DNA from: Marispirochaeta sp.
Lineage (GTDB): Bacteria > Spirochaetota > Spirochaetia > JC444 > Marispirochaetaceae
Length of the DNA stretch: 64,000 nt
Assembly: GCA_963676835.2 (NCBI GenBank)
Contig: CAXXFF010000003.1
Coordinates: forward strand, 512,001-576,000
Direction: 5' to 3'
Part shown: positions 1 to 64,000 of the stretch, piece after piece
Layout: each line of letters opens with the position of its first letter
Position numbering within the stretch: the first letter of the stretch is position 1
The notes under the pieces: model-generated
Seen by the model: the letters and a program-made list of their open reading frames with translations, nothing else
Told to the model about the DNA's origin: nothing
Database searches by the model: none
Translations under genes and position numbers: made by a program

Positions 1-372
1 CTGCCCCTGTTTTCTCAGAACTGTAGAAATCTTCTCAATATAATAATCAGCCGCTCTGTCTCCATCAGGTCATGGAGGGAAGAATGGAACGGCAGTATTT
101 CACTGGAATCAGCAAACAGTGCAGTGCTTATATACACCTTCATCGACTCCCTTACCGATAAAGCAGAGAACCGCTTTCTGAAAGGTCCTCTGATGAGTCA
201 GGTGATAATCCTTCTTGTGGCAGGAAGAATATATTCCGCTGATTCTGATGAAACAAAATCAATTCTGGACAAGAGTGCTGACGCCCTGGGAAAAGGGAAC
301 TCCGACGCAGCCATACAGGCCTTTGAAGAACTGGCGGATTTTCTCAGTACAAGTCTATTCGCCACTCTCTGA
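1..372 (+). CDS. 3' part of a hypothetical protein (5'-truncated by window edge)
   Basis: Frame +1 is open from base 1 (LPLFSQNCRNLL...) through the listed 124..372 ORF to TGA at 370-372. Confidence 0.65.
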   Translation: MPLFSQNCRNLLNIIISRSVSIRSWREEWNGSISLESANSAVLIYTFIDSLTDKAENRFLKGPLMSQVIILLVAGRIYSADSDETKSILDKSADALGKGNSDAAIQAFEELADFLSTSLFATL

Positions 373-1059
373 GGGAAAATCAAACAGCAGTCCAACTTCT
401 ACATCATTCTGTTTCAGGTGATCCGCAAGGGCATCTCTGGATCTGATATGATGCTCAAGCATCCGGTTCTGAGCTTCCACTGCATCTTCGTTACGTATTG
501 CCGCAAAAATATTGCGGTGTTCCTGGATGGTTTCATCGGTGGTCCGTATAAAGCCCATATGAAAAGATGTGGTAATAAGATTAAAGGTCTGTATGAATTT
601 TTCAAACAGAAGATTTCCCGATTCAAGCAGCACAGTCCGGTGAAACTCACGGTCAACAATCTGAAAATCCCTTGAAGATCTGGATGAGTAAGCTGTCTCC
701 AGTTTCGATTCAAACTGCAGAAGATTGTTTAACTTCTCTTTATCCCCGGATTCTATACAATGCCTTAAGGCCATACTCTCCATGGCCGCTCGGGCTTCAT
801 AGTAATCAAGCAGATACTGGGGGGTGTATTCACGGGTAAAAAATCCCTCTTTACCCCGCTTTTCAATCAGGTCTTCACCGATAAGCCGTTTAATGGCTTC
901 ATTTACCGGGGTTGGACTGACTTTCAGCTGTTCACACAGATGCGCCTTATCAATTTTTGATCCAGGTGCAATTCTTTTGTCAAAAATCATTTGCTTGAGT
1001 TCCCTGTAAACCCGGTCGCCAATAAAAACTTTCTTGATTTTTCTGAAGTTACCTGCCAT
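355..1059 (-). CDS. GntR family transcriptional regulator (FCD domain)
   Basis: N-terminal wHTH 'LCEQLKVSPTPVNEAIKRLIGEDLI'; FCD motifs 'DREFH', 'EHRNIFAAI'. Confidence 0.92.
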   Translation of the reverse strand: MAGNFRKIKKVFIGDRVYRELKQMIFDKRIAPGSKIDKAHLCEQLKVSPTPVNEAIKRLIGEDLIEKRGKEGFFTREYTPQYLLDYYEARAAMESMALRHCIESGDKEKLNNLLQFESKLETAYSSRSSRDFQIVDREFHRTVLLESGNLLFEKFIQTFNLITTSFHMGFIRTTDETIQEHRNIFAAIRNEDAVEAQNRMLEHHIRSRDALADHLKQNDVEVGLLFDFPSESGE

Positions 1060-1187
1060 AGATACAATCCGTCCTGTACATCTTTGTTATGAGTGTACAA
1101 TAAAATCCGCCTTTGTTCATCACTTTTCGTCTCTCCTTAAAATGTGTACTATTTATTGAGGCAATTTTATACTCGGGAGTTATTCAT

Positions 1188-1829
1188 ATGCTGAAGGCGG
1201 TTATTTTCGATCTTGATGGAGTTATAGTTTCCACCGACGAATACCATTACAGGGCGTGGAAGGAGCTGGCCCGTTTTCTCAATCTGCCCTTTACCCGGGA
1301 AGATAATACCCGCCAGCGCGGCGTAAGCCGCATGGAGAGCCTTGAGGTTGTCCTTGAGAAATCGGACTACCCCTACTCCGACGATGATAAGGAATATCTT
1401 GCAGCCCGTAAAAACAGCATATACCGCAACCTCCTCGAAGAGCTTGGCCCCTCGGACATACTTCCCGGAGCAAAAGAGTTTGCCGGAACTGCCCGCCACA
1501 AAGGGCTTAAAATTGCCATCGGTTCTTCTTCAAGGAACACACCTGTTATACTGCAAAAGATCGGACTGAAAAATTTCTTTGATGCCGTTGCCGATGGCAA
1601 TGATATTACCCGGTCGAAACCGGACCCTCAGGTCTTTCTAATCGCAGCGGAGCGGATTGGCATTGCACCGGAGGAGTGTATTGTAATAGAAGATGCTGAT
1701 GCCGGGATTGAAGCAGCCATAGCAGCTGGAATGAAGACTCTTGCGGTCGGCGCTGCGAGTACAAATGCGAAAGCGGATTACCGGGCTGAAGATCTTGAAA
1801 AAATTGGAATAACAGAGATCCTGCAATAG
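1188..1829 (+). CDS. pgmB: beta-phosphoglucomutase (HAD superfamily)
   Basis: 'AVIFDLDGVIVSTDEYHYRAW', 'RGVSRMESL', 'SKPDPQVF', 'IEDADAGI'; ATG at 1188 after GGGAG. Confidence 0.92.
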   Translation: MLKAVIFDLDGVIVSTDEYHYRAWKELARFLNLPFTREDNTRQRGVSRMESLEVVLEKSDYPYSDDDKEYLAARKNSIYRNLLEELGPSDILPGAKEFAGTARHKGLKIAIGSSSRNTPVILQKIGLKNFFDAVADGNDITRSKPDPQVFLIAAERIGIAPEECIVIEDADAGIEAAIAAGMKTLAVGAASTNAKADYRAEDLEKIGITEILQ

Positions 1830-2007
1830 CAGAAACTACAGTTGAATAGTGAATAAAAACCTATAAAGATAAGTACAGGATAAATTAAAAAGATTCATTC
1901 CTTTTTGTTTACAATTTTATAAACCAGTAACATTTTTACAGTCTGATCGTGTTACAGACTCTATAACCATATATCCGAGGCCCAAACGGCTGCAGCCGGA
2001 GGAAATA

Positions 2008-3075
2008 ATGAAAAACAATGTCCGATTAACCATTTCAGCAGTATTACTGCTACCCATACTTTTTGCCTCATGCGGGAACAGAGGAGAAGCATCCGCTCCT
2101 CTGGAAAACGGCAAAAAAGCTGTACCCGTACGTACAGCCCAGCTTATACCCCGTGATTTTACTGAATACGGCGAGTACTACGGAACCCTTGAACCTTCAG
2201 CAGAAGCTGTACTGACAGTCCCTGCGGGAGGCACCGTTGAAGCTATCAGTGTTCAGGTAGGAGAGTTTGTTGAAGAAAACACTTCACTGGGCTCGGTGGA
2301 GCTGGAATCCGCACTGGCCTCCTTGAGAGTGGCAGAACTGAACGAGCAGATAAGCCGAGAAACCTATCAACGGCAGAATGAACTTCTCCAGCGGGGCAAT
2401 GCGGCAAAGCTTGCGGTAGATCAGGCTGAACTGGCATGGAAAACCGCACAGGTAAATTTAATCAGTGCCAGAGAAATGTATGCCGGTGCAGAGTGCAGAA
2501 CTCCCCTGACTGGAACAGTACTATCCCGCCACATGGAGCTTTACGACGAGCTCAGCCAGGGGGCGGCAAGCTTTACGGTTGCCGATACCAGCAGCATGCG
2601 GGTTGAAATTGGAATTCCCGAAAGCGAGATAGCCGGTATAGCTCCGGGAAACAGTGCCGAAATATTTCTGGACATATACCCTGGAGAATCATGGCAGGGA
2701 ACCCTTTCCTCCCTGGACCGGCAGGTTTCTTCAGTAAGCCTCACCTTTACCGGTGAGGTGGAGATCGATAACAGCAAGGGCATCCTCTCTCCGGGACTCA
2801 CAGCAAAGATCCGTCTGGTACGCAGGGTTTTGAAAGACAGTATTGTGGTTCCCTCAGGTGCAGTTCTCAATGACGGCACAGAGAGCTACATAATGCTTGC
2901 TGAAGGCGATACAGCCAGGCGGATAACGGTTATACCCGGAGCCTCAGACGGAGACAACACGGTAATAAACTTCACCACCGGCTCACCGGAACCGGCATCG
3001 GAAGAGATTATCATTGAAGGGAATCATCTGGTCCGGGACGGCGGAAGTATAGAACGAATTCCTTTGAAAGGGTAG
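2008..3075 (+). CDS. RND efflux periplasmic adaptor (membrane fusion protein), lipoprotein
   Basis: Lipobox 'LFASC'; MFP motifs 'GTVEAISVQVGE', 'LSPGLTAKI', 'IVVPSGAV'. Confidence 0.92.
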   Translation: MKNNVRLTISAVLLLPILFASCGNRGEASAPLENGKKAVPVRTAQLIPRDFTEYGEYYGTLEPSAEAVLTVPAGGTVEAISVQVGEFVEENTSLGSVELESALASLRVAELNEQISRETYQRQNELLQRGNAAKLAVDQAELAWKTAQVNLISAREMYAGAECRTPLTGTVLSRHMELYDELSQGAASFTVADTSSMRVEIGIPESEIAGIAPGNSAEIFLDIYPGESWQGTLSSLDRQVSSVSLTFTGEVEIDNSKGILSPGLTAKIRLVRRVLKDSIVVPSGAVLNDGTESYIMLAEGDTARRITVIPGASDGDNTVINFTTGSPEPASEEIIIEGNHLVRDGGSIERIPLKG

Positions 3076-3088
3076 ACAGGTTAAAAAC

Positions 3089-6000
3089 ATGATTGCTTTT
3101 CTGATAAACAAACGTACTGCGGTTTTTACCGCATCCATACTTATAATATTCATAGGCGTAATGGCCTATATCGGTCTGCCCAGAGAAAGTACACCGGAAA
3201 TAAAGCAGCCCTGGATATTCATCAACACTATTTATGCCGGCGTATCCCCCCAGGATATAGAATCCCTGGTTACTGAACCTATCGAAGAGGCCCTGGACGG
3301 CATTGAAGGACTGGACAAGATAAGCTCCTCAAGCAGACAGAGCAGCTCTTCCATTTTTGCCCAGTTTGACGGAGATGTAGATGTTGAAACTGCACTGCGG
3401 CGGGTGAAAGACCGGGTGGATACCGCCAAGGCGGACCTGCCGGAAGACGCCGAGGATCCGACAGTAGCAGAGTTCAGCTCCACAGACTGGCCTATCTTTA
3501 TTGTGGTACTCTCCCACCCCCAGGGAGTACAGCGGATAGACACCGAAACCGACGATCTGAAAGACAAGCTTAAACGGGTTCCGGGAGTTCTGGATGTGGA
3601 TATTTCCGGAAACCTCTCCCGGGAAGTTGCCGTGGAAATAGATCCTGCAAAGCTGAAGTACTACGATCTGACACTGGATGATGTAGCTTCAGCCATAAAT
3701 TATGAAAACACTACTATTCCCGGGGGAACCCTGGAAAACTCAGCCAGGAATTATGCCCTGGCGGTAACCGGTGAGATTAAAGACAGCAGCGACTTTGGAG
3801 ATATTATCGTATCCGACGGACCCATACAGGTACCCTTAAGGGAACTTGGAACCGTGCGCTTTGCAGCTGCTGCACAGGAATCCTACTCCAGACTGGACGG
3901 GCATCCGGCTATAAGCCTGGAGATTAAAAAGAGAACAGGCAGCAATATTATAGATGTTGTAGACGCGGTTAAAGCGACTATAGATCAGTACCGCGACAGC
4001 TTTCCGGAAGGGACAGAAATTGTCTACACCTACGATGAGTCGGACTCAATCAAGGAGACAATTCTGGACCTGGAAAACAACATGTTTTCAGGCTTTGTTC
4101 TGGTACTGCTGGTTACCCTCTTTTTCCTAGGCTTCCGCAACTCACTCTTTGTATCCCTGGCCATCCCCTTTTCCATGCTTATCTCTTTCTTTATTCTGCA
4201 GATAAGCGGGGTAACCCTGAACATGGTTGTACTTTTCAGCCTGATTGTAGCCCTGGGAATGTTAGTGGATAACGGGATTGTAATAGTTGAGAATATATTC
4301 CGCCACTCATCCATGGGCAAAGACCGGGTACAGGCAACCATAGACGGAGCAAAAGAGGTTGCAGGGCCTATACTGGCCTCTACTATTACCACCTGTCTGG
4401 CATTTTTTCCCATTATTTTCATGCCCGGTATTATGGGGCAGTTTATGTCCTACGTTCCCATAACAGTAATTACCGTTCTGGGAAGCTCCCTGCTTGTAGC
4501 ACTGACTATCAATCCGGTCTTCTGTTCCCGCTTTATGTCGGTATCCGAAAAAGACCGGCAGAAGATGGTTTCCGGTTCCGGTTTTTTCAGCAAAGTGCAG
4601 AAATACTATACGGGTATACTCTGCTGGGCCATGCACCGCCCGGTACGGGTGGCCCTGGGATCGCTTTTTCTGGTAATAGCCGGGTTTGTTCTCTACGGGA
4701 TCGTAGGAAAAGAGCCCCTGTTCTTCCCCGAAACTGATCCGCCTAGCGCTATTATCAGCCTGGAAGCCCGGCAGGGAACTCCCCTGAACGAAACAGATAC
4801 CCTTGCCCGGAGAGTGGAAGAGCTGATCAGCGGAGTGGATACTTCCATGGAGCACTACCAGACAACCGCCGGAGCCTCCGGGGGAGCATCATCCAATACC
4901 GCTACTGTCCGTGTTGAATTTCTTCCCTATCTTGAGCGGAAAATAAGCGGCGTTGATTCCACGGAAAACCTGAAGGCCGCAATGGAAGGATATACCGGAG
5001 CCAAAGTCACCTTCGAAGAGGTCGAGAACGGCCCCCCCTCGGGACATCCGGTCTCCTACCGAATTACCGGCGACGAGTATGAGATTATCGGAAAGATATC
5101 GCAGCAGGTAACGGATATTCTCGAGGAGTACCCGGAGCTGAAAGGCATATCCAGCGACTATGAAGCATCCCGCCCGGAGATTGCGGTACAGATAAACAGA
5201 ACCAAGGCAGCATACTTCGGTCTTTCCACCGCTGAAATTGCCATGACCGTGCGCAATGCCATTCAGGGATCTACCGTAGGCACCTACCGGCAGGATGCCC
5301 GGGAATACGATGTAGTTCTCCGCTATGCCGATGCCTACCGCAAGGATATCAACCAGCTGAAGAATCTGATTATACCCGCAGGCAACGGCAACAGGGTCCC
5401 TCTGTCACTGGTTGCAGACCTTGAGTACCGCTCTTCCGTCGCGGTAATCAAACGGGCAGACAGGGAACGGAATGTTGAGGTGTGGGCTGATTTCAAGCCT
5501 GATGTGCAAAACAAACAGGAGATCAATAAAGACATTGCAGAGAAAATTGCCGCCCTGACTGTTCCTGCAGGCTACTACCTGGGCACCGGTGAAGGTCTTG
5601 AGATCAGGGAGGAGTCATCCACATTTCTGATCCAGGCATTTCTTATTGCCCTGTTTCTTATTCTGGTGGTACTGATTGCCCAGTTCAACTCGATTATAGA
5701 CCCCATGATAATTATCTTTTCGGTGTTCCTTTCAATGGGAGGAGTCTTCTGGGGCTATGCTCTGACAGGAATGAGCTTTATCGTAATAATGTCCGGTATC
5801 GGCTGTATCGCCCTGGCGGGGGTTGCTGTAAATAACTGTATAGTTCTGGTGGATTATACCAATCTGCTTATCAGGCAGGGAGAACACTGGAGTGATGCCC
5901 TTGTTGAAGCCGGGAGGACCAGACTGCGTCCCGTACTGCTTACGGCAATAACCACGGTGCTGGGAATGATACCCATGGCCCTGGGAATCAGCTTTGATAT

Positions 6001-6232
6001 TCACCAGTTTACCCTTCAGATAGGCAGTGAACAGTCCGAGTTCTGGAAGGCCTTCGCCTGGGCCATGATCTTCGGACTCAGCTTTGCAACCATTATGACC
6101 CTGATTGTCGTGCCGGTACTGCTGCACATAAAGTTCTCCCTGCTTCATAGAGGAGACCGTCAGATCGAGAAGATCCTTCAGGGTGCCTGTCCTGCGGGTG
6201 CGTCGGAATCCCCTCTGCCGGACAGAGTATAA
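3089..6232 (+). CDS. RND efflux permease, AcrB/AcrD/AcrF family
   Basis: 1047 aa; 'GMLVDNGIVIVENI', 'GRTRLRPVLLTAITTVLGMIP'. Confidence 0.95.
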   Translation: MIAFLINKRTAVFTASILIIFIGVMAYIGLPRESTPEIKQPWIFINTIYAGVSPQDIESLVTEPIEEALDGIEGLDKISSSSRQSSSSIFAQFDGDVDVETALRRVKDRVDTAKADLPEDAEDPTVAEFSSTDWPIFIVVLSHPQGVQRIDTETDDLKDKLKRVPGVLDVDISGNLSREVAVEIDPAKLKYYDLTLDDVASAINYENTTIPGGTLENSARNYALAVTGEIKDSSDFGDIIVSDGPIQVPLRELGTVRFAAAAQESYSRLDGHPAISLEIKKRTGSNIIDVVDAVKATIDQYRDSFPEGTEIVYTYDESDSIKETILDLENNMFSGFVLVLLVTLFFLGFRNSLFVSLAIPFSMLISFFILQISGVTLNMVVLFSLIVALGMLVDNGIVIVENIFRHSSMGKDRVQATIDGAKEVAGPILASTITTCLAFFPIIFMPGIMGQFMSYVPITVITVLGSSLLVALTINPVFCSRFMSVSEKDRQKMVSGSGFFSKVQKYYTGILCWAMHRPVRVALGSLFLVIAGFVLYGIVGKEPLFFPETDPPSAIISLEARQGTPLNETDTLARRVEELISGVDTSMEHYQTTAGASGGASSNTATVRVEFLPYLERKISGVDSTENLKAAMEGYTGAKVTFEEVENGPPSGHPVSYRITGDEYEIIGKISQQVTDILEEYPELKGISSDYEASRPEIAVQINRTKAAYFGLSTAEIAMTVRNAIQGSTVGTYRQDAREYDVVLRYADAYRKDINQLKNLIIPAGNGNRVPLSLVADLEYRSSVAVIKRADRERNVEVWADFKPDVQNKQEINKDIAEKIAALTVPAGYYLGTGEGLEIREESSTFLIQAFLIALFLILVVLIAQFNSIIDPMIIIFSVFLSMGGVFWGYALTGMSFIVIMSGIGCIALAGVAVNNCIVLVDYTNLLIRQGEHWSDALVEAGRTRLRPVLLTAITTVLGMIPMALGISFDIHQFTLQIGSEQSEFWKAFAWAMIFGLSFATIMTLIVVPVLLHIKFSLLHRGDRQIEKILQGACPAGASESPLPDRV

Positions 6233-6315
6233 GAGAATATAAGAAAGTATCAGCAAGCCGGACGGGGCAGGTGCGCTTGCCCCGGGCATGGGCTGAATGT
6301 TATAGTTGGCCGCGT

Positions 6316-8658
6316 ATGCTGAACAGAATAGCAGCTCTTACCTATTGCGGCCGTAGTTACGTGAGCCCCTCATCATCCGGGGCATTTGAAACTGAAATGA
6401 CCTTTGAAGAGGCTGCCTCCGCCTACCGCAGGATGATAGAAAGCGGCGGAATAACGAAGGACGCCCTTGAACAGGCGGCAGCCTTTCTTTTCTTCTCCGG
6501 CCGCAACTACATACTCACAGATCTTGAATCCCGACTGCTTGAGCCGACTTCCGCAAGTCCTGATATTTATGCCTATTGTGCCTACTCCCGTGCAACCGGG
6601 GATATTCCCGGGGCAATAGAGCTTATAGAACGGGGGATTGATTCTTTTCCCGATGATCCGAAACTGCCCAATGATCTGGTTCGCCTGAACATGGTACTTT
6701 CTCCCGGTACACCGCCTGCGGTGGATGGAAGTTCCCGGGCAATGGAGAGCTTTCAGGGTATCTCCTCGGCTTTGTACCTGATATTTTTTCTCTACCGCCG
6801 CCGCCTTATCACCGAACTCCCCGAGGATTTAAGCGAAACAGTCAGACAGCTTGCCACAATTGCCAAAAACTCACGGGAAGAGCTTGAAGCCCGCCTGACT
6901 GAAATAGAGTTTGCAGCTCTTTCGGGAGATTATTTAAGCCAGGAGAAATTGATAAACCGGGCTCTGAAACACAGTCCGGAAAACTTCGATATACTTGCCG
7001 AAGCCGCCCGGTTTGAACTTACCCGGGGAGAACATAAAATAGAAGGCTATTCGCCCCTTCTCTGTGCGGAAAGCATGTGTACCCTGCGGCCCTGGCACCC
7101 GGAAGGCTTTCATCTGAAAGGTCTGATTCTTACCACAAAAACCCCGGCCCTGCCGGTAGCCGGAACCATAGAAGCCTTTGAAAAAGCCTTTGCAATTGAT
7201 AACCGGGACCGTCAGATAGTTGAAGATTTCCTGGCTGGGTGCGCAGTGCTTTCCGCCGGAACAAAAAGCCCTGTGGAAAAACAGCTGTTAGGTGAATCCG
7301 CCGGTAAACTGTTAGAAGACCTCTCCCCCTATTTTCGGGATGATCCGGATTTCCTGGCAAAAACTGGCACCGTGTTTCTGGAGAACGGCCTTGTTCGGCA
7401 GGGAGAACAGCTTATAGAAGAAGCGCTGAAACGTGCGCCGGAGCTACCCGCAGTACTTGCAGCTGCAGGGTCCGCAGCGGTGGTTCAGAGTATGGAGCCC
7501 TGCAGACAGGATGATACCGCAAACCTTATGAATACGGCGGAAAAACTGTTTCTTCAGGCCTACAAAAAAGAGACCGATCCACAGCAGAGAGGTCTATACC
7601 TGCTCGGGCTGGTTAATATCTTTCAGAAAACAGAGCAGCCTGAAGAAGAACTGAAAATCCTGCATGACGGAGCCAATGAAGGTGTCCCGGCGTTGGAGAT
7701 ATATTTCCGGCTTTCCGAGATCTACCATGCCATCGGACAGACCGCGAAAGCTGTTGAAGCTTTAGAGGCGGGATACAAGGCCATGCCGGACTCGGTTGAC
7801 CTGGGGATAGAGACCGCCCGGGCCCTGAGTCAGGGGCAGGATTTTATCAGAGCGGTAGATATTGCCGATACCCTTGCCTCCCGCTACCCCAATGCGCCGT
7901 GGATATTCAACCAGTTAGGCATAATCTACGTTGAATGGGGCAATGCCCTTGAAGAAGAAGATACAGAAAAGTCAGATAAATACCGCATAGCATCCAAGGC
8001 ATTTTCCCGGGCCTGCGACCTGGATACCCGTGAAGCCACCTACCGCAGCAATTACGGCGACTCCCTGAGACTGTGCGGCGACAATGAAAAGGCCCAGGCA
8101 GAACTTAAAGAGAGCCTTAAAATTAAACCGGAAGACCCCTTTACCCTGAATGCCCTGGGGCTTATTCAGAGTCATTATGCCCGGCACCAGAAAACACGGG
8201 ATAAACAGGAAGAGTTTATCCTTGAAGCAGAGCATTATTTTACCCGGGCGTCTGCGTCTGATTCCGGCAACCCCCTCTACCTGATCAACCTGGCAGATAT
8301 GTTTTATGATCTCGGCTATTTTGAAGAGACCATAGAGCTGTATCAGAAAATTATCGAGGTGGAAGATGCCTGGCAGTATTACGACATTGTCGGCCTCTGC
8401 AACTATCATATAGGCCATTACGATGAAGCGGAAAAATGGTTTACCCTTGCTCTGGAGAGGGAACCCGGTGCTGCGGAGGTTATCAATTCCCTCGGACTCT
8501 GCAGTCTGGGCAAGGGACAAATGAACCGTGCCATTGAGTATTTCAAGGAAGCATCCCTCCTTGATCCGGTTAATTCGGTCTATATTGATAACATTGCCAT
8601 GGCCCAGTACAACATGGATGGATATACCACAGACCTGGGTGACAGCCCCAGAATGTAA
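6316..8658 (+). CDS. tetratricopeptide repeat protein
   Basis: Many TPR-like units ('FNQLGIIY', 'LNALGLIQ', 'LINLADMFYDLGYFEETIELYQK', 'INSLGLCSLGKGQMNRAIEYF'); start uncertain (GTG 6271 or ATG 6316). Confidence 0.85.
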   Translation: MLNRIAALTYCGRSYVSPSSSGAFETEMTFEEAASAYRRMIESGGITKDALEQAAAFLFFSGRNYILTDLESRLLEPTSASPDIYAYCAYSRATGDIPGAIELIERGIDSFPDDPKLPNDLVRLNMVLSPGTPPAVDGSSRAMESFQGISSALYLIFFLYRRRLITELPEDLSETVRQLATIAKNSREELEARLTEIEFAALSGDYLSQEKLINRALKHSPENFDILAEAARFELTRGEHKIEGYSPLLCAESMCTLRPWHPEGFHLKGLILTTKTPALPVAGTIEAFEKAFAIDNRDRQIVEDFLAGCAVLSAGTKSPVEKQLLGESAGKLLEDLSPYFRDDPDFLAKTGTVFLENGLVRQGEQLIEEALKRAPELPAVLAAAGSAAVVQSMEPCRQDDTANLMNTAEKLFLQAYKKETDPQQRGLYLLGLVNIFQKTEQPEEELKILHDGANEGVPALEIYFRLSEIYHAIGQTAKAVEALEAGYKAMPDSVDLGIETARALSQGQDFIRAVDIADTLASRYPNAPWIFNQLGIIYVEWGNALEEEDTEKSDKYRIASKAFSRACDLDTREATYRSNYGDSLRLCGDNEKAQAELKESLKIKPEDPFTLNALGLIQSHYARHQKTRDKQEEFILEAEHYFTRASASDSGNPLYLINLADMFYDLGYFEETIELYQKIIEVEDAWQYYDIVGLCNYHIGHYDEAEKWFTLALEREPGAAEVINSLGLCSLGKGQMNRAIEYFKEASLLDPVNSVYIDNIAMAQYNMDGYTTDLGDSPRM

Positions 8659-8671
8659 TAAACCAGACTGA

Positions 8672-8701
8672 TTGACACACCGCCACAGGATATGCTTTTA
8701 T
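8672..8701 (+). promoter_or_regulatory. putative sigma70 promoter of the tRNA
   Basis: TTGACA (8672-8677), 18-bp spacer, TGc-TTTTAT extended -10, shortly upstream of the tRNA. Confidence 0.45.
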
Positions 8702-8714
8702 ATACGCTCAGTAA

Positions 8715-8788
8715 GGGCCTATAGCTCAGTTGGTTAGAGCAACGGACTCATAATCCGTGGGTCGTAGGTTCAAGTCCTACTGGGCCCA
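8715..8788 (+). tRNA. tRNA with CAT anticodon, most likely tRNA-Ile2 (lysidine type); CCA not encoded
   Basis: GGGCCTATAGCTCAGTTGGTTAGAGCA-ACGGA-CTCATAA-TCCGT-GGGTC-GTAGGTTCAAGTCCTAC-TGGGCCCA folds as a cloverleaf; lacks initiator features. Confidence 0.93.
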
Positions 8789-8795
8789 AATGAAC

Positions 8796-8829
8796 AAAGC
8801 GTTTCACCGAAAGGTGGGACGCTTTTTTT
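8796..8829 (+). terminator. Rho-independent terminator after the tRNA
   Basis: AAAGCGTTTCACC-GAAA-GGTGGGACGCTTT followed by a T-run. Confidence 0.8.
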
Positions 8830-8842
8830 ATTTGGGTAGGGA

Positions 8843-8984
8843 CCCAGTAGGACTTGAAACGGAGGAGCGGCGCGAACCGGTGAGCGCAAATCGTCATGGA
8901 TGGCGATTTAGTGACGCAAGCGGCCTGTAAGGAAGCGGCACGATGCCGCTGACTGAAAGGCAAGTCCTACTGCACGTCTCACCA
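8843..8984. repeat. tRNA-linked repeat element bounded by copies of the tRNA 3' arm
   Basis: 8843-8858 is the exact reverse complement of tRNA 8769-8784; 8961-8972 is a direct copy of tRNA 8771-8782; two internal hairpins. Confidence 0.7.
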
Positions 8985-9285
8985 ATGACCCTTTTCAACC
9001 CACCCCAATACTATCAATCTTAAAAAACGTCCTTAACCCGAGTACTGTCACCCCTGAGAGTTTTCAATTAATTCTGACTTTATACTGCATGACACGTTTT
9101 GCTCTTCAACCTCAATTCAGGAGCAATAAAGTGACCTTTTGCCTGGTAAAATGGAAATATATAATATTTGAGTTATACTCTCAGATAAGTTGAAATCAAG
9201 AAATATTATTCAAAAACAGACAGACACTAAAGGGAGTACTTGTGCTTGTTTTACTAATACCTTTTACCTTTTGGCGGGCTAAAAA

Positions 9286-9522
9286 ATGTTAGGCATGGTT
9301 GTTCTCAGAAAGGGCAATCGTCTTGTTTTGAAACATTGTGAAGGGCTTGTTGTCCTGGAGTTGAAATCACTTTCAACTGTCCAGCCTGGAGAGTTGATAA
9401 ACGGGACAATGAATTGTAAAGGTGAGGCAGACTTATCCCGAACAGATTCAGGGGAAGCAATGCAGGTAGTAATACTTGAGCCCGATTGTTGTGTAGAAAA
9501 GGTCCGCCTTTATTTAAATTGA
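9286..9522 (+). CDS. small hypothetical protein
   Basis: 78-aa ORF with beta-strand-like composition in otherwise empty AT-rich DNA. Confidence 0.5.
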   Translation: MLGMVVLRKGNRLVLKHCEGLVVLELKSLSTVQPGELINGTMNCKGEADLSRTDSGEAMQVVILEPDCCVEKVRLYLN

Positions 9523-9749
9523 TTCCACACAAGGACAAAAGGTATGAACCGCTCGATCCGCCTACACTTGTGCCGCAGTTGACAATTCGCCCTTTTTACC
9601 CCAGAGTAAACTCATTATGAACGCATAAAAATCACCTGAAGCATTTTTGTGTATTCCGATGATTTCGGACAGTGATTCCGGCGGAAAACGGACAGCTGCC
9701 TGAAGGAAGTAAATCCTCGTCTTCAGTATGATCAGGTGTCCGTTTTGCG

Positions 9750-10490
9750 TCAATCTACAGCATAGAGTTTCCTCCTTACCGAGTCCCCGGTTATTACAAT
9801 TCTATGAGAATGAAAGGCAAGACGGTCCATTATGGCATCGGCAATCGTGGGGTCACCGATAATGCTGTGCCAGTTTTCTACCGGCTGTTGGGCGATCACT
9901 ATCGTAGATTTTCTCCGGTGTCGATCTTCAAGGATTTCAAGAAATGCCATCCGTGCAGTATGCTCCAGCGGTTCCAGACCGAAGTCATCGATAATGACCA
10001 GCTTGTTTTTCATTATGCGTGACAAGTGCTTCAGGTAGGTTCCATCATCCCTTGCCGCCGCTATTTCATTGAATAAACGCGTTGTGGAAAAGTAAGCGAC
10101 GGTATACCCATACTGACATGCCTGATGTCCGAAAGCCGATCCAAGAAAACTTTTTCCTCCTCCGGTCGGACCCGTGATGAGCAGGTCCTGCCCCCGGGAT
10201 ATCCAGGAGCAGGCTGCAAGTCTTAAGATCTGGTTTTTGTCCAGATTCCGGTCGAAGGTATAGTCGATATCTTCAATCGCTGCCTTATAGCGGAAACGGG
10301 CCGCATTGGCAAGGCGCGCCAGTCGGCGATTGTGTTTCTCATCCCATTCTGAGTCGACAAGGTAGCTGATAACCTCATCGGTTGTAAGATCCATATGGCG
10401 TCCGGTCTCCTGCAGTGTACGGAAGGCCTGTACCATTCCGTGGAGACGCATCTCGGTCATCTTGTTGATTGTCGCCTGATTATTATTCAT
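9750..10490 (-). CDS. istB: IS21 helper ATPase IstB
   Basis: Walker A 'GPTGGGKS', 'IIDDFG', 'ADAIMDRL', 'GDSVRR'. Confidence 0.95.
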   Translation of the reverse strand: MNNNQATINKMTEMRLHGMVQAFRTLQETGRHMDLTTDEVISYLVDSEWDEKHNRRLARLANAARFRYKAAIEDIDYTFDRNLDKNQILRLAACSWISRGQDLLITGPTGGGKSFLGSAFGHQACQYGYTVAYFSTTRLFNEIAAARDDGTYLKHLSRIMKNKLVIIDDFGLEPLEHTARMAFLEILEDRHRRKSTIVIAQQPVENWHSIIGDPTIADAIMDRLAFHSHRIVITGDSVRRKLYAVD

Positions 10491-10498
10491 CGGTTACC

Positions 10499-12045
10499 TC
10501 ATTTGTAGATTGCAGAATCCCGCAGGTTCTTGTGATCGGCGAAGAGAAACACCTGTTTGTTCTGCTGTTCATCCTTTTCTTGTCGCATGATTTCATCCAG
10601 ATATGCACGAACATCCCGATAACTGATTCTCGAGTAGTTCAACGCACGTCGGCAGGCCCAGTTCAGCCGGTGTGATCCGGCATCCTTTGCCAGGTTCAGC
10701 ACACCAAGGCAGGATTTGTACGCCTGCTGCTCATGTGGCTTGCTGTTTAATAGATGTGAAATCACCAGGAACGTCTCTTCTCCAATCGACTGAGCCCAGG
10801 TGGTAAACTTCTCCGCCGACCATGATTCAACAAACTGATGGTGCCTGGGCATGTGTGCGGACTGTGTGGAGTATTGTCCTTTCTTTCTGCTCCGGCGGTG
10901 CTGGGCTACGCGTACATTCTTGTGATATACCGCTATAATTCGCTCATCAAAGATCACTTTGACCTGTTCTCCCTTCAGCTGCCAGGGAACAGAGTAGTAG
11001 TGCTTATCTTTTGACAGGATAAAGTGATAGTCCGGTGCAACCTTGTGAGTTTCGAAGTATTTCATTGGATACGGTTCGCCCGGCAGCGTCTTCAGCGCAG
11101 ACCGTTCGATCTCTTCAAACAACTGACGCCGTGAGATTTGCAGCTTTGTCAGTTTCCGGGTATTGTGTTCTTCAAGAAGTTCTGCGATGGCCTGGTTGAG
11201 CTCAGCCAACGAATGGAACCTCTTGCCGTACAGCGGGGCGAATATCCGCTGATAGGTTAACTTGACGGCATTCTCCGCCAGGGATTTGTCTTTCGGTTTA
11301 TAGGCCCTGGCGGGGATTATCGTCGTCCGGTAGTAATCGGCAAAATCATCGAACAACGGATTAAGCTCCGGCTCATATTTACTCGCACTGAGCACGGCCG
11401 CCTTCAGGTTATCCGGGACGAGAGCTCGCGGAACCCCGCCGAAGTACCTCAGAGCCCGTTCTGTGGAGCGGACAAAGGCCTCTTGTTTCTGGCTCTCACT
11501 TGCTTCAACATAGGCCAGCTGACTTGCTCCGAGTACCGCAACGAATATTTGTGCCCGCTGCTCATCTCCATCAGGATAGTAAGGGAACGTTTCTCCGGCA
11601 TAGTCGAGATATGCCATATCTCCAGGCTCGTGGGGCTGACGCATCGTCACCTCACCGGAGTCCAGAAACACCGTAAAGTGGTGACAGAACTGACTGTATC
11701 TATATCCGTTTGGATACTTTCTACGGTATTCCTTCCATAGGAACTGCTTCGTCATCCCCCGCTGTTTCAGCCGTTTGGCGTACTCGGGGAACAGTGTCGT
11801 TAGTTGTGTATACTGCTCACTTTCTTCCTGCTTTTCTCTTCGAACAGGCCAAGCAGCTGCTCATCGGTAAGCTTTTGGCTTGCTGCATAGCTGATCCCGG
11901 TGCGGCGGAATCGCACCAGATATTCGCTGACTGTGGTTTTAGATACTCCGGTCAGTTGGGATACATCCCGAAGTCCCAGCTTGCTCTCGTACGTGAGCGC
12001 AAGCAGTTTACGCATGTGTTTCACATGAATCCTCGCTCTCGACAT
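10499..12045 (-). pseudogene. istA: IS21 transposase IstA split by a 1-nt frameshift
   Basis: HTH ORF (MSRARIHV...) stops at 11800; the shifted frame continues KQEESEQYTQL...GMTKQFLWKEY with DDE motifs 'DYAG', 'VPDNLK', 'KDKSLAE'; break near the T4 run at 11832-11835. Confidence 0.85.
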
Positions 12046-12149
12046 TCTGTACTCCGTCAAATAGTAGTTTTGCTATTGTGACGAGAGTGCTCGTGTTAAT
12101 CGAGGATTTCTTATTTCAGGTTAAAGCAATTCCGGCGCTCCGGAAAAAC

Positions 12150-12243
12150 TGTCCGTTTTCGGCCGGAACAGGTGTCCGTTTTTGCCCGGAATCACTGTCC
12201 GCTTTCCTCCGGAATGGGTGTCCGTTTTCGGCCGGTGTACACA
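12150..12243. repeat. four 23-bp subterminal transposase-binding repeats of IS21
   Basis: TGTCCG cores at 12150, 12173, 12196, 12219. Confidence 0.85.
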
Positions 12244-12310
12244 TTTTTCCCTAACACAAGTAATTCTTCTCACTACATACACAGAACAGAAGGATACACA
12301 GGAGATTTTT

Positions 12311-13153
12311 ATGAATATGAATGCATTGATTAAAATTGCAGAAAAGCCCGAGCTATATGCGAAAGGCACTGATTTCATGTGGACCGACAGCCATATTTCT
12401 AAACAGCTGCTTCAGGTCCATCTGAACGAAGATATTGATCTTGCAAGCAGAAAAAAGAGCTCAATTCTGCAGACTACCGCGTGGCTCTTGTCTCAAACCG
12501 GAAAAGAACAACTTAATATTCTTGACCTCGGCTGCGGCCCCGGACTCTACACTACTCTATTTGCCGAACAAAATCACAATGTAACAGGGATTGATATCTC
12601 GGAAGAGTCGATACGCCATGCACGTACAAGTGCGGAGGAAAAGAATCTATCCATCGATTATTTAAACGGGAGCTATCTGGAGATCGATTTTGGACAAAGC
12701 AAATACGATCTGATTGTTATGATTTATACCGACTTCGGCGTACTCTCACCTGCTGACCGTAACCTGTTGTTACAGAAAGTTAGAGGTGCATTAAAAACAG
12801 ATGGTCTATTTATTTTCGATGTTTTAAATGATTCCTGTTTTGCTGAGTGCAAAGCAGAACAGGGCTGGGAATGTGAAAATTCCGGTTTCTGGAGTCATAA
12901 CCCATATCTTCATTTATCTCAGTCGTTTATCTATAAAGATAAAAAAATAATCCTCTACCGCCATCTATTAGCAGATGAATCTGATACTTTCAGAACCTTT
13001 CACTTCTGGACACATTTTTTTACAGAAAACGATCTTACTGCACTTCTACCCGAGCAAGGCTTAAAAGCAATAAGTTTTCATCGTAATGTTCTACCAGAGG
13101 ATGATCAGTGGACCGGTGAAAATGTAACCTTTACCGTCTGCAAACGGGCCTGA
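12311..13153 (+). CDS. class I SAM-dependent methyltransferase
   Basis: 'ILDLGCGPGLY', 'VTGIDIS', 'FIFDV'; GGAG RBS at 12301, ATG at 12311. Confidence 0.9.
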   Translation: MNMNALIKIAEKPELYAKGTDFMWTDSHISKQLLQVHLNEDIDLASRKKSSILQTTAWLLSQTGKEQLNILDLGCGPGLYTTLFAEQNHNVTGIDISEESIRHARTSAEEKNLSIDYLNGSYLEIDFGQSKYDLIVMIYTDFGVLSPADRNLLLQKVRGALKTDGLFIFDVLNDSCFAECKAEQGWECENSGFWSHNPYLHLSQSFIYKDKKIILYRHLLADESDTFRTFHFWTHFFTENDLTALLPEQGLKAISFHRNVLPEDDQWTGENVTFTVCKRA

Positions 13154-13158
13154 ACAAT

Positions 13159-13194
13159 GCTGTGGGCTGTTGTTCAAACAGTCCACAGCTTTTT
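13159..13194 (+). terminator. Rho-independent terminator
   Basis: GCTGTGGGCTGTT-GTTCA-AACAGTCCACAGC-TTTTT directly after the stop codon. Confidence 0.75.
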
Positions 13195-13640
13195 CGCTTC
13201 CAGTGGCGCATCATAAAAGGCCTTTATTTATATTTGAACAAAACTTATAGAATCCCGTATAAACAGTAACACAGAACATCCTCATGATATGCATTTAATG
13301 ACAGTATAATTAAAAACATATACTTACTTTTGGAAAAATTTTTTATATCTTATCCAGCTCACTTAAGGAGAACTTCCTGCTGTACTATGATCTTTACGGC
13401 AGGAGAGTGAATGAATGGGCAGTTCATGTTCATCTGAAAGCGGATAAACTAGCAGAATTTGTCTTTTGGTACCATTTGAATACCTCAGCCCCTGAGGATT
13501 CTAATTCACGGAAGAAACTCCTTAAGATCCCCCTGGAATACAGGAATCTGCTTTAATGTCAGGTTTTTCAGATCCTGGCTTTCTTACTAATTAGCTTAAA
13601 AATAGACTGGAGCTGCCTTGGTCCTGTATGTATAATTACA

Positions 13641-13789
13641 GGACACCTCTGAAAACGTGGTATTTTAGCCAAACCTGAGGAGAATAGATTTTGTAGTGCC
13701 TGCAAACTCTTGTTTTAACAAAAGTTAAGTATCGCGGGAAATCTTGACGACACAGGATATGGTGAAAAGAGTAGTTTGTAGAACTGTCC
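13641..13789. mobile_element. MITE-like non-autonomous element (149 bp)
   Basis: Imperfect terminal IRs GGACACCTCTGAAAAC / GTTTGTAGAACTGTCC (12/16 match), flanked by 4-bp TACA direct repeats (13637-13640, 13790-13793); no ORF. Confidence 0.6.
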
Positions 13790-13841
13790 TACAGTCAAGG
13801 ATGTAAAGAACAAGCTGAAATTTATTCTGTTGGAGAAAAAA

Positions 13842-15443
13842 ATGGGTGATAACAAAGTTCTTTTTTCAGAGATTAACGGACGTCTGCTTTACCGGGGCAA
13901 GCCTGTAAAAAATCAGGAAATTACCCGCAGGTACACATGGCTCGGCGTTGATGAAGGCAGCGATACAACCAGAACAGACAGCAGGGGTTACTACAGCTTT
14001 CCCGCAATAACAAGCACGAAGTCACAGCCGGAAGGTGTAGAGGATCTGTTTATAATGCAGAGCATCACAACAGATTATAAGGATCAATCCTACACCCTTT
14101 GGAAAACTACAAAGTACGATTTTATCAACCGGGGTGAACTGGGAGGACATCCGATAAAAATGGTAAACGAGCTTAAAGATGAGAGCCGCACCTATATGCT
14201 TCCGACATTCGGCGAATATCTCACAAACCTTGATGGAGTACTTGAACTAGATCATCCCTATGTGAAGGAAACTGAGCAGGGCCGAAAACTTGTTGAAAAG
14301 AGCCAGAGAAAAGTCATTCAGCAGCTGCTTAACAGACTGAACTCATCTGAAATGCTGACGCAGCTTAACAGCGTGTTTGTAAACCCTGTACTTCAGCCCA
14401 GCGGGATTGAATCGATAACTGAACTTACCGGGGTGGAGATTTCAGATTACAGCCCATGCTCAGACATGAAGCGTACCAATGTCTCGCTTGAAAAAAACGG
14501 CTACATCGGCTTTACAGTATCCTGCAGGGCTATGGTTAAACTGAGCTCAGGGAAAGTATATTACACGGATCTCTACTGGCCTAAAGCAGCTGTCAGCCTG
14601 GATTCGGATACCGAAGTCCAGCTTGGCGGAGATTACACAAAGCTGTCGATTGACAACAGGGAGCTTCTCAGAGAAGGCCTGACAGGCTTTCTTAAAACCG
14701 AAGCTGTATCCGCCATTATTGAAACCTCAATAAAGACTTCCCCCGATGACGCAACAGCCTACATTCTTGATGACAAACTGAGAATGGCGGACTATGTCTA
14801 TGACCATAAAGAACTGCCCACCGACTATAGACCTGATTACCTGATAGAAAGCCTGATCGTTACAGACCTCAGCCCTTCTTACGTCAACACAGAAGAAGAC
14901 TACGCCGCAGTCAATGCCTCCGGGAATCTGACAGTTGCCGGACACCCGAATACTTACTCCTTCTCTACCCAGCGCTGTCTTTCTCTAAAAGCGTTGGGAT
15001 CTGAACATTATGTACCAGTGCAAAATGAGAACTGCAGCATGGAGTTCAACATTCCTGTGTTCTCCTACGATATAAAAATGACAAAGCAGGAATTCACTCG
15101 TAATGAACCTTTAATAATGAGTTTTACCGTTACAAACCTGCTTCCGAAGGAAAATATTTTTCTGAAGTGGCATACGCCCTTTGAAGGTTTTAAGAATAAC
15201 TTCCTTGAAGTAGTTCACATGGAATCCGGAGAGGAGATTCAGTATGAGGGGATACTGAAATCAAGGACCGCTCCAAGCAGAGAAAACGGCTCCTATATTG
15301 AGGTTCCCGCCGGCGCGTCAAAAAATATCGAAATTGATCTACTTGAGGCATATGCCTGCAGTAAAAAAGGGCTCTATAAAGTCGTTTTTAACGGGTACAA
15401 CACAGATGGGGAAAAGGCATTCGCAGAGTTTAATCTAAAATAG
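13842..15443 (+). CDS. hypothetical multidomain protein (N-terminal DUF6795-like domain, C-terminal protease-prodomain-like domain)
   Basis: 'FSEINGRLLYRGKPV...TRTDSRGYYSFP' at the N-terminus; 'FTVTN...FLKWHTPFEG...QYEG...YKVVF' at the C-terminus; GGAG RBS. Confidence 0.75.
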   Translation: MGDNKVLFSEINGRLLYRGKPVKNQEITRRYTWLGVDEGSDTTRTDSRGYYSFPAITSTKSQPEGVEDLFIMQSITTDYKDQSYTLWKTTKYDFINRGELGGHPIKMVNELKDESRTYMLPTFGEYLTNLDGVLELDHPYVKETEQGRKLVEKSQRKVIQQLLNRLNSSEMLTQLNSVFVNPVLQPSGIESITELTGVEISDYSPCSDMKRTNVSLEKNGYIGFTVSCRAMVKLSSGKVYYTDLYWPKAAVSLDSDTEVQLGGDYTKLSIDNRELLREGLTGFLKTEAVSAIIETSIKTSPDDATAYILDDKLRMADYVYDHKELPTDYRPDYLIESLIVTDLSPSYVNTEEDYAAVNASGNLTVAGHPNTYSFSTQRCLSLKALGSEHYVPVQNENCSMEFNIPVFSYDIKMTKQEFTRNEPLIMSFTVTNLLPKENIFLKWHTPFEGFKNNFLEVVHMESGEEIQYEGILKSRTAPSRENGSYIEVPAGASKNIEIDLLEAYACSKKGLYKVVFNGYNTDGEKAFAEFNLK

Positions 15444-15526
15444 AATTTAGCTGTAAAAATGCGGAGTACCTGGCTGAAAAATATTTTAGTACCCATATCA
15501 ATCTCCCATATTGTATATTATAAACT

Positions 15527-16006
15527 ATGAATAATATTGTTTTAATAATTCTGGTTCCAGTACTTATAATTGCTGCTGTTGGTTCCATTTGGCTTTTCAA
15601 GAACCAATCCTCAAAAATTGATGATAAGTCCAGCTCTGACTTCACTTCAAATCTTAGCCAGGGGTCAACCCCAAGATCATTTGACTTCAAAGCTGCCAGG
15701 ACAATTGAAGTTATCCGTTACAACGATGCAAAACCGGCAGCACCTTCAAAGAAGAAAATTATTTCAGATAGTACAGAAATTGATAAAATTATCTCTCTTC
15801 TTGACTCTCTTCCACGTGAAGGTGATGTATACATGGATATGCTTGCAGGAATAAGGCACGAGGTCACAGCCTGCAACGAATCAGAAACACCCTTTGCGCA
15901 CTTTACGTTTTATGGTGAAAAACTGCAGGCCGAAAACACTGCATTTTTCGAAGAGGATTATGAAAATGAGGCAGCTTTATATAAAATAATTTTTATAGAA
16001 GATTAG
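15527..16006 (+). CDS. hypothetical protein with N-terminal membrane anchor
   Basis: Hydrophobic residues 4-23 followed by a soluble domain. Confidence 0.7.
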   Translation: MNNIVLIILVPVLIIAAVGSIWLFKNQSSKIDDKSSSDFTSNLSQGSTPRSFDFKAARTIEVIRYNDAKPAAPSKKKIISDSTEIDKIISLLDSLPREGDVYMDMLAGIRHEVTACNESETPFAHFTFYGEKLQAENTAFFEEDYENEAALYKIIFIED

Positions 16007-16412
16007 TAGGATTGAATTTTGGAGAAATATCCAACCTGCTGCATTTAATAAGCAGCTTAGCATCCCGGTCAAAGAGACCTTTGACAAAAGCATCAAGAAT
16101 GATTTTATCTTCTTCAACTGTGAGCTGACCGTAAAGGTCGAGGTGCTCATCTGCAAATAGTGAAATATTATAATTATTCATAACATCGTTATCTATGGAA
16201 ATGGTTGCGGGCAATTCTGGTATTGGATAATTATGAAAGTAAAACCTTAGAGGGTAACATAAGAATGACCATTTTGAGCTTTCTGGCAGTTCATCAATTT
16301 CATTTCCATCACAACGAATATCGATAGATAAAATGCCGTCGTTAACGTTGATCTTTTTTTTGAGAATGTGAAAATTGTCACCGTCAAGTTCAAACACATC
16401 AGACATAAGCAC
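15993..16412 (-). CDS. hypothetical acidic protein
   Basis: 139-aa ORF in AT-rich DNA; start may be ATG 16406. Confidence 0.6.
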   Translation of the reverse strand: MLMSDVFELDGDNFHILKKKINVNDGILSIDIRCDGNEIDELPESSKWSFLCYPLRFYFHNYPIPELPATISIDNDVMNNYNISLFADEHLDLYGQLTVEEDKIILDAFVKGLFDRDAKLLIKCSRLDISPKFNPTNLL

Positions 16413-16485
16413 AGTTTAACATTTTATAGAAAACTTAGAAACTACAAAAAAGAACTGTAAAGTGTTATTATGAAGAAGGTCGAAT

Positions 16486-16551
16486 ATGAGCGATTTATAC
16501 AAAATATGAGCAAAATACGACAGTGATACGATTGTTGTTTATCAGGCTGAG
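16486..16551 (+). pseudogene. 5' remnant of a DUF4291-like gene, in frame with the next ORF
   Basis: MSDLYKI*AKYDSDTIVVYQA resembles the DUF4291 N-terminal motif 'IRAxYDxxTIxVYQA'; TGA at 16507-16509; AAGAAGG RBS upstream. Confidence 0.55.
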
Positions 16552-18024
16552 ATGAAAGAAGACAGAAGAAAGGTTAAAATTCTTAAAGAAATTCAACAGG
16601 CAAGTGAGAAGCAGGATTTTAGCAGACTCCATGAGATAGCTGCAGACCAAAGTTCTTCCACTACCGATGAAGATATTCGGGCTGCTCTTACAGATGCATA
16701 TGTGTATCATTTCGGTGAACTGTCGATGGACTACGCCGGTGCAAAATACTATTCTAATGACCGCCTTGGTCATCTCGATGAAATTCTGGACCTGCTCGCC
16801 CGGCTGGTTCTGTTTTCAACAGATTCATTTTATGCAATTACTTACTCGCGCTTCCTCAGGGAGAAAGCCGAACTCCTGGCAGATGTGTCCAGTCGGAAGG
16901 TATTGCTTCAGAGCGCTATAGACTTGCTGTCCGGGAGAATGGAAACAGAGCCTGATAATATCGGATACTCAGCCGAACTGGCAGAAGCTCTGGTTGATTC
17001 TGCAGCCCTGGACAGTGAGCCGGAAACTGAGACAGACCGGACAGCGAGGCTGCTTGAGGATATGACAGCAAGCCTGGAAATTACGAATCTCGAAACAGTT
17101 GGAAGAGCAGTGGTGTATATTCGCCAGATACCGAAGTTTGCCGGTATCCCCCGGTTAAAACGTGCAATCAACGCATTCGATCAATGGGTATTCGCAAATT
17201 TGACTACATGGCCGGAAATCCCGCGAATATGGTGCTCCCTCCATATACATGCACTCCAAAGCGCCTTTAACGATACGCTTTTCAACCACTGGTACCAGGT
17301 TGCGCAGCAGCTGCCGGAGCTTATTCCGCCAGGCGCTTCGGGACTTTCGAAACTTTCGCATGATATCTTCAGCCTGGGGACAGCACTGCTCGAAAAGGAA
17401 AACGGGGAAGCCGGGGAGAAATGTCTGAGTCTCTGTCTCAAGCTGGAAGCGCTGCTTTATTCGAGCGATGGCGCCGGAAACGCCATGGTCTGGCGGAGCC
17501 TGCACTTCTCCGTTTTTCTTATCCGGTGGTATATAAATCAAAACCGGATTGAAGATGCTGTGACGCTCCTTAACACCCAGTTGGATTTCGGCCGGGCCGC
17601 CATTGCCGTCCATGGAAGCGAACCCTCCCTGCATAGCCAAATGTCGAGTTTGCTGGAGCTCAGCTTAGATCTGGCTGTGCCAGTGGACCCAAATGATCGG
17701 GAAGTGATTTTCCACGAAATAATCGAACACTGCAGCGCAAGAACCGAAGGCCTGAAACAGCAGTTCGGTGATTCCATAGACGTTGGCGGCCGGAAGGTCT
17801 GGCAGTATCTGTATTATGTCTACGAGGAAGACTTTCTCAAAATCGCCCGCTATTCACAGCTCCTCGGCAGGCGGGAAGAGGCTATTACCGTCCTGAATGA
17901 TCTGTACTCCCTCATTCGCATGCAGGAGGAAGAACTGAACCTTCACTCTATTGATTGGAGTTTGATAGTCGAAAGTGATGATTTTGCAGCGATCCGCGTA
18001 GAGTTGAGCAACCTGGACGACTGA
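16552..18024 (+). CDS. hypothetical alpha-helical (TPR-like) protein
   Basis: 490-aa ORF with Leu/Ala-rich amphipathic helices. Confidence 0.75.
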   Translation: MKEDRRKVKILKEIQQASEKQDFSRLHEIAADQSSSTTDEDIRAALTDAYVYHFGELSMDYAGAKYYSNDRLGHLDEILDLLARLVLFSTDSFYAITYSRFLREKAELLADVSSRKVLLQSAIDLLSGRMETEPDNIGYSAELAEALVDSAALDSEPETETDRTARLLEDMTASLEITNLETVGRAVVYIRQIPKFAGIPRLKRAINAFDQWVFANLTTWPEIPRIWCSLHIHALQSAFNDTLFNHWYQVAQQLPELIPPGASGLSKLSHDIFSLGTALLEKENGEAGEKCLSLCLKLEALLYSSDGAGNAMVWRSLHFSVFLIRWYINQNRIEDAVTLLNTQLDFGRAAIAVHGSEPSLHSQMSSLLELSLDLAVPVDPNDREVIFHEIIEHCSARTEGLKQQFGDSIDVGGRKVWQYLYYVYEEDFLKIARYSQLLGRREEAITVLNDLYSLIRMQEEELNLHSIDWSLIVESDDFAAIRVELSNLDD

Positions 18025-18034
18025 AGGAGAGTTT

Positions 18035-18415
18035 ATGGGGATAGCTATCTGCGACTTACAAACAAACGAAGTTTGCTTTTCCATCAATTTCTGGCATTGG
18101 CGGGCGATCGTTGAGGAAGTGCGCAGGCTCAATCTGCTTCCTGAAGAAACCGTTGACGGCCTGCATGAACCCTGGTGCGGTAATGGTCTCAGCAAAGAGC
18201 AGTGCCGTCAGGTCGCAATGAACCTGAAAGAAAAGACAATCCCTACTCTCGAGGACGATCATAGAATACTTATTGACGGGCAAAGAACAACTCAACCCGA
18301 CGATGGAAAGCTCTACAAGGATGAAATCGGGAAGAATTACAGTACGGATAAGGAAGTTCTACTGGAATTTGCAGACGTAATCGAAACCTGTAATGGATTT
18401 GTGGTCATTCAATGA
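18035..18415 (+). CDS. hypothetical protein
   Basis: AAGGAG RBS, 126 aa, directly follows the previous gene. Confidence 0.75.
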   Translation: MGIAICDLQTNEVCFSINFWHWRAIVEEVRRLNLLPEETVDGLHEPWCGNGLSKEQCRQVAMNLKEKTIPTLEDDHRILIDGQRTTQPDDGKLYKDEIGKNYSTDKEVLLEFADVIETCNGFVVIQ

Positions 18416-18477
18416 ACACGTAATGGTAGATTTACATTTGTTATACTCCGTTTTTCCCCATATTCCCTTCTACCCTT

Positions 18478-19323
18478 CTACCCCTCAACCATAACCTTCC
18501 TGTACTCTTTAGGATTCCGGTTACAGATCTTCTTGAAGCTTTTATAGAAATTGCTCATACAGCAGAATCCTGCTTCCATGGCAATGTCTATCACCTTCAT
18601 ATCAGTGGTTAGAAGCAGCCGCTGGGCTTCATAAACCCTCAGCATGGTAATGTAATCCACAATGTTTATACCGCATTTCTGGCGGAACAGTTTAATGGCA
18701 TAATTGGGATGAATATCTGCCGCTGCGGCGATCTCCTCTATATATATCTTCCGGCGGAAGTTCAGGGTAATAAAATCATACATTGGTTTAAATGTGTTTT
18801 TATCCCGTGGAATTATAAAGGGAGAATCCTGTCCCCGTGATTTCTGCCCGGGCGACTGGGAGTCCATAAAACGCCGCAGCCTTGCCTCCACAGACAAAGC
18901 CATGGTTTTAATTTGATGCTCTTCTGTAGAGAGAGACTCTTTTTTCCATAGAGGAAAATGATGCAGATCGAGGGTTCGCAATTCCGGATTCCGCTCTATA
19001 AGCACCTGCCCATCCATTACCCGGCGTACAATTTCCGGGGGCAGATCCCAACGGAGAAAAAGTTTGGGTGGAATGGTCAGCCAGTACAGCAGGTTATCGG
19101 AAGATATATCAACCAGCTGATGGGGAACGGCTCCCCAGAAAAGTAAGGTATCTTCGGAGTGTACCTCAAACTGGTGTCCCCCTACCCGGTACTGGATCGG
19201 CTCTCCCCGATGAAAGAAGGCGAGCTCCACCTCGTCATGGCTGTGAAAGACATCCCAGGACCGTGCTTTTCCGATATCACAGCCAAATCCGAAACTTAAA
19301 TCCAATACACTATTTTGTACCAT
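18478..19323 (-). CDS. AraC family transcriptional regulator (MelR-like)
   Basis: Cupin 'HSHDEVEL...FWGAVPHQL'; HTH 'IAAAADIHPNYA...IAMEAGF...FYKSFKK'. Confidence 0.92.
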   Translation of the reverse strand: MVQNSVLDLSFGFGCDIGKARSWDVFHSHDEVELAFFHRGEPIQYRVGGHQFEVHSEDTLLFWGAVPHQLVDISSDNLLYWLTIPPKLFLRWDLPPEIVRRVMDGQVLIERNPELRTLDLHHFPLWKKESLSTEEHQIKTMALSVEARLRRFMDSQSPGQKSRGQDSPFIIPRDKNTFKPMYDFITLNFRRKIYIEEIAAAADIHPNYAIKLFRQKCGINIVDYITMLRVYEAQRLLLTTDMKVIDIAMEAGFCCMSNFYKSFKKICNRNPKEYRKVMVEG

Positions 19324-19418
19324 AAATATTAGAATAGTGCACAAATTCACCGTTGCCAAGGAGGTTTTTTTGTAATTATCCGCTTACCCTTGAATTATTC
19401 CAAAACGAAGGATCTGTA

Positions 19419-20612
19419 ATGACACATCGGGAAAGGATGACAGCAGCTGTAAACAAACAACCGGTAGACGAAATTCCCTGGGCACCGCGGATGGATCTGT
19501 GGTATATCGCAAACCGTGCATCGGGAACACTGGAAAAGCGTTTTGAAAACAAAAATACAGTGGAAATAGCCCGGGAAATGGGGATAGGTTGCCATGCGGT
19601 AAGGGCAGATTATACCCTTAAGCGGCCTAAAGAAGATTTAATACTGAGGGGATTCGGTCTGGACAATCACCCGGACTATCCCTTTCGCATAGAACTGAAA
19701 AAGTTTCCCGTGGAATTTGAGGCTGACGCGGAAAATCTGAAAACAACCATTAAAACACCCGCCGGGGAACTTCATACTCATATCTGGACATCTCTGGATA
19801 TGCTGAAAGACGGGATTTCCCTTCCCTTTGTAAAATCATACCCAATAGAAAGCAAGGATGACTTTGAAGCTGTCGCCCAGGTTTTTGAAAACCTCGAAAT
19901 AATACCCACTCCGGAGAACTATAAAGCCTTTCAGGACCGTACAGGAGATCAGGGCCTTACCATGGCCCATGTTCTCTCTGCGGCATCACCAATTCATCTT
20001 ATGCTCCACGATATGATTAACATGGAGCAGTTCTATTACATGTATATGGATCACCGGGATGAGATGCATGCTCTGGCAAAACGGATGGATGTGTTTTTTG
20101 AAAAAGCTCTCGATGCCGCTCTTGCCTGTGATTCAGAGGTTTTCCAGTGGGGAGCCAATTATGATCAGAATACTACCTACCCCGGGTTCTTTGAAGAAGA
20201 AATTCTTCCCTGGCTGAACAGGGCCGGCGGAAAGGCCGAGAAAGCCGGCAAAAAACTGCTTTCCCATACGGACGGAGAAAACAAGGATCTCTTTGCTCTC
20301 TACAGGGGCAGTGGAATCCATGTAGCAGAATCCGTTTGCCCGGCACCAATGACAAAATCATCCTTGAAAGAGATACGGGAAGAAATGGGAGAGGATATAA
20401 CCGTATTCGGTGGAATTCCTGCGGTAGCCCTGATGGAAGAATCCATGGATGACAAAGAGTTTAACCGTTATATGGATACCCTTTTTGAGGAGCTAGGCTC
20501 AGGCAGAGGACTCATTCTCGGAGTCTCAGACAATGTTCCTCCCAGGGCAAGTATGCAGAGAATGGAAAATGTTAAAGAACGTATCAAACAGTTTGGTCCG
20601 GTAAGTTTCTGA
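19419..20612 (+). CDS. uroporphyrinogen decarboxylase / MtaA-CmuA methyltransferase family protein
   Basis: 'MTHRERM...PVDEIP', 'FFEEEILPW', 'SHTDG', 'VFGGIP', 'LILGVSDNVP'. Confidence 0.85.
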   Translation: MTHRERMTAAVNKQPVDEIPWAPRMDLWYIANRASGTLEKRFENKNTVEIAREMGIGCHAVRADYTLKRPKEDLILRGFGLDNHPDYPFRIELKKFPVEFEADAENLKTTIKTPAGELHTHIWTSLDMLKDGISLPFVKSYPIESKDDFEAVAQVFENLEIIPTPENYKAFQDRTGDQGLTMAHVLSAASPIHLMLHDMINMEQFYYMYMDHRDEMHALAKRMDVFFEKALDAALACDSEVFQWGANYDQNTTYPGFFEEEILPWLNRAGGKAEKAGKKLLSHTDGENKDLFALYRGSGIHVAESVCPAPMTKSSLKEIREEMGEDITVFGGIPAVALMEESMDDKEFNRYMDTLFEELGSGRGLILGVSDNVPPRASMQRMENVKERIKQFGPVSF

Positions 20613-20665
20613 ATAAGGTCTATGTCATCAATTTCGGTTGATGAAAAAATATTTGGAGGTAATTT

Positions 20666-21670
20666 ATGAAACGACTTATCATTGCAGCAGTGGTATTGAT
20701 GGTTATTCTGCCCTGTCTTTTTGCAGGCGGAAGCCAGGATGGCGGAGAAGAGACAAAAACCTATAAATTCATTTATGGGTGCGGCGACGCTGTCGGTTCT
20801 TTGAATGAAAAGACCAATGCAAAAATGGTGGAACTTCTGCGGGAGAAGAGCAACGGTCAGATAGAAATCGACTGGTATCCCGGAGGACAGCTGGGCAGTC
20901 ACATGGAGCAGATCCAGAGCACTATGGGAGGCACACAGGCTCTATTCGGAGCGGTGGGCGACTGGCTTTCAAACTGGGACAAGGATTTTAATCTACTTTC
21001 CTGGGGATTTACATTCCGTGACCGTGATCATGCCCAGAAATTCCTTCAGTCAGACCTGTATAAAAAAATGACCACAAAACTTGAGGAAGAGCAGAATGTT
21101 AAGATTCTCGGTACAGTGGCGACAGACCCCAGAATTCTCTTCAGCAAAACCCCGGTAAAGACCCTTGGCGATATTGAAAACAAAAAGATGCGGGTTCCCG
21201 AAATTGAAGCCTATCTCAGACTCTGGGAAGCCCTGGGAACACGCCCCACCCGGGTCGCATGGGCAGAAGTCTATATGGGACTGAAACAGGGAGTTGTAGA
21301 TGCCTGTGAAGGACCTGTAGTAGCAGCCTATTCCAATAAGTTCCATGAAGCCGCCCCCTACGTAACCCTCACCCGCCACATAAACTCTACATTCTTCATT
21401 ATGATGAACGGTGATGCATGGAAAAGTCTTACACCGGAACTGCAGGCAGTTGTACAGGAATGTGCAGATGAAGCCCTTGAGTACTGCGGCAGTGAGTCAC
21501 AGAAATGGGTTAATGAAGCTCTGGACAAAATGAAAGCGGAAGGGGCAACACTGATCGAAGTTGACAACATAGCGGAATGGCAGAACAAGGTTCAAGGCGC
21601 CACAGCAGCTATGGAAGAAAAGGGTATGTTTTCTGCAGGACTGGTTGAACAAATCCAGGCAATAAAATAA
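20666..21670 (+). CDS. dctP: TRAP transporter substrate-binding protein
   Basis: 'YPGGQLG', 'KMRVPE', 'EVYMGLKQGVVD'; signal peptide. Confidence 0.93.
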   Translation: MKRLIIAAVVLMVILPCLFAGGSQDGGEETKTYKFIYGCGDAVGSLNEKTNAKMVELLREKSNGQIEIDWYPGGQLGSHMEQIQSTMGGTQALFGAVGDWLSNWDKDFNLLSWGFTFRDRDHAQKFLQSDLYKKMTTKLEEEQNVKILGTVATDPRILFSKTPVKTLGDIENKKMRVPEIEAYLRLWEALGTRPTRVAWAEVYMGLKQGVVDACEGPVVAAYSNKFHEAAPYVTLTRHINSTFFIMMNGDAWKSLTPELQAVVQECADEALEYCGSESQKWVNEALDKMKAEGATLIEVDNIAEWQNKVQGATAAMEEKGMFSAGLVEQIQAIK

Positions 21671-21699
21671 AGCGCCTGTCGGGATAATTTACCATGGAT

Positions 21700-21727
21700 A
21701 ACAGGGGCCTTGATAAAGGTCCCTGTT
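21700..21727 (+). terminator. intergenic stem-loop between dctP and dctQ
   Basis: AACAGGGGCCTT...AAGGTCCCTGTT. Confidence 0.55.
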
Positions 21728-21772
21728 TAATAACTACACAATTTTGCTGGTACATAATTAAAAGGAGGAAGC

Positions 21773-22309
21773 ATGAATAAAGCGCTTCGGATCTATGGAC
21801 GATGTATCGAAGGGCTTGGCATGGTTCTCAAATCCATCGGAATTCTACTTATATTTTTTATTGTTCTTTCCATATTCGTGCAGGTTGTTTCCCGGTATCT
21901 GTTCAACCGCCCCCATGTCTGGGTGGAGGAATTTGCTACCTACTGTTTTATCTGGCTTGTTTTTATCGGTGCGGCTTTTGCCCATGTTAAAGGCCGTCAC
22001 ATAATAGTAACAACTTTGATAGACAGTCTCAGCAGACGGGTTCAACTTGTTCTTTCCATATGTGCCAATATCGCTATTCTCACTTTTCTGTTTTCACTGA
22101 TACGCTTCGGCTTCAAACAGTTTGCAACAGAAATGCCGCTGCACTCAATTGCACTGCCCGTCCGTCTGCCCCGGCCTCTGTTTTATTCCTTACCGTTTTT
22201 AATAGGCACAATCTCGATGTTCATTATGACTGGGTACAACCTCCTGCTGAATCTTCAAGAGATCTTTTCTTTAAAAAACCATACCGAGTTAGAGGAGGTT
22301 GAAAAATGA
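21773..22309 (+). CDS. dctQ: TRAP transporter small permease
   Basis: 'QVVSRYLFN...WVEE...FIWLVFIGA...HI'. Confidence 0.92.
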   Translation: MNKALRIYGRCIEGLGMVLKSIGILLIFFIVLSIFVQVVSRYLFNRPHVWVEEFATYCFIWLVFIGAAFAHVKGRHIIVTTLIDSLSRRVQLVLSICANIAILTFLFSLIRFGFKQFATEMPLHSIALPVRLPRPLFYSLPFLIGTISMFIMTGYNLLLNLQEIFSLKNHTELEEVEK

Positions 22310-23586
22310 TTGTAGCACTGCTTTTCGGCGGTTTGTTTGTTCTGGTTTTTCTCGGCCTGCCTGTCGCATTTTCCATCGGCATTATTACCTTTGGAAACCT
22401 TCTGATAAAAGGTGTTCCTCTGACCATTATGGTCCAGCGGATGACCAACGGACTGGATTCCTTCCCGTTTCTGGCAATTCCCCTCTTTATCCTGGCGGGT
22501 AACCTGATGAATCAGGCCGGAATTACGGACAAGATATTCTCCTTCGCTCTCAGCCTTGTGGGACATATCAGAGGAAGTCTTGCCCACGTTAATGTTGTGA
22601 CCAGTATTATTTTTGCCGGTGTATCCGGTGTGGCACAGGCAGACACAGCCGGTCTCGGTGTAATAGAAATGAAGGCAATGGAAAAAGCCGGCTACGACAA
22701 GGCTTTTTCTGCTGCGGTTACAGCAACATCATCTATCATCGGGCCGATAATTCCACCTTCTGTTATTATGGCTGTATTTTCCGTGGTTGCAGGAATTTCC
22801 CTGGGCAAGCTTTTTGTTGCAGGTTTTATTCCCGGATTGATAATGGGCGGAAGCATGATGGTGCTCATTTATATTTATGCCATCACCGGGAGAATTAAGG
22901 GCGAAGTGTATCCCCGGCCTCCGTTTAAAACAATAGTGAAGAATTTTATCGGAGCCCTGCCGGCCCTGGTTACTCCCGTAATTCTTGTTGTCGGTATGAT
23001 CGCAGGTGCTGCTACCCCTACCGAACTTGGTGCAATCTGCGTGGTCTACGGCATCCTATTGGCAGTGTATTACAGAACATTCTCCATAAAGATGATTATG
23101 GATGTTTTCTCGGAAACCCTGCAGATGGTAGGAATACTGGTTCTGGTTATTGCCGTTGCCTTTCCTTTTTCCTGGCTGGTGGCAACCTATAACATTCCTA
23201 TTCTGCTGGTGAATATACTTGAACCATTTAAACACAATGTCTGGCTTATTCTGTTAATTCTGAACATTGTTCTTTTGTTTCTGGGAATGTTCATGGAGAC
23301 TACAGCGATACTGCTCATTATGGTTCCCCTGCTCTTTCCCCTGGCAACAAGCATTGGAATAAATGAAGTTCATTTTGGAATGATAGTAATCATCAACCTG
23401 TTGATTGGTGCGGTAACCCCGCCTTTCGGTATGTGTCTGTATATTGTAACGGATATTGCCAAGGTGCCTTTTGTGCAGGTGGTAAAGGCCTCTCTGCCTT
23501 TTCTGATTCCCCTGATGTTTACCCTTTTTCTGGTAACCTACTGGCCGGATATGGTGGTATTTCTACCGAATCTTTTATTTAAATAA
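22306..23586 (+). CDS. dctM: TRAP transporter large permease
   Basis: 'LAIPLFILAG', 'GPIIPPS', 'ATPTE', 'TPPFG'. Confidence 0.95.
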   Translation: MIVALLFGGLFVLVFLGLPVAFSIGIITFGNLLIKGVPLTIMVQRMTNGLDSFPFLAIPLFILAGNLMNQAGITDKIFSFALSLVGHIRGSLAHVNVVTSIIFAGVSGVAQADTAGLGVIEMKAMEKAGYDKAFSAAVTATSSIIGPIIPPSVIMAVFSVVAGISLGKLFVAGFIPGLIMGGSMMVLIYIYAITGRIKGEVYPRPPFKTIVKNFIGALPALVTPVILVVGMIAGAATPTELGAICVVYGILLAVYYRTFSIKMIMDVFSETLQMVGILVLVIAVAFPFSWLVATYNIPILLVNILEPFKHNVWLILLILNIVLLFLGMFMETTAILLIMVPLLFPLATSIGINEVHFGMIVIINLLIGAVTPPFGMCLYIVTDIAKVPFVQVVKASLPFLIPLMFTLFLVTYWPDMVVFLPNLLFK

Positions 23587-23592
23587 ACAATT

Positions 23593-23628
23593 AAAAAGGC
23601 GGACTTAAAGAGTCCGCCTTGTATTTTT
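23593..23628. terminator. bidirectional terminator between convergent dctM and ulaG
   Basis: AAAAAGGCGGACT-TAAAG-AGTCCGCCTT then gtattttt. Confidence 0.75.
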
Positions 23629-23718
23629 CTGTTCACCTTTTTTTACACCTTTTTACCTTTTTAACTTTTAAAAACTTTCCATCAATTTTTTCCATTTTTT
23701 AATTTTCAGCACAACTAT

Positions 23719-24792
23719 CTAAAGAAATGATTTAAACGGAATATTGGGTTCCTGCTCCATAGCATCGGTAAATCCTCTGGGGTATTTATACCGGTTTTTA
23801 TCCAGATCTGTGGGGTAAACATATTTTCCCCCCGGTGCCCATATATACAGTTTGAACTTATAATCCAGCAGATCTTTCTTGTAATCGTACAGAACTTTAA
23901 TTTCGTTGGGGTCGGCATAATAGGCAGGCCAGATGAGATAGTGGATGGGAATTATTACCTTGCAGTCAAGGTTTTCTCCCAGCCTTAAAATATCCGAGGC
24001 ACTGACTTTGTCGGAGATACCCCTGGGGTTTTCTCCGTAAGGTGCTACAGCCACATCTATATCAAAATGCTTACCGTGCCTGAGGGTGTAGTTGGAAAAA
24101 TGTGAGTCACCGCTATGATAAAAAGTACCACCTGGAGTTTTAATCAGATAATTTACGGAACGCTCATCCATATCATCCGGCAGACGGCCCACAATGCTGC
24201 CCATGGGAGGGGCTGTCACCAGGCAGGTCTTATCGAAAGACTCAAGCACGTGTATTTCCGTATCCTTGAACTTTAGAACATCCCCGGGCTTTACCATTAT
24301 AATCCTGTCTTCAGGAACACCCCATTCAAGCCATTTATCCCGGCAGAATGCAGGGCCTACAAAAGGGACATCCGGCAGCTTTAAAATAGCTCCGGAGCTG
24401 TAAATATCCATGTGGTCCATATGACTGTGAGTCGCCAGAAAAGCATCTATTTTTTTAATTTCAAAGGGATCGATATAATGGGGAATATTTCTTGGATTGA
24501 GATGAAACTGGTTACTGCCGGCTATCCGTGCAAGTGCATAATTTGAGCCTCTCGAACTTTCCGGTACATTATAATGTGATGTTTTTGCATTGCCGGAATA
24601 TAGATCGACACAGATATTGCAGTCCCCTTCCGACTTTATCCAGATACCTGTGCAGCCAAGCCACCATGATGCAAAGGTTCCTTTATCGACAACTGTCTCT
24701 TCGATGTCTTCAATAAGCCATCGTCCCCATTCGGGAAAACAGTCCATCAACCACTTCTCTTTCGTAATATTGCGTACATTATTTGTGTTCAT
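23719..24792 (-). CDS. ulaG: L-ascorbate-6-phosphate lactonase-like metallo-beta-lactamase
   Basis: 'FPEWG.WL.E.IE', 'WWLGCTGIW', 'THSHMDH', 'YHSGDSH', 'YGENPRG', C-terminal 'NIPFKSFL'. Confidence 0.9.
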   Translation of the reverse strand: MNTNNVRNITKEKWLMDCFPEWGRWLIEDIEETVVDKGTFASWWLGCTGIWIKSEGDCNICVDLYSGNAKTSHYNVPESSRGSNYALARIAGSNQFHLNPRNIPHYIDPFEIKKIDAFLATHSHMDHMDIYSSGAILKLPDVPFVGPAFCRDKWLEWGVPEDRIIMVKPGDVLKFKDTEIHVLESFDKTCLVTAPPMGSIVGRLPDDMDERSVNYLIKTPGGTFYHSGDSHFSNYTLRHGKHFDIDVAVAPYGENPRGISDKVSASDILRLGENLDCKVIIPIHYLIWPAYYADPNEIKVLYDYKKDLLDYKFKLYIWAPGGKYVYPTDLDKNRYKYPRGFTDAMEQEPNIPFKSFL

Positions 24793-25045
24793 TTTTCCTC
24801 CTTAATACTGTTTCTTTCTCTTTGAATTCTTTGTTAGTTATTTTTAGATGAAATAAGATATTTCTTATTATAGCATGGATTTATCTTTATCATACTTAGT
24901 TTTTTTAACCTGTTTCAGAGCATTCTGCCGGTTCGGCATCTACAGTCCTGCACCACTTATCACAGTACTATTATGCTACTACTCACAGTGACTGCATTTA
25001 TTAATTCTTGTGAACAGCAATATGCCGTGTTAAAATCCGGCTATT

Positions 25046-26170
25046 ATGACGGGTATTGATTTTACAGAAGATGATAGTGGAAAAGTTTTTCTTGGTTTTC
25101 AGGCGGTATTCTGGTTAGCAGTCATCTGGGCTATATACAGACTGGTAAGCATGCATTTCGGGTATGATGATGACAGCCCCATATTCAGCCATTTTTTATA
25201 TGTTCTCTTTGCACTCTTTATCTGCACCCCGGTAGTGGCGATAGGCTTTTTTATTCTGCTTTTATATATAGGCTTGCAGGAGAAAATTCCCGTCCTAATC
25301 CGACTGGCTGTGCCGCTGGCAATTACGCTTGCAGTTACCTACTTCGCCCTTCAGGGTAACTGGAAAATTATACCCTTTACCGAGAAACTGGAGCAGCGAC
25401 GTATTCTCTATCTTTGGGATTCATTTGCCGTAATGAATTTAAGCATCTTTCTTTTCAACCTGTTTAATCTTCCCAAAAGTAATTCACAGGACCGTGTTGC
25501 CAATCTCCTTATTGCACTTCTTACCCTGGCTATTGGCGCCGGTACGGGATATGGAATCTATTTAGCAGTACTACTGATGATGTCCACAGGACCTGACATT
25601 TTCCTGGTCCTTGGAATAATACTTTTAATTTATCCCACATTTTTACTGCCCTTCGCGGTAATAGTAAAGCGGATTATTGGTCCCCTTCTGCATAAAGGTG
25701 AATCCGGTAAATGGAATAACTTTCCACGCCGGGTTTTCAGAAGGTTTCAATATCTTATCTCCTTTCCACTGTACTATGCTTTTTCTATTGCACTAACCCT
25801 CTCATTAAAAGGTTTTAATGGAGATGTTGGGGAAACATCCGGTGCGGTTATTGTAAGGGTCAACGGCGTGGTACAGTCCGGATCAAGTGCCCTGTCTGAT
25901 GGAATAACTGCTGTAGCAGCGCCAATTATATTACTTCTCATAGTGTATATGACCTATATTCTTTCTGCAAAAAATCTTATTCAGCTGTTCAGTCCGTTGA
26001 ACGATAAACACTCTGTTAGTATGGATACATCGGGAGCTCGGTCTTTTTTTGACAAACTACTATTGATTTCAGAGGAAGAGGCTGAAAATAATTCCAGGTT
26101 GCACCTGGTGGTGTTCAAGATAATGATGGTAGTTGCCGCAGTCGTGCTGTTTGGGATAGGTTTTATCTAA
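25046..26170 (+). CDS. hypothetical polytopic membrane protein
   Basis: About 9 hydrophobic segments in 374 aa. Confidence 0.75.
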   Translation: MTGIDFTEDDSGKVFLGFQAVFWLAVIWAIYRLVSMHFGYDDDSPIFSHFLYVLFALFICTPVVAIGFFILLLYIGLQEKIPVLIRLAVPLAITLAVTYFALQGNWKIIPFTEKLEQRRILYLWDSFAVMNLSIFLFNLFNLPKSNSQDRVANLLIALLTLAIGAGTGYGIYLAVLLMMSTGPDIFLVLGIILLIYPTFLLPFAVIVKRIIGPLLHKGESGKWNNFPRRVFRRFQYLISFPLYYAFSIALTLSLKGFNGDVGETSGAVIVRVNGVVQSGSSALSDGITAVAAPIILLLIVYMTYILSAKNLIQLFSPLNDKHSVSMDTSGARSFFDKLLLISEEEAENNSRLHLVVFKIMMVVAAVVLFGIGFI

Positions 26171-26177
26171 AAAGCTA

Positions 26178-26256
26178 CACCTTTTAGCACAGCTCCTGTA
26201 TAAGGTAAATAATGTACTCCTCTGGTACCTTTTGTCGGTAAGATTGCTACCTTTTG
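26178..26256 (+). promoter_or_regulatory. putative response-regulator binding boxes
   Basis: TACCTTTTG at 26226 and 26248 (22-bp spacing); CACCTTTTAG at 26178. Confidence 0.4.
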
Positions 26257-26326
26257 CCAATATCACCAGTTCCTCCATATTAATACACTTTCACTGTATG
26301 GATTATTTCATATGGTGAGGTGAGCA

Positions 26327-29314
26327 ATGATACAACACCACAGGTTAGCAGTGGTAATTCTTTTAATTCTGCCCTTTCAGTTTCTTTCAGCCCAGAATTT
26401 TAATACTGATATCAGAAAAGCAGCTGAAAATGATCTATTCAGGGGAGACCTTCTTGCTGAAGATCTTAAGACTGTGAGGAATCAAACCTGGGAGGAGGTA
26501 TCATTATCTCTTCTGGTTCAGGATGTGGAAGCGGAAGCAAAGGCAGCCGGACTGGAATCGTTCAGTCTGAATATTTCAAATAATTCAATTAATATTATAT
26601 ACCGGGATATTCGATTCCTGCCGAACTCCGCGGAACTTACGCCGGAGACGAGAGAAAAGATAAGCAGTCTAACCCGTATTTTGAATCGTTTTTCCCGGAT
26701 GAGCCTTCTGGTTAAAGGACATACAGCAAAGCTGTCGCCGGAAGATACCGATGACGGACTGCTGCTCTCCGAACAGAGGGCGCAGTCGGTTGCAGGTTCG
26801 ATTGCAGCTTCAGGATTTTTCAGTGCCGAACAGATAGAATCAGTCGGCAAGGGGTTCTATGAACCGGTAGCGGACAACTCAACTTCTGAGGGCAGAGCTC
26901 TTAACCGCCGTGTAGAGATATCCATTGTGGGCTCCATGAATCAGAATGCCGATGAGAGTATGGTCTGGTGGAATTTCCTGAGCGAATCAATGCACCCCGG
27001 TTATACGGCATATCTCGTACACCATAACAAGCTTGAAGAAGTAAAAACAGCGGCAGATTCATCGGGAATAGCCGGTCTTACTTTCGCAGAAACTCCTGCC
27101 GGTATAGGTATTCTGGATGATTCAATCTCATTTCAGGGGGATGGAGCACCCGACTCAGCAAGCCTTGAGCGGATGCAGAACCTCGCAAAGGTTCTGTCTC
27201 TGGTTGATTCCGAAGCAGAGGCCAGAATAGGCGGATACGGATCGGAACTGCCTGCAGAAAAGATAGAAGAACAGCTCTTTCTTACGGCTTATACACTTGG
27301 TGTAATCGCCGGATTAAAGAGTGATAATATTATCTACGGTTCCGCTCCGTATACGCTTCACAAAGCGACAGCCGAGCTCGCATCCTGCAGTATCTCAACA
27401 CCGGACGGAACCCCTGTTGTAATAAATAGTACAGGAGAGTCCTACTTCGCCGTTGTTCCCTTTTCTGTGAATTCAATAGCAATCGATTTCACCCCGGCCG
27501 ACACGGCGGCGCTTATTTCAGGCCTCCCGGAAGGCTATTTTGAGCTTGTTCCGGGGATTAATGAAATATCGGTAAAGGCAGAATCTTCCGCCGGGTCCCG
27601 AAAAATCTCAAAGAAATACAGCCTGTCGGTGCAGAGACAGAAGGCTGAGCCGCTGGCCTTATCCCTGGCAGCAAACGATATGCCCCTGTCAATCAGTCCG
27701 GATTTTTCTGCGGATATTAAACTTTACTCCGCACATATTCCCGTAGAAACTGCCAATGTCGAAGTTTCGCTTTCATTATTACCCGAGGATCGTGCTGCCG
27801 GTGCGGTGACAGATATTGTGAAGGAATATGAGGAAGAGCTTGCATTCGGAAAAAATACCATTATGCTTGTTCTTTCTGACGGTTATTCTGAAGATGATAT
27901 CTACACCATTGAGGTATACCGGCAGGCACCGGCTGCAACAAGCCTTGCACAGGTTTCGGCAGTATCTGACCAGGGCGGTTCTATCGAACTTATACCGGAG
28001 TTCAGCCCGGATATTTTTTCCTACCGCGCCTTTGTTCCCTATCTGGTAGAGTCTGTTTCGATAGATCTTGTTCCTGCGGATACATATACTGTACTGGAGG
28101 CTGATCATGCGGAATATCAGTTGTCCGTGGGAAAAAATGAACTGGCAACAATTGTTACCGACCAGCTCGGCAGCTCATTCACTGAATATAAATTGCTAAT
28201 CGAACGTGCTGCACCTGCGGTAACAACACTTGATAATGTGTCAGTTCTATCCTCCGACGGCAGTAATATTGAGCTAATCCCCGCGTTCAGCCCCAATGTA
28301 ACATCATACCGCGCTGTGGTTCCCTATTCGGCAGAATCCGTTACCATAGATCTTGTTCCGACCGATAATGACGCCCTGTTACAAACCGATCATGCCGAGG
28401 TTCCGATATCGGTGGGAGATAATGAGTTTGCAACCCTTATTACAGACCAGTCGGGCAATTCCGCAGCAGAATATAAGTTAGTAATTGAGCGTTCGGCACC
28501 GGCTCTTTCCAGACTGGAAATTACGGGGAAAGGTCAGGAAGGAAAAATCTTCATGGTTCCGGATTTCAATCCTGAAGTTACCAGGTACAACGTGTTGGTA
28601 CCATACTCCGTAAACAGTGTCGAACTTGCCGCAGCCCTTGGTGAAAACGACCGTAAAGCCGGTGCTTCAATGGAAGTACTGCCTGACAACGGTAAAGAGC
28701 TGCCTGTCGGAACATGCGAAAAAATTGTACGTATACAATACGCCGACGGAAAATCTCTTGACTATCTGGTTGAGGTTACCCGCGAAGAAAAACAGGAGAT
28801 CACATTTGATATTTTCGGAATAAGTCTGCTGCCTGAATGGTATGTGACTCCGTCGCTTTCATTCTATACAGGCGGCGCGGGTTTCAAGCTTAACGGGGGC
28901 ATGACTGTAAGAGTTTCAGAAGAATCCGATGTTGATGACCGTTTACTGCCCTTACGGGTTGGACTTGGCGCCCATGTTCATACCGGAGCCGGAAATTATC
29001 TGACCATTCTTTCCGGCGGTCTCTATCTTAGCGGAGAATACATCTTCAGTACCGAAAGCTTTCTTCCGTCTGACTGGTATTTCCCCAGAAGCATAATTCC
29101 AAGAGTGGAGACGGGGTTTGCGTATTATGGAATAGATTATACCGAGGGCATTTATCACGAAGGTCCGGCATTCTATCTTTCTCCCGCGGTGAGAACTGAT
29201 TTTGTTCTTCCCCTACTGAAAGAGATGACATTCGGCCTGGATATTTCCTACACGGCCTATATCAGTTCACTGCCAATAACCTACCTCAGCCTCGGCGTTA
29301 ATGTCGGCAGGTAA
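26327..29314 (+). CDS. OmpA-family peptidoglycan-binding domain + about 5 cadherin-like beta-sandwich repeats + putative C-terminal beta-barrel
   Basis: Signal peptide; 'IRFLPNSAEL...KGHTA...LSEQRAQSV...GRALNRRVEI'; repeats 'L.PxFSPxxxSYxAxVP...Y.L.I.R'; C-terminal alternating aromatic/hydrophobic strands. Confidence 0.85.
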   Translation: MIQHHRLAVVILLILPFQFLSAQNFNTDIRKAAENDLFRGDLLAEDLKTVRNQTWEEVSLSLLVQDVEAEAKAAGLESFSLNISNNSINIIYRDIRFLPNSAELTPETREKISSLTRILNRFSRMSLLVKGHTAKLSPEDTDDGLLLSEQRAQSVAGSIAASGFFSAEQIESVGKGFYEPVADNSTSEGRALNRRVEISIVGSMNQNADESMVWWNFLSESMHPGYTAYLVHHNKLEEVKTAADSSGIAGLTFAETPAGIGILDDSISFQGDGAPDSASLERMQNLAKVLSLVDSEAEARIGGYGSELPAEKIEEQLFLTAYTLGVIAGLKSDNIIYGSAPYTLHKATAELASCSISTPDGTPVVINSTGESYFAVVPFSVNSIAIDFTPADTAALISGLPEGYFELVPGINEISVKAESSAGSRKISKKYSLSVQRQKAEPLALSLAANDMPLSISPDFSADIKLYSAHIPVETANVEVSLSLLPEDRAAGAVTDIVKEYEEELAFGKNTIMLVLSDGYSEDDIYTIEVYRQAPAATSLAQVSAVSDQGGSIELIPEFSPDIFSYRAFVPYLVESVSIDLVPADTYTVLEADHAEYQLSVGKNELATIVTDQLGSSFTEYKLLIERAAPAVTTLDNVSVLSSDGSNIELIPAFSPNVTSYRAVVPYSAESVTIDLVPTDNDALLQTDHAEVPISVGDNEFATLITDQSGNSAAEYKLVIERSAPALSRLEITGKGQEGKIFMVPDFNPEVTRYNVLVPYSVNSVELAAALGENDRKAGASMEVLPDNGKELPVGTCEKIVRIQYADGKSLDYLVEVTREEKQEITFDIFGISLLPEWYVTPSLSFYTGGAGFKLNGGMTVRVSEESDVDDRLLPLRVGLGAHVHTGAGNYLTILSGGLYLSGEYIFSTESFLPSDWYFPRSIIPRVETGFAYYGIDYTEGIYHEGPAFYLSPAVRTDFVLPLLKEMTFGLDISYTAYISSLPITYLSLGVNVGR

Positions 29315-29323
29315 GGAGTAAAA

Positions 29324-31393
29324 ATGATGAATAAGAGATTTCTACAATCTGCAATTGCAGTGGCAATTATAATAATTCTTGCTGTTTCAGGATGTTCTGA
29401 TCTCAGCAGTCTTGCCACAGATGCTGAGAATGCCTTTAACGATGATGCTGTAAGCAGCGATGCCGAAAATCTTACGGTCTCAAGCATTACCTATGCCCCC
29501 GGCGATTCAGCAGCTTCCGTTACCGCTGATTTTCAGGTACCTGTAAGCGGCGACAGCGGCACGACTATTACATGGACTTCTTCGGATCCTGCAGTGGTTG
29601 CCATAGCAGCTGACGGAAGTACTACGGTTTCCCGGCCTTCGGGTTCAAACGCTACTGTCACACTGACGGCCACAATAACAAAAGGTGATTCAACATATAC
29701 CAAAACAATTACTGTCATTGTTCTGGCAGCCGATGTTGTAAATCATGCCATAACCTTTAATGCCAATGGAGGCAGCGGCAGCATGAGTAACCAGACTGTT
29801 GCAGAAGGTGCAACTGCCAATCTCAATGCCAATACCTTCACATATTCCGGCCATACCTTCAGCGGTTGGGCAACCTCATCGGGAGGAAGCGTGGTGTATG
29901 CCGACGGCGCAAGCTTTACAATGGGCGGCTCCGATGTAACACTGTATGCAGTCTGGTCAGCAATCACCCACACCATAACCTTTAATGCCAACGGCGGAAG
30001 CGGCAGCATGAGTAATCAGACAATCGAAGAAGGTGCAACTGCCAGCCTCAATGCCAATACCTACACATATTCCGGCCATACCTTCAGCGGCTGGGCAACC
30101 TCATCGGGAGGAAGCGTGGTGTATGCAGACGGCGCAAGCTTTACCATGGGCGGCTCCGATGTAACGCTGTATGCTGTCTGGGCAGCAATTACCCACACCA
30201 TAACCTTTAATGCCAACGGCGGAAGCGGCAGCATGAGTAATCAGACAATCGAAGAAGGTGCAACTGCCAGCCTCACCACCAACGCCTTTACCTATGCTGA
30301 TCATACCTTCAGCGGATGGGCAACCTCATCGGGAGGAAATGTGGTATATGCCGACGGAGCTGACTATACAATGGGAACTGCAGATGCTGTTCTTTATGCC
30401 GTGTGGCGCGCTGATGTTACAATCAGTTCTATTACTCCTGACGGAGAATCATCTGCATCATCGGATTCCGACATCGTAATAGTATTTACGGGAAGTCTTG
30501 ATGGAACCACAATAGGAACAGTGAGTTTTGCATCACCGGCTGTCACTTATACAGACGGGGACAATGCCTCAATAACATTCGGCACCACAAACACAGTAAA
30601 TGATACGGTTACAGTTAACCCGACAGAGAATCTTCAGCAGACAAACTACACGTCCATAACTGTTTCCGGGTTCAAGGACAGCTACTCAGAAGATGTTACC
30701 TGCACTGAATCTGCTTTTTACTTCCCCGTTAGAGGTGCCATGGATCTGTACTTTCCCTTTACTAACGGTTCACTGACAGATGCAAGCGGAAGGGGTGTTT
30801 TATTAGTACCAACCGGAGGTCCGACATTAACTACAGGACATGACGGAAGCGCCGATGGCGCCTACAGCTTCGACGGTACAAACGACTACATGCAGGTTAA
30901 TGGAGATTTAGGCATAGACTGTGATGCCGATTTTACCATCAGCGCATGGATTTATCTTACCGCCATCGCGAACTACAGAGCCATCGTTTCAAATTACCAC
31001 ACCACGGGAGCAAACGGCTTAATGTTCAGGGTCAACTCCAATTGGGCCGGCCACACGAATGCTTTGGACTTGTCGGAAGGTTATTCGAATAATGGAGCAT
31101 TGAGTACAGGAACCTGGCTCCATGTGGTTGGCGTATATACTGAAACAACCCGAACAGTACAATTTTATGTGAACGGGGTTGATAGTGGTTCTGATTCGAC
31201 TGGCTACAATATTGTAGATCCGTTGCTGTCTGATTCAAGAAATAAATTCGCCATTGGTGCTGATTACCTTATCGGCGGCGCAAGATATTTTCCCGGAACA
31301 ATCGATGAAGTCAGGTTTTACAAATACGCCTTGACATCAACCGAAGTAGGCAATCTATACCGCAACGAAGATATCAATGACAATACTCCATAA
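29324..31393 (+). CDS. surface lipoprotein: Ig-like domain, 3 InlB B-repeats, Ig-like domain, LamG/ConA-like domain
   Basis: Lipobox 'VSGC'; 'ITFNANGGSG...GHTFSGWAT...TLYAVW' x3; LamG 'FDGTNDY...FTISAWI...WLHVVGVY...FPGTIDEVRFY'. Confidence 0.88.
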   Translation: MMNKRFLQSAIAVAIIIILAVSGCSDLSSLATDAENAFNDDAVSSDAENLTVSSITYAPGDSAASVTADFQVPVSGDSGTTITWTSSDPAVVAIAADGSTTVSRPSGSNATVTLTATITKGDSTYTKTITVIVLAADVVNHAITFNANGGSGSMSNQTVAEGATANLNANTFTYSGHTFSGWATSSGGSVVYADGASFTMGGSDVTLYAVWSAITHTITFNANGGSGSMSNQTIEEGATASLNANTYTYSGHTFSGWATSSGGSVVYADGASFTMGGSDVTLYAVWAAITHTITFNANGGSGSMSNQTIEEGATASLTTNAFTYADHTFSGWATSSGGNVVYADGADYTMGTADAVLYAVWRADVTISSITPDGESSASSDSDIVIVFTGSLDGTTIGTVSFASPAVTYTDGDNASITFGTTNTVNDTVTVNPTENLQQTNYTSITVSGFKDSYSEDVTCTESAFYFPVRGAMDLYFPFTNGSLTDASGRGVLLVPTGGPTLTTGHDGSADGAYSFDGTNDYMQVNGDLGIDCDADFTISAWIYLTAIANYRAIVSNYHTTGANGLMFRVNSNWAGHTNALDLSEGYSNNGALSTGTWLHVVGVYTETTRTVQFYVNGVDSGSDSTGYNIVDPLLSDSRNKFAIGADYLIGGARYFPGTIDEVRFYKYALTSTEVGNLYRNEDINDNTP
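29744..30406 (+). repeat. three tandem 225-bp (75-aa) InlB B-repeats
   Basis: CCATAACCTTTAATGCCAA at 29748, 29973, 30198. Confidence 0.92.
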
Positions 31394-31406
31394 TAATATC
31401 TGAAGC

Positions 31407-31438
31407 GGAAGGGGCAGCAGCCCCTTCCCTCATTTTTT
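31407..31438 (+). terminator. Rho-independent terminator
   Basis: GGAAGGGGC-AGCA-GCCCCTTCC followed by ctcatttttt. Confidence 0.7.
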
Positions 31439-31489
31439 AACTGAACATGCAACTGGCAGATCACTAAGTTCTGCACTATACTTCTGGAA

Positions 31490-32161
31490 GTGAAAATGAC
31501 CAAGGTTTTTCTTGTTGACGATCATAAAATACTGCTCTCGGGGATTAAAATAATTATAGAGTCTCTGCCGGATTTTTCAGTTATGGGTGAGGCTTATGAC
31601 GGACTGACCGCCGTAAAAGAGATTACACGCCTGGAACCGGATATCTGCGTTGTAGATCTGTCCATTCCCAGGCTGAACGGTTTCGGCGTAGCTCAGAAGC
31701 TGCAGGAGAGCCGTATTGATTCAAAGATAATCCTCTTAACCTCTTTTGTAGACGACTCCCTGGTATCCCGTGCGCTGCAGTACAGAATTGCAGGATATAT
31801 CCTTAAAGAAGACAACACGGACGAGCTGAAGCGGGCTCTTATTGAGGTCCGCGACGGCAACCGGTATTTCTGCCCGAGCGTTATGACAAAAATGATAAAT
31901 AAAATTGAGAAGCTTGAAGGAAGCTCTGAAGTAATACCTCAGACAGCAATGGTGAACTCACTCTCTCCAAGAGAAACTGATGTCCTTATGCTGGTTGCAA
32001 ATGGACTGACCGGTAAAGAGATCTGCGGAGAGCTCCATATTTCGGAATCAACTCTAAAAAAACACAAGACAAACCTGCTTAAAAAAATGGATGTTAAAAC
32101 AACCAATGAACTTATTGCCCTTGTAAATAAGGATGAACGGTTTGCCAGGCTTTTTACCTGA
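31490..32161 (+). CDS. NarL/LuxR family response regulator
   Basis: 'VFLVDDH', 'VVDLSIP', 'LSPRETDVL...HISESTLKKH'. Confidence 0.93.
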   Translation: MKMTKVFLVDDHKILLSGIKIIIESLPDFSVMGEAYDGLTAVKEITRLEPDICVVDLSIPRLNGFGVAQKLQESRIDSKIILLTSFVDDSLVSRALQYRIAGYILKEDNTDELKRALIEVRDGNRYFCPSVMTKMINKIEKLEGSSEVIPQTAMVNSLSPRETDVLMLVANGLTGKEICGELHISESTLKKHKTNLLKKMDVKTTNELIALVNKDERFARLFT

Positions 32162-34106
32162 GGTTTTAAACAAACCCTTCATTGTCTTATCATTCCTGTT
32201 ATTGCTGACAACCGGCAGCGGTTGGGCAGACACTATTGTACAGAACGAGCTTGACTGGGACGGTAAAAGCATAGTCGAAATATCCGATGAATGGGAGTTC
32301 TGCTGGCATGCAATGCTCACATCGGCCGAAGAACGTCCTCGGGATGCAGAAATTTATACAATACCGTTTCTCGGTTCATGGCAGTCAAACACTGAGGGCG
32401 ATAACAGGCTTCCGTCATATGGATACGGAACCTACCAGAAGATTATCATACTGCCGCCGGATAGGGGAAAGCACATAATATTAAGGATACCCCAGGTAGA
32501 TCCGGCAATAGCGGTTTACTGCAACGGAGAACTGATTTACTCAAACGGAACAGTGGGCGGTACTGCAGAAACATCTGTTCCGGAAGAATACAGACCGGTT
32601 CTCAGAGAGATCTCTTCAGAAACCGGCATCTTTGACATATCCATACAGATGTCCAATTTTGATCTCGACTCATATGGGAACTATCTAATGCCGGTCATGT
32701 CTTCTGTTGATACCGCGTTCGGAATACAGGCTGCAGCCTTTATGGCCAATGCACTATTAATAACAGCACTTCTTATTCTTGCCATCTACCTTCTTGCCAG
32801 CGGCATCAAACTGAATAACAGGTGGAGTATCTACCTTGGTCTTTCATATATTACAAATGTACTTTTTTTACTGGTTAACGGAGAAGTTTTTCTTGGCCAG
32901 CTGGGCCTGTCAAGGTTGATAATCTGGAAGATCCATTATCTTTCACGGTTTCTGACGTTTTTTTTCTTTTTCTGTTTTACCATGGAGTTCTTTTCCGTCC
33001 GCCTTCCACGGCTATTGAATCTTTCAGTACGGGTTTTCACTGTTTTGCTTTCATCTGTCTTTTTACTGACAAAACCGCCGCTGCTGCCCCATTTTTTAAT
33101 TCCTTCGGCACTTATCGGCTACGGTATAATTGTATTCGGTATTGTCCTTTCTATAAAAGGAGTTTTAAAGGATTATCCCCGTTCCCGGGTTTATCTTACA
33201 GCAATACTGATTCTTGCTGTCTTTATGAGTTTTGATATATTAAACAATCCTCCATCTTGGCCTATTCTTTTTAACTGCAAGAGTTCAATAGGACTGCTTC
33301 TGTTCGGAATAATACATACCCTGATGCTTATAGATATACTGAGTACCCATGTAAGCACTATTGAAAAGCTTGTTGATAAACGAACCAGAGAACTTGAAGC
33401 TGCAGTATGGGCACAGGCCAGGTATGCACGGGTAGGCGAAATGCTAAATTTCATAGCACACCAATGGCAGCAATACCTCTATGCTGTTTCAGCCAATGTT
33501 GAAGGTTTAAATCAGGAGGAAGAAAAAAGTATTTCGGGAAAAAAGAGGCTGGAAATTTATGGCACTATCTCCGAGGCTGTACGAAGTATGTTTTCTACCC
33601 TGAAAGATTTTCGTAATTTCCTGAGTCCCGTACGGAATAGAGAACGCTTTAATGTTCATGATGAAGGCCGAAAGGTATTTTCTCTGCTTGAGGACCTTTT
33701 TCTGACAAAAGGAATTGAGATTAATATCGAAACAAGCGGAGACACAAGAATCTGGGGGGTAAAAAATGAATTGCAGCAGGTTATTCTTAACCTGCTTACA
33801 AACGCGGTTAACATAATCGAAAAACGTAGTATAGATTCCCCATACATTCACTTTATATCTAGCGGAAGTTCTGATTCCGTTTCGTTGGTAATAGAAGATA
33901 ACGCAGGCGGTATCAGCAGCAGGCTCCGCGAAGAGTTGTTTAAACAGGAAAAAAACAGAGAAACTATCGGTAGTGGTATGGGACTTTACATGTCGAGAAG
34001 AATAATCCGTGAGAGGTTCGATGGAGATATGATATATGAGGACGGCCTTTCCGGCGCTCGTTTTGTAATTATCCTTCCAAAGGATTATAGAAAATCTGTC
34101 CGGTAA
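32133..34106 (+). CDS. sensor histidine kinase with periplasmic jelly-roll domain and 7TM region (7TM-DISM-like)
   Basis: 'WEFCW', 'YGYGTY'; about 7 TM helices; H-box 'FIAHQWQQ'; 'NLLTNA', 'DNAGG', 'GSGMGL'. Confidence 0.9.
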   Translation: MNGLPGFLPEVLNKPFIVLSFLLLLTTGSGWADTIVQNELDWDGKSIVEISDEWEFCWHAMLTSAEERPRDAEIYTIPFLGSWQSNTEGDNRLPSYGYGTYQKIIILPPDRGKHIILRIPQVDPAIAVYCNGELIYSNGTVGGTAETSVPEEYRPVLREISSETGIFDISIQMSNFDLDSYGNYLMPVMSSVDTAFGIQAAAFMANALLITALLILAIYLLASGIKLNNRWSIYLGLSYITNVLFLLVNGEVFLGQLGLSRLIIWKIHYLSRFLTFFFFFCFTMEFFSVRLPRLLNLSVRVFTVLLSSVFLLTKPPLLPHFLIPSALIGYGIIVFGIVLSIKGVLKDYPRSRVYLTAILILAVFMSFDILNNPPSWPILFNCKSSIGLLLFGIIHTLMLIDILSTHVSTIEKLVDKRTRELEAAVWAQARYARVGEMLNFIAHQWQQYLYAVSANVEGLNQEEEKSISGKKRLEIYGTISEAVRSMFSTLKDFRNFLSPVRNRERFNVHDEGRKVFSLLEDLFLTKGIEINIETSGDTRIWGVKNELQQVILNLLTNAVNIIEKRSIDSPYIHFISSGSSDSVSLVIEDNAGGISSRLREELFKQEKNRETIGSGMGLYMSRRIIRERFDGDMIYEDGLSGARFVIILPKDYRKSVR

Positions 34107-34145
34107 ATATTTTTTCTTAAGGATGCTTCAAGCTTTTTTTCAGTA

Positions 34146-34620
34146 TCAGGGAGTTAGTAAATCTGCCGCAAGCCCCGAAACAACAGCAAAAACCAGCACA
34201 AACCCGATATACATCCAGAACCTGCGCACGCTCAAGGCAATCTTCAATGCTCCCAGGTTAGTCAGCTTCGTGGCGGGGCCGGTAATCATGAATGCCACGG
34301 CACTCCCCGCTCCCATTCCGCTGTGGAGCCATTCAGCAAGCAGAGGAACTGTTCCCCCGCCACAGACATAGAGGGGAATCCCCAGGGCTGAAGCCATCAG
34401 GATACCAAACCCCTGGTTTCCGCTCCCGAAAAGTTTCGCAGCAAATTCTTCTGGAACATAACGCTGATAAAGGGCTGTCAAAAAAATACCAAGAAGAAAA
34501 TATGGACCTGTGGCCTGTAGCTTTTATATTTCGCCATATATTCAGCAGAAAGCGGATTAGGATGTTGGGATGGGTGACGGGTAATACTCGTATATGCTTT
34601 ACCGAACCTGAAAAAAGGTT
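34146..34620 (-). pseudogene. 3' fragment of a predicted permease (DUF318/ArsP-like), frameshifted
   Basis: 'HPNILIRFLLNIWRNIKATG' and 'TALYQRYVP...PLYVCGGGTVPLLAEWL...GPATK' lie in different frames; both match the intact gene at 51769-52680. Confidence 0.8.
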
Positions 34621-34708
34621 TGCCGTTCTTAACAAACACCGCATAAGAACAATTATGAAGTATGAAAATATACTCCTTTATATAGTAAAGAAGTTGATTT
34701 TTATTCTG

Positions 34709-34737
34709 TTGTAGATACATCATAAAAGATGTATAAT
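34709..34737 (+). promoter_or_regulatory. orphan sigma70-like promoter with overlapping palindrome
   Basis: TTGTAG-N17-TATAAT; ATACATC-N6-GATGTAT palindrome at 34715-34734. Confidence 0.45.
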
Positions 34738-35003
34738 GTACATATGAATAAACATACTACATAACAGCTTCTTATGTAGTACGATACAGCCCTATATGTA
34801 CTGCATAAGCACACTGTTCGAGGTCAAGTCATAGCCGGCCCATGAAGGCCTCATTCCGGGATGCGTTTTTATTTATAACCCATTATACGCCAAGGAATAG
34901 CACCATTCCACCATAGTACTTCAGTAATCCGATTAATGATGAGGATTGATTCCACAGGTTTTTAGAAAAGTTTCCAGATCAATGAGCAAGTTCATTGTCA
35001 GTA

Positions 35004-35465
35004 TCAGGCCCTCTCGTCCTGCTTCCTGTGAATCATAACCATAACCTGTCGCGCAGCAGGTTGCGCAATAAGTGCCTCAACGAAAAACGCTATTACTGCA
35101 TTTCGAGGCCAGATATACATAAAATTTCGCAGAGGATACATGGTGATCGCTTTTGTACCATTCCAGGTCCCGATGATTGTCAGAAAGATCGATATGAAGA
35201 AGATCGAACACAAAATGTTTATGGTGACCACTGCACGGAAACTGTCACCTTGAGAAACAATCTTCCCTGTAAGCCACTCAGCCAGTGGGTAGGTAATCAG
35301 GACAACAGCAATAACCGCGGGCCAGAAGCGGTATGGTTCCTCCGAAAAAACAGAAACAGCAGAACCGATTATAAGAATCAGCGCCAAGTAGGGAGCTATG
35401 AATCCGAACTGGACGCTGAGGTAGTAGTAAAGATAGATAAACTCTCTATGGAGAATATCAGCCAT
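35004..35465 (-). pseudogene. chimeric ORF: permease N-terminus fused to a DUF2798-like C-terminus
   Basis: First ~41 aa align to the start of the permease at 52680 (MVDLFRRELVY...GSLVSVF); the remainder ('WPRNAVIAFFVEALIAQPAAR') is DUF2798-like. Confidence 0.65.
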
Positions 35466-35511
35466 CAATCATAACCAGTTCATACTCCAGGCTGCCGATG
35501 CCCAGGGCTTC
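35458..35511 (-). pseudogene. 3' remnant of a DUF362 gene
   Basis: EALGIGSLEYELVMIDG* versus ESLGLGIQEYHLVSVDG* at the end of 52673-53710, with the same overlap onto the permease start. Confidence 0.7.
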
Positions 35512-35603
35512 CGTGAAGTATTTATTTTTGAAAGAAGTTATCGGACATTCACTTGAAAAAAGAACTTAAGCCCGGAATATACCTTAATAGAAAGATCTCA
35601 CTC

Positions 35604-36764
35604 CTAAAAAAAACCCTGTCTGAAATTTCTTACTGCAGCAGCGGGATTATCCATCTCTATATCTCCATCATACAGCAGTAGGCCGGCCACAGAGCTGCCC
35701 GATAGTTTGCGATAGTATTCTATGCTCTTCAGAAAATCACCATGGTAGGTACGGGAAGACTTGATTTCCACAGGAATAAAATCCGATCCTGAAGGAAAAA
35801 GCAGATCCACTTCATGCTGGTGGTTATCTCTGAAGAAATATAAACGCCCTTCCTTACCCTGATTATACCGCATTTTCAGCGCCTCCAGGACAACCATATT
35901 TTCAAATAATCCACCAAAAACACGGTCTCGTTCAACTTGCTCAGGAGTCTCAATCCCTAAAAGGTAGACAGCTAATCCGGGCTCGATAAAATAAATCTTG
36001 GGAGACTTGGTGAGCCGTTTTCCATAATTATTAAAAAACGGAGGAAGTCTGAATAAAATAAATGATGCTTCAAGGACACCAATCCAGCGTTTTATCTGAG
36101 GAGCGCTGATCCCTACCTGACCGGCCAGCTGACTGTAATTCAGCTCCTGTCCAACCCTCCCTGCCAGCAATCGCAGAAAAAGTTCAAAAACCTGTTGATT
36201 CTCAAGAGCTATTAATTTGCGAACATCCCGCTCAACATAAGTCTGATAATAATCACGGTAATAACGTTCCGGACGGATATTCTGGTCATACAACCGGGGC
36301 ATAAATCCTTTGAACAACAGCTCATTCCGTGGTTGTTCTATTGAAGAACCGGGGAGTTCCTGCAGGGAAAACGGCAGAAGAGTCAATAAGGCAGTTCTTC
36401 CGGCAAGTGTCTGACCGATTGCTTCCCGAAGGGATAACTGATGACTTCCTGTCAGTATAAATTGCGCTTTTTTCTCAGGATTCTCATCTACAATAACCTG
36501 TATCCATGACAACAGCTCTGGTACATTCTGAATTTCATCAAGAATACAGGGGTGGTGAAAACGGGTAAAGAAACTTTTAGGGTCTTCTGCCGCCAGAGAA
36601 CGGTGTTCCGGCTGTTCCAGATTTACATACTCGTATTCCGAAAAAACCATCCTGGCCAGAGTGGTTTTTCCAGACTGACGCGGCCCGATTATAGTAATAA
36701 CCGGGTATTCCGATGCGGAAATAGTAAGCTCTGTCTCAATCACCCTATGAATCATACCGTACAA
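35604..36764 (-). CDS. AAA+ ATPase with DUF4143 / restriction-endonuclease-like C-terminus
   Basis: 'GPRQSGKTT', 'LDEIQ', 'LAGR', 'KSPKIYF', 'EVDLL...PVEIK'. Confidence 0.9.
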   Translation of the reverse strand: MYGMIHRVIETELTISASEYPVITIIGPRQSGKTTLARMVFSEYEYVNLEQPEHRSLAAEDPKSFFTRFHHPCILDEIQNVPELLSWIQVIVDENPEKKAQFILTGSHQLSLREAIGQTLAGRTALLTLLPFSLQELPGSSIEQPRNELLFKGFMPRLYDQNIRPERYYRDYYQTYVERDVRKLIALENQQVFELFLRLLAGRVGQELNYSQLAGQVGISAPQIKRWIGVLEASFILFRLPPFFNNYGKRLTKSPKIYFIEPGLAVYLLGIETPEQVERDRVFGGLFENMVVLEALKMRYNQGKEGRLYFFRDNHQHEVDLLFPSGSDFIPVEIKSSRTYHGDFLKSIEYYRKLSGSSVAGLLLYDGDIEMDNPAAAVRNFRQGFF

Positions 36765-36909
36765 ATATAAACTCTGTGTTTTGTTTTGTACAGCTTTTTC
36801 GTCGCTAACTCTTTTTTCAGCTTTGCCATGTGAAATCTCACCTGTTTATTATGGATGGAATAACATAAAAGCATGACTTTCACAGCAACAAACCGGATAT
36901 CACAGGGAT

Positions 36910-37353
36910 TTACCCCATCATCTTTATAAGCGTCTCCTTTAAAGCTCCGGCATCCACCCGGCCAATGCGCATCTCAATTTCCTCTTCCATCTGCTCCACC
37001 AAAACACCGTTATCAGTGCAATAAATCACCCCCTTCTCTGTTATGAACATGTATTTATCACGCTTGTTACCGGGAATGTAATCAAAGGTAAGATATCCCC
37101 GCTCTTCAAGGTGAACTGCTGTCTTCTGCATTGCCTGGCGGGATACATGCATAATACGTGAGACTTGAGAAATGGACAGCGGTGTCTGACGAATCCTTGC
37201 AAGAAGGTGGGATTCTGTATGGGAAATGCCCCTGTTACCGGACTGCTCCCGCCTTTCCAGTATCACTTGCCGCAGATGAAGGTGGCATTCACTGATCAGG
37301 TCGATGAGATTCAGATTCTGCAGATAGTTTTTGTCCGGTTTTTCAGGCTGCAT
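36910..37353 (-). CDS. MarR family transcriptional regulator
   Basis: 'ISQVSRIMHVSRQA...LEERGYL...NKRDK...ITEKG'. Confidence 0.88.
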   Translation of the reverse strand: MQPEKPDKNYLQNLNLIDLISECHLHLRQVILERREQSGNRGISHTESHLLARIRQTPLSISQVSRIMHVSRQAMQKTAVHLEERGYLTFDYIPGNKRDKYMFITEKGVIYCTDNGVLVEQMEEEIEMRIGRVDAGALKETLIKMMG

Positions 37354-37357
37354 TACT

Positions 37358-37825
37358 TCATCTTACAGCTACAGGAAAAATCCGCAGATGTATTAAGCGG
37401 CTGACAGGATTGGCAAAAAGCAGGTTCAGCGGTACCGCCATAAGCAGGTTCATCAGTGCGATCTCAAGATAAACGTCTGCTATTTTCGAAGAAAACCCTA
37501 CCGCCATAACAGAGCCGAACAGTGACATGCAGAGTACCATTCCGGTAATCATCAGCATGCTTATTATCACAACCTTTACCGGCAGGCTGGTGATGTTGTT
37601 CTTTCCAATTATATGGAAGGCAATGGGCTTGGCTATTTTTGATACCAGAAACAGATCAAGCAGCAGTGCGATGGCAAAGCCGAGCCAGACTTCCTTGAAT
37701 AAGGTGAGTAAAAAGCCGGCGGACCAGCCTTCAAGAAGGAACATATTGTATGCGGTCAACCCCTGAACCATGATAAAACAAATAGATAAAGTAAAAACAA
37801 ATCGTTCAAATTTCGTGTTTCCCAC
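37358..37825 (-). CDS. DUF2798-family membrane protein
   Basis: Four TM segments, 'TKFERFVF', 'MVLCMSLFG'; GTG start after GAGG. Confidence 0.75.
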   Translation of the reverse strand: MGNTKFERFVFTLSICFIMVQGLTAYNMFLLEGWSAGFLLTLFKEVWLGFAIALLLDLFLVSKIAKPIAFHIIGKNNITSLPVKVVIISMLMITGMVLCMSLFGSVMAVGFSSKIADVYLEIALMNLLMAVPLNLLFANPVSRLIHLRIFPVAVR

Positions 37826-37856
37826 GAGTAATATCCTCAAAAATCAATTTGAGGCG

Positions 37857-37896
37857 ATAATGAATGTTTTTTGTTTTTTTGTCAACAAGGTTGACA
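37857..37896 (-). promoter_or_regulatory. promoter and palindromic operator for the DUF2798-marR operon
   Basis: Minus strand TTGACA-N17-CATTAT; palindrome TGTCAAC-AAG-GTTGACA (37880-37896) overlaps the -35. Confidence 0.6.
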
Positions 37897-37910
37897 TTTA
37901 ATAGCGATCT

Positions 37911-39095
37911 TTACTCGATAAACATTTCAAGATTAACCCCTTCCCGGTTCAGTTCCACACCGAAGCCGGGAGTATCCGGAACAACCACTTTGCCGTTATA
38001 TGGCACCGGCTCATTCTTTAAAAGCGGATAATACTGTGGAATAACCCGATCCGCTTTCGGTGCCATCATAATACATTCTGTAAACGGGGAATTGGCCCTG
38101 GTTGTTACATAATGATGACTGTATGGGCCGCTTCCATGGGGAATTATCATTTTTGCATGTGTTTCAGCAAGATTGCCTATTTTTATCAGTTCAGTAAGCC
38201 CTCCGCACCAGCCGATATCCGGCTGCAGAACATCCAGAGAACACTCATCAATAAGTGCCCGAAAACCATAGCGGGTTGCTTCATGCTCCCCGCCGGTTAT
38301 CATAAGGTTCCTGGGAGCCTGTTTTCTCAAATCCCGGTACGACCAGTAATCATCGGGATTGAAGCACTCCTCAAGCCAGTAGAAACCGAGATCTGAAGAA
38401 CTCTGAGCAAGTTTATTTGCATAGGGTAGATCAAGGGACATCCAGCAGTCCCACATAAGCATAAAATCAGAACCGCATTTCTGCCGCATATCGGAAGCTA
38501 TATCGTTATTCTTTTTCAAGCCTGCCAGTCCATCTGCAGGTCCGTAGGGCAGCGCCATTTTCCCGCCGATAAAGCCCATCTCCTTCGCAAGATCCGGTCT
38601 TGGTCCGGTTGCATAGAAATCCAGTTCTTTACGAATTTTACCGCCGATCATGGCATAGACCGGTTCCTGCCTCAGTCGCCCCAACAGATCCCAGAGAGCA
38701 AGATCAATGGCAGAAATGGCATTAAGAACCAACCCTTTGCGCCCGTAGAAAAGGGACCCTTTATACATCTGGTCCCAGATCATTTCTATTGCAGACACAT
38801 CTTTTCCCAAAACAAACTGTTTCAGATGGTTATGAACAATCCAGGCAGCAGGAATTCCTCCGGTGCTTATGCCGAAGCCCACGGTGCCATCATCTGCTTC
38901 AACCTCAACCACCAGTGTTTTGAGCACATTTATACCAAAGCTCAGCCTGGAGGCTTTATATTCCGGATAAATGCTCATCGGGGTGGAAACCTGCCCTACT
39001 ATCCAGTGCTCTTCAGACTGATCATGATAATCAGCACCGCCGTCACCAACTGTATAGACGCGAAGGTCTCGTATTGTTCTGCCGATCAAGCTCAT
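37911..39095 (-). CDS. rhmD: L-rhamnonate dehydratase (enolase superfamily)
   Basis: 'GGADYHDQ...HWI', 'YATGPRPD', 'DCWMSL', 'WLEEC', 'GEHEATRYGF', 'PHGSG'. Confidence 0.92.
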   Translation of the reverse strand: MSLIGRTIRDLRVYTVGDGGADYHDQSEEHWIVGQVSTPMSIYPEYKASRLSFGINVLKTLVVEVEADDGTVGFGISTGGIPAAWIVHNHLKQFVLGKDVSAIEMIWDQMYKGSLFYGRKGLVLNAISAIDLALWDLLGRLRQEPVYAMIGGKIRKELDFYATGPRPDLAKEMGFIGGKMALPYGPADGLAGLKKNNDIASDMRQKCGSDFMLMWDCWMSLDLPYANKLAQSSSDLGFYWLEECFNPDDYWSYRDLRKQAPRNLMITGGEHEATRYGFRALIDECSLDVLQPDIGWCGGLTELIKIGNLAETHAKMIIPHGSGPYSHHYVTTRANSPFTECIMMAPKADRVIPQYYPLLKNEPVPYNGKVVVPDTPGFGVELNREGVNLEMFIE

Positions 39096-39118
39096 ATTTC
39101 CCCCGAATAAATTGAAAA

Positions 39119-40291
39119 TCAGGAATTCACACCAGACTTTTCAACCTCATCTCTGGTTATCTGAAGCCACTTTTTTACTCCGTCTATATCGCCGCCGTAG
39201 ACTGCATCTGCACAAATCCAGGTTTTCCGACTACCGACCGTTTCCAGGATTTCCCGGGTTTTTGCGCGGATCTGTTCTTCTGTAGCGTTGATGACATCAT
39301 CTTCTGGATGCAGTGCAATCTGAAGGGTAACCTCATCCCCTGTCAGATCCCGGGCCTTGGCAAGATCTGTCCAGGAGCTGATATGCAGAATATTAAGCCC
39401 GGTCAAAGTTGTAAGCTTAGGCAGCAGGGGCGTCAAATTTCCGCAGCTGTGATAATACCGGACTCCGCCGTAGAAATTAGCCAGTTTCTGCTCAGAAGGA
39501 TACAATAACTCCTCATAGACCGCTGGGGAAACCAGAGCTCCATCCACTTCATCACTGTACTGATCGGAAACATGTACCCGTCGATAATCATCGTAACAGT
39601 TGGTAAACATATTTTCCGGTTCTTTATAGGATAAATCGAGAAACTCGCTGCGCTGCTTTTCCCATGACATGCGAGCCTCAACGGTAAAATCAAGAAGATC
39701 CGCAACAAAACCGGGTTCATCAATGATATCCATGTACAGCTGGGTAAAGCCTCGCAGAAAGCAGGCCAGCGACCATGGTCCCCGGACCCACCCGGGGAAG
39801 CTCACATCCAGACGGCGGTCAACAATTTTGCAGACCTCGTCATACTGTTCATGAATGAGCGGCATTGGTCCGGTGCTGAAAAAGTCAGGAATCTGCAACT
39901 TTTTCAGGTCGCCGTATTCAATAATATTCGGCTGCACCGCCACAAAAGGGTCTTTCTCTTTCACAAAAACGGAGGGAATACCAAGCATTTCCGACTCGAG
40001 GGTTCCCGCTGCTCCATAGTCATATCCTATGGAAGGGTCCACAACAGTATCATCAGGAAAATTTTCAAACAGATACAGCTTATTCTTAAGGTATCCCCAT
40101 ACCCGCACAGAAGGGTCACGGTAAAATTCAACCATGTCATAGCCGTTTATTCGAGACAAAAAAGAACGGCCGATGCCAACCATTACAGCAACTCGGGGCA
40201 ATTCTTTTTTCAATCTCAGGTTCCGCTCTGAAAGAGCTATCTCTTTTACCTTCTCAATAAGGGGGTCTATTTCTTTAAGATCAATTCTCAT
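39119..40291 (-). CDS. uroporphyrinogen decarboxylase family protein
   Basis: 'RGPWSLACFLRG..QLYMDI', 'VSPAVYEE', 'YYHSCGN'. Confidence 0.82.
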   Translation of the reverse strand: MRIDLKEIDPLIEKVKEIALSERNLRLKKELPRVAVMVGIGRSFLSRINGYDMVEFYRDPSVRVWGYLKNKLYLFENFPDDTVVDPSIGYDYGAAGTLESEMLGIPSVFVKEKDPFVAVQPNIIEYGDLKKLQIPDFFSTGPMPLIHEQYDEVCKIVDRRLDVSFPGWVRGPWSLACFLRGFTQLYMDIIDEPGFVADLLDFTVEARMSWEKQRSEFLDLSYKEPENMFTNCYDDYRRVHVSDQYSDEVDGALVSPAVYEELLYPSEQKLANFYGGVRYYHSCGNLTPLLPKLTTLTGLNILHISSWTDLAKARDLTGDEVTLQIALHPEDDVINATEEQIRAKTREILETVGSRKTWICADAVYGGDIDGVKKWLQITRDEVEKSGVNS

Positions 40292-40315
40292 GCTTTCTTC
40301 CTTAAGATCTACTCA

Positions 40316-41596
40316 TCAGCCGGCCAGCAGATTTGGAATTACCAGGGTAAACCATGGGACATAGGCCACAAGGAGAACAACTACAATAAGTGTTGCAATA
40401 AATGGAACAACAAACTTAAGAACTTCCTTCATCTTCACTTCTGCCATACCGGCGCTGATAAACAGAAGGATGCCCACAGGAGGGGTTACAGCACCGATAA
40501 GAGCAGTGATAACAACAACCATGGCAAAATGAACCGGATCAAAACCAAACTGCAGTGCAATGGGGTGCAGTACCGGTATCAGTATTACAAGAGCAGCTAT
40601 GGTTTCTACAAAACAGCCTACTATCAGCATAAAAATAACCACCAGAAGAACAATGACTGAAGGGCTGTCTGTCAGAGAGACCAGGAAATTTACAGCAATC
40701 TTTGGAAACTGCTCAATTCCCAGTACCCAGCCGAATACCGCCGCCATTCCGACAATCATCATAAGGCTTGCACTGGATTTTGCTGCTTCCGCCAGAATTC
40801 TCCAACAGTCTTTAATACTGACTTCCCGGTAAATAAACAGGCCAATGATCAGAGCAAGAAAAACAGAGACCGCTGCAGCTTCTGTAGCAGTAAATACTCC
40901 GGTAATAATTCCTCCCACGATAATCACCGGCAAAGAGAGGGCGATAATCGCGTCTTTCAGCGACTGAAAAAGTTCACGCACTGAGAATTTCTTTTCTGTT
41001 ACAGTTTCCGGATGTTTTCGAGCATAAAAATAGGAGATAACCAGCAGAGATGCAGCCATCAGAAGCCCCGGAACAATTCCCGCAAGAAACAGTGTGGCAA
41101 TGGATAATCCGGTGATACTGGAATAGATAATCATCAGCAGGCTTGGCGGAATAACAGGGCCGATTGTACCAGCAGAGGCTATAAGACAGGCAACAAAGCC
41201 TTTTTTATAGTTTTCCCGGATCATCGACGGAATCAGAATAGAACCGATTGCGCTGGTATCTGCACTTGCTGAGCCTGAAATACCGGCGAAGATAACGCTT
41301 GAAACAACCGACACATAGGCCAGACCGCCCTTGAAGGCTCCAACCAGGCTGTTGGCAAACTTCACCAGCCGAACAGACACTCCACCCTCTTCCATAAGCT
41401 TTCCGGCAAGAATAAACAGAGGGATGGCCATAAGGGTAAATGAATCAACACCGCCGAAGAGTTTCGCCGGGATAATCAGCATAATATCCTTTCCACTGGT
41501 AAGAATGGCGAGCAGTGCCGAGAACCCCATGGAAAAGCCGATGGGCATCCCGAATACCAGAAAGACAAGGAAGGTAATGAACATAACCGCAAGCAT
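40316..41596 (-). CDS. dctM: TRAP transporter large permease
   Basis: 'AIPLFILAG', 'SGSASAD', 'IPPS', 'FTATEA', 'TPPVG'. Confidence 0.95.
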   Translation of the reverse strand: MLAVMFITFLVFLVFGMPIGFSMGFSALLAILTSGKDIMLIIPAKLFGGVDSFTLMAIPLFILAGKLMEEGGVSVRLVKFANSLVGAFKGGLAYVSVVSSVIFAGISGSASADTSAIGSILIPSMIRENYKKGFVACLIASAGTIGPVIPPSLLMIIYSSITGLSIATLFLAGIVPGLLMAASLLVISYFYARKHPETVTEKKFSVRELFQSLKDAIIALSLPVIIVGGIITGVFTATEAAAVSVFLALIIGLFIYREVSIKDCWRILAEAAKSSASLMMIVGMAAVFGWVLGIEQFPKIAVNFLVSLTDSPSVIVLLVVIFMLIVGCFVETIAALVILIPVLHPIALQFGFDPVHFAMVVVITALIGAVTPPVGILLFISAGMAEVKMKEVLKFVVPFIATLIVVVLLVAYVPWFTLVIPNLLAG

Positions 41597-42063
41597 TATT
41601 CACTCTCCTTTACGGTAATGCGGAGATAAATATTCCGAATCAGGTAGAAAATCATTAAGGCAGAGCCGACAGGTATGGCGGCATTCACCAGCCCGATGGG
41701 TATTTCCAGCGCTGTACTCAATTGCGCCATATTTTCATATGAAAAGAGATAGCCATAGAAAACAAGGAAGCTTAAGAACACTATCAGCAGTAGATCAACA
41801 GCATGATGAACTGCATTTCTCAGTTTCGGTTTAAAGGAATCAACGATTATATCAAGCCCCACATGCATCTTGTCTTTGAACGCAGCAGCTGAGGCCAGAA
41901 AAAACAGCCAGATAAATAGATACCGTAATGCTTCCTCAGCCCAGGAGAGGGATGAATTAAACACATATCGTGATATGACCTGAATGAATGCTATGGATGA
42001 AGCAGCAAGAAAACAGAAGGCTGTCACGTGGTAGATCAGCTTATCCAGTAATTTGAAAAACAT
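41596..42063 (-). CDS. dctQ: TRAP transporter small permease
   Basis: 'QVISRYVFN..LSWAEE..RYLFIW'; AGGAGG RBS. Confidence 0.92.
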   Translation of the reverse strand: MFFKLLDKLIYHVTAFCFLAASSIAFIQVISRYVFNSSLSWAEEALRYLFIWLFFLASAAAFKDKMHVGLDIIVDSFKPKLRNAVHHAVDLLLIVFLSFLVFYGYLFSYENMAQLSTALEIPIGLVNAAIPVGSALMIFYLIRNIYLRITVKESE

Positions 42064-42082
42064 GTATGCCTCCTTAAAAGCA

Positions 42083-42104
42083 GCGGGGAGCATGAACTCC
42101 CCGC
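42083..42104 (-). terminator. stem-loop between dctP and dctQ
   Basis: GCGGGGAG-N6-CTCCCCGC. Confidence 0.5.
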
Positions 42105-42135
42105 ATAAAACCATGTTAACGCGAGAACCAAGCGA

Positions 42136-43158
42136 TCAGAGCTTACCCATTTTTCGAAGCATTTCTGCAACTGCAGGCTTGTCTTTGGCAGTAGACTCGT
42201 ATACAGGTTTTGCAGCATTCAGGAATTCTTCATGATTGGCATTGATAATGGTCATATTTTCTTCGTTGACCAGTTTCTGCATGAACTCATCATTAGCTTT
42301 TCCAAAAGCTGAGCGCTGCCAGTCCCGGGCTTCAATCGCTGCATCTTTAAGGGCTTTCTGCAGATCCGGAGAGAGTTTGCTCAGGGTCTTGGCATTAATA
42401 ACCCAGGAAATATCGGTGTTGATATGATTGGTGTAGAGACAGTAATCGGCAACTTCAAAAATCTTGTAGGTATAGGCGGTTTCAAAGGAACCTTCCATTG
42501 CATCAACAACACCACTGTGCAGAGCGGAATACATTTCCGGCGCAGCTACAGGAGTGGGATTGGCACCAAGAGCCTTGAACGTATTTACATATACTGCAGA
42601 TTCGGGGGTACGAATTTTCACACCTTTGAGGCTGGCAACACTGGGGGTGGGCTCGTTTTTGATGAATACACTTCTCATTCCACCATCAACCCATGCCAAG
42701 ATTTCCATACCTGCCTTCTCTTTCAGCAGACCGGCAAACTCCTTACCCATTGCGCCGTCTACAGTTGCATGATAATCATCAAGATCCTTGAACATAAAGG
42801 GCAGTGAAAAAACACCGAATTCAGGTACATAAGCTTCATAACGACCGGCTTCACCAAGGGCCATTTCAATAGTCCCCAACTTTACAGCCTCTACCAGCTC
42901 TCGCTGTCCGCCCAGCTGTCCACTATGGACAACAGAAATCTCGATCATGCCGTTTGATTTTTCACTTGCCAGCTGGGCAAACTTTTCCATTGCCTCATGC
43001 TGTACCGTAGTAGGCGGCAAGTGATGAGCCAGTGTCATTTTGACAACTTCAGCACTTCCCTTTTCAGCCTCTCCCTGTCCACCGGCAAAGATCGCCGGAG
43101 CAAAGGCCACCATAATGACCATGGCGAAAACTAATCCGATTCTCCCTGACTTCTTCAT
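42136..43158 (-). CDS. dctP: TRAP transporter substrate-binding protein
   Basis: 'SGQLGG', 'LKGVKIRTP', 'EMYSALHSGVVD'; signal peptide. Confidence 0.93.
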   Translation of the reverse strand: MKKSGRIGLVFAMVIMVAFAPAIFAGGQGEAEKGSAEVVKMTLAHHLPPTTVQHEAMEKFAQLASEKSNGMIEISVVHSGQLGGQRELVEAVKLGTIEMALGEAGRYEAYVPEFGVFSLPFMFKDLDDYHATVDGAMGKEFAGLLKEKAGMEILAWVDGGMRSVFIKNEPTPSVASLKGVKIRTPESAVYVNTFKALGANPTPVAAPEMYSALHSGVVDAMEGSFETAYTYKIFEVADYCLYTNHINTDISWVINAKTLSKLSPDLQKALKDAAIEARDWQRSAFGKANDEFMQKLVNEENMTIINANHEEFLNAAKPVYESTAKDKPAVAEMLRKMGKL

Positions 43159-43175
43159 GAAATCCTCCTTAATAA

Positions 43176-43883
43176 TCAAACATCGTCGTACAACGATGAG
43201 TATTCCGTATCCAGATATTCGATAAGAACATCAAAATGGTCGGCCATAATATTTCGGGCCGTCCTGGCCTTTCGCTGTTCAATGGCATCTATTATCCTGC
43301 TGTGCCGCTCATAGGACACATTAATATCTGTCAAGCTGACCGCTTCTTCCATGTACTGCAGAATTACATCTTTAAGCTGGGTAATAACCCGCAGAAACAT
43401 CCCGTTACCAGATGACCGGGCCAGCTGAAGATGCAGAGCGTAGTCTGCTGTAATAAAATCCGCAGGGGTGCTCCCTGCATTGCGGAGAAGTGCCACGCAT
43501 TTTCTGAGTTCGCTGATATCAACCGATGAAGCCCGCCTGCACGCCAGAACCACACTCTCAATCTCTATAACCCGGCGGAATTCAAGCACATCCAGCAGGT
43601 CCTTTTTTGAAAACAGAATGGATGGAATACTGGCAGCCAGAAGATTCCCGGTAAGCGATTCCGTAACGTAGGTTCCAATTCCCTGCCGTTTATTGAGGAT
43701 GCCGTATGCACACAGTTCCTGAATTGCACTTCTTACGGTGTTACGGCTTACATTAAAAGCCCTGCTCAGTTCCGGTTCCGAAGGAATCAGCGACCCCGCC
43801 GGCCACTCACCGGAAAGAATGTTCTCCTTTAACTGGGCGGTTATCTCCTTAACCAGATTCTTTCTTTCAAAACTCTTAATCAC
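43176..43883 (-). CDS. FadR/GntR family transcriptional regulator
   Basis: 'PSEPELSRAFNVSRNTVRSA...QGIGTYV', FCD domain. Confidence 0.93.
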   Translation of the reverse strand: MIKSFERKNLVKEITAQLKENILSGEWPAGSLIPSEPELSRAFNVSRNTVRSAIQELCAYGILNKRQGIGTYVTESLTGNLLAASIPSILFSKKDLLDVLEFRRVIEIESVVLACRRASSVDISELRKCVALLRNAGSTPADFITADYALHLQLARSSGNGMFLRVITQLKDVILQYMEEAVSLTDINVSYERHSRIIDAIEQRKARTARNIMADHFDVLIEYLDTEYSSLYDDV

Positions 43884-44030
43884 CGAAACTCTCCCTGGAA
43901 GAACCCTGTTGGTCGTTCTACAAGTTCAAATTAAAAAACCACCCAAAATCACTATTTAATACAAGATTAAATCCGGTATTTTGCAAAATCGTCCTTGTTT
44001 TTTACAATTTTGTCCGGTATTCTCATATTA

Positions 44031-44945
44031 ATGGAAGAAAATCTGCCCTTAAAACTTTTTTTCGGCCTTTACTGCAATACCTGCGAGGGAAGGCCGAGTA
44101 ACAGATTTTCACGACATAACGAGATAGAGATGCTCTTTTTCCAGACAGATGAACCGGTGGTTATTCGATATGGAGGACGTACCTTTCAAATTCAGCCGGA
44201 CGCGACAGTACTTTTCTGGGGTGCAATTCCTCATCAACTGGTCCACATAGCAGACAATTCCAGGCTGTGCTGGGTAACAATTCCGCCTGCCATTCTCATA
44301 CGCTGGGGGCTTCCCAACAAACTTGAAGAACTTCTCCTGAACGGTAAAATGCTTATAGAAAATGATCCCCGAATGAGAGAACTCGATCTGCTTCAGCTGC
44401 CTGTCTGGAAGAGTGAATCAAAATCACAAACCCCTGACAACAGACGCAATCTGCTTTTTTCTATAGAAACCCGTCTTCGACGATTTAAAAATTTCACACT
44501 GCCTCCCGAATCGAAATCAGGGTCCCAATACTCATTAGATATTCATTCCGGAAGACAGACTTTTGACATTATGTATACCTACATAACCAGAAACTTCAGT
44601 TCTCGAATAACTGCTGTGGATATAGCTGCTGCCGCCGATATCCATCCCAATTATGCCGCAACACTTTTTCATCATACCTGCGGAATAGGTATTACAGAGT
44701 TTATTCAGATGCTGAGAGTATATGAAGCTCAGAGAATCCTTTTAACTACAAACTACTGCATAACCAGTGTTGCAGAGAAAGCCGGCTTCGGGTCGAAAAC
44801 CATGTTCTATGACTGTTTTTCCCGGATATGCGGTATAAGCCCGAAAAGATACAGACAAGATCCGGAGATGGCATCGATGTCAGATCTCCCGAAAAACCGC
44901 CGAAATGGACTGGAACTCAGAAAGGTAATGTATGATTCACCCTGA
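44031..44945 (+). CDS. AraC family transcriptional regulator (MelR-like)
   Basis: 'RHNEIE...FWGAIPHQL'; 'IAAAADIHPNYA...MLRVYEAQR...AGFGS'. Confidence 0.9.
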   Translation: MEENLPLKLFFGLYCNTCEGRPSNRFSRHNEIEMLFFQTDEPVVIRYGGRTFQIQPDATVLFWGAIPHQLVHIADNSRLCWVTIPPAILIRWGLPNKLEELLLNGKMLIENDPRMRELDLLQLPVWKSESKSQTPDNRRNLLFSIETRLRRFKNFTLPPESKSGSQYSLDIHSGRQTFDIMYTYITRNFSSRITAVDIAAAADIHPNYAATLFHHTCGIGITEFIQMLRVYEAQRILLTTNYCITSVAEKAGFGSKTMFYDCFSRICGISPKRYRQDPEMASMSDLPKNRRNGLELRKVMYDSP

Positions 44946-45642
44946 TTCCGATTATTATCAGAAACAGTTTGAGTGCGGAATTATTGAATCCCCGCAGGCA
45001 GGGGCCTTTAAAATCCACGAAGGTATAGAGTTTACTTTCTTCGACAGCACAGAACCTGTCATCCTTGAATCCGCAGGGGTAACTACCTTGGTCCCTCCAG
45101 GCCTTGCGGTCATGTTCTGGGCAGCTATACCCAACAGAATATTTTCGATGCCGGAAAATCCAGTACAGTACTGGTTTACCATTCCTATTGATCAGTTCCT
45201 GAAGCTGGATGTCTCACAGAATATCCTGCACGATCTGTTAAGCGGAAAAATCCTGATGGAAAACAATCAGTCCATGCAGACAATAGATGTAAAAATGTTT
45301 CCTGTCTGGATGGAAGAGTTGAACAGCAAATCACCGGTAGATCAGCTAACAGTAGAAAAATCCATTATTACACGGGTATATCGGTTTCTTTCTCATATGC
45401 AGGTATCATCAACGGCTGCAAAAACACAATCCCATCATTCCATCGCACAATTTATTATGGTCAGTGATGCGATCCGGCTGCTGTTAACATCGGATCTCAG
45501 GATAATTGATATCGCCCTTGAAGCCGGTTTTGAGTCGTTAAGCAGCTTCTATCAGATATTTAAAAATGTATGTGGCCGTAAACCCGGAGAATACAGACGG
45601 CTGGCAAAACCTGCAGATATGAAGCGGGATAAAGGCATATGA
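44932..45642 (+). CDS. AraC-like protein lacking the first HTH
   Basis: Cupin 'HEGIE...FWAAIP' and second HTH 'IIDIALEAGF...FYQIFK' present; the segment with the first HTH is absent. Confidence 0.75.
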   Translation: MIHPDSDYYQKQFECGIIESPQAGAFKIHEGIEFTFFDSTEPVILESAGVTTLVPPGLAVMFWAAIPNRIFSMPENPVQYWFTIPIDQFLKLDVSQNILHDLLSGKILMENNQSMQTIDVKMFPVWMEELNSKSPVDQLTVEKSIITRVYRFLSHMQVSSTAAKTQSHHSIAQFIMVSDAIRLLLTSDLRIIDIALEAGFESLSSFYQIFKNVCGRKPGEYRRLAKPADMKRDKGI

Positions 45643-45674
45643 AGGGGAAACACAGTCTACTGTAAAAAGACCAA

Positions 45675-46133
45675 CTAATCCAAATACAAAGTCACCGTCA
45701 CATCCCCCGGCCCCAGCATCCTCTTTAACCCTTCTCCGGTAACACCTTCAATCCTCCCGATTCTGGTAAAATTCCAGGAATTGGTATCGTAATAGATCAC
45801 AAAAGCCCTGCCGTTATACAAAATAAGATCCCCCGCTTCGGTACGTATCTGTTCATCGTTTCTTGGAAGGCTGTGATCAAAATTTCCGACCTTCTCCATG
45901 TTGCCGTAATCTTCCATTTCTATAGTGACAGGTCCGGTGGAAAGCATTTTCCTGAGTTCCACAGTTGTTGAGTTATCCACCAGAACAGCAATAAAAACAT
46001 GCCCGTTGGCTTCAATCTTCATTCGGGTCACCTTGTCATAGTCCTCTCTTTTGTTATCTGCGCTTATGGTAAAGCACATTCCTGCAGTGAGAATAAACAA
46101 TACTGCAAGGCGTAAACCTTTATCAAATTTCAT
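45675..46133 (-). CDS. cyclophilin-like fold protein, exported
   Basis: 'DYGNMEKVG', 'AGDLILY...VIYY', signal peptide. Confidence 0.85.
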   Translation of the reverse strand: MKFDKGLRLAVLFILTAGMCFTISADNKREDYDKVTRMKIEANGHVFIAVLVDNSTTVELRKMLSTGPVTIEMEDYGNMEKVGNFDHSLPRNDEQIRTEAGDLILYNGRAFVIYYDTNSWNFTRIGRIEGVTGEGLKRMLGPGDVTVTLYLD

Positions 46134-46170
46134 CCTTACTCTCCATCATCCGCACCTGGTGCTGTACGTT

Positions 46171-46202
46171 AAAAACAAAACCCCGGACGAATACGTCCGG
46201 GG
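46171..46202 (-). terminator. Rho-independent terminator
   Basis: CCCCGGACG-N4-CGTCCGGGG followed by TTTTGTTTTT on the minus strand. Confidence 0.75.
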
Positions 46203-46229
46203 ATATCAGTAATTGATAAGAAAAGTATG

Positions 46230-47099
46230 TTACTTCAGCTTTCCACCGTATACGGGAAACATACTGGCATCACCGTAATCTTTGATTTTATCCATACCTT
46301 TGAGAGTTTCCATATCTTCCGCAGAGATGGAAAAATCAACTGCAGCATTGTTTTTCATATGAGCCGGATTGGCGGTCTTGGGCAGGGGCAGCAGACCAAG
46401 TTCCAGGCAGTAACGAATGCTGAGCTGGGGAATAGATACATCGTATTTTTCCGCAATCTTAGCTACAGCCTCGTTTTTCATAAGCTCACCATGTGCAACA
46501 GGCGAGTATGCTTCTACCAGAATACCCTTTTCTTCGCAGTAGGAAATCAAATCTGCGGGAGTGTTGCTTATATGAGCAAGAATCTGGTTCACCATGGGTT
46601 TTACCGTACAGGACTCCAGGATGTTATCAAGGTCCTCCTTAAGGAAGTTGGAAACACCAATCGCCCGGATTTTACCGGCTTTGTAAGCCTCTTCCAGAGC
46701 CCTCCAGGCAGCTTTATTGCCTTCGAAGCAGCGGTCCTCGTCGTCACCATACTCCATCCAGGGCTGGGGACTGTGGATAATCATCATATCGACATATTCG
46801 AGACCCATTAACTCAAGGGAACCATTGATGGATGCAACTGCTTCGTTATAAGTTTTTGCTTCCGCTGCCAGTTTAGTGGTTATAAAAAGCTCCTCACGCT
46901 TTATTCCACAGGCTCTTACACCTTCTCCAACTCCCCGTTCATTCTGATAGGCCTGGGCGGTATCAATATGCCGGTAACCAAGGGCTACAGCGTCTTTTAC
47001 CGCCTGAACCACATCTTCATCGCTGATAAACCAGGTTCCGAGTCCAAGTTTGGGAATCTTTACATCATTAGACAGGGTAAATGTTTCGTTTAAAGTCAT
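46230..47099 (-). CDS. aldo/keto reductase (2,5-DKG reductase-like)
   Basis: 'GLGTW', 'GYRHIDTAQAY.NE', 'IGVSNF', 'AYSP', 'LPK'. Confidence 0.93.
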   Translation of the reverse strand: MTLNETFTLSNDVKIPKLGLGTWFISDEDVVQAVKDAVALGYRHIDTAQAYQNERGVGEGVRACGIKREELFITTKLAAEAKTYNEAVASINGSLELMGLEYVDMMIIHSPQPWMEYGDDEDRCFEGNKAAWRALEEAYKAGKIRAIGVSNFLKEDLDNILESCTVKPMVNQILAHISNTPADLISYCEEKGILVEAYSPVAHGELMKNEAVAKIAEKYDVSIPQLSIRYCLELGLLPLPKTANPAHMKNNAAVDFSISAEDMETLKGMDKIKDYGDASMFPVYGGKLK

Positions 47100-47138
47100 A
47101 ACAGCATCTCCTTCTTGTTGCTTGTTAGTCTGTTTTAT

Positions 47139-47765
47139 TCAGTAAGCCAGCCTCGTCAGCCAGCTCAATACATCTTTTTTTGATTCCAGCAACCGGTAAT
47201 CTGGAACAACACAGGGCTCCAGAAAATCTGCATCCGGCTCAAGTTTTTCCAGTGTTTTAATTGAATACCCCAAGCCACCTCCCATATGGGTAGCAAAGGG
47301 AATTACAGTCTTTCCGGCAAGGTTGTATCGCTCCAGGAATGAATACAGCACCATGGGGATATCCCTCCACCAGACGGGGTAGCCAAGAAAAACAATTTCG
47401 TAGCGGTCCATTTCTGACACAGACCCTATAAAATCCGGCCTGGCGTTCTGTCTCTGCTCACGGCCGCCCTCTTCCACAGCCTCATTGAAGCCCTTTGCGT
47501 ATTTGCCGGCCGTCCGGATCTCAAAGAGGTCTCCCCCGGTTTCCATCTGGATCCATTCAGCAACGATTTCCGCATCACCCTTATATTTTCCCTCATGCAG
47601 CTGGACACTCGCATGGGTTGAGGTATCTACATCCCCGGAAAGATCTTTGTTCTGTGCCCAGGTAAAATAGGCGATCAGTATTCTGTTGTTTGTCCCATTC
47701 TCCTGAGGGAAAATCCCCGGGAGCAGAAAGATGAGAATAAGGACTGCAGGCAGCATTCTTTTCAT
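47139..47765 (-). CDS. flavodoxin-family protein with signal peptide
   Basis: 'ILIAYFTW', 'GGDLFEI', 'FLGYPVWW', 'IPFATHMGGG'. Confidence 0.88.
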   Translation of the reverse strand: MKRMLPAVLILIFLLPGIFPQENGTNNRILIAYFTWAQNKDLSGDVDTSTHASVQLHEGKYKGDAEIVAEWIQMETGGDLFEIRTAGKYAKGFNEAVEEGGREQRQNARPDFIGSVSEMDRYEIVFLGYPVWWRDIPMVLYSFLERYNLAGKTVIPFATHMGGGLGYSIKTLEKLEPDADFLEPCVVPDYRLLESKKDVLSWLTRLAY

Positions 47766-47799
47766 ATGGTTCTCCCGGAGCAGGTATTATCAGATGCCC

Positions 47800-48237
47800 T
47801 TACTCAAACAGTTCAATCCTGACTGCTACAGAGCCTTTAGGCCACGCTTTCAAAGAATCAAGGTTTTCAACCCTGCCGATGATATGCTGATTATTTCCAT
47901 AGGAGGCGGAGCTCTCCTCTCCTCCAAAGAAAAAAGCAATCCAGTCCGCTCCGGGAATATAGGAAATATCTCCGTTCTTCCAGCCCGCCTGAGCTTCCCC
48001 GGTGCGGGTTTCCAAGGGTTTGTCCAGCCGGCCGCAGTAATCCACAGCCGATCGGTTTACTCTTACCGTATACGGAAGCTTTGAAATCAGATCCACGGCC
48101 GAAGTTGTATCGTTTAAAACAGCCGTGTAGGTTTCTGCCCCGACTATCAGCCGAACCTTTGTTTCATATGTCATACTCTGTGCTCCCGCTGAGAGAATTG
48201 TTATTCCTGCAAACAGCACTATCCATAATTTTTTCAT
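47800..48237 (-). CDS. cyclophilin-like fold protein, exported
   Basis: 'GWKNGDISY', 'IIGRV', signal peptide. Confidence 0.8.
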   Translation of the reverse strand: MKKLWIVLFAGITILSAGAQSMTYETKVRLIVGAETYTAVLNDTTSAVDLISKLPYTVRVNRSAVDYCGRLDKPLETRTGEAQAGWKNGDISYIPGADWIAFFFGGEESSASYGNNQHIIGRVENLDSLKAWPKGSVAVRIELFE

Positions 48238-48992
48238 GAATCCTCCGGTAAAACCTCATTCAGGCAGGTAAGTGCATTTAAAGTTCTTGGGAAACCTGTA
48301 TAGGGAAGACACTGGGTTATAGCTGAAATAAGCGTTTCCCTGCTGTTTCCTACACTCTTGTTGCCCATAATATGGGATTTAACCTGACTCTCGCATCCTC
48401 CGAGGGAAATCAGAATACACAGAGTAAGCAATTCCCGGGTTTTAAGATCAAGTCCACTGCGGGTATAGATATCTCCGAAGCAGTATGCAGAAAGATAATT
48501 CTGAATATGCTTAAGGTTGTCCGGTGCATTCGCATGCATCTGGTCGATAATGGGTCCGAAGATGGACTTCTGCACCTTAAGACCTTCATCAAAGCGGGTC
48601 TCTTCGCTTACCTGCTTCTGACTTTCCACAGGGAGCTTAATTCCTGCCTTTTCAAAAACGTCGTTGGCCCTGCTGAGTGCGTTGAGGGTTTTAGGAAAGC
48701 CCACGTACGGAGCACACTGATACAGTGCCTCCTTTATCTCCACCGGAGTAGCTCCGGTATTCAGGGCAGCGAAAACATGGGCGGGCACCTGATCAAGAGC
48801 CTGACTGGCAGTAAGCACCACAAGGGTAATGAGCTCCCGTGTTGTATCCTCGATATTACCTTGAGAGAAAACATCTCCGAAAATAAAGCGATTCAGCATC
48901 TCCTGAAAATCGGGATCCGTTGCCTCCGCAGGACTGGTTACATCACCAAAAAGCTCTTTAAACTTCTTTCCGCTCAATTCTATTCTGTTCAT
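48234..48992 (-). CDS. carboxymuconolactone decarboxylase (CMD) family protein, two CMD domains
   Basis: 'RELITL...PYVGFPK' and 'FGDIYTRSGLDLKTREL...PYTGFPRTLNAL'. Confidence 0.9.
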   Translation of the reverse strand: MNRIELSGKKFKELFGDVTSPAEATDPDFQEMLNRFIFGDVFSQGNIEDTTRELITLVVLTASQALDQVPAHVFAALNTGATPVEIKEALYQCAPYVGFPKTLNALSRANDVFEKAGIKLPVESQKQVSEETRFDEGLKVQKSIFGPIIDQMHANAPDNLKHIQNYLSAYCFGDIYTRSGLDLKTRELLTLCILISLGGCESQVKSHIMGNKSVGNSRETLISAITQCLPYTGFPRTLNALTCLNEVLPEDS

Positions 48993-49001
48993 CGTAATTA
49001 C

Positions 49002-49439
49002 CTATTTCAGACTGTTGTAAAAGTCCGCATCCACCGGCTCGAGCCACTCGTTGCTGGTTTCCACACCGGGTACTTCCACGGAAATATGGCTGAACCAGCT
49101 ATCAGATTTAGCACCATGCCAGTGTTTTACCCCGGTGGGGATATAGATAAATGAGCCTTCTGCAAGGCTGACGGCATCTTTGCCCTCTTCCTGATACCAG
49201 CCCTCACCGGCTGTACAGATAAGCATCTGACCTCCGCCGCTCTTAGCATTGTGAACATGCCAGTTATTCCGACATGCAGGCTCAAAAGTGACATTCGCAA
49301 GAAACAAGGGAGTTTCGCCAGGCTTTACCATCAGATTCAGGAAAGAATCCCCTACAAAATATTTTGCAAACATCTCGTTGGGCATTCCGGTGCCAAACAT
49401 ATTGGCCTTTTCAAATTCTTCTTTGTTCATGTATTTCAT
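49002..49439 (-). CDS. cupin domain protein
   Basis: 'NVTFEPACRNNWHVH...GGQ', 'KHWHGA', 'WLEPV'. Confidence 0.9.
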   Translation of the reverse strand: MKYMNKEEFEKANMFGTGMPNEMFAKYFVGDSFLNLMVKPGETPLFLANVTFEPACRNNWHVHNAKSGGGQMLICTAGEGWYQEEGKDAVSLAEGSFIYIPTGVKHWHGAKSDSWFSHISVEVPGVETSNEWLEPVDADFYNSLK

Positions 49440-49548
49440 CGTTCACCTCATAAAAGTAAGATTTCAGTCTGTAAAGATGTGCCTTCAGGAGATTCTTCAC
49501 CTCTCTGATTACAAGAGAAAATATAAACCATGAAGTCAGGCAAAAGAA

Positions 49549-49583
49549 TGTCTATTCCCACAACTTTTTTGCCTATTCCTACA
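49549..49583. promoter_or_regulatory. tandem direct-repeat operator of AraC type
   Basis: TGTCTATTCCCACA / TGCCTATTCCTACA, 21-bp spacing, in the divergent intergenic region. Confidence 0.5.
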
Positions 49584-49654
49584 TTTCTACATGATTTTAT
49601 ATAGTTATGTTCATGTTTTTATGCATAATACATACACGCACAGCGAGGTAACGC

Positions 49655-50533
49655 ATGAACAAGAAGACAGAACAGATAAAAGAGCTGCTCCTAAAACAGC
49701 TCCCGAAAGAAGGGATTCTTGATACAGGAATACAAGGTGTAGGTATCTTCAGGATTGATAATTCCTTTCTTAAACGCCCTCAGCTCTATAATCCGCAAAT
49801 AATCCTGCTCGCGGAAGGCAAGAAGAGTATCTACCTGGGAGAGAAGCACTTTATATATGACCCCCTGCACTACTACGTACAGACACTGCCCCTGCCGGTT
49901 GAGTGTGAAGCAGTTATTGAAGACGGGAAGCCCATGCTCGGTATGGCTATAAATATTGATCCCCGGATTATCGGTGAAATACTCAATGAGGCATATAGCG
50001 ATCTTCCGGCACCGGTCAAGGTTTCAAGCAGCCTTTACAGTGCGGAAGTTTCTGATGTAATTCTAGAACCGGTAATCCGCCTGCTAAAAACACTGGGCTC
50101 CCCTGCGGAGGTAAAAATCCTCGGACCGCTTTTTCTTAAAGAGCTCCTCTTCCGAATAGTAAGCGGAGAAAACGGCGAAATCCTCCGGGAAATAGCATTT
50201 AACAACCGGGGCTTCTATCAGGTTTCCCGGATTATTAACAATGTTCATAAGGAGTACGCCACTCCATTCGAAATACAGGATCTCGCCCGAACCGCAGGCA
50301 TGAGCACCACAGCTTTCCATGCAATCTTCAAGGATATGACAGGAACAACTCCCCTGCAGTACATAAAGAACATACGGCTGCACAGGGCAAAAGAGATGAT
50401 TCAGCATGAAGGAGAAAAAGCCAATGTCGCCGCAATGCGGGTCGGATACGAAAGCTCCTCCCAGTTCAGCAGGGAATACAAAAGGACATTCGGAACAAGC
50501 CCAGCAAAGGACCGTCAGGCTGTAGCTGTATAG
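49655..50533 (+). CDS. AraC family regulator (YqhC-like, AraC_N domain)
   Basis: 'GKKSIYLG...YDP...LPVE', 'TPLQYIK', 'VGYESSSQFSREYKR'. Confidence 0.92.
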   Translation: MNKKTEQIKELLLKQLPKEGILDTGIQGVGIFRIDNSFLKRPQLYNPQIILLAEGKKSIYLGEKHFIYDPLHYYVQTLPLPVECEAVIEDGKPMLGMAINIDPRIIGEILNEAYSDLPAPVKVSSSLYSAEVSDVILEPVIRLLKTLGSPAEVKILGPLFLKELLFRIVSGENGEILREIAFNNRGFYQVSRIINNVHKEYATPFEIQDLARTAGMSTTAFHAIFKDMTGTTPLQYIKNIRLHRAKEMIQHEGEKANVAAMRVGYESSSQFSREYKRTFGTSPAKDRQAVAV

Positions 50534-50556
50534 CAAGCCGTAACATATTCAGATTA

Positions 50557-51801
50557 ATGGAGAAAACTATGCTAACCAGAAAAAACAGCCGTAACGGCGA
50601 CGAACTCTCAATCCTCGGATTCGGCTGCATGCGGCTTCCCACAAAGGGATCTGCCATTGACGAAGAAAAAGCCATAGAATTGATCCGCAATGCGGCAGAC
50701 CGGGGCATTAACTACTTTGATACTGCATGGCCTTATCATGGCGGTAAAAGTGAACCCCTGTTAGGCAAAGCCCTTGGCGACGGATACCGTGATAGGGTTA
50801 AAATTGCCACCAAACTGCCCCAGTTTATGGTCAAAAACCTGGAAAAGGCTAAAAAGATATTCGCCACCCAGCTCGAACGGCTGAATACCGATTATATCGA
50901 CTACTATCTGCTGCACATGCTGGCAGATAAGGCCGGTTTCGACCGCCTGAAAGAAATTGGGATTATTAAATGGCTTGAAGATCTGAAAAAACAAGGAAAA
51001 ATCAGGAACATAGGTTTTTCATTCCATGGGGTGCAAAAAGGCTTTACTGAGTTAATAAAGGCATACGATTGGGATTTCTGTCAGATCCAGTACAACTATC
51101 TGGATGAAAACAATCAGGCTGGTCGTGCAGGCCTGGAACTTGCTCATTCACTGAATATTCCTGTCATAGTCATGGAGCCTTTACGAGGGGGACAGCTTGT
51201 TAACCAGCTGCCGAAAGAAATTAGGCAGCTGTATGAAAAAACTGTTCCGGGACGGAGTGCCGCCGCATGGTCATTGCGCTGGATATGGAACCATCCGGCG
51301 GTGACCGTGGTTCTCTCAGGCATGGGTGCACAAGACCAGCTTGATGACAATATCGCCATAGCAGCGGATATGCATCTGGCATCCCTGCCTGCCGAGGAAC
51401 TTGAACTGTATGAAAATGTAAAACAGATTTTGTATGCGAAAACAAAAGTACCCTGTACCGCTTGTGCCTACTGTATGCCCTGTCCTGCGGGAGTCAATAT
51501 CCCCCAGGTTTTCTCCTTGTACAACGAGAAATACCTCATGGAAGGAAAACGGGAAAAGTTTAAATATATGATGGAGTTGGGAGTCGGCGCAAAACAGCCG
51601 GGATTCGCTTCCCTTTGCATCCAGTGCGGAAAGTGTGAAGAACACTGCCCCCAGAGCATAAGTATACGACAGGAACTGAAAACCGTACGCAAGGAGATGG
51701 AGGGAATATTCTTCAAGCCCATGACAGCTCTGATTCGTAAGATGGTCGGGGTTAACCATAAGAAGCAATCAGGGAACAAGCAGGTTAACAAGAATCCCTG
51801 A
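50557..51801 (+). CDS. aldo/keto reductase with C-terminal 4Fe-4S dicluster
   Basis: 'LGFGCMRLP', 'YFDTAWPYH', 'CTACAYCMPCP', 'CIQCGKCEEHCP'. Confidence 0.92.
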   Translation: MEKTMLTRKNSRNGDELSILGFGCMRLPTKGSAIDEEKAIELIRNAADRGINYFDTAWPYHGGKSEPLLGKALGDGYRDRVKIATKLPQFMVKNLEKAKKIFATQLERLNTDYIDYYLLHMLADKAGFDRLKEIGIIKWLEDLKKQGKIRNIGFSFHGVQKGFTELIKAYDWDFCQIQYNYLDENNQAGRAGLELAHSLNIPVIVMEPLRGGQLVNQLPKEIRQLYEKTVPGRSAAAWSLRWIWNHPAVTVVLSGMGAQDQLDDNIAIAADMHLASLPAEELELYENVKQILYAKTKVPCTACAYCMPCPAGVNIPQVFSLYNEKYLMEGKREKFKYMMELGVGAKQPGFASLCIQCGKCEEHCPQSISIRQELKTVRKEMEGIFFKPMTALIRKMVGVNHKKQSGNKQVNKNP

Positions 51802-52680
51802 AAGCACCGCCAATAGAACGGCAAATACAAGGTAGGCCCCGAATCTCTGCGGGGTCAGGACCATTTTCATGCCGCTTAAATTGGTTATCTTGGTTGCTGG
51901 TCCCGACAGCATAAAAGCCACTGCGCTTCCCGGACTCATTCCCCGGAGAAGCCATTCGGCAAGCAGCGGAACCGTTCCTCCTCCGCAGACATACAGAGGA
52001 ACTCCCAGTGCTGCGGCGGAGAGAACACAAAGCCCCCGGTTGGAACTGCCGAACAATTCCGCAACCATGTTATCCGGAACGTAGCGCTGATACAAAGCTG
52101 TAAGCAGTATGCCCAGGGCAAAATAAAGCCCGGTAGCCCTTATATTGCGGCCTATATTCAAGCACAGCCTGATTAGTATATTCGTATGCCGATCACGGCT
52201 TTCTGCTTTTCTGCTGAATTTTTCAAAGGAGAAAAATGGAGTGTCCTGAAAAAGAAGACCCACCAGGGCTCCCGCCGCAAGTCCACCTGCGATACTGAAA
52301 AAAAGACGAAAAAGAAGCATCTGTGTTCCCAATACCGCACTGTAGATTAAAAGCTGCGGATTCAACAGGACTGACGACATCATAAAAGCGGCCAGCCAGT
52401 CGTGACGCATACCCTTATTTGAAAAAGAAGCGGCCACCGGAATTGTTCCGAACAGACACAATGGAGAAAGCACTCCCAGAAACGCCGCTGGAACAAGACC
52501 AAAAACACCGAGCTGTTTATTCTGAAGCCGAAGAAATACCTGCTGAATTCTGTTTTTTACGAAAACAGAGACAAGAGACCCGATCAGAATTCCCAGCCCC
52601 CAGTATAGTGCAATAAGCTGCACCTGAAGGCTGAGATAATAGACAATATAGACCAGCTCTCGACGGAAAAGATCAACCAT
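51769..52680 (-). CDS. predicted permease (DUF318/ArsP-like)
   Basis: 'SPLCLFGTIP', 'PLYVCGGG', 'GPATK'; ATG overlaps the DUF362 stop. Confidence 0.85.
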   Translation of the reverse strand: MVDLFRRELVYIVYYLSLQVQLIALYWGLGILIGSLVSVFVKNRIQQVFLRLQNKQLGVFGLVPAAFLGVLSPLCLFGTIPVAASFSNKGMRHDWLAAFMMSSVLLNPQLLIYSAVLGTQMLLFRLFFSIAGGLAAGALVGLLFQDTPFFSFEKFSRKAESRDRHTNILIRLCLNIGRNIRATGLYFALGILLTALYQRYVPDNMVAELFGSSNRGLCVLSAAALGVPLYVCGGGTVPLLAEWLLRGMSPGSAVAFMLSGPATKITNLSGMKMVLTPQRFGAYLVFAVLLAVLSGILVNLLVP

Positions 52681-53710
52681 CCACCGAAACCAGGTGATAC
52701 TCCTGTATTCCCAGCCCCAGAGACTCGGCATGATCGAGAATATGTGCTCCGTTGCGGGACTCCATGCGCTCTATCAGGTCATGACCATCATGAGCAGCAT
52801 ACACCAGGTCGACACAGGCACGGTCGAGGGCCACAGGATCGAGTGAGGCAAGGATACCTACATCGGCCATTGTTGGCGGAGCCGGACTGTTGTCACAGTC
52901 ACAGTCAACCGAGAGATTGTTCATTACATTTATATAGACTATGTTATCTCCCATGGCCTGCATAATTGCACCGGAAGCTTCTGCCATGGATTCAAGAAAG
53001 TCATCCTGAACGGTGTTTCTGAAAATCGGAAAAATATCCTTGAGATTTCTCGATTTTCCGGCACTGTGAATCCAGGTTTTACCTTCCGCCGAAGCAAAAC
53101 CAATGGAAATATTTTTTAAGGACCCTCCGAATCCGCCCATGGCATGTCCCTTGAAATGGGTGAGTATAAGATAGGAATCATAGTCAGCGAAATGGGAACC
53201 GACAAAATCCTCTTTTAAATGCACACCATCGGGAAACGGCAGAGAGATATCGCCTTCTTCGTCAAGCAGGTCAAAAGGAGCAATTGCAGTAAACCCGTGG
53301 TCTACAGCAACCTGTTTATGCATGGCAGAAGAGGAACGCGGGCCTCCATAGGCAGTGTTTGCCTCAACAATAGTACCATCGAGTCTCTGCACCAGCTCTT
53401 TAATCAGTTGAGGATCGAGAAAATTATGTCCCCCCGGCTCCCCGGTCGAAAGTTTTACTCCCACCTTACCGCCCAGATCACGCTCAAGGACTTCATACAT
53501 CTTCACAAGTGCTTCCGATGTAATTTCACTGGTCATAAAAACTTGAGGAATCTCCGGTGCAGCAGCATCCGGTGTGTTATCTGCTGTGGCCGGAGTTGCC
53601 GGGTCTGGAACATCGCTGCCGCCGGACCCGCTGAATACCACAATTGCGATAAAAACGGCCGCCAGAGCGAATACCAGCGAAATACCCCTTACTACTCTAT
53701 TCCTGCTCAT
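52673..53710 (-). CDS. DUF362 domain protein (Fe-S), membrane-anchored/exported
   Basis: 'KLSTGEPG', 'HFKGHAMGGFGGSLKN', 'SVDCDC', 'DPVALDRAC'. Confidence 0.87.
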   Translation of the reverse strand: MSRNRVVRGISLVFALAAVFIAIVVFSGSGGSDVPDPATPATADNTPDAAAPEIPQVFMTSEITSEALVKMYEVLERDLGGKVGVKLSTGEPGGHNFLDPQLIKELVQRLDGTIVEANTAYGGPRSSSAMHKQVAVDHGFTAIAPFDLLDEEGDISLPFPDGVHLKEDFVGSHFADYDSYLILTHFKGHAMGGFGGSLKNISIGFASAEGKTWIHSAGKSRNLKDIFPIFRNTVQDDFLESMAEASGAIMQAMGDNIVYINVMNNLSVDCDCDNSPAPPTMADVGILASLDPVALDRACVDLVYAAHDGHDLIERMESRNGAHILDHAESLGLGIQEYHLVSVDG

Positions 53711-53877
53711 TTACTCCTCCTGCATTTTACATACAATGGTACCGGTACTGCTGTTTTTCCATAAGTTGCCGGGGTAATTCATTTACCCGCTGTGAATATG
53801 ACCACAGTAATACTGTGCACGGGAAAAAATATGATTTAAGGAACTTCAAGCTCCCGGTATGATTAGTATATTATTCC

Positions 53878-55167
53878 ATGGAGTACAGAGACATACAGGA
53901 GAGAATTCCTTTGCATTCTTCCATCGATTTTAAAAGCAATCTGCGGCTCATGACAATATTGATTTTCATAACCCTGCAGATTCCGCTGCAATACTTTTCC
54001 ATATACCATAAATACCCGCTGCCCGAAGGTGCACCGGAATGGATTAAGCATTTCATTATAGCAGTCTCTGTTCTGTACCTTGCTTTGGAAATTTTAGAGT
54101 ATAAACTGTGGAATTACCGGTATGCAAAGCGCACAATCCCGTTAGGGCTGTTCTCCTTCAGAACAGCCCTGCTCCTGGTAATAATTCTCGCAGGAAAATA
54201 CAGTCCTGACCATACAATCCTGAGTATGTTCATTATCCTGCTTGTGTTTTACTCCTACGACGCATTTGCATTTCCCCTTGGGCTTACACTCTGTATCCTT
54301 ACATCCGGAACGTTCTTCACCCTGGGGCTGATTGATGTATACCGGGATGATTCCCAGTATCCGGTCATTGTAACTACCTACCGCTCGCTTATTATGGTTC
54401 TCTTTTATCTGTTCGCCTATTTCTGGAACAAAGACCGGGAATACAGCGACCGTAACAGAGCCTTGGTGGAAGAGCTGAATACCTCGGAGAAAAACCTGCA
54501 GGAATATGCCCGCCGGGTGGGCCAGACAGCAGCACTTGAAGAGCGGACCAGGCTTGCCCGGGATATTCACGATTCTGTGGGCCATGCCCTGACAGCAATT
54601 CAGATTCAGCTTTCAAAAGCGGAGGCGTATTTTTCACTGAACCAGGAGGAGAGCCGCCAGGCAGTGGTGGATGCCAATAAAACAGCCAAAGACGCAATGA
54701 CAGATGTACGTGAATCGCTGAATATTCTGAACAGCGATAAAAACATAAGCTTCTCCATTGAGCGGGAGCTTAAACCTTTGCTGGACACCCTGACAAAAGC
54801 CGGACACAGTATTACCTGGAATATAGAAGGTGATTACAGCACATATAACTATGCGGTGCTTATTACATTGTTTCGGGTCATACAGGAAGGGGTTACCAAT
54901 ATCCTAAAACATGCCGGTATCTGTGATGTATATCTAAACATCGATTTCGGCAGAGATAAAGCAACCTGTATACTGAAGGACACAGGCAGTGGCTTTAAAC
55001 CGGCAGATGCCGGAGGAGACGGCCATTTCGGTCTGAATGGTCTTGCAAACAGAGTAGCCCTGGTACGCGGCTCTTTTAAAATAAATAGTTCCCCCGGCAC
55101 AGGCTGCACTCTTACGACCGTGCTTCCGAAAGACCCGGTAAGCCTTATAGGATACGACCATGGCTGA
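53878..55167 (+). CDS. membrane sensor histidine kinase (HisKA_3, DesK/LiaS-like)
   Basis: TM helices; 'EERTRLARDIHDSVGH', 'QEGVTNILKHA', 'GHFGL'. Confidence 0.93.
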   Translation: MEYRDIQERIPLHSSIDFKSNLRLMTILIFITLQIPLQYFSIYHKYPLPEGAPEWIKHFIIAVSVLYLALEILEYKLWNYRYAKRTIPLGLFSFRTALLLVIILAGKYSPDHTILSMFIILLVFYSYDAFAFPLGLTLCILTSGTFFTLGLIDVYRDDSQYPVIVTTYRSLIMVLFYLFAYFWNKDREYSDRNRALVEELNTSEKNLQEYARRVGQTAALEERTRLARDIHDSVGHALTAIQIQLSKAEAYFSLNQEESRQAVVDANKTAKDAMTDVRESLNILNSDKNISFSIERELKPLLDTLTKAGHSITWNIEGDYSTYNYAVLITLFRVIQEGVTNILKHAGICDVYLNIDFGRDKATCILKDTGSGFKPADAGGDGHFGLNGLANRVALVRGSFKINSSPGTGCTLTTVLPKDPVSLIGYDHG

Positions 55168-55846
55168 TGTTCAGGTGATTATTGTAGATGACCAACGGCT
55201 GGTGCGGGAGGGAATCGCGTCTCTCCTGAACATCCAGGAGGGTATTACTGTTATCGGCACCGCTGAGAACGGCCGGGACGGTGTAATGCTTGCCACAGAG
55301 TTGCATCCGGATATTATTCTCATGGACATCCGCATGCCCGTCATGGACGGTATTCAGGCAGTGGAGAATCTTAACCGCAAAGGTTATAAGGGCAAAGTAA
55401 TTATGCTTACCACCTTTGATGATGAAGAGTACATTCTCAAATCCCTCCAGGCAGGGGCCGTGGGGTATCTGATGAAAGATATACCATCGGAAGATCTCGC
55501 CCGCGCAGTAAAGCAGGCGTATAACGGTGTATTTCAGATGACCCGACGGGTAATGGATTCTCTGGTTCAAACCATAAACCGAACACACGAAGAAGAAGAG
55601 GAGCTGTCTGAAATTCCGGGTCACCAGATGAAGATGATCAATGAGCTTTCGGTACGGGAGAAAGAGGTTTTTACAGCCATAGGAAAGGGATTAACCAACA
55701 ACGAGATAGCTGAATCTCTCTACCTGTCGGAAGGAACCATTAAAAATTATGTATCATCCATCTTCACATCCCTGGGATTGCGGGACAGAGTCCAGGCGGC
55801 TTTAGTTGCCGCCCGTTATATGAAAAATGCAGACAGCCCGGATTAA
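55160..55846 (+). CDS. NarL family response regulator
   Basis: 'IVDDQ', 'MDIRMP', 'LTTFDD', 'LSEGTIKNYVS'. Confidence 0.95.
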   Translation: MADVQVIIVDDQRLVREGIASLLNIQEGITVIGTAENGRDGVMLATELHPDIILMDIRMPVMDGIQAVENLNRKGYKGKVIMLTTFDDEEYILKSLQAGAVGYLMKDIPSEDLARAVKQAYNGVFQMTRRVMDSLVQTINRTHEEEEELSEIPGHQMKMINELSVREKEVFTAIGKGLTNNEIAESLYLSEGTIKNYVSSIFTSLGLRDRVQAALVAARYMKNADSPD

Positions 55847-55871
55847 GACTGTCTGCTGAATCAGCAGATTA

Positions 55872-57059
55872 TCAATCTATACTCTGGAAATACTCGTTAT
55901 CCACAGGGTCCAGCCACCTATCTTCTTCCCCGCTGTCAACGGGAATAATCACGGTAATGTGGGCAAACCACTCTCCCGGAGCTGATCCGTGCCAGTGAGT
56001 AACTCCTGGCTGTATAACCACCGAATTTCCAGCCTTCAGCTTGCGGGGCTCACCGCCCTCTTCCTGATAGTAGCCGTGACCAAGGGTTGGGAGAAGAATC
56101 TGAATGTAACTGTGAGCATGCCAGGTGGTACGGGTATTCGGCGCAAAGGTAACATTTACAATGGGAACATCACCGGCACCTTCGAAGGGAACCAGAGGTC
56201 CCACCCAGGCATCGCCAGTAAAGATCTGTGCATTGTCGCTCAGTCTGCCTCTGGGAAAGATTTCCGGAATATAGGTATATCCACCGCTTTCCGGCCGGGG
56301 ACCTGATGCAGCGCCATTTCTGCGGGCCAGAACCTGTTCCAGTACAACAGCAGCATTATCTCCCTGTTCGGTTCCACGCTCACTGCGAATAAGCTCTACC
56401 AGATGCAGCATCTGCCCCTCACTGACACCGGTATTCATAGCCGCATTCATATGAAAAAGCTGCTGTGAATTGGTTCCTTCAAGACTTGCAAGAACACCTA
56501 CGGTGGCCAGTTCCCTCATGGTGAAAGAGAGATTATCCCGGCCGAAGATATCGGCAAAAAGGTGCTCTTTGAGAAAAGCATCCATAGCAGCATTGTAGCC
56601 GTTGGTGCCGGCTTTCTGCTGTTGAAAAGGGAAGCCCATCAGGATACCGAGATTTTCTACTCCCAGACCGTAGCGGTCAGTATCGGAAGGAAGAAAATCC
56701 GGCTCTACACCGAAGGAATCGGTAAGCCCCTTCTCCTGCCGTTCCTTGAGGACAGCGCTCAACGCACCCATACCGTTGAGACTGCGGGGAAAGCCTGCAT
56801 AGGCATAGAGCTGAAGCAGAACTTCACCGGTTTCATTTACCGTTAAGCCGGCATCCAGCCCCTCGTTTAATACACGTACAAGATTATCCATGTCCCCTGC
56901 GGCAGCATGGGCGGCAATTGCCACAACCTTCTGCTGCCTCAGAGTAAGGGGATCATCAAAAGCAAGCTCCTGCTCTCCCCGGGCGAATAATGTTGCAGTG
57001 GTGAATAATAAAAATACAGTAAAACCAGCCGCGAAAAGTCTGCTGACTGCTTTGCTCAT
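55872..57059 (-). CDS. exported CMD-CMD-cupin fusion protein
   Basis: Signal peptide; 'YAYAGFPRSLN', 'HLFADIFGRD', cupin 'VTFAPNTRTTWHAH...HWHG'. Confidence 0.87.
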   Translation of the reverse strand: MSKAVSRLFAAGFTVFLLFTTATLFARGEQELAFDDPLTLRQQKVVAIAAHAAAGDMDNLVRVLNEGLDAGLTVNETGEVLLQLYAYAGFPRSLNGMGALSAVLKERQEKGLTDSFGVEPDFLPSDTDRYGLGVENLGILMGFPFQQQKAGTNGYNAAMDAFLKEHLFADIFGRDNLSFTMRELATVGVLASLEGTNSQQLFHMNAAMNTGVSEGQMLHLVELIRSERGTEQGDNAAVVLEQVLARRNGAASGPRPESGGYTYIPEIFPRGRLSDNAQIFTGDAWVGPLVPFEGAGDVPIVNVTFAPNTRTTWHAHSYIQILLPTLGHGYYQEEGGEPRKLKAGNSVVIQPGVTHWHGSAPGEWFAHITVIIPVDSGEEDRWLDPVDNEYFQSID

Positions 57060-57093
57060 ATGGATCCTCCAATAAATCAATACTCTTGATAAG

Positions 57094-57160
57094 AAAGTAA
57101 AATCTATCGGTGGAAAAAGGCAGTGAGCATGTTCATATTGAAACATGACTTCCGTCATGT
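57094..57160 (-). promoter_or_regulatory. activator-dependent promoter with tandem TGAC-N4-GTCA-type boxes (copy 1)
   Basis: Palindrome ACATGAC-TTCC-GTCATGT; second box 22 bp away; -10 TACTTT; same layout as 60996-61060. Confidence 0.65.
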
Positions 57161-57171
57161 GAGAATCAAAG

Positions 57172-57651
57172 TTACTGCTTTTCGATCTTTATAATTCCGG
57201 ACATTTCCCGGATATACTCTTCACCGGAGACGCAAGTCCCCAATTCATATAGACCGGAGGCGGTACCGAAATCCTTATAAAACATGACAACATCGCCCCA
57301 GGGAGCGTAGTAGGCCAGAGTGCCTGTCTTTGCATTTGCCCTCGGAGTATCTACAGTATTCAGTTTTTCCGGTGGATAGAATATCTTCTCATCCGTACTG
57401 TAATCCTGCACCTCAATAGTCATTGGCAGCTGATTGTATAAATCCTTTGCAGCCTGACTGCTGTTAAGCTCGTATACTGTGATTTTTTCATTTGCTGTAA
57501 CAGTGATTTTCATTTCTGTTTTATCCTCCACAAGGTTGGTTTTATCGGTGGCATTGCTATGTACCGGGGATGCCTGCGCCTTTTCATTAACACAGGAAGG
57601 AAGCCCCCCTGCAAGCAATACCAGCAGAAATGCAGTTATAATCCGTCGCAT
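57172..57651 (-). CDS. cyclophilin-like fold lipoprotein
   Basis: Lipobox 'LPSC'; 'EKIFYPP', 'YYAPWGDVVMFY'. Confidence 0.85.
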   Translation of the reverse strand: MRRIITAFLLVLLAGGLPSCVNEKAQASPVHSNATDKTNLVEDKTEMKITVTANEKITVYELNSSQAAKDLYNQLPMTIEVQDYSTDEKIFYPPEKLNTVDTPRANAKTGTLAYYAPWGDVVMFYKDFGTASGLYELGTCVSGEEYIREMSGIIKIEKQ

Positions 57652-57688
57652 AGTCTCACTCCTTTTAAGCATACAGCAAGATACCTCT

Positions 57689-58855
57689 CTATTTTTTCAG
57701 GAATTCCTGTATGCCGAATTTAAACCGCCCAAGGGCGTCCTGCAGAACCGATCGGGGGCAAGCAGTATTCATACGCAAAAAGCCCCGGCCTCCGGTTCCG
57801 TAGTGACCACCGTCGGTGAGGTACAAACCGGTACGCTCCCGCAGATACAGGTAGAGTTCGTCGCTGTCGGCACAAATTTTCCGGCAGTCAATCCATAACA
57901 GGTAGGTTGCTTCCGAGGGAACAACCGTTAGTTCCGGAAGATGCTCTTTGACAAAAGAACGTACCAACAATTTGTTCTGATACAGATATTCCCGTAATTG
58001 ATCCAACCACGGCTCACCTTCATTAAAGGCGGCGAGAACCGCAGTCACTGCAAAAGAATTGGGCTCCGCCACCTCATCGGTATTCAGCCCCCGGTTAACC
58101 TTATGCCGCAGATTCTTATTGGGAACAACAACCGCCGCAGAGTGAATCCCCGCAAGATTAAACGCCTTTGTCGGAGCAATACAGGTAATACTATTCTCCC
58201 GGCAGGCTTCCGAAACTGAAGCAAAGGGAATATATTCTTCACCTGGATCAGTCAGGTCGCAGTGAATCTCATCGGAGATTACTATCACGTGGTTTTCCCT
58301 GCAGAGCTTTCCTATTCTTCCAAGGGTTTCCCGGTCCCATATTCTGCCAACCGGATTATGGGGATTGCAAAGTATCATGAGATTGGTCTGGGGATCGCTC
58401 AGCTTTATTTCCAGATCTGCAAAATCGATTGAATATTGGCTCCCGTCATAGTGCAGAGGCGACTCAAGAACCTGCCGCCCGTTATTGACAATGGAATTAT
58501 AGAAAATGTTATATACCGGACTCTGGATAAGGACTTTTTCACCTACCGTAGTAAGCTTCCGGACAATGCTGGAAATTGCAGGCACAACACCTGTACAGAA
58601 AAGAAGCCAGTCCCGGGAAATGCCAAAGGAGTGTCTTCGTTTCCACCAGGAAACATAGGCGTTGTCCCACTGATCGGGAATAATACCATAGCCGAAAACA
58701 CCATGATCTATACGCTCCCGAAATGCCTGTTTGATCTCCGGTGCGGTCTGAAAATCCATATCCGCAACCCACAGGGGCAGCTCGTTTTCTGCAACATCCC
58801 ATTTATAGCTGTCGGTGTCCCTGCGGTTTACAGACTGATCAAAATCATAGTTCAT
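57689..58855 (-). CDS. MalY/PatB family PLP-dependent C-S lyase
   Basis: 'PLWVADMDF', 'LCNPHNPVG', 'SDEIH', 'PTKAFN'. Confidence 0.93.
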   Translation of the reverse strand: MNYDFDQSVNRRDTDSYKWDVAENELPLWVADMDFQTAPEIKQAFRERIDHGVFGYGIIPDQWDNAYVSWWKRRHSFGISRDWLLFCTGVVPAISSIVRKLTTVGEKVLIQSPVYNIFYNSIVNNGRQVLESPLHYDGSQYSIDFADLEIKLSDPQTNLMILCNPHNPVGRIWDRETLGRIGKLCRENHVIVISDEIHCDLTDPGEEYIPFASVSEACRENSITCIAPTKAFNLAGIHSAAVVVPNKNLRHKVNRGLNTDEVAEPNSFAVTAVLAAFNEGEPWLDQLREYLYQNKLLVRSFVKEHLPELTVVPSEATYLLWIDCRKICADSDELYLYLRERTGLYLTDGGHYGTGGRGFLRMNTACPRSVLQDALGRFKFGIQEFLKK

Positions 58856-59727
58856 CAAATCGCTTTGGCAAGCTCATCCGCTTCTGAATGGCAGATAATT
58901 CTGGTTTTTTCAGTATCAACACTCTCATCATCAAGAGTTATCTCACCTATGCTGTCGGCACGGATAATTCCCCCTGCGGGATTTTTTATGCTGTCGATCT
59001 TTCCGTTAACTTCAACATCAACAGTAGAATATTCGAATGCCAGTGTAGTATTGAGCAGTGTACAGTCCTTCATTACCAGATTGTCGATATAACACATACC
59101 CTGCAGACTCTCTATAGTGCAGTTTATCAGCGTAAGATTCTTTGAGTTCCAGCCAAGGTATTCGCTGGTAATAAACGAATCATATACCGTTACATTTTCA
59201 CTGTTCCAGAATGCATCTTTGGTAATGAGCCTGGCATTTTGAATGTCAGCATTTTTCACACCGTCAAAACAGTAGCCGCCAACCAGGGACAATCCCCGGA
59301 CGGTGATATCTTCGCTGTTCATGGCAAAATAGTCGCCTTTCGCACTAATATTTTCCAGTGTCACATCCCGACAGTTCCATAATGTTTCAGCCGCATTGGA
59401 CATAGTAACATTTCTCATACTGACACCATTGCAGCGCCGGAAGTTCTTGGGAGCTTCAATAATACTGTCAGAAACGCTTATATTATTGCTGTACCATACA
59501 CCCGCTCTCGCCATTTCCATCCAGGTACATTCATTCAGTGTAATGTCATTGCTGTACCAGACAGGATATTTCCACTTGAAAATACTCTTGTCCAACTCTA
59601 TTCGTCGGCATTCCTTTACAGGAGATTCTCCGTCCTCAAATATTGATTCGGTAACAAGCAGATCCTGTTCCTGAAAAAGCGACCTTTCCCCGGAGAATGT
59701 CCTCTGCTGTATTATGCGTGTATTCAT
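58855..59727 (-). CDS. DUF3737 family beta-helix protein
   Basis: 'GERSLF', 'GESP.KE', 'WKYPVWY', 'SEYLGWNS', 'LAFEYS'. Confidence 0.87.
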   Translation of the reverse strand: MNTRIIQQRTFSGERSLFQEQDLLVTESIFEDGESPVKECRRIELDKSIFKWKYPVWYSNDITLNECTWMEMARAGVWYSNNISVSDSIIEAPKNFRRCNGVSMRNVTMSNAAETLWNCRDVTLENISAKGDYFAMNSEDITVRGLSLVGGYCFDGVKNADIQNARLITKDAFWNSENVTVYDSFITSEYLGWNSKNLTLINCTIESLQGMCYIDNLVMKDCTLLNTTLAFEYSTVDVEVNGKIDSIKNPAGGIIRADSIGEITLDDESVDTEKTRIICHSEADELAKAI

Positions 59728-59755
59728 GCTGTTTACCTCTAATAAGTCTAATTAA

Positions 59756-59786
59756 AATGTACTAGTTGGAGTCAACTCCAGGTCAA
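59756..59786 (-). promoter_or_regulatory. MerR-type promoter/operator (19-bp spacer) for the DUF3737-patB operon
   Basis: TTGACC-N19-TACATT with the dyad TGGAGT-CA-ACTCCA. Confidence 0.8.
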
Positions 59787-59809
59787 GAGGAAGAACCGGT
59801 TTTATCGTC

Positions 59810-59844
59810 AAAAACGGAGCCACCTTCTGGTTGAAGGGGCTCCG
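59810..59844 (-). terminator. Rho-independent terminator
   Basis: Hairpin CGGAGCCCCTTC...GAAGGTGGCTCCG followed by TTTTT on the minus strand. Confidence 0.7.
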
Positions 59845-59874
59845 GCATAGAACGGTTCAGGACTTTTTATAGAT

Positions 59875-60939
59875 CTAAAGGTTTTCAGAGAAGAAAGAAT
59901 CCATTTTTTCAAAAGGAATAAGATCTTCCTTATCGTACAAATCTACATGTCCCGCACCGGGAACAATCACCAGCTCCTTGGGTTCCGCTGCCCTGGCATA
60001 TGCCTCTTCGGTAAAATAGCGTGAGTGTGCATTCTCTCCCATAATAAAAAGGATAGGCCTGGGAGAAATGGTATCAATATAGCTCAACAGAGGAAAATTC
60101 ATAAAAGACATGGCACTGGTCACTGTGAAGTTATCCACAACATTGGGATGCCAGCCCCTTTCCATGGCATAGTACTCAAAAAATTCAGCAGCTACCGGAG
60201 GGAGTCCTTCGGGAACAGAATCCATGGGTTCCGGGGGAAATCCACGAGAAGGCATTGCAGGATAACCATTCTCAAAATCGGTCCAGCGCTGCTGACTCAG
60301 CTGTTCCAGGGTCTGGTTCCGCTGATCATCTGTGAGGTAATACCCCAAACCATCACGAATAAAGCTGCTTATATCGTACATGCTTGTAGTAGCTACAGCC
60401 TTGATTCGTTTATCAACCTGGGCTGCAGTAAGGGAGAAACCACCGCTTCCGCAGATTCCGATGACACCGATCCGTTCCCGGTCAACAAAAGGAAGGGTTC
60501 CAAGAAAGTCTACACCGGCACTGAAATCTTCTACAAAGAAATCCGGAGAAGAAACATCCCTGGGAAATCCTCCGCTCTCACCGTTAAAGGATTCATCGAA
60601 AGCAATAGCCACATAACCGCGCTCCGCCATGTTCATTCCATAGATTCCCGCGCCTTGCTCTTTTACCCCGCCATAGGGAGTTCCGACAAGGAGAGCCGGA
60701 TATTTTTTACTCCGGTCAATGTCTGCAGGCAGAAACATATGTCCTGCAATGGTAATTCCATAACGGTTTTTGTACTGAACCGGTTCAAGAATTACATCAT
60801 TCCGCAAATCATAAGTCAGGTACATTGATTCCACGGATTTTATCATTTCTGGAGCTTGTGCCCCTTGAGTGCTGGCACAACCGAGAAAAAGTAGTGCAGG
60901 CACTGCAATAAACAGTACTGAAAGTAATTTTCGTTTCAT
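59875..60939 (-). CDS. alpha/beta hydrolase lipoprotein (YcjY-like)
   Basis: Lipobox 'FLGC'; 'GGVKEQ', nucleophile motif 'GICGSGG', 'HVDLYD'. Confidence 0.9.
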   Translation of the reverse strand: MKRKLLSVLFIAVPALLFLGCASTQGAQAPEMIKSVESMYLTYDLRNDVILEPVQYKNRYGITIAGHMFLPADIDRSKKYPALLVGTPYGGVKEQGAGIYGMNMAERGYVAIAFDESFNGESGGFPRDVSSPDFFVEDFSAGVDFLGTLPFVDRERIGVIGICGSGGFSLTAAQVDKRIKAVATTSMYDISSFIRDGLGYYLTDDQRNQTLEQLSQQRWTDFENGYPAMPSRGFPPEPMDSVPEGLPPVAAEFFEYYAMERGWHPNVVDNFTVTSAMSFMNFPLLSYIDTISPRPILFIMGENAHSRYFTEEAYARAAEPKELVIVPGAGHVDLYDKEDLIPFEKMDSFFSENL

Positions 60940-60995
60940 GTGACCACCTCTCACTGATCCTGCTGCTGAAATGCAGCAGCCTCTATATGCACTTC

Positions 60996-61060
60996 AAAGT
61001 AACTTTGAAAGAAAACTTTTGGCAGTGAACCGTATCATTTTCCGCCATGACCCCGGTCAT
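60996..61060 (-). promoter_or_regulatory. activator-dependent promoter with tandem TGAC-N4-GTCA-type boxes (copy 2)
   Basis: ATGAC-CCCG-GTCAT, second box 22 bp away, GGCAGTGA and -10 TACTTT, all colinear with 57094-57160. Confidence 0.65.
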
Positions 61061-61174
61061 ACTCAGATATGGCCGTGTCTGGCCCCGGCTTATGCCGCAC
61101 CAGACAGAGCCGTATTGCAGCAGGAATGTATCGGAGGATAAAAAAGCAATTAAGGGAGTATCATGTAACGGCAG

Positions 61175-61849
61175 TTAAAACCCCAGAGAACCGAGCCACA
61201 TGTTGATATCGTCCTCCGAAGCAGCTGTTTCGGACCGGTAAACACCAATTTCCTGCTTCAAGACCGTACGGGAAGGAAGAATCGACTTAAGATCCCGAAT
61301 AGTCCGGGCTTTGCCGCTGGTGCCGTGAGAGACAAAGGGAATTATAGTTTTCCCCTCAAAATCATGACTCTCTACAAAATTCGCCACCGCCATGGGAATA
61401 GTGTACCACCAGGTGGGAAACCCCAGAAAAACCACATCATACTCAGCCATATTCTGAACATATCCTGCCATCTCAGGTTTTACTTTCCGCGCCTTTTCAC
61501 GGGATGCCCGATCAAGACACTCATCCCAGTAACAGGAATACTTATCAACCACCTTAATGGAATAAAGATCCCCGCCGGTTCTCTCCTGAATCCATCCTGC
61601 AAGCCTGGCGGTATTCCCCGGAGGAACAACACTTGCTGATGTAACACCATCAACTGCCGCCCTGTTTTCCATACTGAAAACATGACCGTTCGCCTCTCGT
61701 ACGGCCCTTTCCCGATCAAGAATCACGGTGTTATCCGCCCAGGTGAAATAGGCGATAAGAATGCGGTCTTCAGCCTGAACAGTCGAACCGAGAATTGAAA
61801 CAAATAGGATACAAAGTAAAGCAGCAGTTTTTACTGGTTGTAATATCAT
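61175..61849 (-). CDS. flavodoxin-family protein with signal peptide
   Basis: 'ILIAYFTWADNT', 'GNTARLA', 'FLGFPTWW', 'IPFVSHGTSG'. Confidence 0.88.
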   Translation of the reverse strand: MILQPVKTAALLCILFVSILGSTVQAEDRILIAYFTWADNTVILDRERAVREANGHVFSMENRAAVDGVTSASVVPPGNTARLAGWIQERTGGDLYSIKVVDKYSCYWDECLDRASREKARKVKPEMAGYVQNMAEYDVVFLGFPTWWYTIPMAVANFVESHDFEGKTIIPFVSHGTSGKARTIRDLKSILPSRTVLKQEIGVYRSETAASEDDINMWLGSLGF

Positions 61850-62530
61850 TCACACCTCTTTTACAGTTTTTTTACGGGATAAAAGCAAAGAAAGATAATA
61901 AGCCCCGCTGGCAAAGAGCATCAGCATGGCGACGTATTCAGAGAAAAAGGCTACCGGAGACTGCTCAAAATCAAAGTACACAAACATTGTCCGCATAAAA
62001 AGGTAGGAGACAATCTGATGTTTGATAAAGGCATAAACGCCGAAGAGTGATACGCCCGCTGCAAAGATCCGACCCGTTATCGTAAACCAGAAGGAAAACA
62101 GCTTTGTCTTCTTTTTAGTTACTGATTTTATAACCCTGCTCCAGTGAAGACCGAGATGCAGGCTGGATAAAATAAACAGCCAGTATGCACTTACCATATG
62201 CACTGTTCTGGCGGTTCCCATGCCGCTCTCTATTCCAAGAAAGCGAAAAACATGGTTTGAGAGGATAATACCGCTGCTTATCTGTGCAACAACCGCAGCA
62301 AGGAGCAGAAAATTAATGCCTGTATTAGTGATTCGCTTAACTGGACATCTCCCTTTCAACAGGGACGAATACCAATTCCTGTTCAACAGATTATGCAGAA
62401 TCCAGAGGCCAATCATTACCGTCCCGATTATCTCGTGAGCAATATCGCCGGTAACCATATAGCCCATCAAAAGGATCAGGGCTATAGTCATGGCAATATC
62501 AACAGGGATTCTTAAACGTGCAGGTTTCAT
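61850..62530 (-). CDS. DUF4405 family membrane protein (cytochrome b-like His pairs)
   Basis: 'HEIIGTVMIGLWILH' and 'HMVSAYWLFILSSLHLGLHW'. Confidence 0.8.
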   Translation of the reverse strand: MKPARLRIPVDIAMTIALILLMGYMVTGDIAHEIIGTVMIGLWILHNLLNRNWYSSLLKGRCPVKRITNTGINFLLLAAVVAQISSGIILSNHVFRFLGIESGMGTARTVHMVSAYWLFILSSLHLGLHWSRVIKSVTKKKTKLFSFWFTITGRIFAAGVSLFGVYAFIKHQIVSYLFMRTMFVYFDFEQSPVAFFSEYVAMLMLFASGAYYLSLLLSRKKTVKEV

Positions 62531-63012
62531 GAAAGACCAAGTTTTTGAAGGCAGGATGCGATCCTCTCGGCTACACCACCACCTCCGCTGCCAGTCAGAA
62601 TCAAAGGCTCCAGAACAGTGGAATCGGGACAGGATTTTTCAATATCCTTCACATAATGCCCGGCTCCGCCACCTCCGTGAGAAAAAAACGGCACAATATT
62701 CTTCCCGGAAAGATCTACCGTTGAAAGAAATGCGGAAACAGGTGGCGCCATGGTACTCCACCAGTTGGGCGATCCAATAAAAACGGTGTCACAGGATTCC
62801 GGAATGTCAGGGATTGCGGTCAGCTCCGGGATTACACCGGCACGAATCTCCTTCCTGGCCTGTGTGGTACAGGCACTGTAGTTTTCCGGATATGGGTTTA
62901 CGGGGATCAGTTCAAACAGAGATCCACCGGTCTGTTTTCCAATTGTTTCAGCGATCTTCCGGGTGTTGCCGGACCAGGAATAATAAACTACCAATATATT
63001 TTCGCTCATCAT
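62527..63012 (-). CDS. flavodoxin (cytoplasmic)
   Basis: 'YYSWSGNT', 'GSPNWW', 'PFFSHGGGG'. Confidence 0.92.
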   Translation of the reverse strand: MMSENILVVYYSWSGNTRKIAETIGKQTGGSLFELIPVNPYPENYSACTTQARKEIRAGVIPELTAIPDIPESCDTVFIGSPNWWSTMAPPVSAFLSTVDLSGKNIVPFFSHGGGGAGHYVKDIEKSCPDSTVLEPLILTGSGGGGVAERIASCLQKLGLS

Positions 63013-63050
63013 TTATCTCCTTGCCTTCTGTAAGCTTGCCTGAGTTTCCA

Positions 63051-63437
63051 TCAAGTCTGAGGATCCGCTATGGAGCGCTCCACTCCGACCATAATTTTTT
63101 CATAATTATCAATCTTGTAGTTGAGTCTATTTAGAGTATCCTGAAGCTCACGGACACGGTCAGCAAGCAGGTCTCTCTGTTCGGTAAGCAGATTCTTGCG
63201 GGTTTCAATGGTATCATCGCCTTCCTGAAAGAGACCCACGTATTCAATAAGGACTTCAATGGTAAGGCCCGCGTTCCGCATACAGGTTATAAATTCAACC
63301 CAGCGTTCATCCTCTTCTGAGTAGTCCCTGTTTCCTCCCCGGCTGCGTGTAACAGGCGGGAGCAGTCCTATCCTCTCGTAATACCTGAGGGTATCGGGAG
63401 TTATTTTATATTTCTGGGCAATCTCGGATATCTGCAT
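63051..63437 (-). CDS. MerR family regulator (AdhR/NmlR-like)
   Basis: 'TLRYYERIGL', 'WVEFITCMRNAG', 'RLNYKIDNY'. Confidence 0.92.
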   Translation of the reverse strand: MQISEIAQKYKITPDTLRYYERIGLLPPVTRSRGGNRDYSEEDERWVEFITCMRNAGLTIEVLIEYVGLFQEGDDTIETRKNLLTEQRDLLADRVRELQDTLNRLNYKIDNYEKIMVGVERSIADPQT

Positions 63438-63456
63438 ACACTTACCTCGTAGTTAC

Positions 63457-63487
63457 AAGGTAACACCTGGAGTTAACTCCAGGTCAA
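63457..63487 (-). promoter_or_regulatory. MerR-type promoter/operator of the merR-flavodoxin operon
   Basis: TTGACC-N19-TACCTT with the perfect 20-bp palindrome ACCTGGAGTTAACTCCAGGT (63465-63484). Confidence 0.85.
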
Positions 63488-63545
63488 TAGGCAAATATTA
63501 TTATAAAAATGGATAATACAATTAGGTTTTTATACAATTCAGAAT

Positions 63546-64000
63546 GTGAGCATTAAAATCTACGGTGAACTTTTTGCCTCTGAATCCCTCCGGGGAGAAC
63601 GGATTCACTGGAAAATAAACTGGATTATCTACCCTGCACTTCTCTTGTTGAGTATTCTCACCTGGTCTTTACAGAATAACAGAGTTGCCGGGATTGTCGG
63701 AATATCCCTTTCTCTTGCAAATATTCTTTACAACACTTTTCTCGGCTATTTTATCTACCGGAAAAAGTCCGTACAGTATCTGAGTTATATCACCATCAGC
63801 CTTAACATACTCTCTGTAGCCGTTTATAACTACTTCGATGCCCTGAGCAATGGTCCAGCCTTAACTGCTACATCTGCAGCTATACTTATATATCCGCTGA
63901 TAATGTTCCTGGCGTCTTTACGTATGGACGGCATCCTGGTTGCCTATTCAACCATCCTCTGCACCGCAGTAATGAATCTGCTCTACTTCCATTTCAATGG
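63546..64000 (+). CDS. 5' part of a membrane protein, possibly the sensor region of a signalling protein (3'-truncated)
   Basis: Open frame from GTG 63546 (MSIKIYGELFASESLRGE...) to the window end with several TM segments. Confidence 0.7.
   Translation, partial: MSIKIYGELFASESLRGERIHWKINWIIYPALLLLSILTWSLQNNRVAGIVGISLSLANILYNTFLGYFIYRKKSVQYLSYITISLNILSVAVYNYFDALSNGPALTATSAAILIYPLIMFLASLRMDGILVAYSTILCTAVMNLLYFHFN

Follow-up and report, generated by a model that had tools for sequence, protein, structure and literature searches.

In OmpM of Veillonella and related tethers of Terrabacteria, an N-terminal wall-binding domain is followed by a stalk and a C-terminal barrel; OmpM has been reported absent from Gracilicutes (PMC10628300). 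Among spirochaetes, the Tpr proteins of Treponema have been proposed to tether the sacculus through a periplasmic N-terminal part preceding a C-terminal barrel, and Tp0624 and TP0292/Tpn50 occur without a barrel (PMC8407342). The binding motif of OmpA has been defined, and Tp0624, with its Asp-to-Ala change, did not bind DAP (PMC5104382). TpgA/AtaA, together with autotransporters bearing periplasmic OmpA, SLH or LysM domains, provide a wall-linked adhesin mount for which shear resistance has been proposed (10.64898/2026.01.22.700529). Finally, according to the available part of its published description, the predicted 8-stranded barrel Bt1926 of Bacteroides thetaiotaomicron is encoded beside the surface lipoprotein Bt1927, which has an extended conserved N-terminus and forms an S-layer; Bt1926 is there proposed as an anchor or secretion partner. 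The architecture reported below was not described anywhere in our literature search, which covered a minority of subscription journals.

We will refer to the whole stretch of 64,000 nucleotides analyzed, from Marispirochaeta sp., as the window; all positions are counted in it, and all features lie on the + strand. The gene (P0001, 26327..29314; ORF, Pfam, AlphaFold2 model) encodes an OmpA-type protein of 995 aa with reversed domain order, in a single stop-free frame at the place given beforehand, and over 26200-29896 the window is matched without a difference by a contig of run X1, which is probably the source sample. A signal peptide, an OmpA-like domain, its degenerate duplicate, five cadherin-like repeats and a C-terminal barrel follow one another from N- to C-terminus. 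This five-part anatomy, with its barrel and reversed order, had been proposed in a sequence-only reading and is supported by Pfam, the model, and profile and structure comparisons. Pfam reports only OmpA and Cadherin-like in the protein at E values up to 0.1, SLH domains being absent. The AlphaFold2 model was built on an alignment of 41 rows; the single sequence gave an unusable result (pLDDT 33.5). The whole-protein model has a pTM of 0.47, and hence does not fix relative domain orientations or overall shape, nor does it show the rod proposed in that reading. The signal peptide (residues 1-22, 26327..26392), read by eye from a basic n-region and a hydrophobic core, is likely cleaved after A22, which is invariant among 11 homologues, Q23 being nearly so. 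Since it looks cleavable, the link would span from the outer membrane to the wall only, and the earlier term “trans-envelope” was overstated. The N-terminal helices that follow (27-73, 26405..26545), including a long one predicted at 45-73 and running into the OmpA-like fold, align in structure comparison with the MotB/Tp0624-type extension.

OmpA-like domain 1 (74-203, 26546..26935) is assigned to a spirochaete type by Pfam, structure match and motif: PF00691 matches residues 97-194 (E 1.9e-12; 47.8 bits, cut-off 27.2), and the closest folds are those of the spirochaete Tp0624 (Z 15.4) and Borrelia 3oon (Z 15.0). Its former description as a canonical OmpA_C domain was wrong. The motif reads GHTA-K(x8)-G-xx-LS-xx-RA, i.e., TA(x9)GxxLSxxRA instead of the classical TD(x7)NxxLSxxRA; Ala replaces Asp134 and Gly replaces Asn144, so that of three residues key to binding only Arg151 is kept. 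GHTA is found in 12/13 full-length family members (GHTT in 1/13), and Gly at the Asn position with the longer spacer in 13/13. The Asp-to-Ala change and the retained Arg are shared with Tp0624 and TP0292/Tpn50, whereas domain 1 has Gly rather than Glu/Gln at the Asn position and a loop longer than the six-residue spacer. Domain 2 (212-346, 26960..27364), with a conserved RIGGY and without the binding Arg of LSxxRA, had been suspected to be a second, degenerate OmpA-like domain, and profile-profile comparison, the model and the Atlas support this. Against domain 1, the profile of the first 11 rows gave P 0.04, and that with two more distant members P 5e-4 (score 28.5, above 60/60 block shuffles, maximum 24.0); the helix/strand order of both domains is the same in the model, at a pLDDT of about 90. 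The nearest Atlas clusters are OmpA domains (0.89), to be taken as a lead only. The VIA-align rows reached neither domain 2 nor the repeats, and are uninformative on their folds.

The five repeats of about 90 aa span residues 349-439 (27365..27640), 443-534 (27641..27928), 538-629 (27929..28213), 633-724 (28214..28498) and 726-821 (28499..28789). They were confirmed by alignment and HMM, self-BLAST as run having shown none, and Pfam Cadherin-like scores four stretches of the region. Repeats 1, 2, 4 and 5 are also delimited by the model, and repeat 4 by Pfam; repeat 3, delimited by alignment, is an extra copy missing from the 78%-identical protein P0002. Units 3 and 4 are indeed close, as first noticed (60% aa and 66% DNA identity; other pairs 22-30%). 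The DRxAGA said to link units 2 and 5 is present at 488 and 775, but their overall kinship is only 22% identity.

The last 170 residues or so, previously seen as amphipathic strands, are predicted to form an 8-stranded outer-membrane barrel (832-995, 28820..29311). AlphaFold2 gives eight alternating strands over this region (pLDDT 79-95), and their alternating hydrophobic pattern is visible in 35 distinct rows. In VIA-align, the E. coli OmpA barrel is the best structural match (Z 17.4, rmsd 1.6, 126 aligned), with further matches to OprF (Z 16.1) and NspA (Z 15.8); similarity to barrel clusters of the Atlas is 0.94. Pfam and PDB sequence searches with the C-terminal domain found no barrel family (best OmpT E 0.43, Opa E 0.048), and Foldseek with the whole model found Ig tandems and OmpA domains only, and no barrel, among the matches listed. 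Homologous barrels occur in classical barrel-plus-OmpA proteins at four loci (hhalign probability 95.4, E 1.9e-8; score 55.3, above 60/60 block shuffles, maximum 33.5), one of which passes the PF13505 cut-off. The protein shares with classical OmpA/OprF both types of part, the predicted 8-stranded barrel and the PF00691 domain, and other spirochaetes have its barrel homologues in classical order; it differs in the reversed order, the two OmpA-like domains, the 3 to 8 or more beta-sandwich spacers of the family, the TA..G instead of TD..N motif and the paired lipoprotein gene.

This partner gene (29324..31393) begins 9 nt past the barrel-gene stop and encodes a lipoprotein of 689 aa in which sequence and Pfam place a lipobox Cys24, aBig_2, three Flg_new repeats and a LamG tip. 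Comparison of partners shows a short tag behind the lipidated Cys (29393..29413), common to those of the nearer barrels. The conserved third and fourth genes, assigned by Pfam and gene order, encode a NarL/LuxR-type response regulator (31490..32161) and a 7TMR-DISM histidine kinase (32133..34106). This four-gene cassette is found in the window and in 4/4 named Spirochaetia loci with differing flanks, the gene lying directly 5' of an Ig-repeat/LamG lipoprotein, followed by the two-component pair, in 5/5 readable loci. Across barrel relatives, a lipoprotein is encoded directly downstream in 15/17 loci and, in a second, fresh set, in 14/25; among the 11/25 remaining, two have it upstream instead and two are unreadable. 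These lipoproteins were identified by a sequence pattern and visual inspection at related loci, four of them from one genus, and the background rate (128/3743 genes, about 3%) is that of another genome (G000) under a stricter pattern. The cargo of the partners is unrelated across loci (aBig_2, Big_7, Kelch, CHB_HEX). The tag, a candidate counterpart of the conserved N-terminal extension of Bt1927, with a pattern defined after inspecting the near partners, is present in 18/20 of these vs 2/200 predicted lipoproteins of G000, and in 1/14 fresh, more distant partners (6/14 with a relaxed pattern); a universal lipoprotein tag was accordingly rejected.

As the gene of an adhesin-like lipoprotein lies right behind it, the protein likely ties the membrane mount of this lipoprotein to the cell wall; an anchor or partner of the adjacent lipoprotein was one of the options raised at first, and the one with the best comparative support, from gene order. 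In our best reading, the protein functions like OmpM and Bt1926/27 while being a member of neither, and we give about an even chance to its barrel docking the surface lipoprotein and being lashed to peptidoglycan via a slack periplasmic spacer. After Sec export and presumable cleavage behind A22, the predicted barrel would be inserted by BAM, of which a BamA-family gene is present. In 8-stranded barrels, both termini are periplasmic and the lumen is narrow. With both ends inside and a lumen too narrow for about 800 residues, the N-terminal part would stay in the periplasm, and the topology of such barrels thus predicts a periplasmic tether; three further proteins of the genome combine Ig-like repeats with an OmpA domain, a precedent for long spacers to the wall. 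Domain 1 would bind ornithine-type peptidoglycan, against which speak its two replaced binding residues and the failure of Tp0624, with the same Asp-to-Ala change, to bind DAP; domain 2 may be a structural or dimerising relic. The free variation in repeat number suggests that the repeats would lend the tether reach and slack without fixing a distance, and the barrel would hold the co-encoded Ig-stalk/LamG lipoprotein at the surface, judging from gene order. Held in this way, the lipoprotein would pass a pull on the adhesin to the wall, sparing the membrane.

Such a docking tether shares with OmpM the N-terminal wall-binding domain and the C-terminal barrel, but its wall-binding domain is OmpA-like and not SLH, its stalk consists of beta-sandwich repeats where OmpM has a coiled coil, and its predicted barrel has 8 strands against the 16 of the OmpM porin; it is also patchy, whereas OmpM is core. 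To Bt1926/Bt1927 it is likened by layout, not by sequence, an 8-stranded barrel gene adjoining a lipoprotein gene in both; the wall-binding arm is a difference as far as the available part of that description goes, in which none is mentioned for Bt1926. TpgA/AtaA also link an adhesin mount to the wall by an OmpA-type domain, as predicted here, although their adhesin is the barrel's own passenger and not a separate lipoprotein. The Treponema Tpr proteins are a spirochaete precedent for the bipartite plan, with other domains, a trimeric porin-like barrel, and neither an OmpA-like domain nor cadherin-like repeats.

The lipoprotein might instead be irrelevant, and the protein a general envelope strut or ruler whose repeat number sets the gap between outer membrane and peptidoglycan. 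The domain order is that of OmpM, both the barrel and the OmpA-like domain are parts found in tethers, and OmpA has been reported as the sole tether system found in Spirochaetes. However, the survey of homologues that the sequence-only reading had proposed shows 3 to 8 or more repeats, with 5 vs 4 between the window protein and P0002, and 4 vs 5 between proteins 96% identical in their N-terminal half. Variation even at 78% identity argues against a fixed ruler, and in close relatives of a patchy gene it weakens the idea of a distance set by repeat number; spacer and lipoprotein repeat numbers in five loci (5/3, 4/3, 3/0, 4/4, 4/5) show no evident co-variation. Furthermore, searches of 6 other genomes of the order, including 4 that are clean and at least 90% complete, did not find the gene, nor did the fused form turn up in 400 genomes of the phylum, and the same genome has 9 other OmpA-domain proteins. 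Together with the tight link to the lipoprotein and the two-component pair, this makes a strut or ruler rather unlikely.

It is less probable still that the barrel is an export partner passing the N-terminal tether of the lipoprotein across the outer membrane, by RcsF-like threading or a two-partner route, with the periplasmic arm merely positioning it. The barrel-then-lipoprotein order, the shared tag and the secretion role offered for Bt1926, in the part of its account available, would fit such a partner; a narrow lumen, and large, multi-domain partners of 300-830 aa, fit it poorly, as does the free variation of the periplasmic part across the barrel family (none, acidic linker or OmpA). We consider very unlikely a sensor of the envelope or of surface contact, in which the kinase and regulator next door receive signals of strain or glycan binding through barrel, lipoprotein and tether: the pair comes next in all five readable loci, but a terminator-like hairpin (31407..31428; 9 pairs, 7 G-C), from a scan whose total hairpin count was not above shuffles, closes the two-gene unit and stands between the two units, a 7TMR-DISM sensor region is already built into the kinase, and the short flanks read around distant barrels showed no two-component pair. 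It is simpler to assume that the pair regulates the cassette; the promoter scan (24 vs 19.3 in shuffles) was not above background.

Type Va/Ve autotransporters have a 12-stranded barrel with a linker through its pore. N-terminal repeats ahead of a C-terminal barrel are their layout, adhesins typically vary in repeat number, and many surface proteins have cadherin-like repeats; repeats and N-terminal domains displayed outside the cell are nevertheless highly improbable, as the barrel has 8 strands in about 165 residues, which falls outside that definition, the model has no pore-spanning helix ahead of it, and the fold of the distal domain is of the peptidoglycan type, sensible only inside. Least likely of all, the family may be the docking tether described and the window copy impaired, its last residue being Arg (AGG, also in the X1 contig) in a lipid-facing column with Trp or Phe in 10/10 close homologues, which may hamper barrel insertion, yet the ORF and cassette are otherwise intact and another cluster member also deviates there (Leu and a short extension).

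Concerning the origin of the docking tether, separate fusions appear likelier, from sequence comparison, than the literal inversion of one classical OmpA gene. The latter is disfavoured because the classical-order barrel relatives keep TD..N and lie far off in the unrooted barrel tree, and because domain 1 matches them at 44-57 bits, no better than it matches the OmpA-like proteins of its own genome (59 and 67 bits). Distant barrel relatives have the barrel alone or in classical OmpA order. A LysM-like start in the relatives P0039, P0040 and P0050 was dropped as support for a wall tether and is not counted, since one of the three scored, weakly (E 0.0074, 13 residues), and the PDB profile search returned no LysM. 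The family is rare, with about 17 sequences found and one partial locus in a metagenome scan; this rarity, the metagenome-assembled nature of the named loci and a wall binding that is predicted limit the weight of the finding.

Both the attachment of the outer membrane to the wall and the retention of surface lipoproteins are poorly understood in spirochaetes, and here one barrel family is reused with a wall-binding domain at either end. It is possible, although we hold it as a tentative extension with less than an even chance, that spirochaetes independently rebuilt an OmpM-style tether from OmpA parts, with a small barrel recognising the short tag of its partner lipoprotein and joined to an Ig spacer of tunable length and a wall clamp adapted to ornithine; in that case the cassette would be a portable, regulated adhesin socket anchored through the periplasm, and the barrel family a general route for mounting lipoproteins on the spirochaete surface. 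With spacers that range naturally from 3 to 8 or more and a defined barrel-lipoprotein pair, the family opens three questions to direct testing: whether ornithine peptidoglycan is bound by Asp-to-Ala OmpA domains, whether the spacing of the envelope is set by spacer number, and whether the role of small barrels is to anchor lipoproteins or to export them.

An open reading frame at 26327-29314 (+) encodes, as had been read from the bare sequence, a 995-aa protein with no stops (P0001), for which a Pfam search returns an OmpA match at residues 97-194, plus Cadherin-like repeats. The reading we favour, with about an even chance of being right, is that P0001 serves as a mount, lashed to the wall, for a lipoprotein resembling an adhesin. 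It covers most of the points at issue. The domain anatomy, the varying repeat number, the pairing with a lipoprotein gene and the patchy distribution are observed, and the barrel fold is predicted; on this reading the N-terminal 830 residues of P0001 would lie in the periplasm, the protein would bind the wall, and its barrel would contact the partner lipoprotein (29324-31393 +), itself displayed at the surface. The genome (G000) carries a BamA-family gene and ten OmpA-domain proteins, among which only P0001 has the domain near the N-terminus. In three G000 proteins of 813-1418 aa (L068, L069, L070), FlgD-like Ig repeats are combined with an OmpA domain at the C-terminus whose motifs are of the GHA type; one of the three has a lipobox. 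Directly upstream of the P0001 gene, a 374-aa multi-pass membrane protein (25046-26170 +) has no match in Pfam or NCBIfam, and its gene stands outside the cassette of barrel protein, lipoprotein, response regulator and kinase in loci L001, L003 and L004. The region at 18478-24792 (AraC-type regulator, uroporphyrinogen-decarboxylase-like gene, TRAP transporter genes assigned by eye, metallo-beta-lactamase-fold gene) is an ordinary cluster for sugar-acid uptake.

The OmpA peptidoglycan-binding motif has been given as TD(x7)NxxLSxxRA (PMC5104382); OmpA-like domain 1 of P0001 reads TA(x9)GxxLSxxRA, so that its description as canonical in the sequence-only reading was wrong. GHTA occurs in 12 of 13 full-length family members and GHTT in one, and GHTD is clearly kept in this genome only by a MotB-like protein. 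The top structural match of domain 1 is the spirochaete Tp0624 (VIA-align Z 15.4, rmsd 2.7, 134 aligned), described in that source as having Ala for Asp, not binding DAP and possibly suiting an ornithine-type wall (PMC5104382); Borrelia 3oon gives Z 15.0, rmsd 2.2 and 113 aligned. Given the altered motif and these nearest folds, wall binding by domain 1 is plausible, not more. The second, degenerate OmpA-like domain held up in both profile comparison and modelling. Compared with domain 1 it scored weakly on 11 rows (P 0.04), and after adding more distant members reached P 5e-4, exceeding all 60 block shuffles; its model has the same element order at pLDDT about 90, and OmpA domains are its nearest Atlas clusters (0.89, a lead only). 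It has no counterpart of Arg151, and is a genuine, decayed duplicate of domain 1.

A repeat HMM recovers the five expected units between residues 349 and 821, units 3 and 4 being indeed close (60% identical, against 22-30% for the remaining pairs). Word-index and profile searches yielded 17 representative sequences with repeats and this barrel (P0027 and P0029 are fragments), bearing three units (P0011, P0028), four (seven proteins), five (P0001, P0010), six (P0009), seven (P0030) or at least eight (P0032, P0048). Middle units are gained or lost one at a time or in pairs. P0002, with four, is 78% identical to P0001, and P0008 (four) is 96% identical to P0010 (five) over the first 436 residues. 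The latter pair falls from 96% in the N-terminal half to 78% in the barrel, as if recombined, and each cluster has members on contigs 10,285-10,286 bases long, pointing to two paralogues, of four and five repeats, that share one contig. The named relatives are metagenome-assembled Spirochaetia genomes and the spread is patchy: searches turned up no barrel in six further genomes from the order, and no fused form in 400 phylum genomes. One beta-sandwich is some 4 nm long, and the spacers would thus reach about 12 to over 30 nm. A gap of more than 25 nm between outer and inner membrane was treated as out of range in Leptospira (PMC13547282). Repeat number had been proposed to set the envelope distance; the survey shows it varying from three to at least eight in a patchy gene. 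A fixed ruler agrees poorly with these observations, and a slack tether agrees with them. A general envelope strut is the strongest rival, though we consider it unlikely.

Profile searches placed related barrels in 13, later 28, of 400 other phylum genomes. Some stand alone, some follow an acidic linker, and those of L020, L021, L023 and L025 precede a canonical OmpA domain, the classical order. Reversed- and classical-order barrels align with a probability of 95.4, above all 60 shuffles and somewhat favoured because matches were picked by a related profile. In a 34-row tree (midpoint root only; near-duplicates and weak matches excluded), a well-supported branch has the 13 reversed-order barrels on one side, apart from the classical ones. 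In P0039, P0040 and P0050 a barrel of this family follows a small N-terminal domain, whose start is a candidate LysM-like stretch, and a long linker rich in Pro and Glu; this makes a second layout of the head-spacer-barrel type. Six proteins of 470-520 aa (L044, L045, L046, L050, L053, L066), from a single taxonomic family in another class of the phylum, have an N-terminal domain in common and a C-terminal barrel that matches weakly; each is encoded immediately upstream of a lipoprotein gene.

In the window, as at each of the four named loci, the barrel-protein gene is followed by genes for the lipoprotein, the response regulator and the kinase, in that order and with differing flanks. The lipoprotein gene begins 9 nt past the barrel gene and is followed 3' by a terminator-like hairpin; its product carries aBig_2 and a LamG tip, together with Flg_new repeats that number from zero to five. 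At 29872-30220 the Flg_new repeats are near-identical at the DNA level and contigs of sequencing run X1 break, so repeat number may be unstable. Of 17 loci with distant barrels, 15 have a lipoprotein gene immediately downstream; of 25 found later, 14 do (upstream only in 2, unreadable in 2, neither in 7). This compares with a crude G000 background of 128/3743. A short tag past the Cys marks 18/20 near partners versus 2/200 G000 lipoproteins, and only 1/14 distant partners. Seven loci (L012-L014, L016, L018, L019, L024) place a barrel and Ig-like lipoprotein pair right after an alpha-amylase-type gene (by eye), hinting at glycan use; barrel and lipoprotein genes also form alternating or tandem arrays (L058; L022 and L026; L065 and L067). 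Beside this pairing stand two further rivals: that P0001 serves as export partner of the lipoprotein, which seems rather improbable, and that it acts as a sensor relay, which seems more so.

As for the proposed mount's outer-membrane end, the expected C-terminal beta-barrel is supported by AlphaFold, which predicts eight long strands spanning residues 832-994 (41-row alignment; mean pLDDT 81, pTM 0.47; weakest at repeat 3, where alignment cover is almost nil). Across 35 distinct rows the strands show an alternating pattern of hydrophobic residues, and the best VIA-align match among 48,161 chains is the E. coli OmpA barrel (Z 17.4, rmsd 1.6, 126/137), followed by a Legionella porin III chain, OprF, NspA, PagL and OmpW. 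In the Atlas the domain scores 0.94 to barrel clusters; sequence libraries alone recognised no barrel family here. The C-terminus is thus predicted to be an 8-stranded outer-membrane barrel. Outward display of the repeats and N-terminal domains is a slim prospect. The last residue is Arg, where 10/10 close homologues have Trp or Phe, and an X1 contig, probably from the source sample, has identical bases at that codon; impairment of this copy is the least probable rival of all.

Among known systems, P0001 resembles OmpM in layout as described there (PMC10628300), Bt1926/Bt1927 in its pairing with a lipoprotein (PMC12578637; PMC4611039), and TpgA with AtaA as a functional analogue (10.64898/2026.01.22.700529), yet it lacks some defining features of classical OmpA, of autotransporters and, despite the similar layout, of OmpM. 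The T. pallidum OmpA-like proteins, as presented in one account, have no barrel (PMC8407342). Literature searches did not find the architecture described; a tethering survey tallied OmpA-domain proteins predicted to form a barrel, in either order (10.1101/2021.05.31.446380), and its supplementary lists could include such proteins. The reversed-order protein is a real, conserved and apparently undescribed arrangement of known parts.
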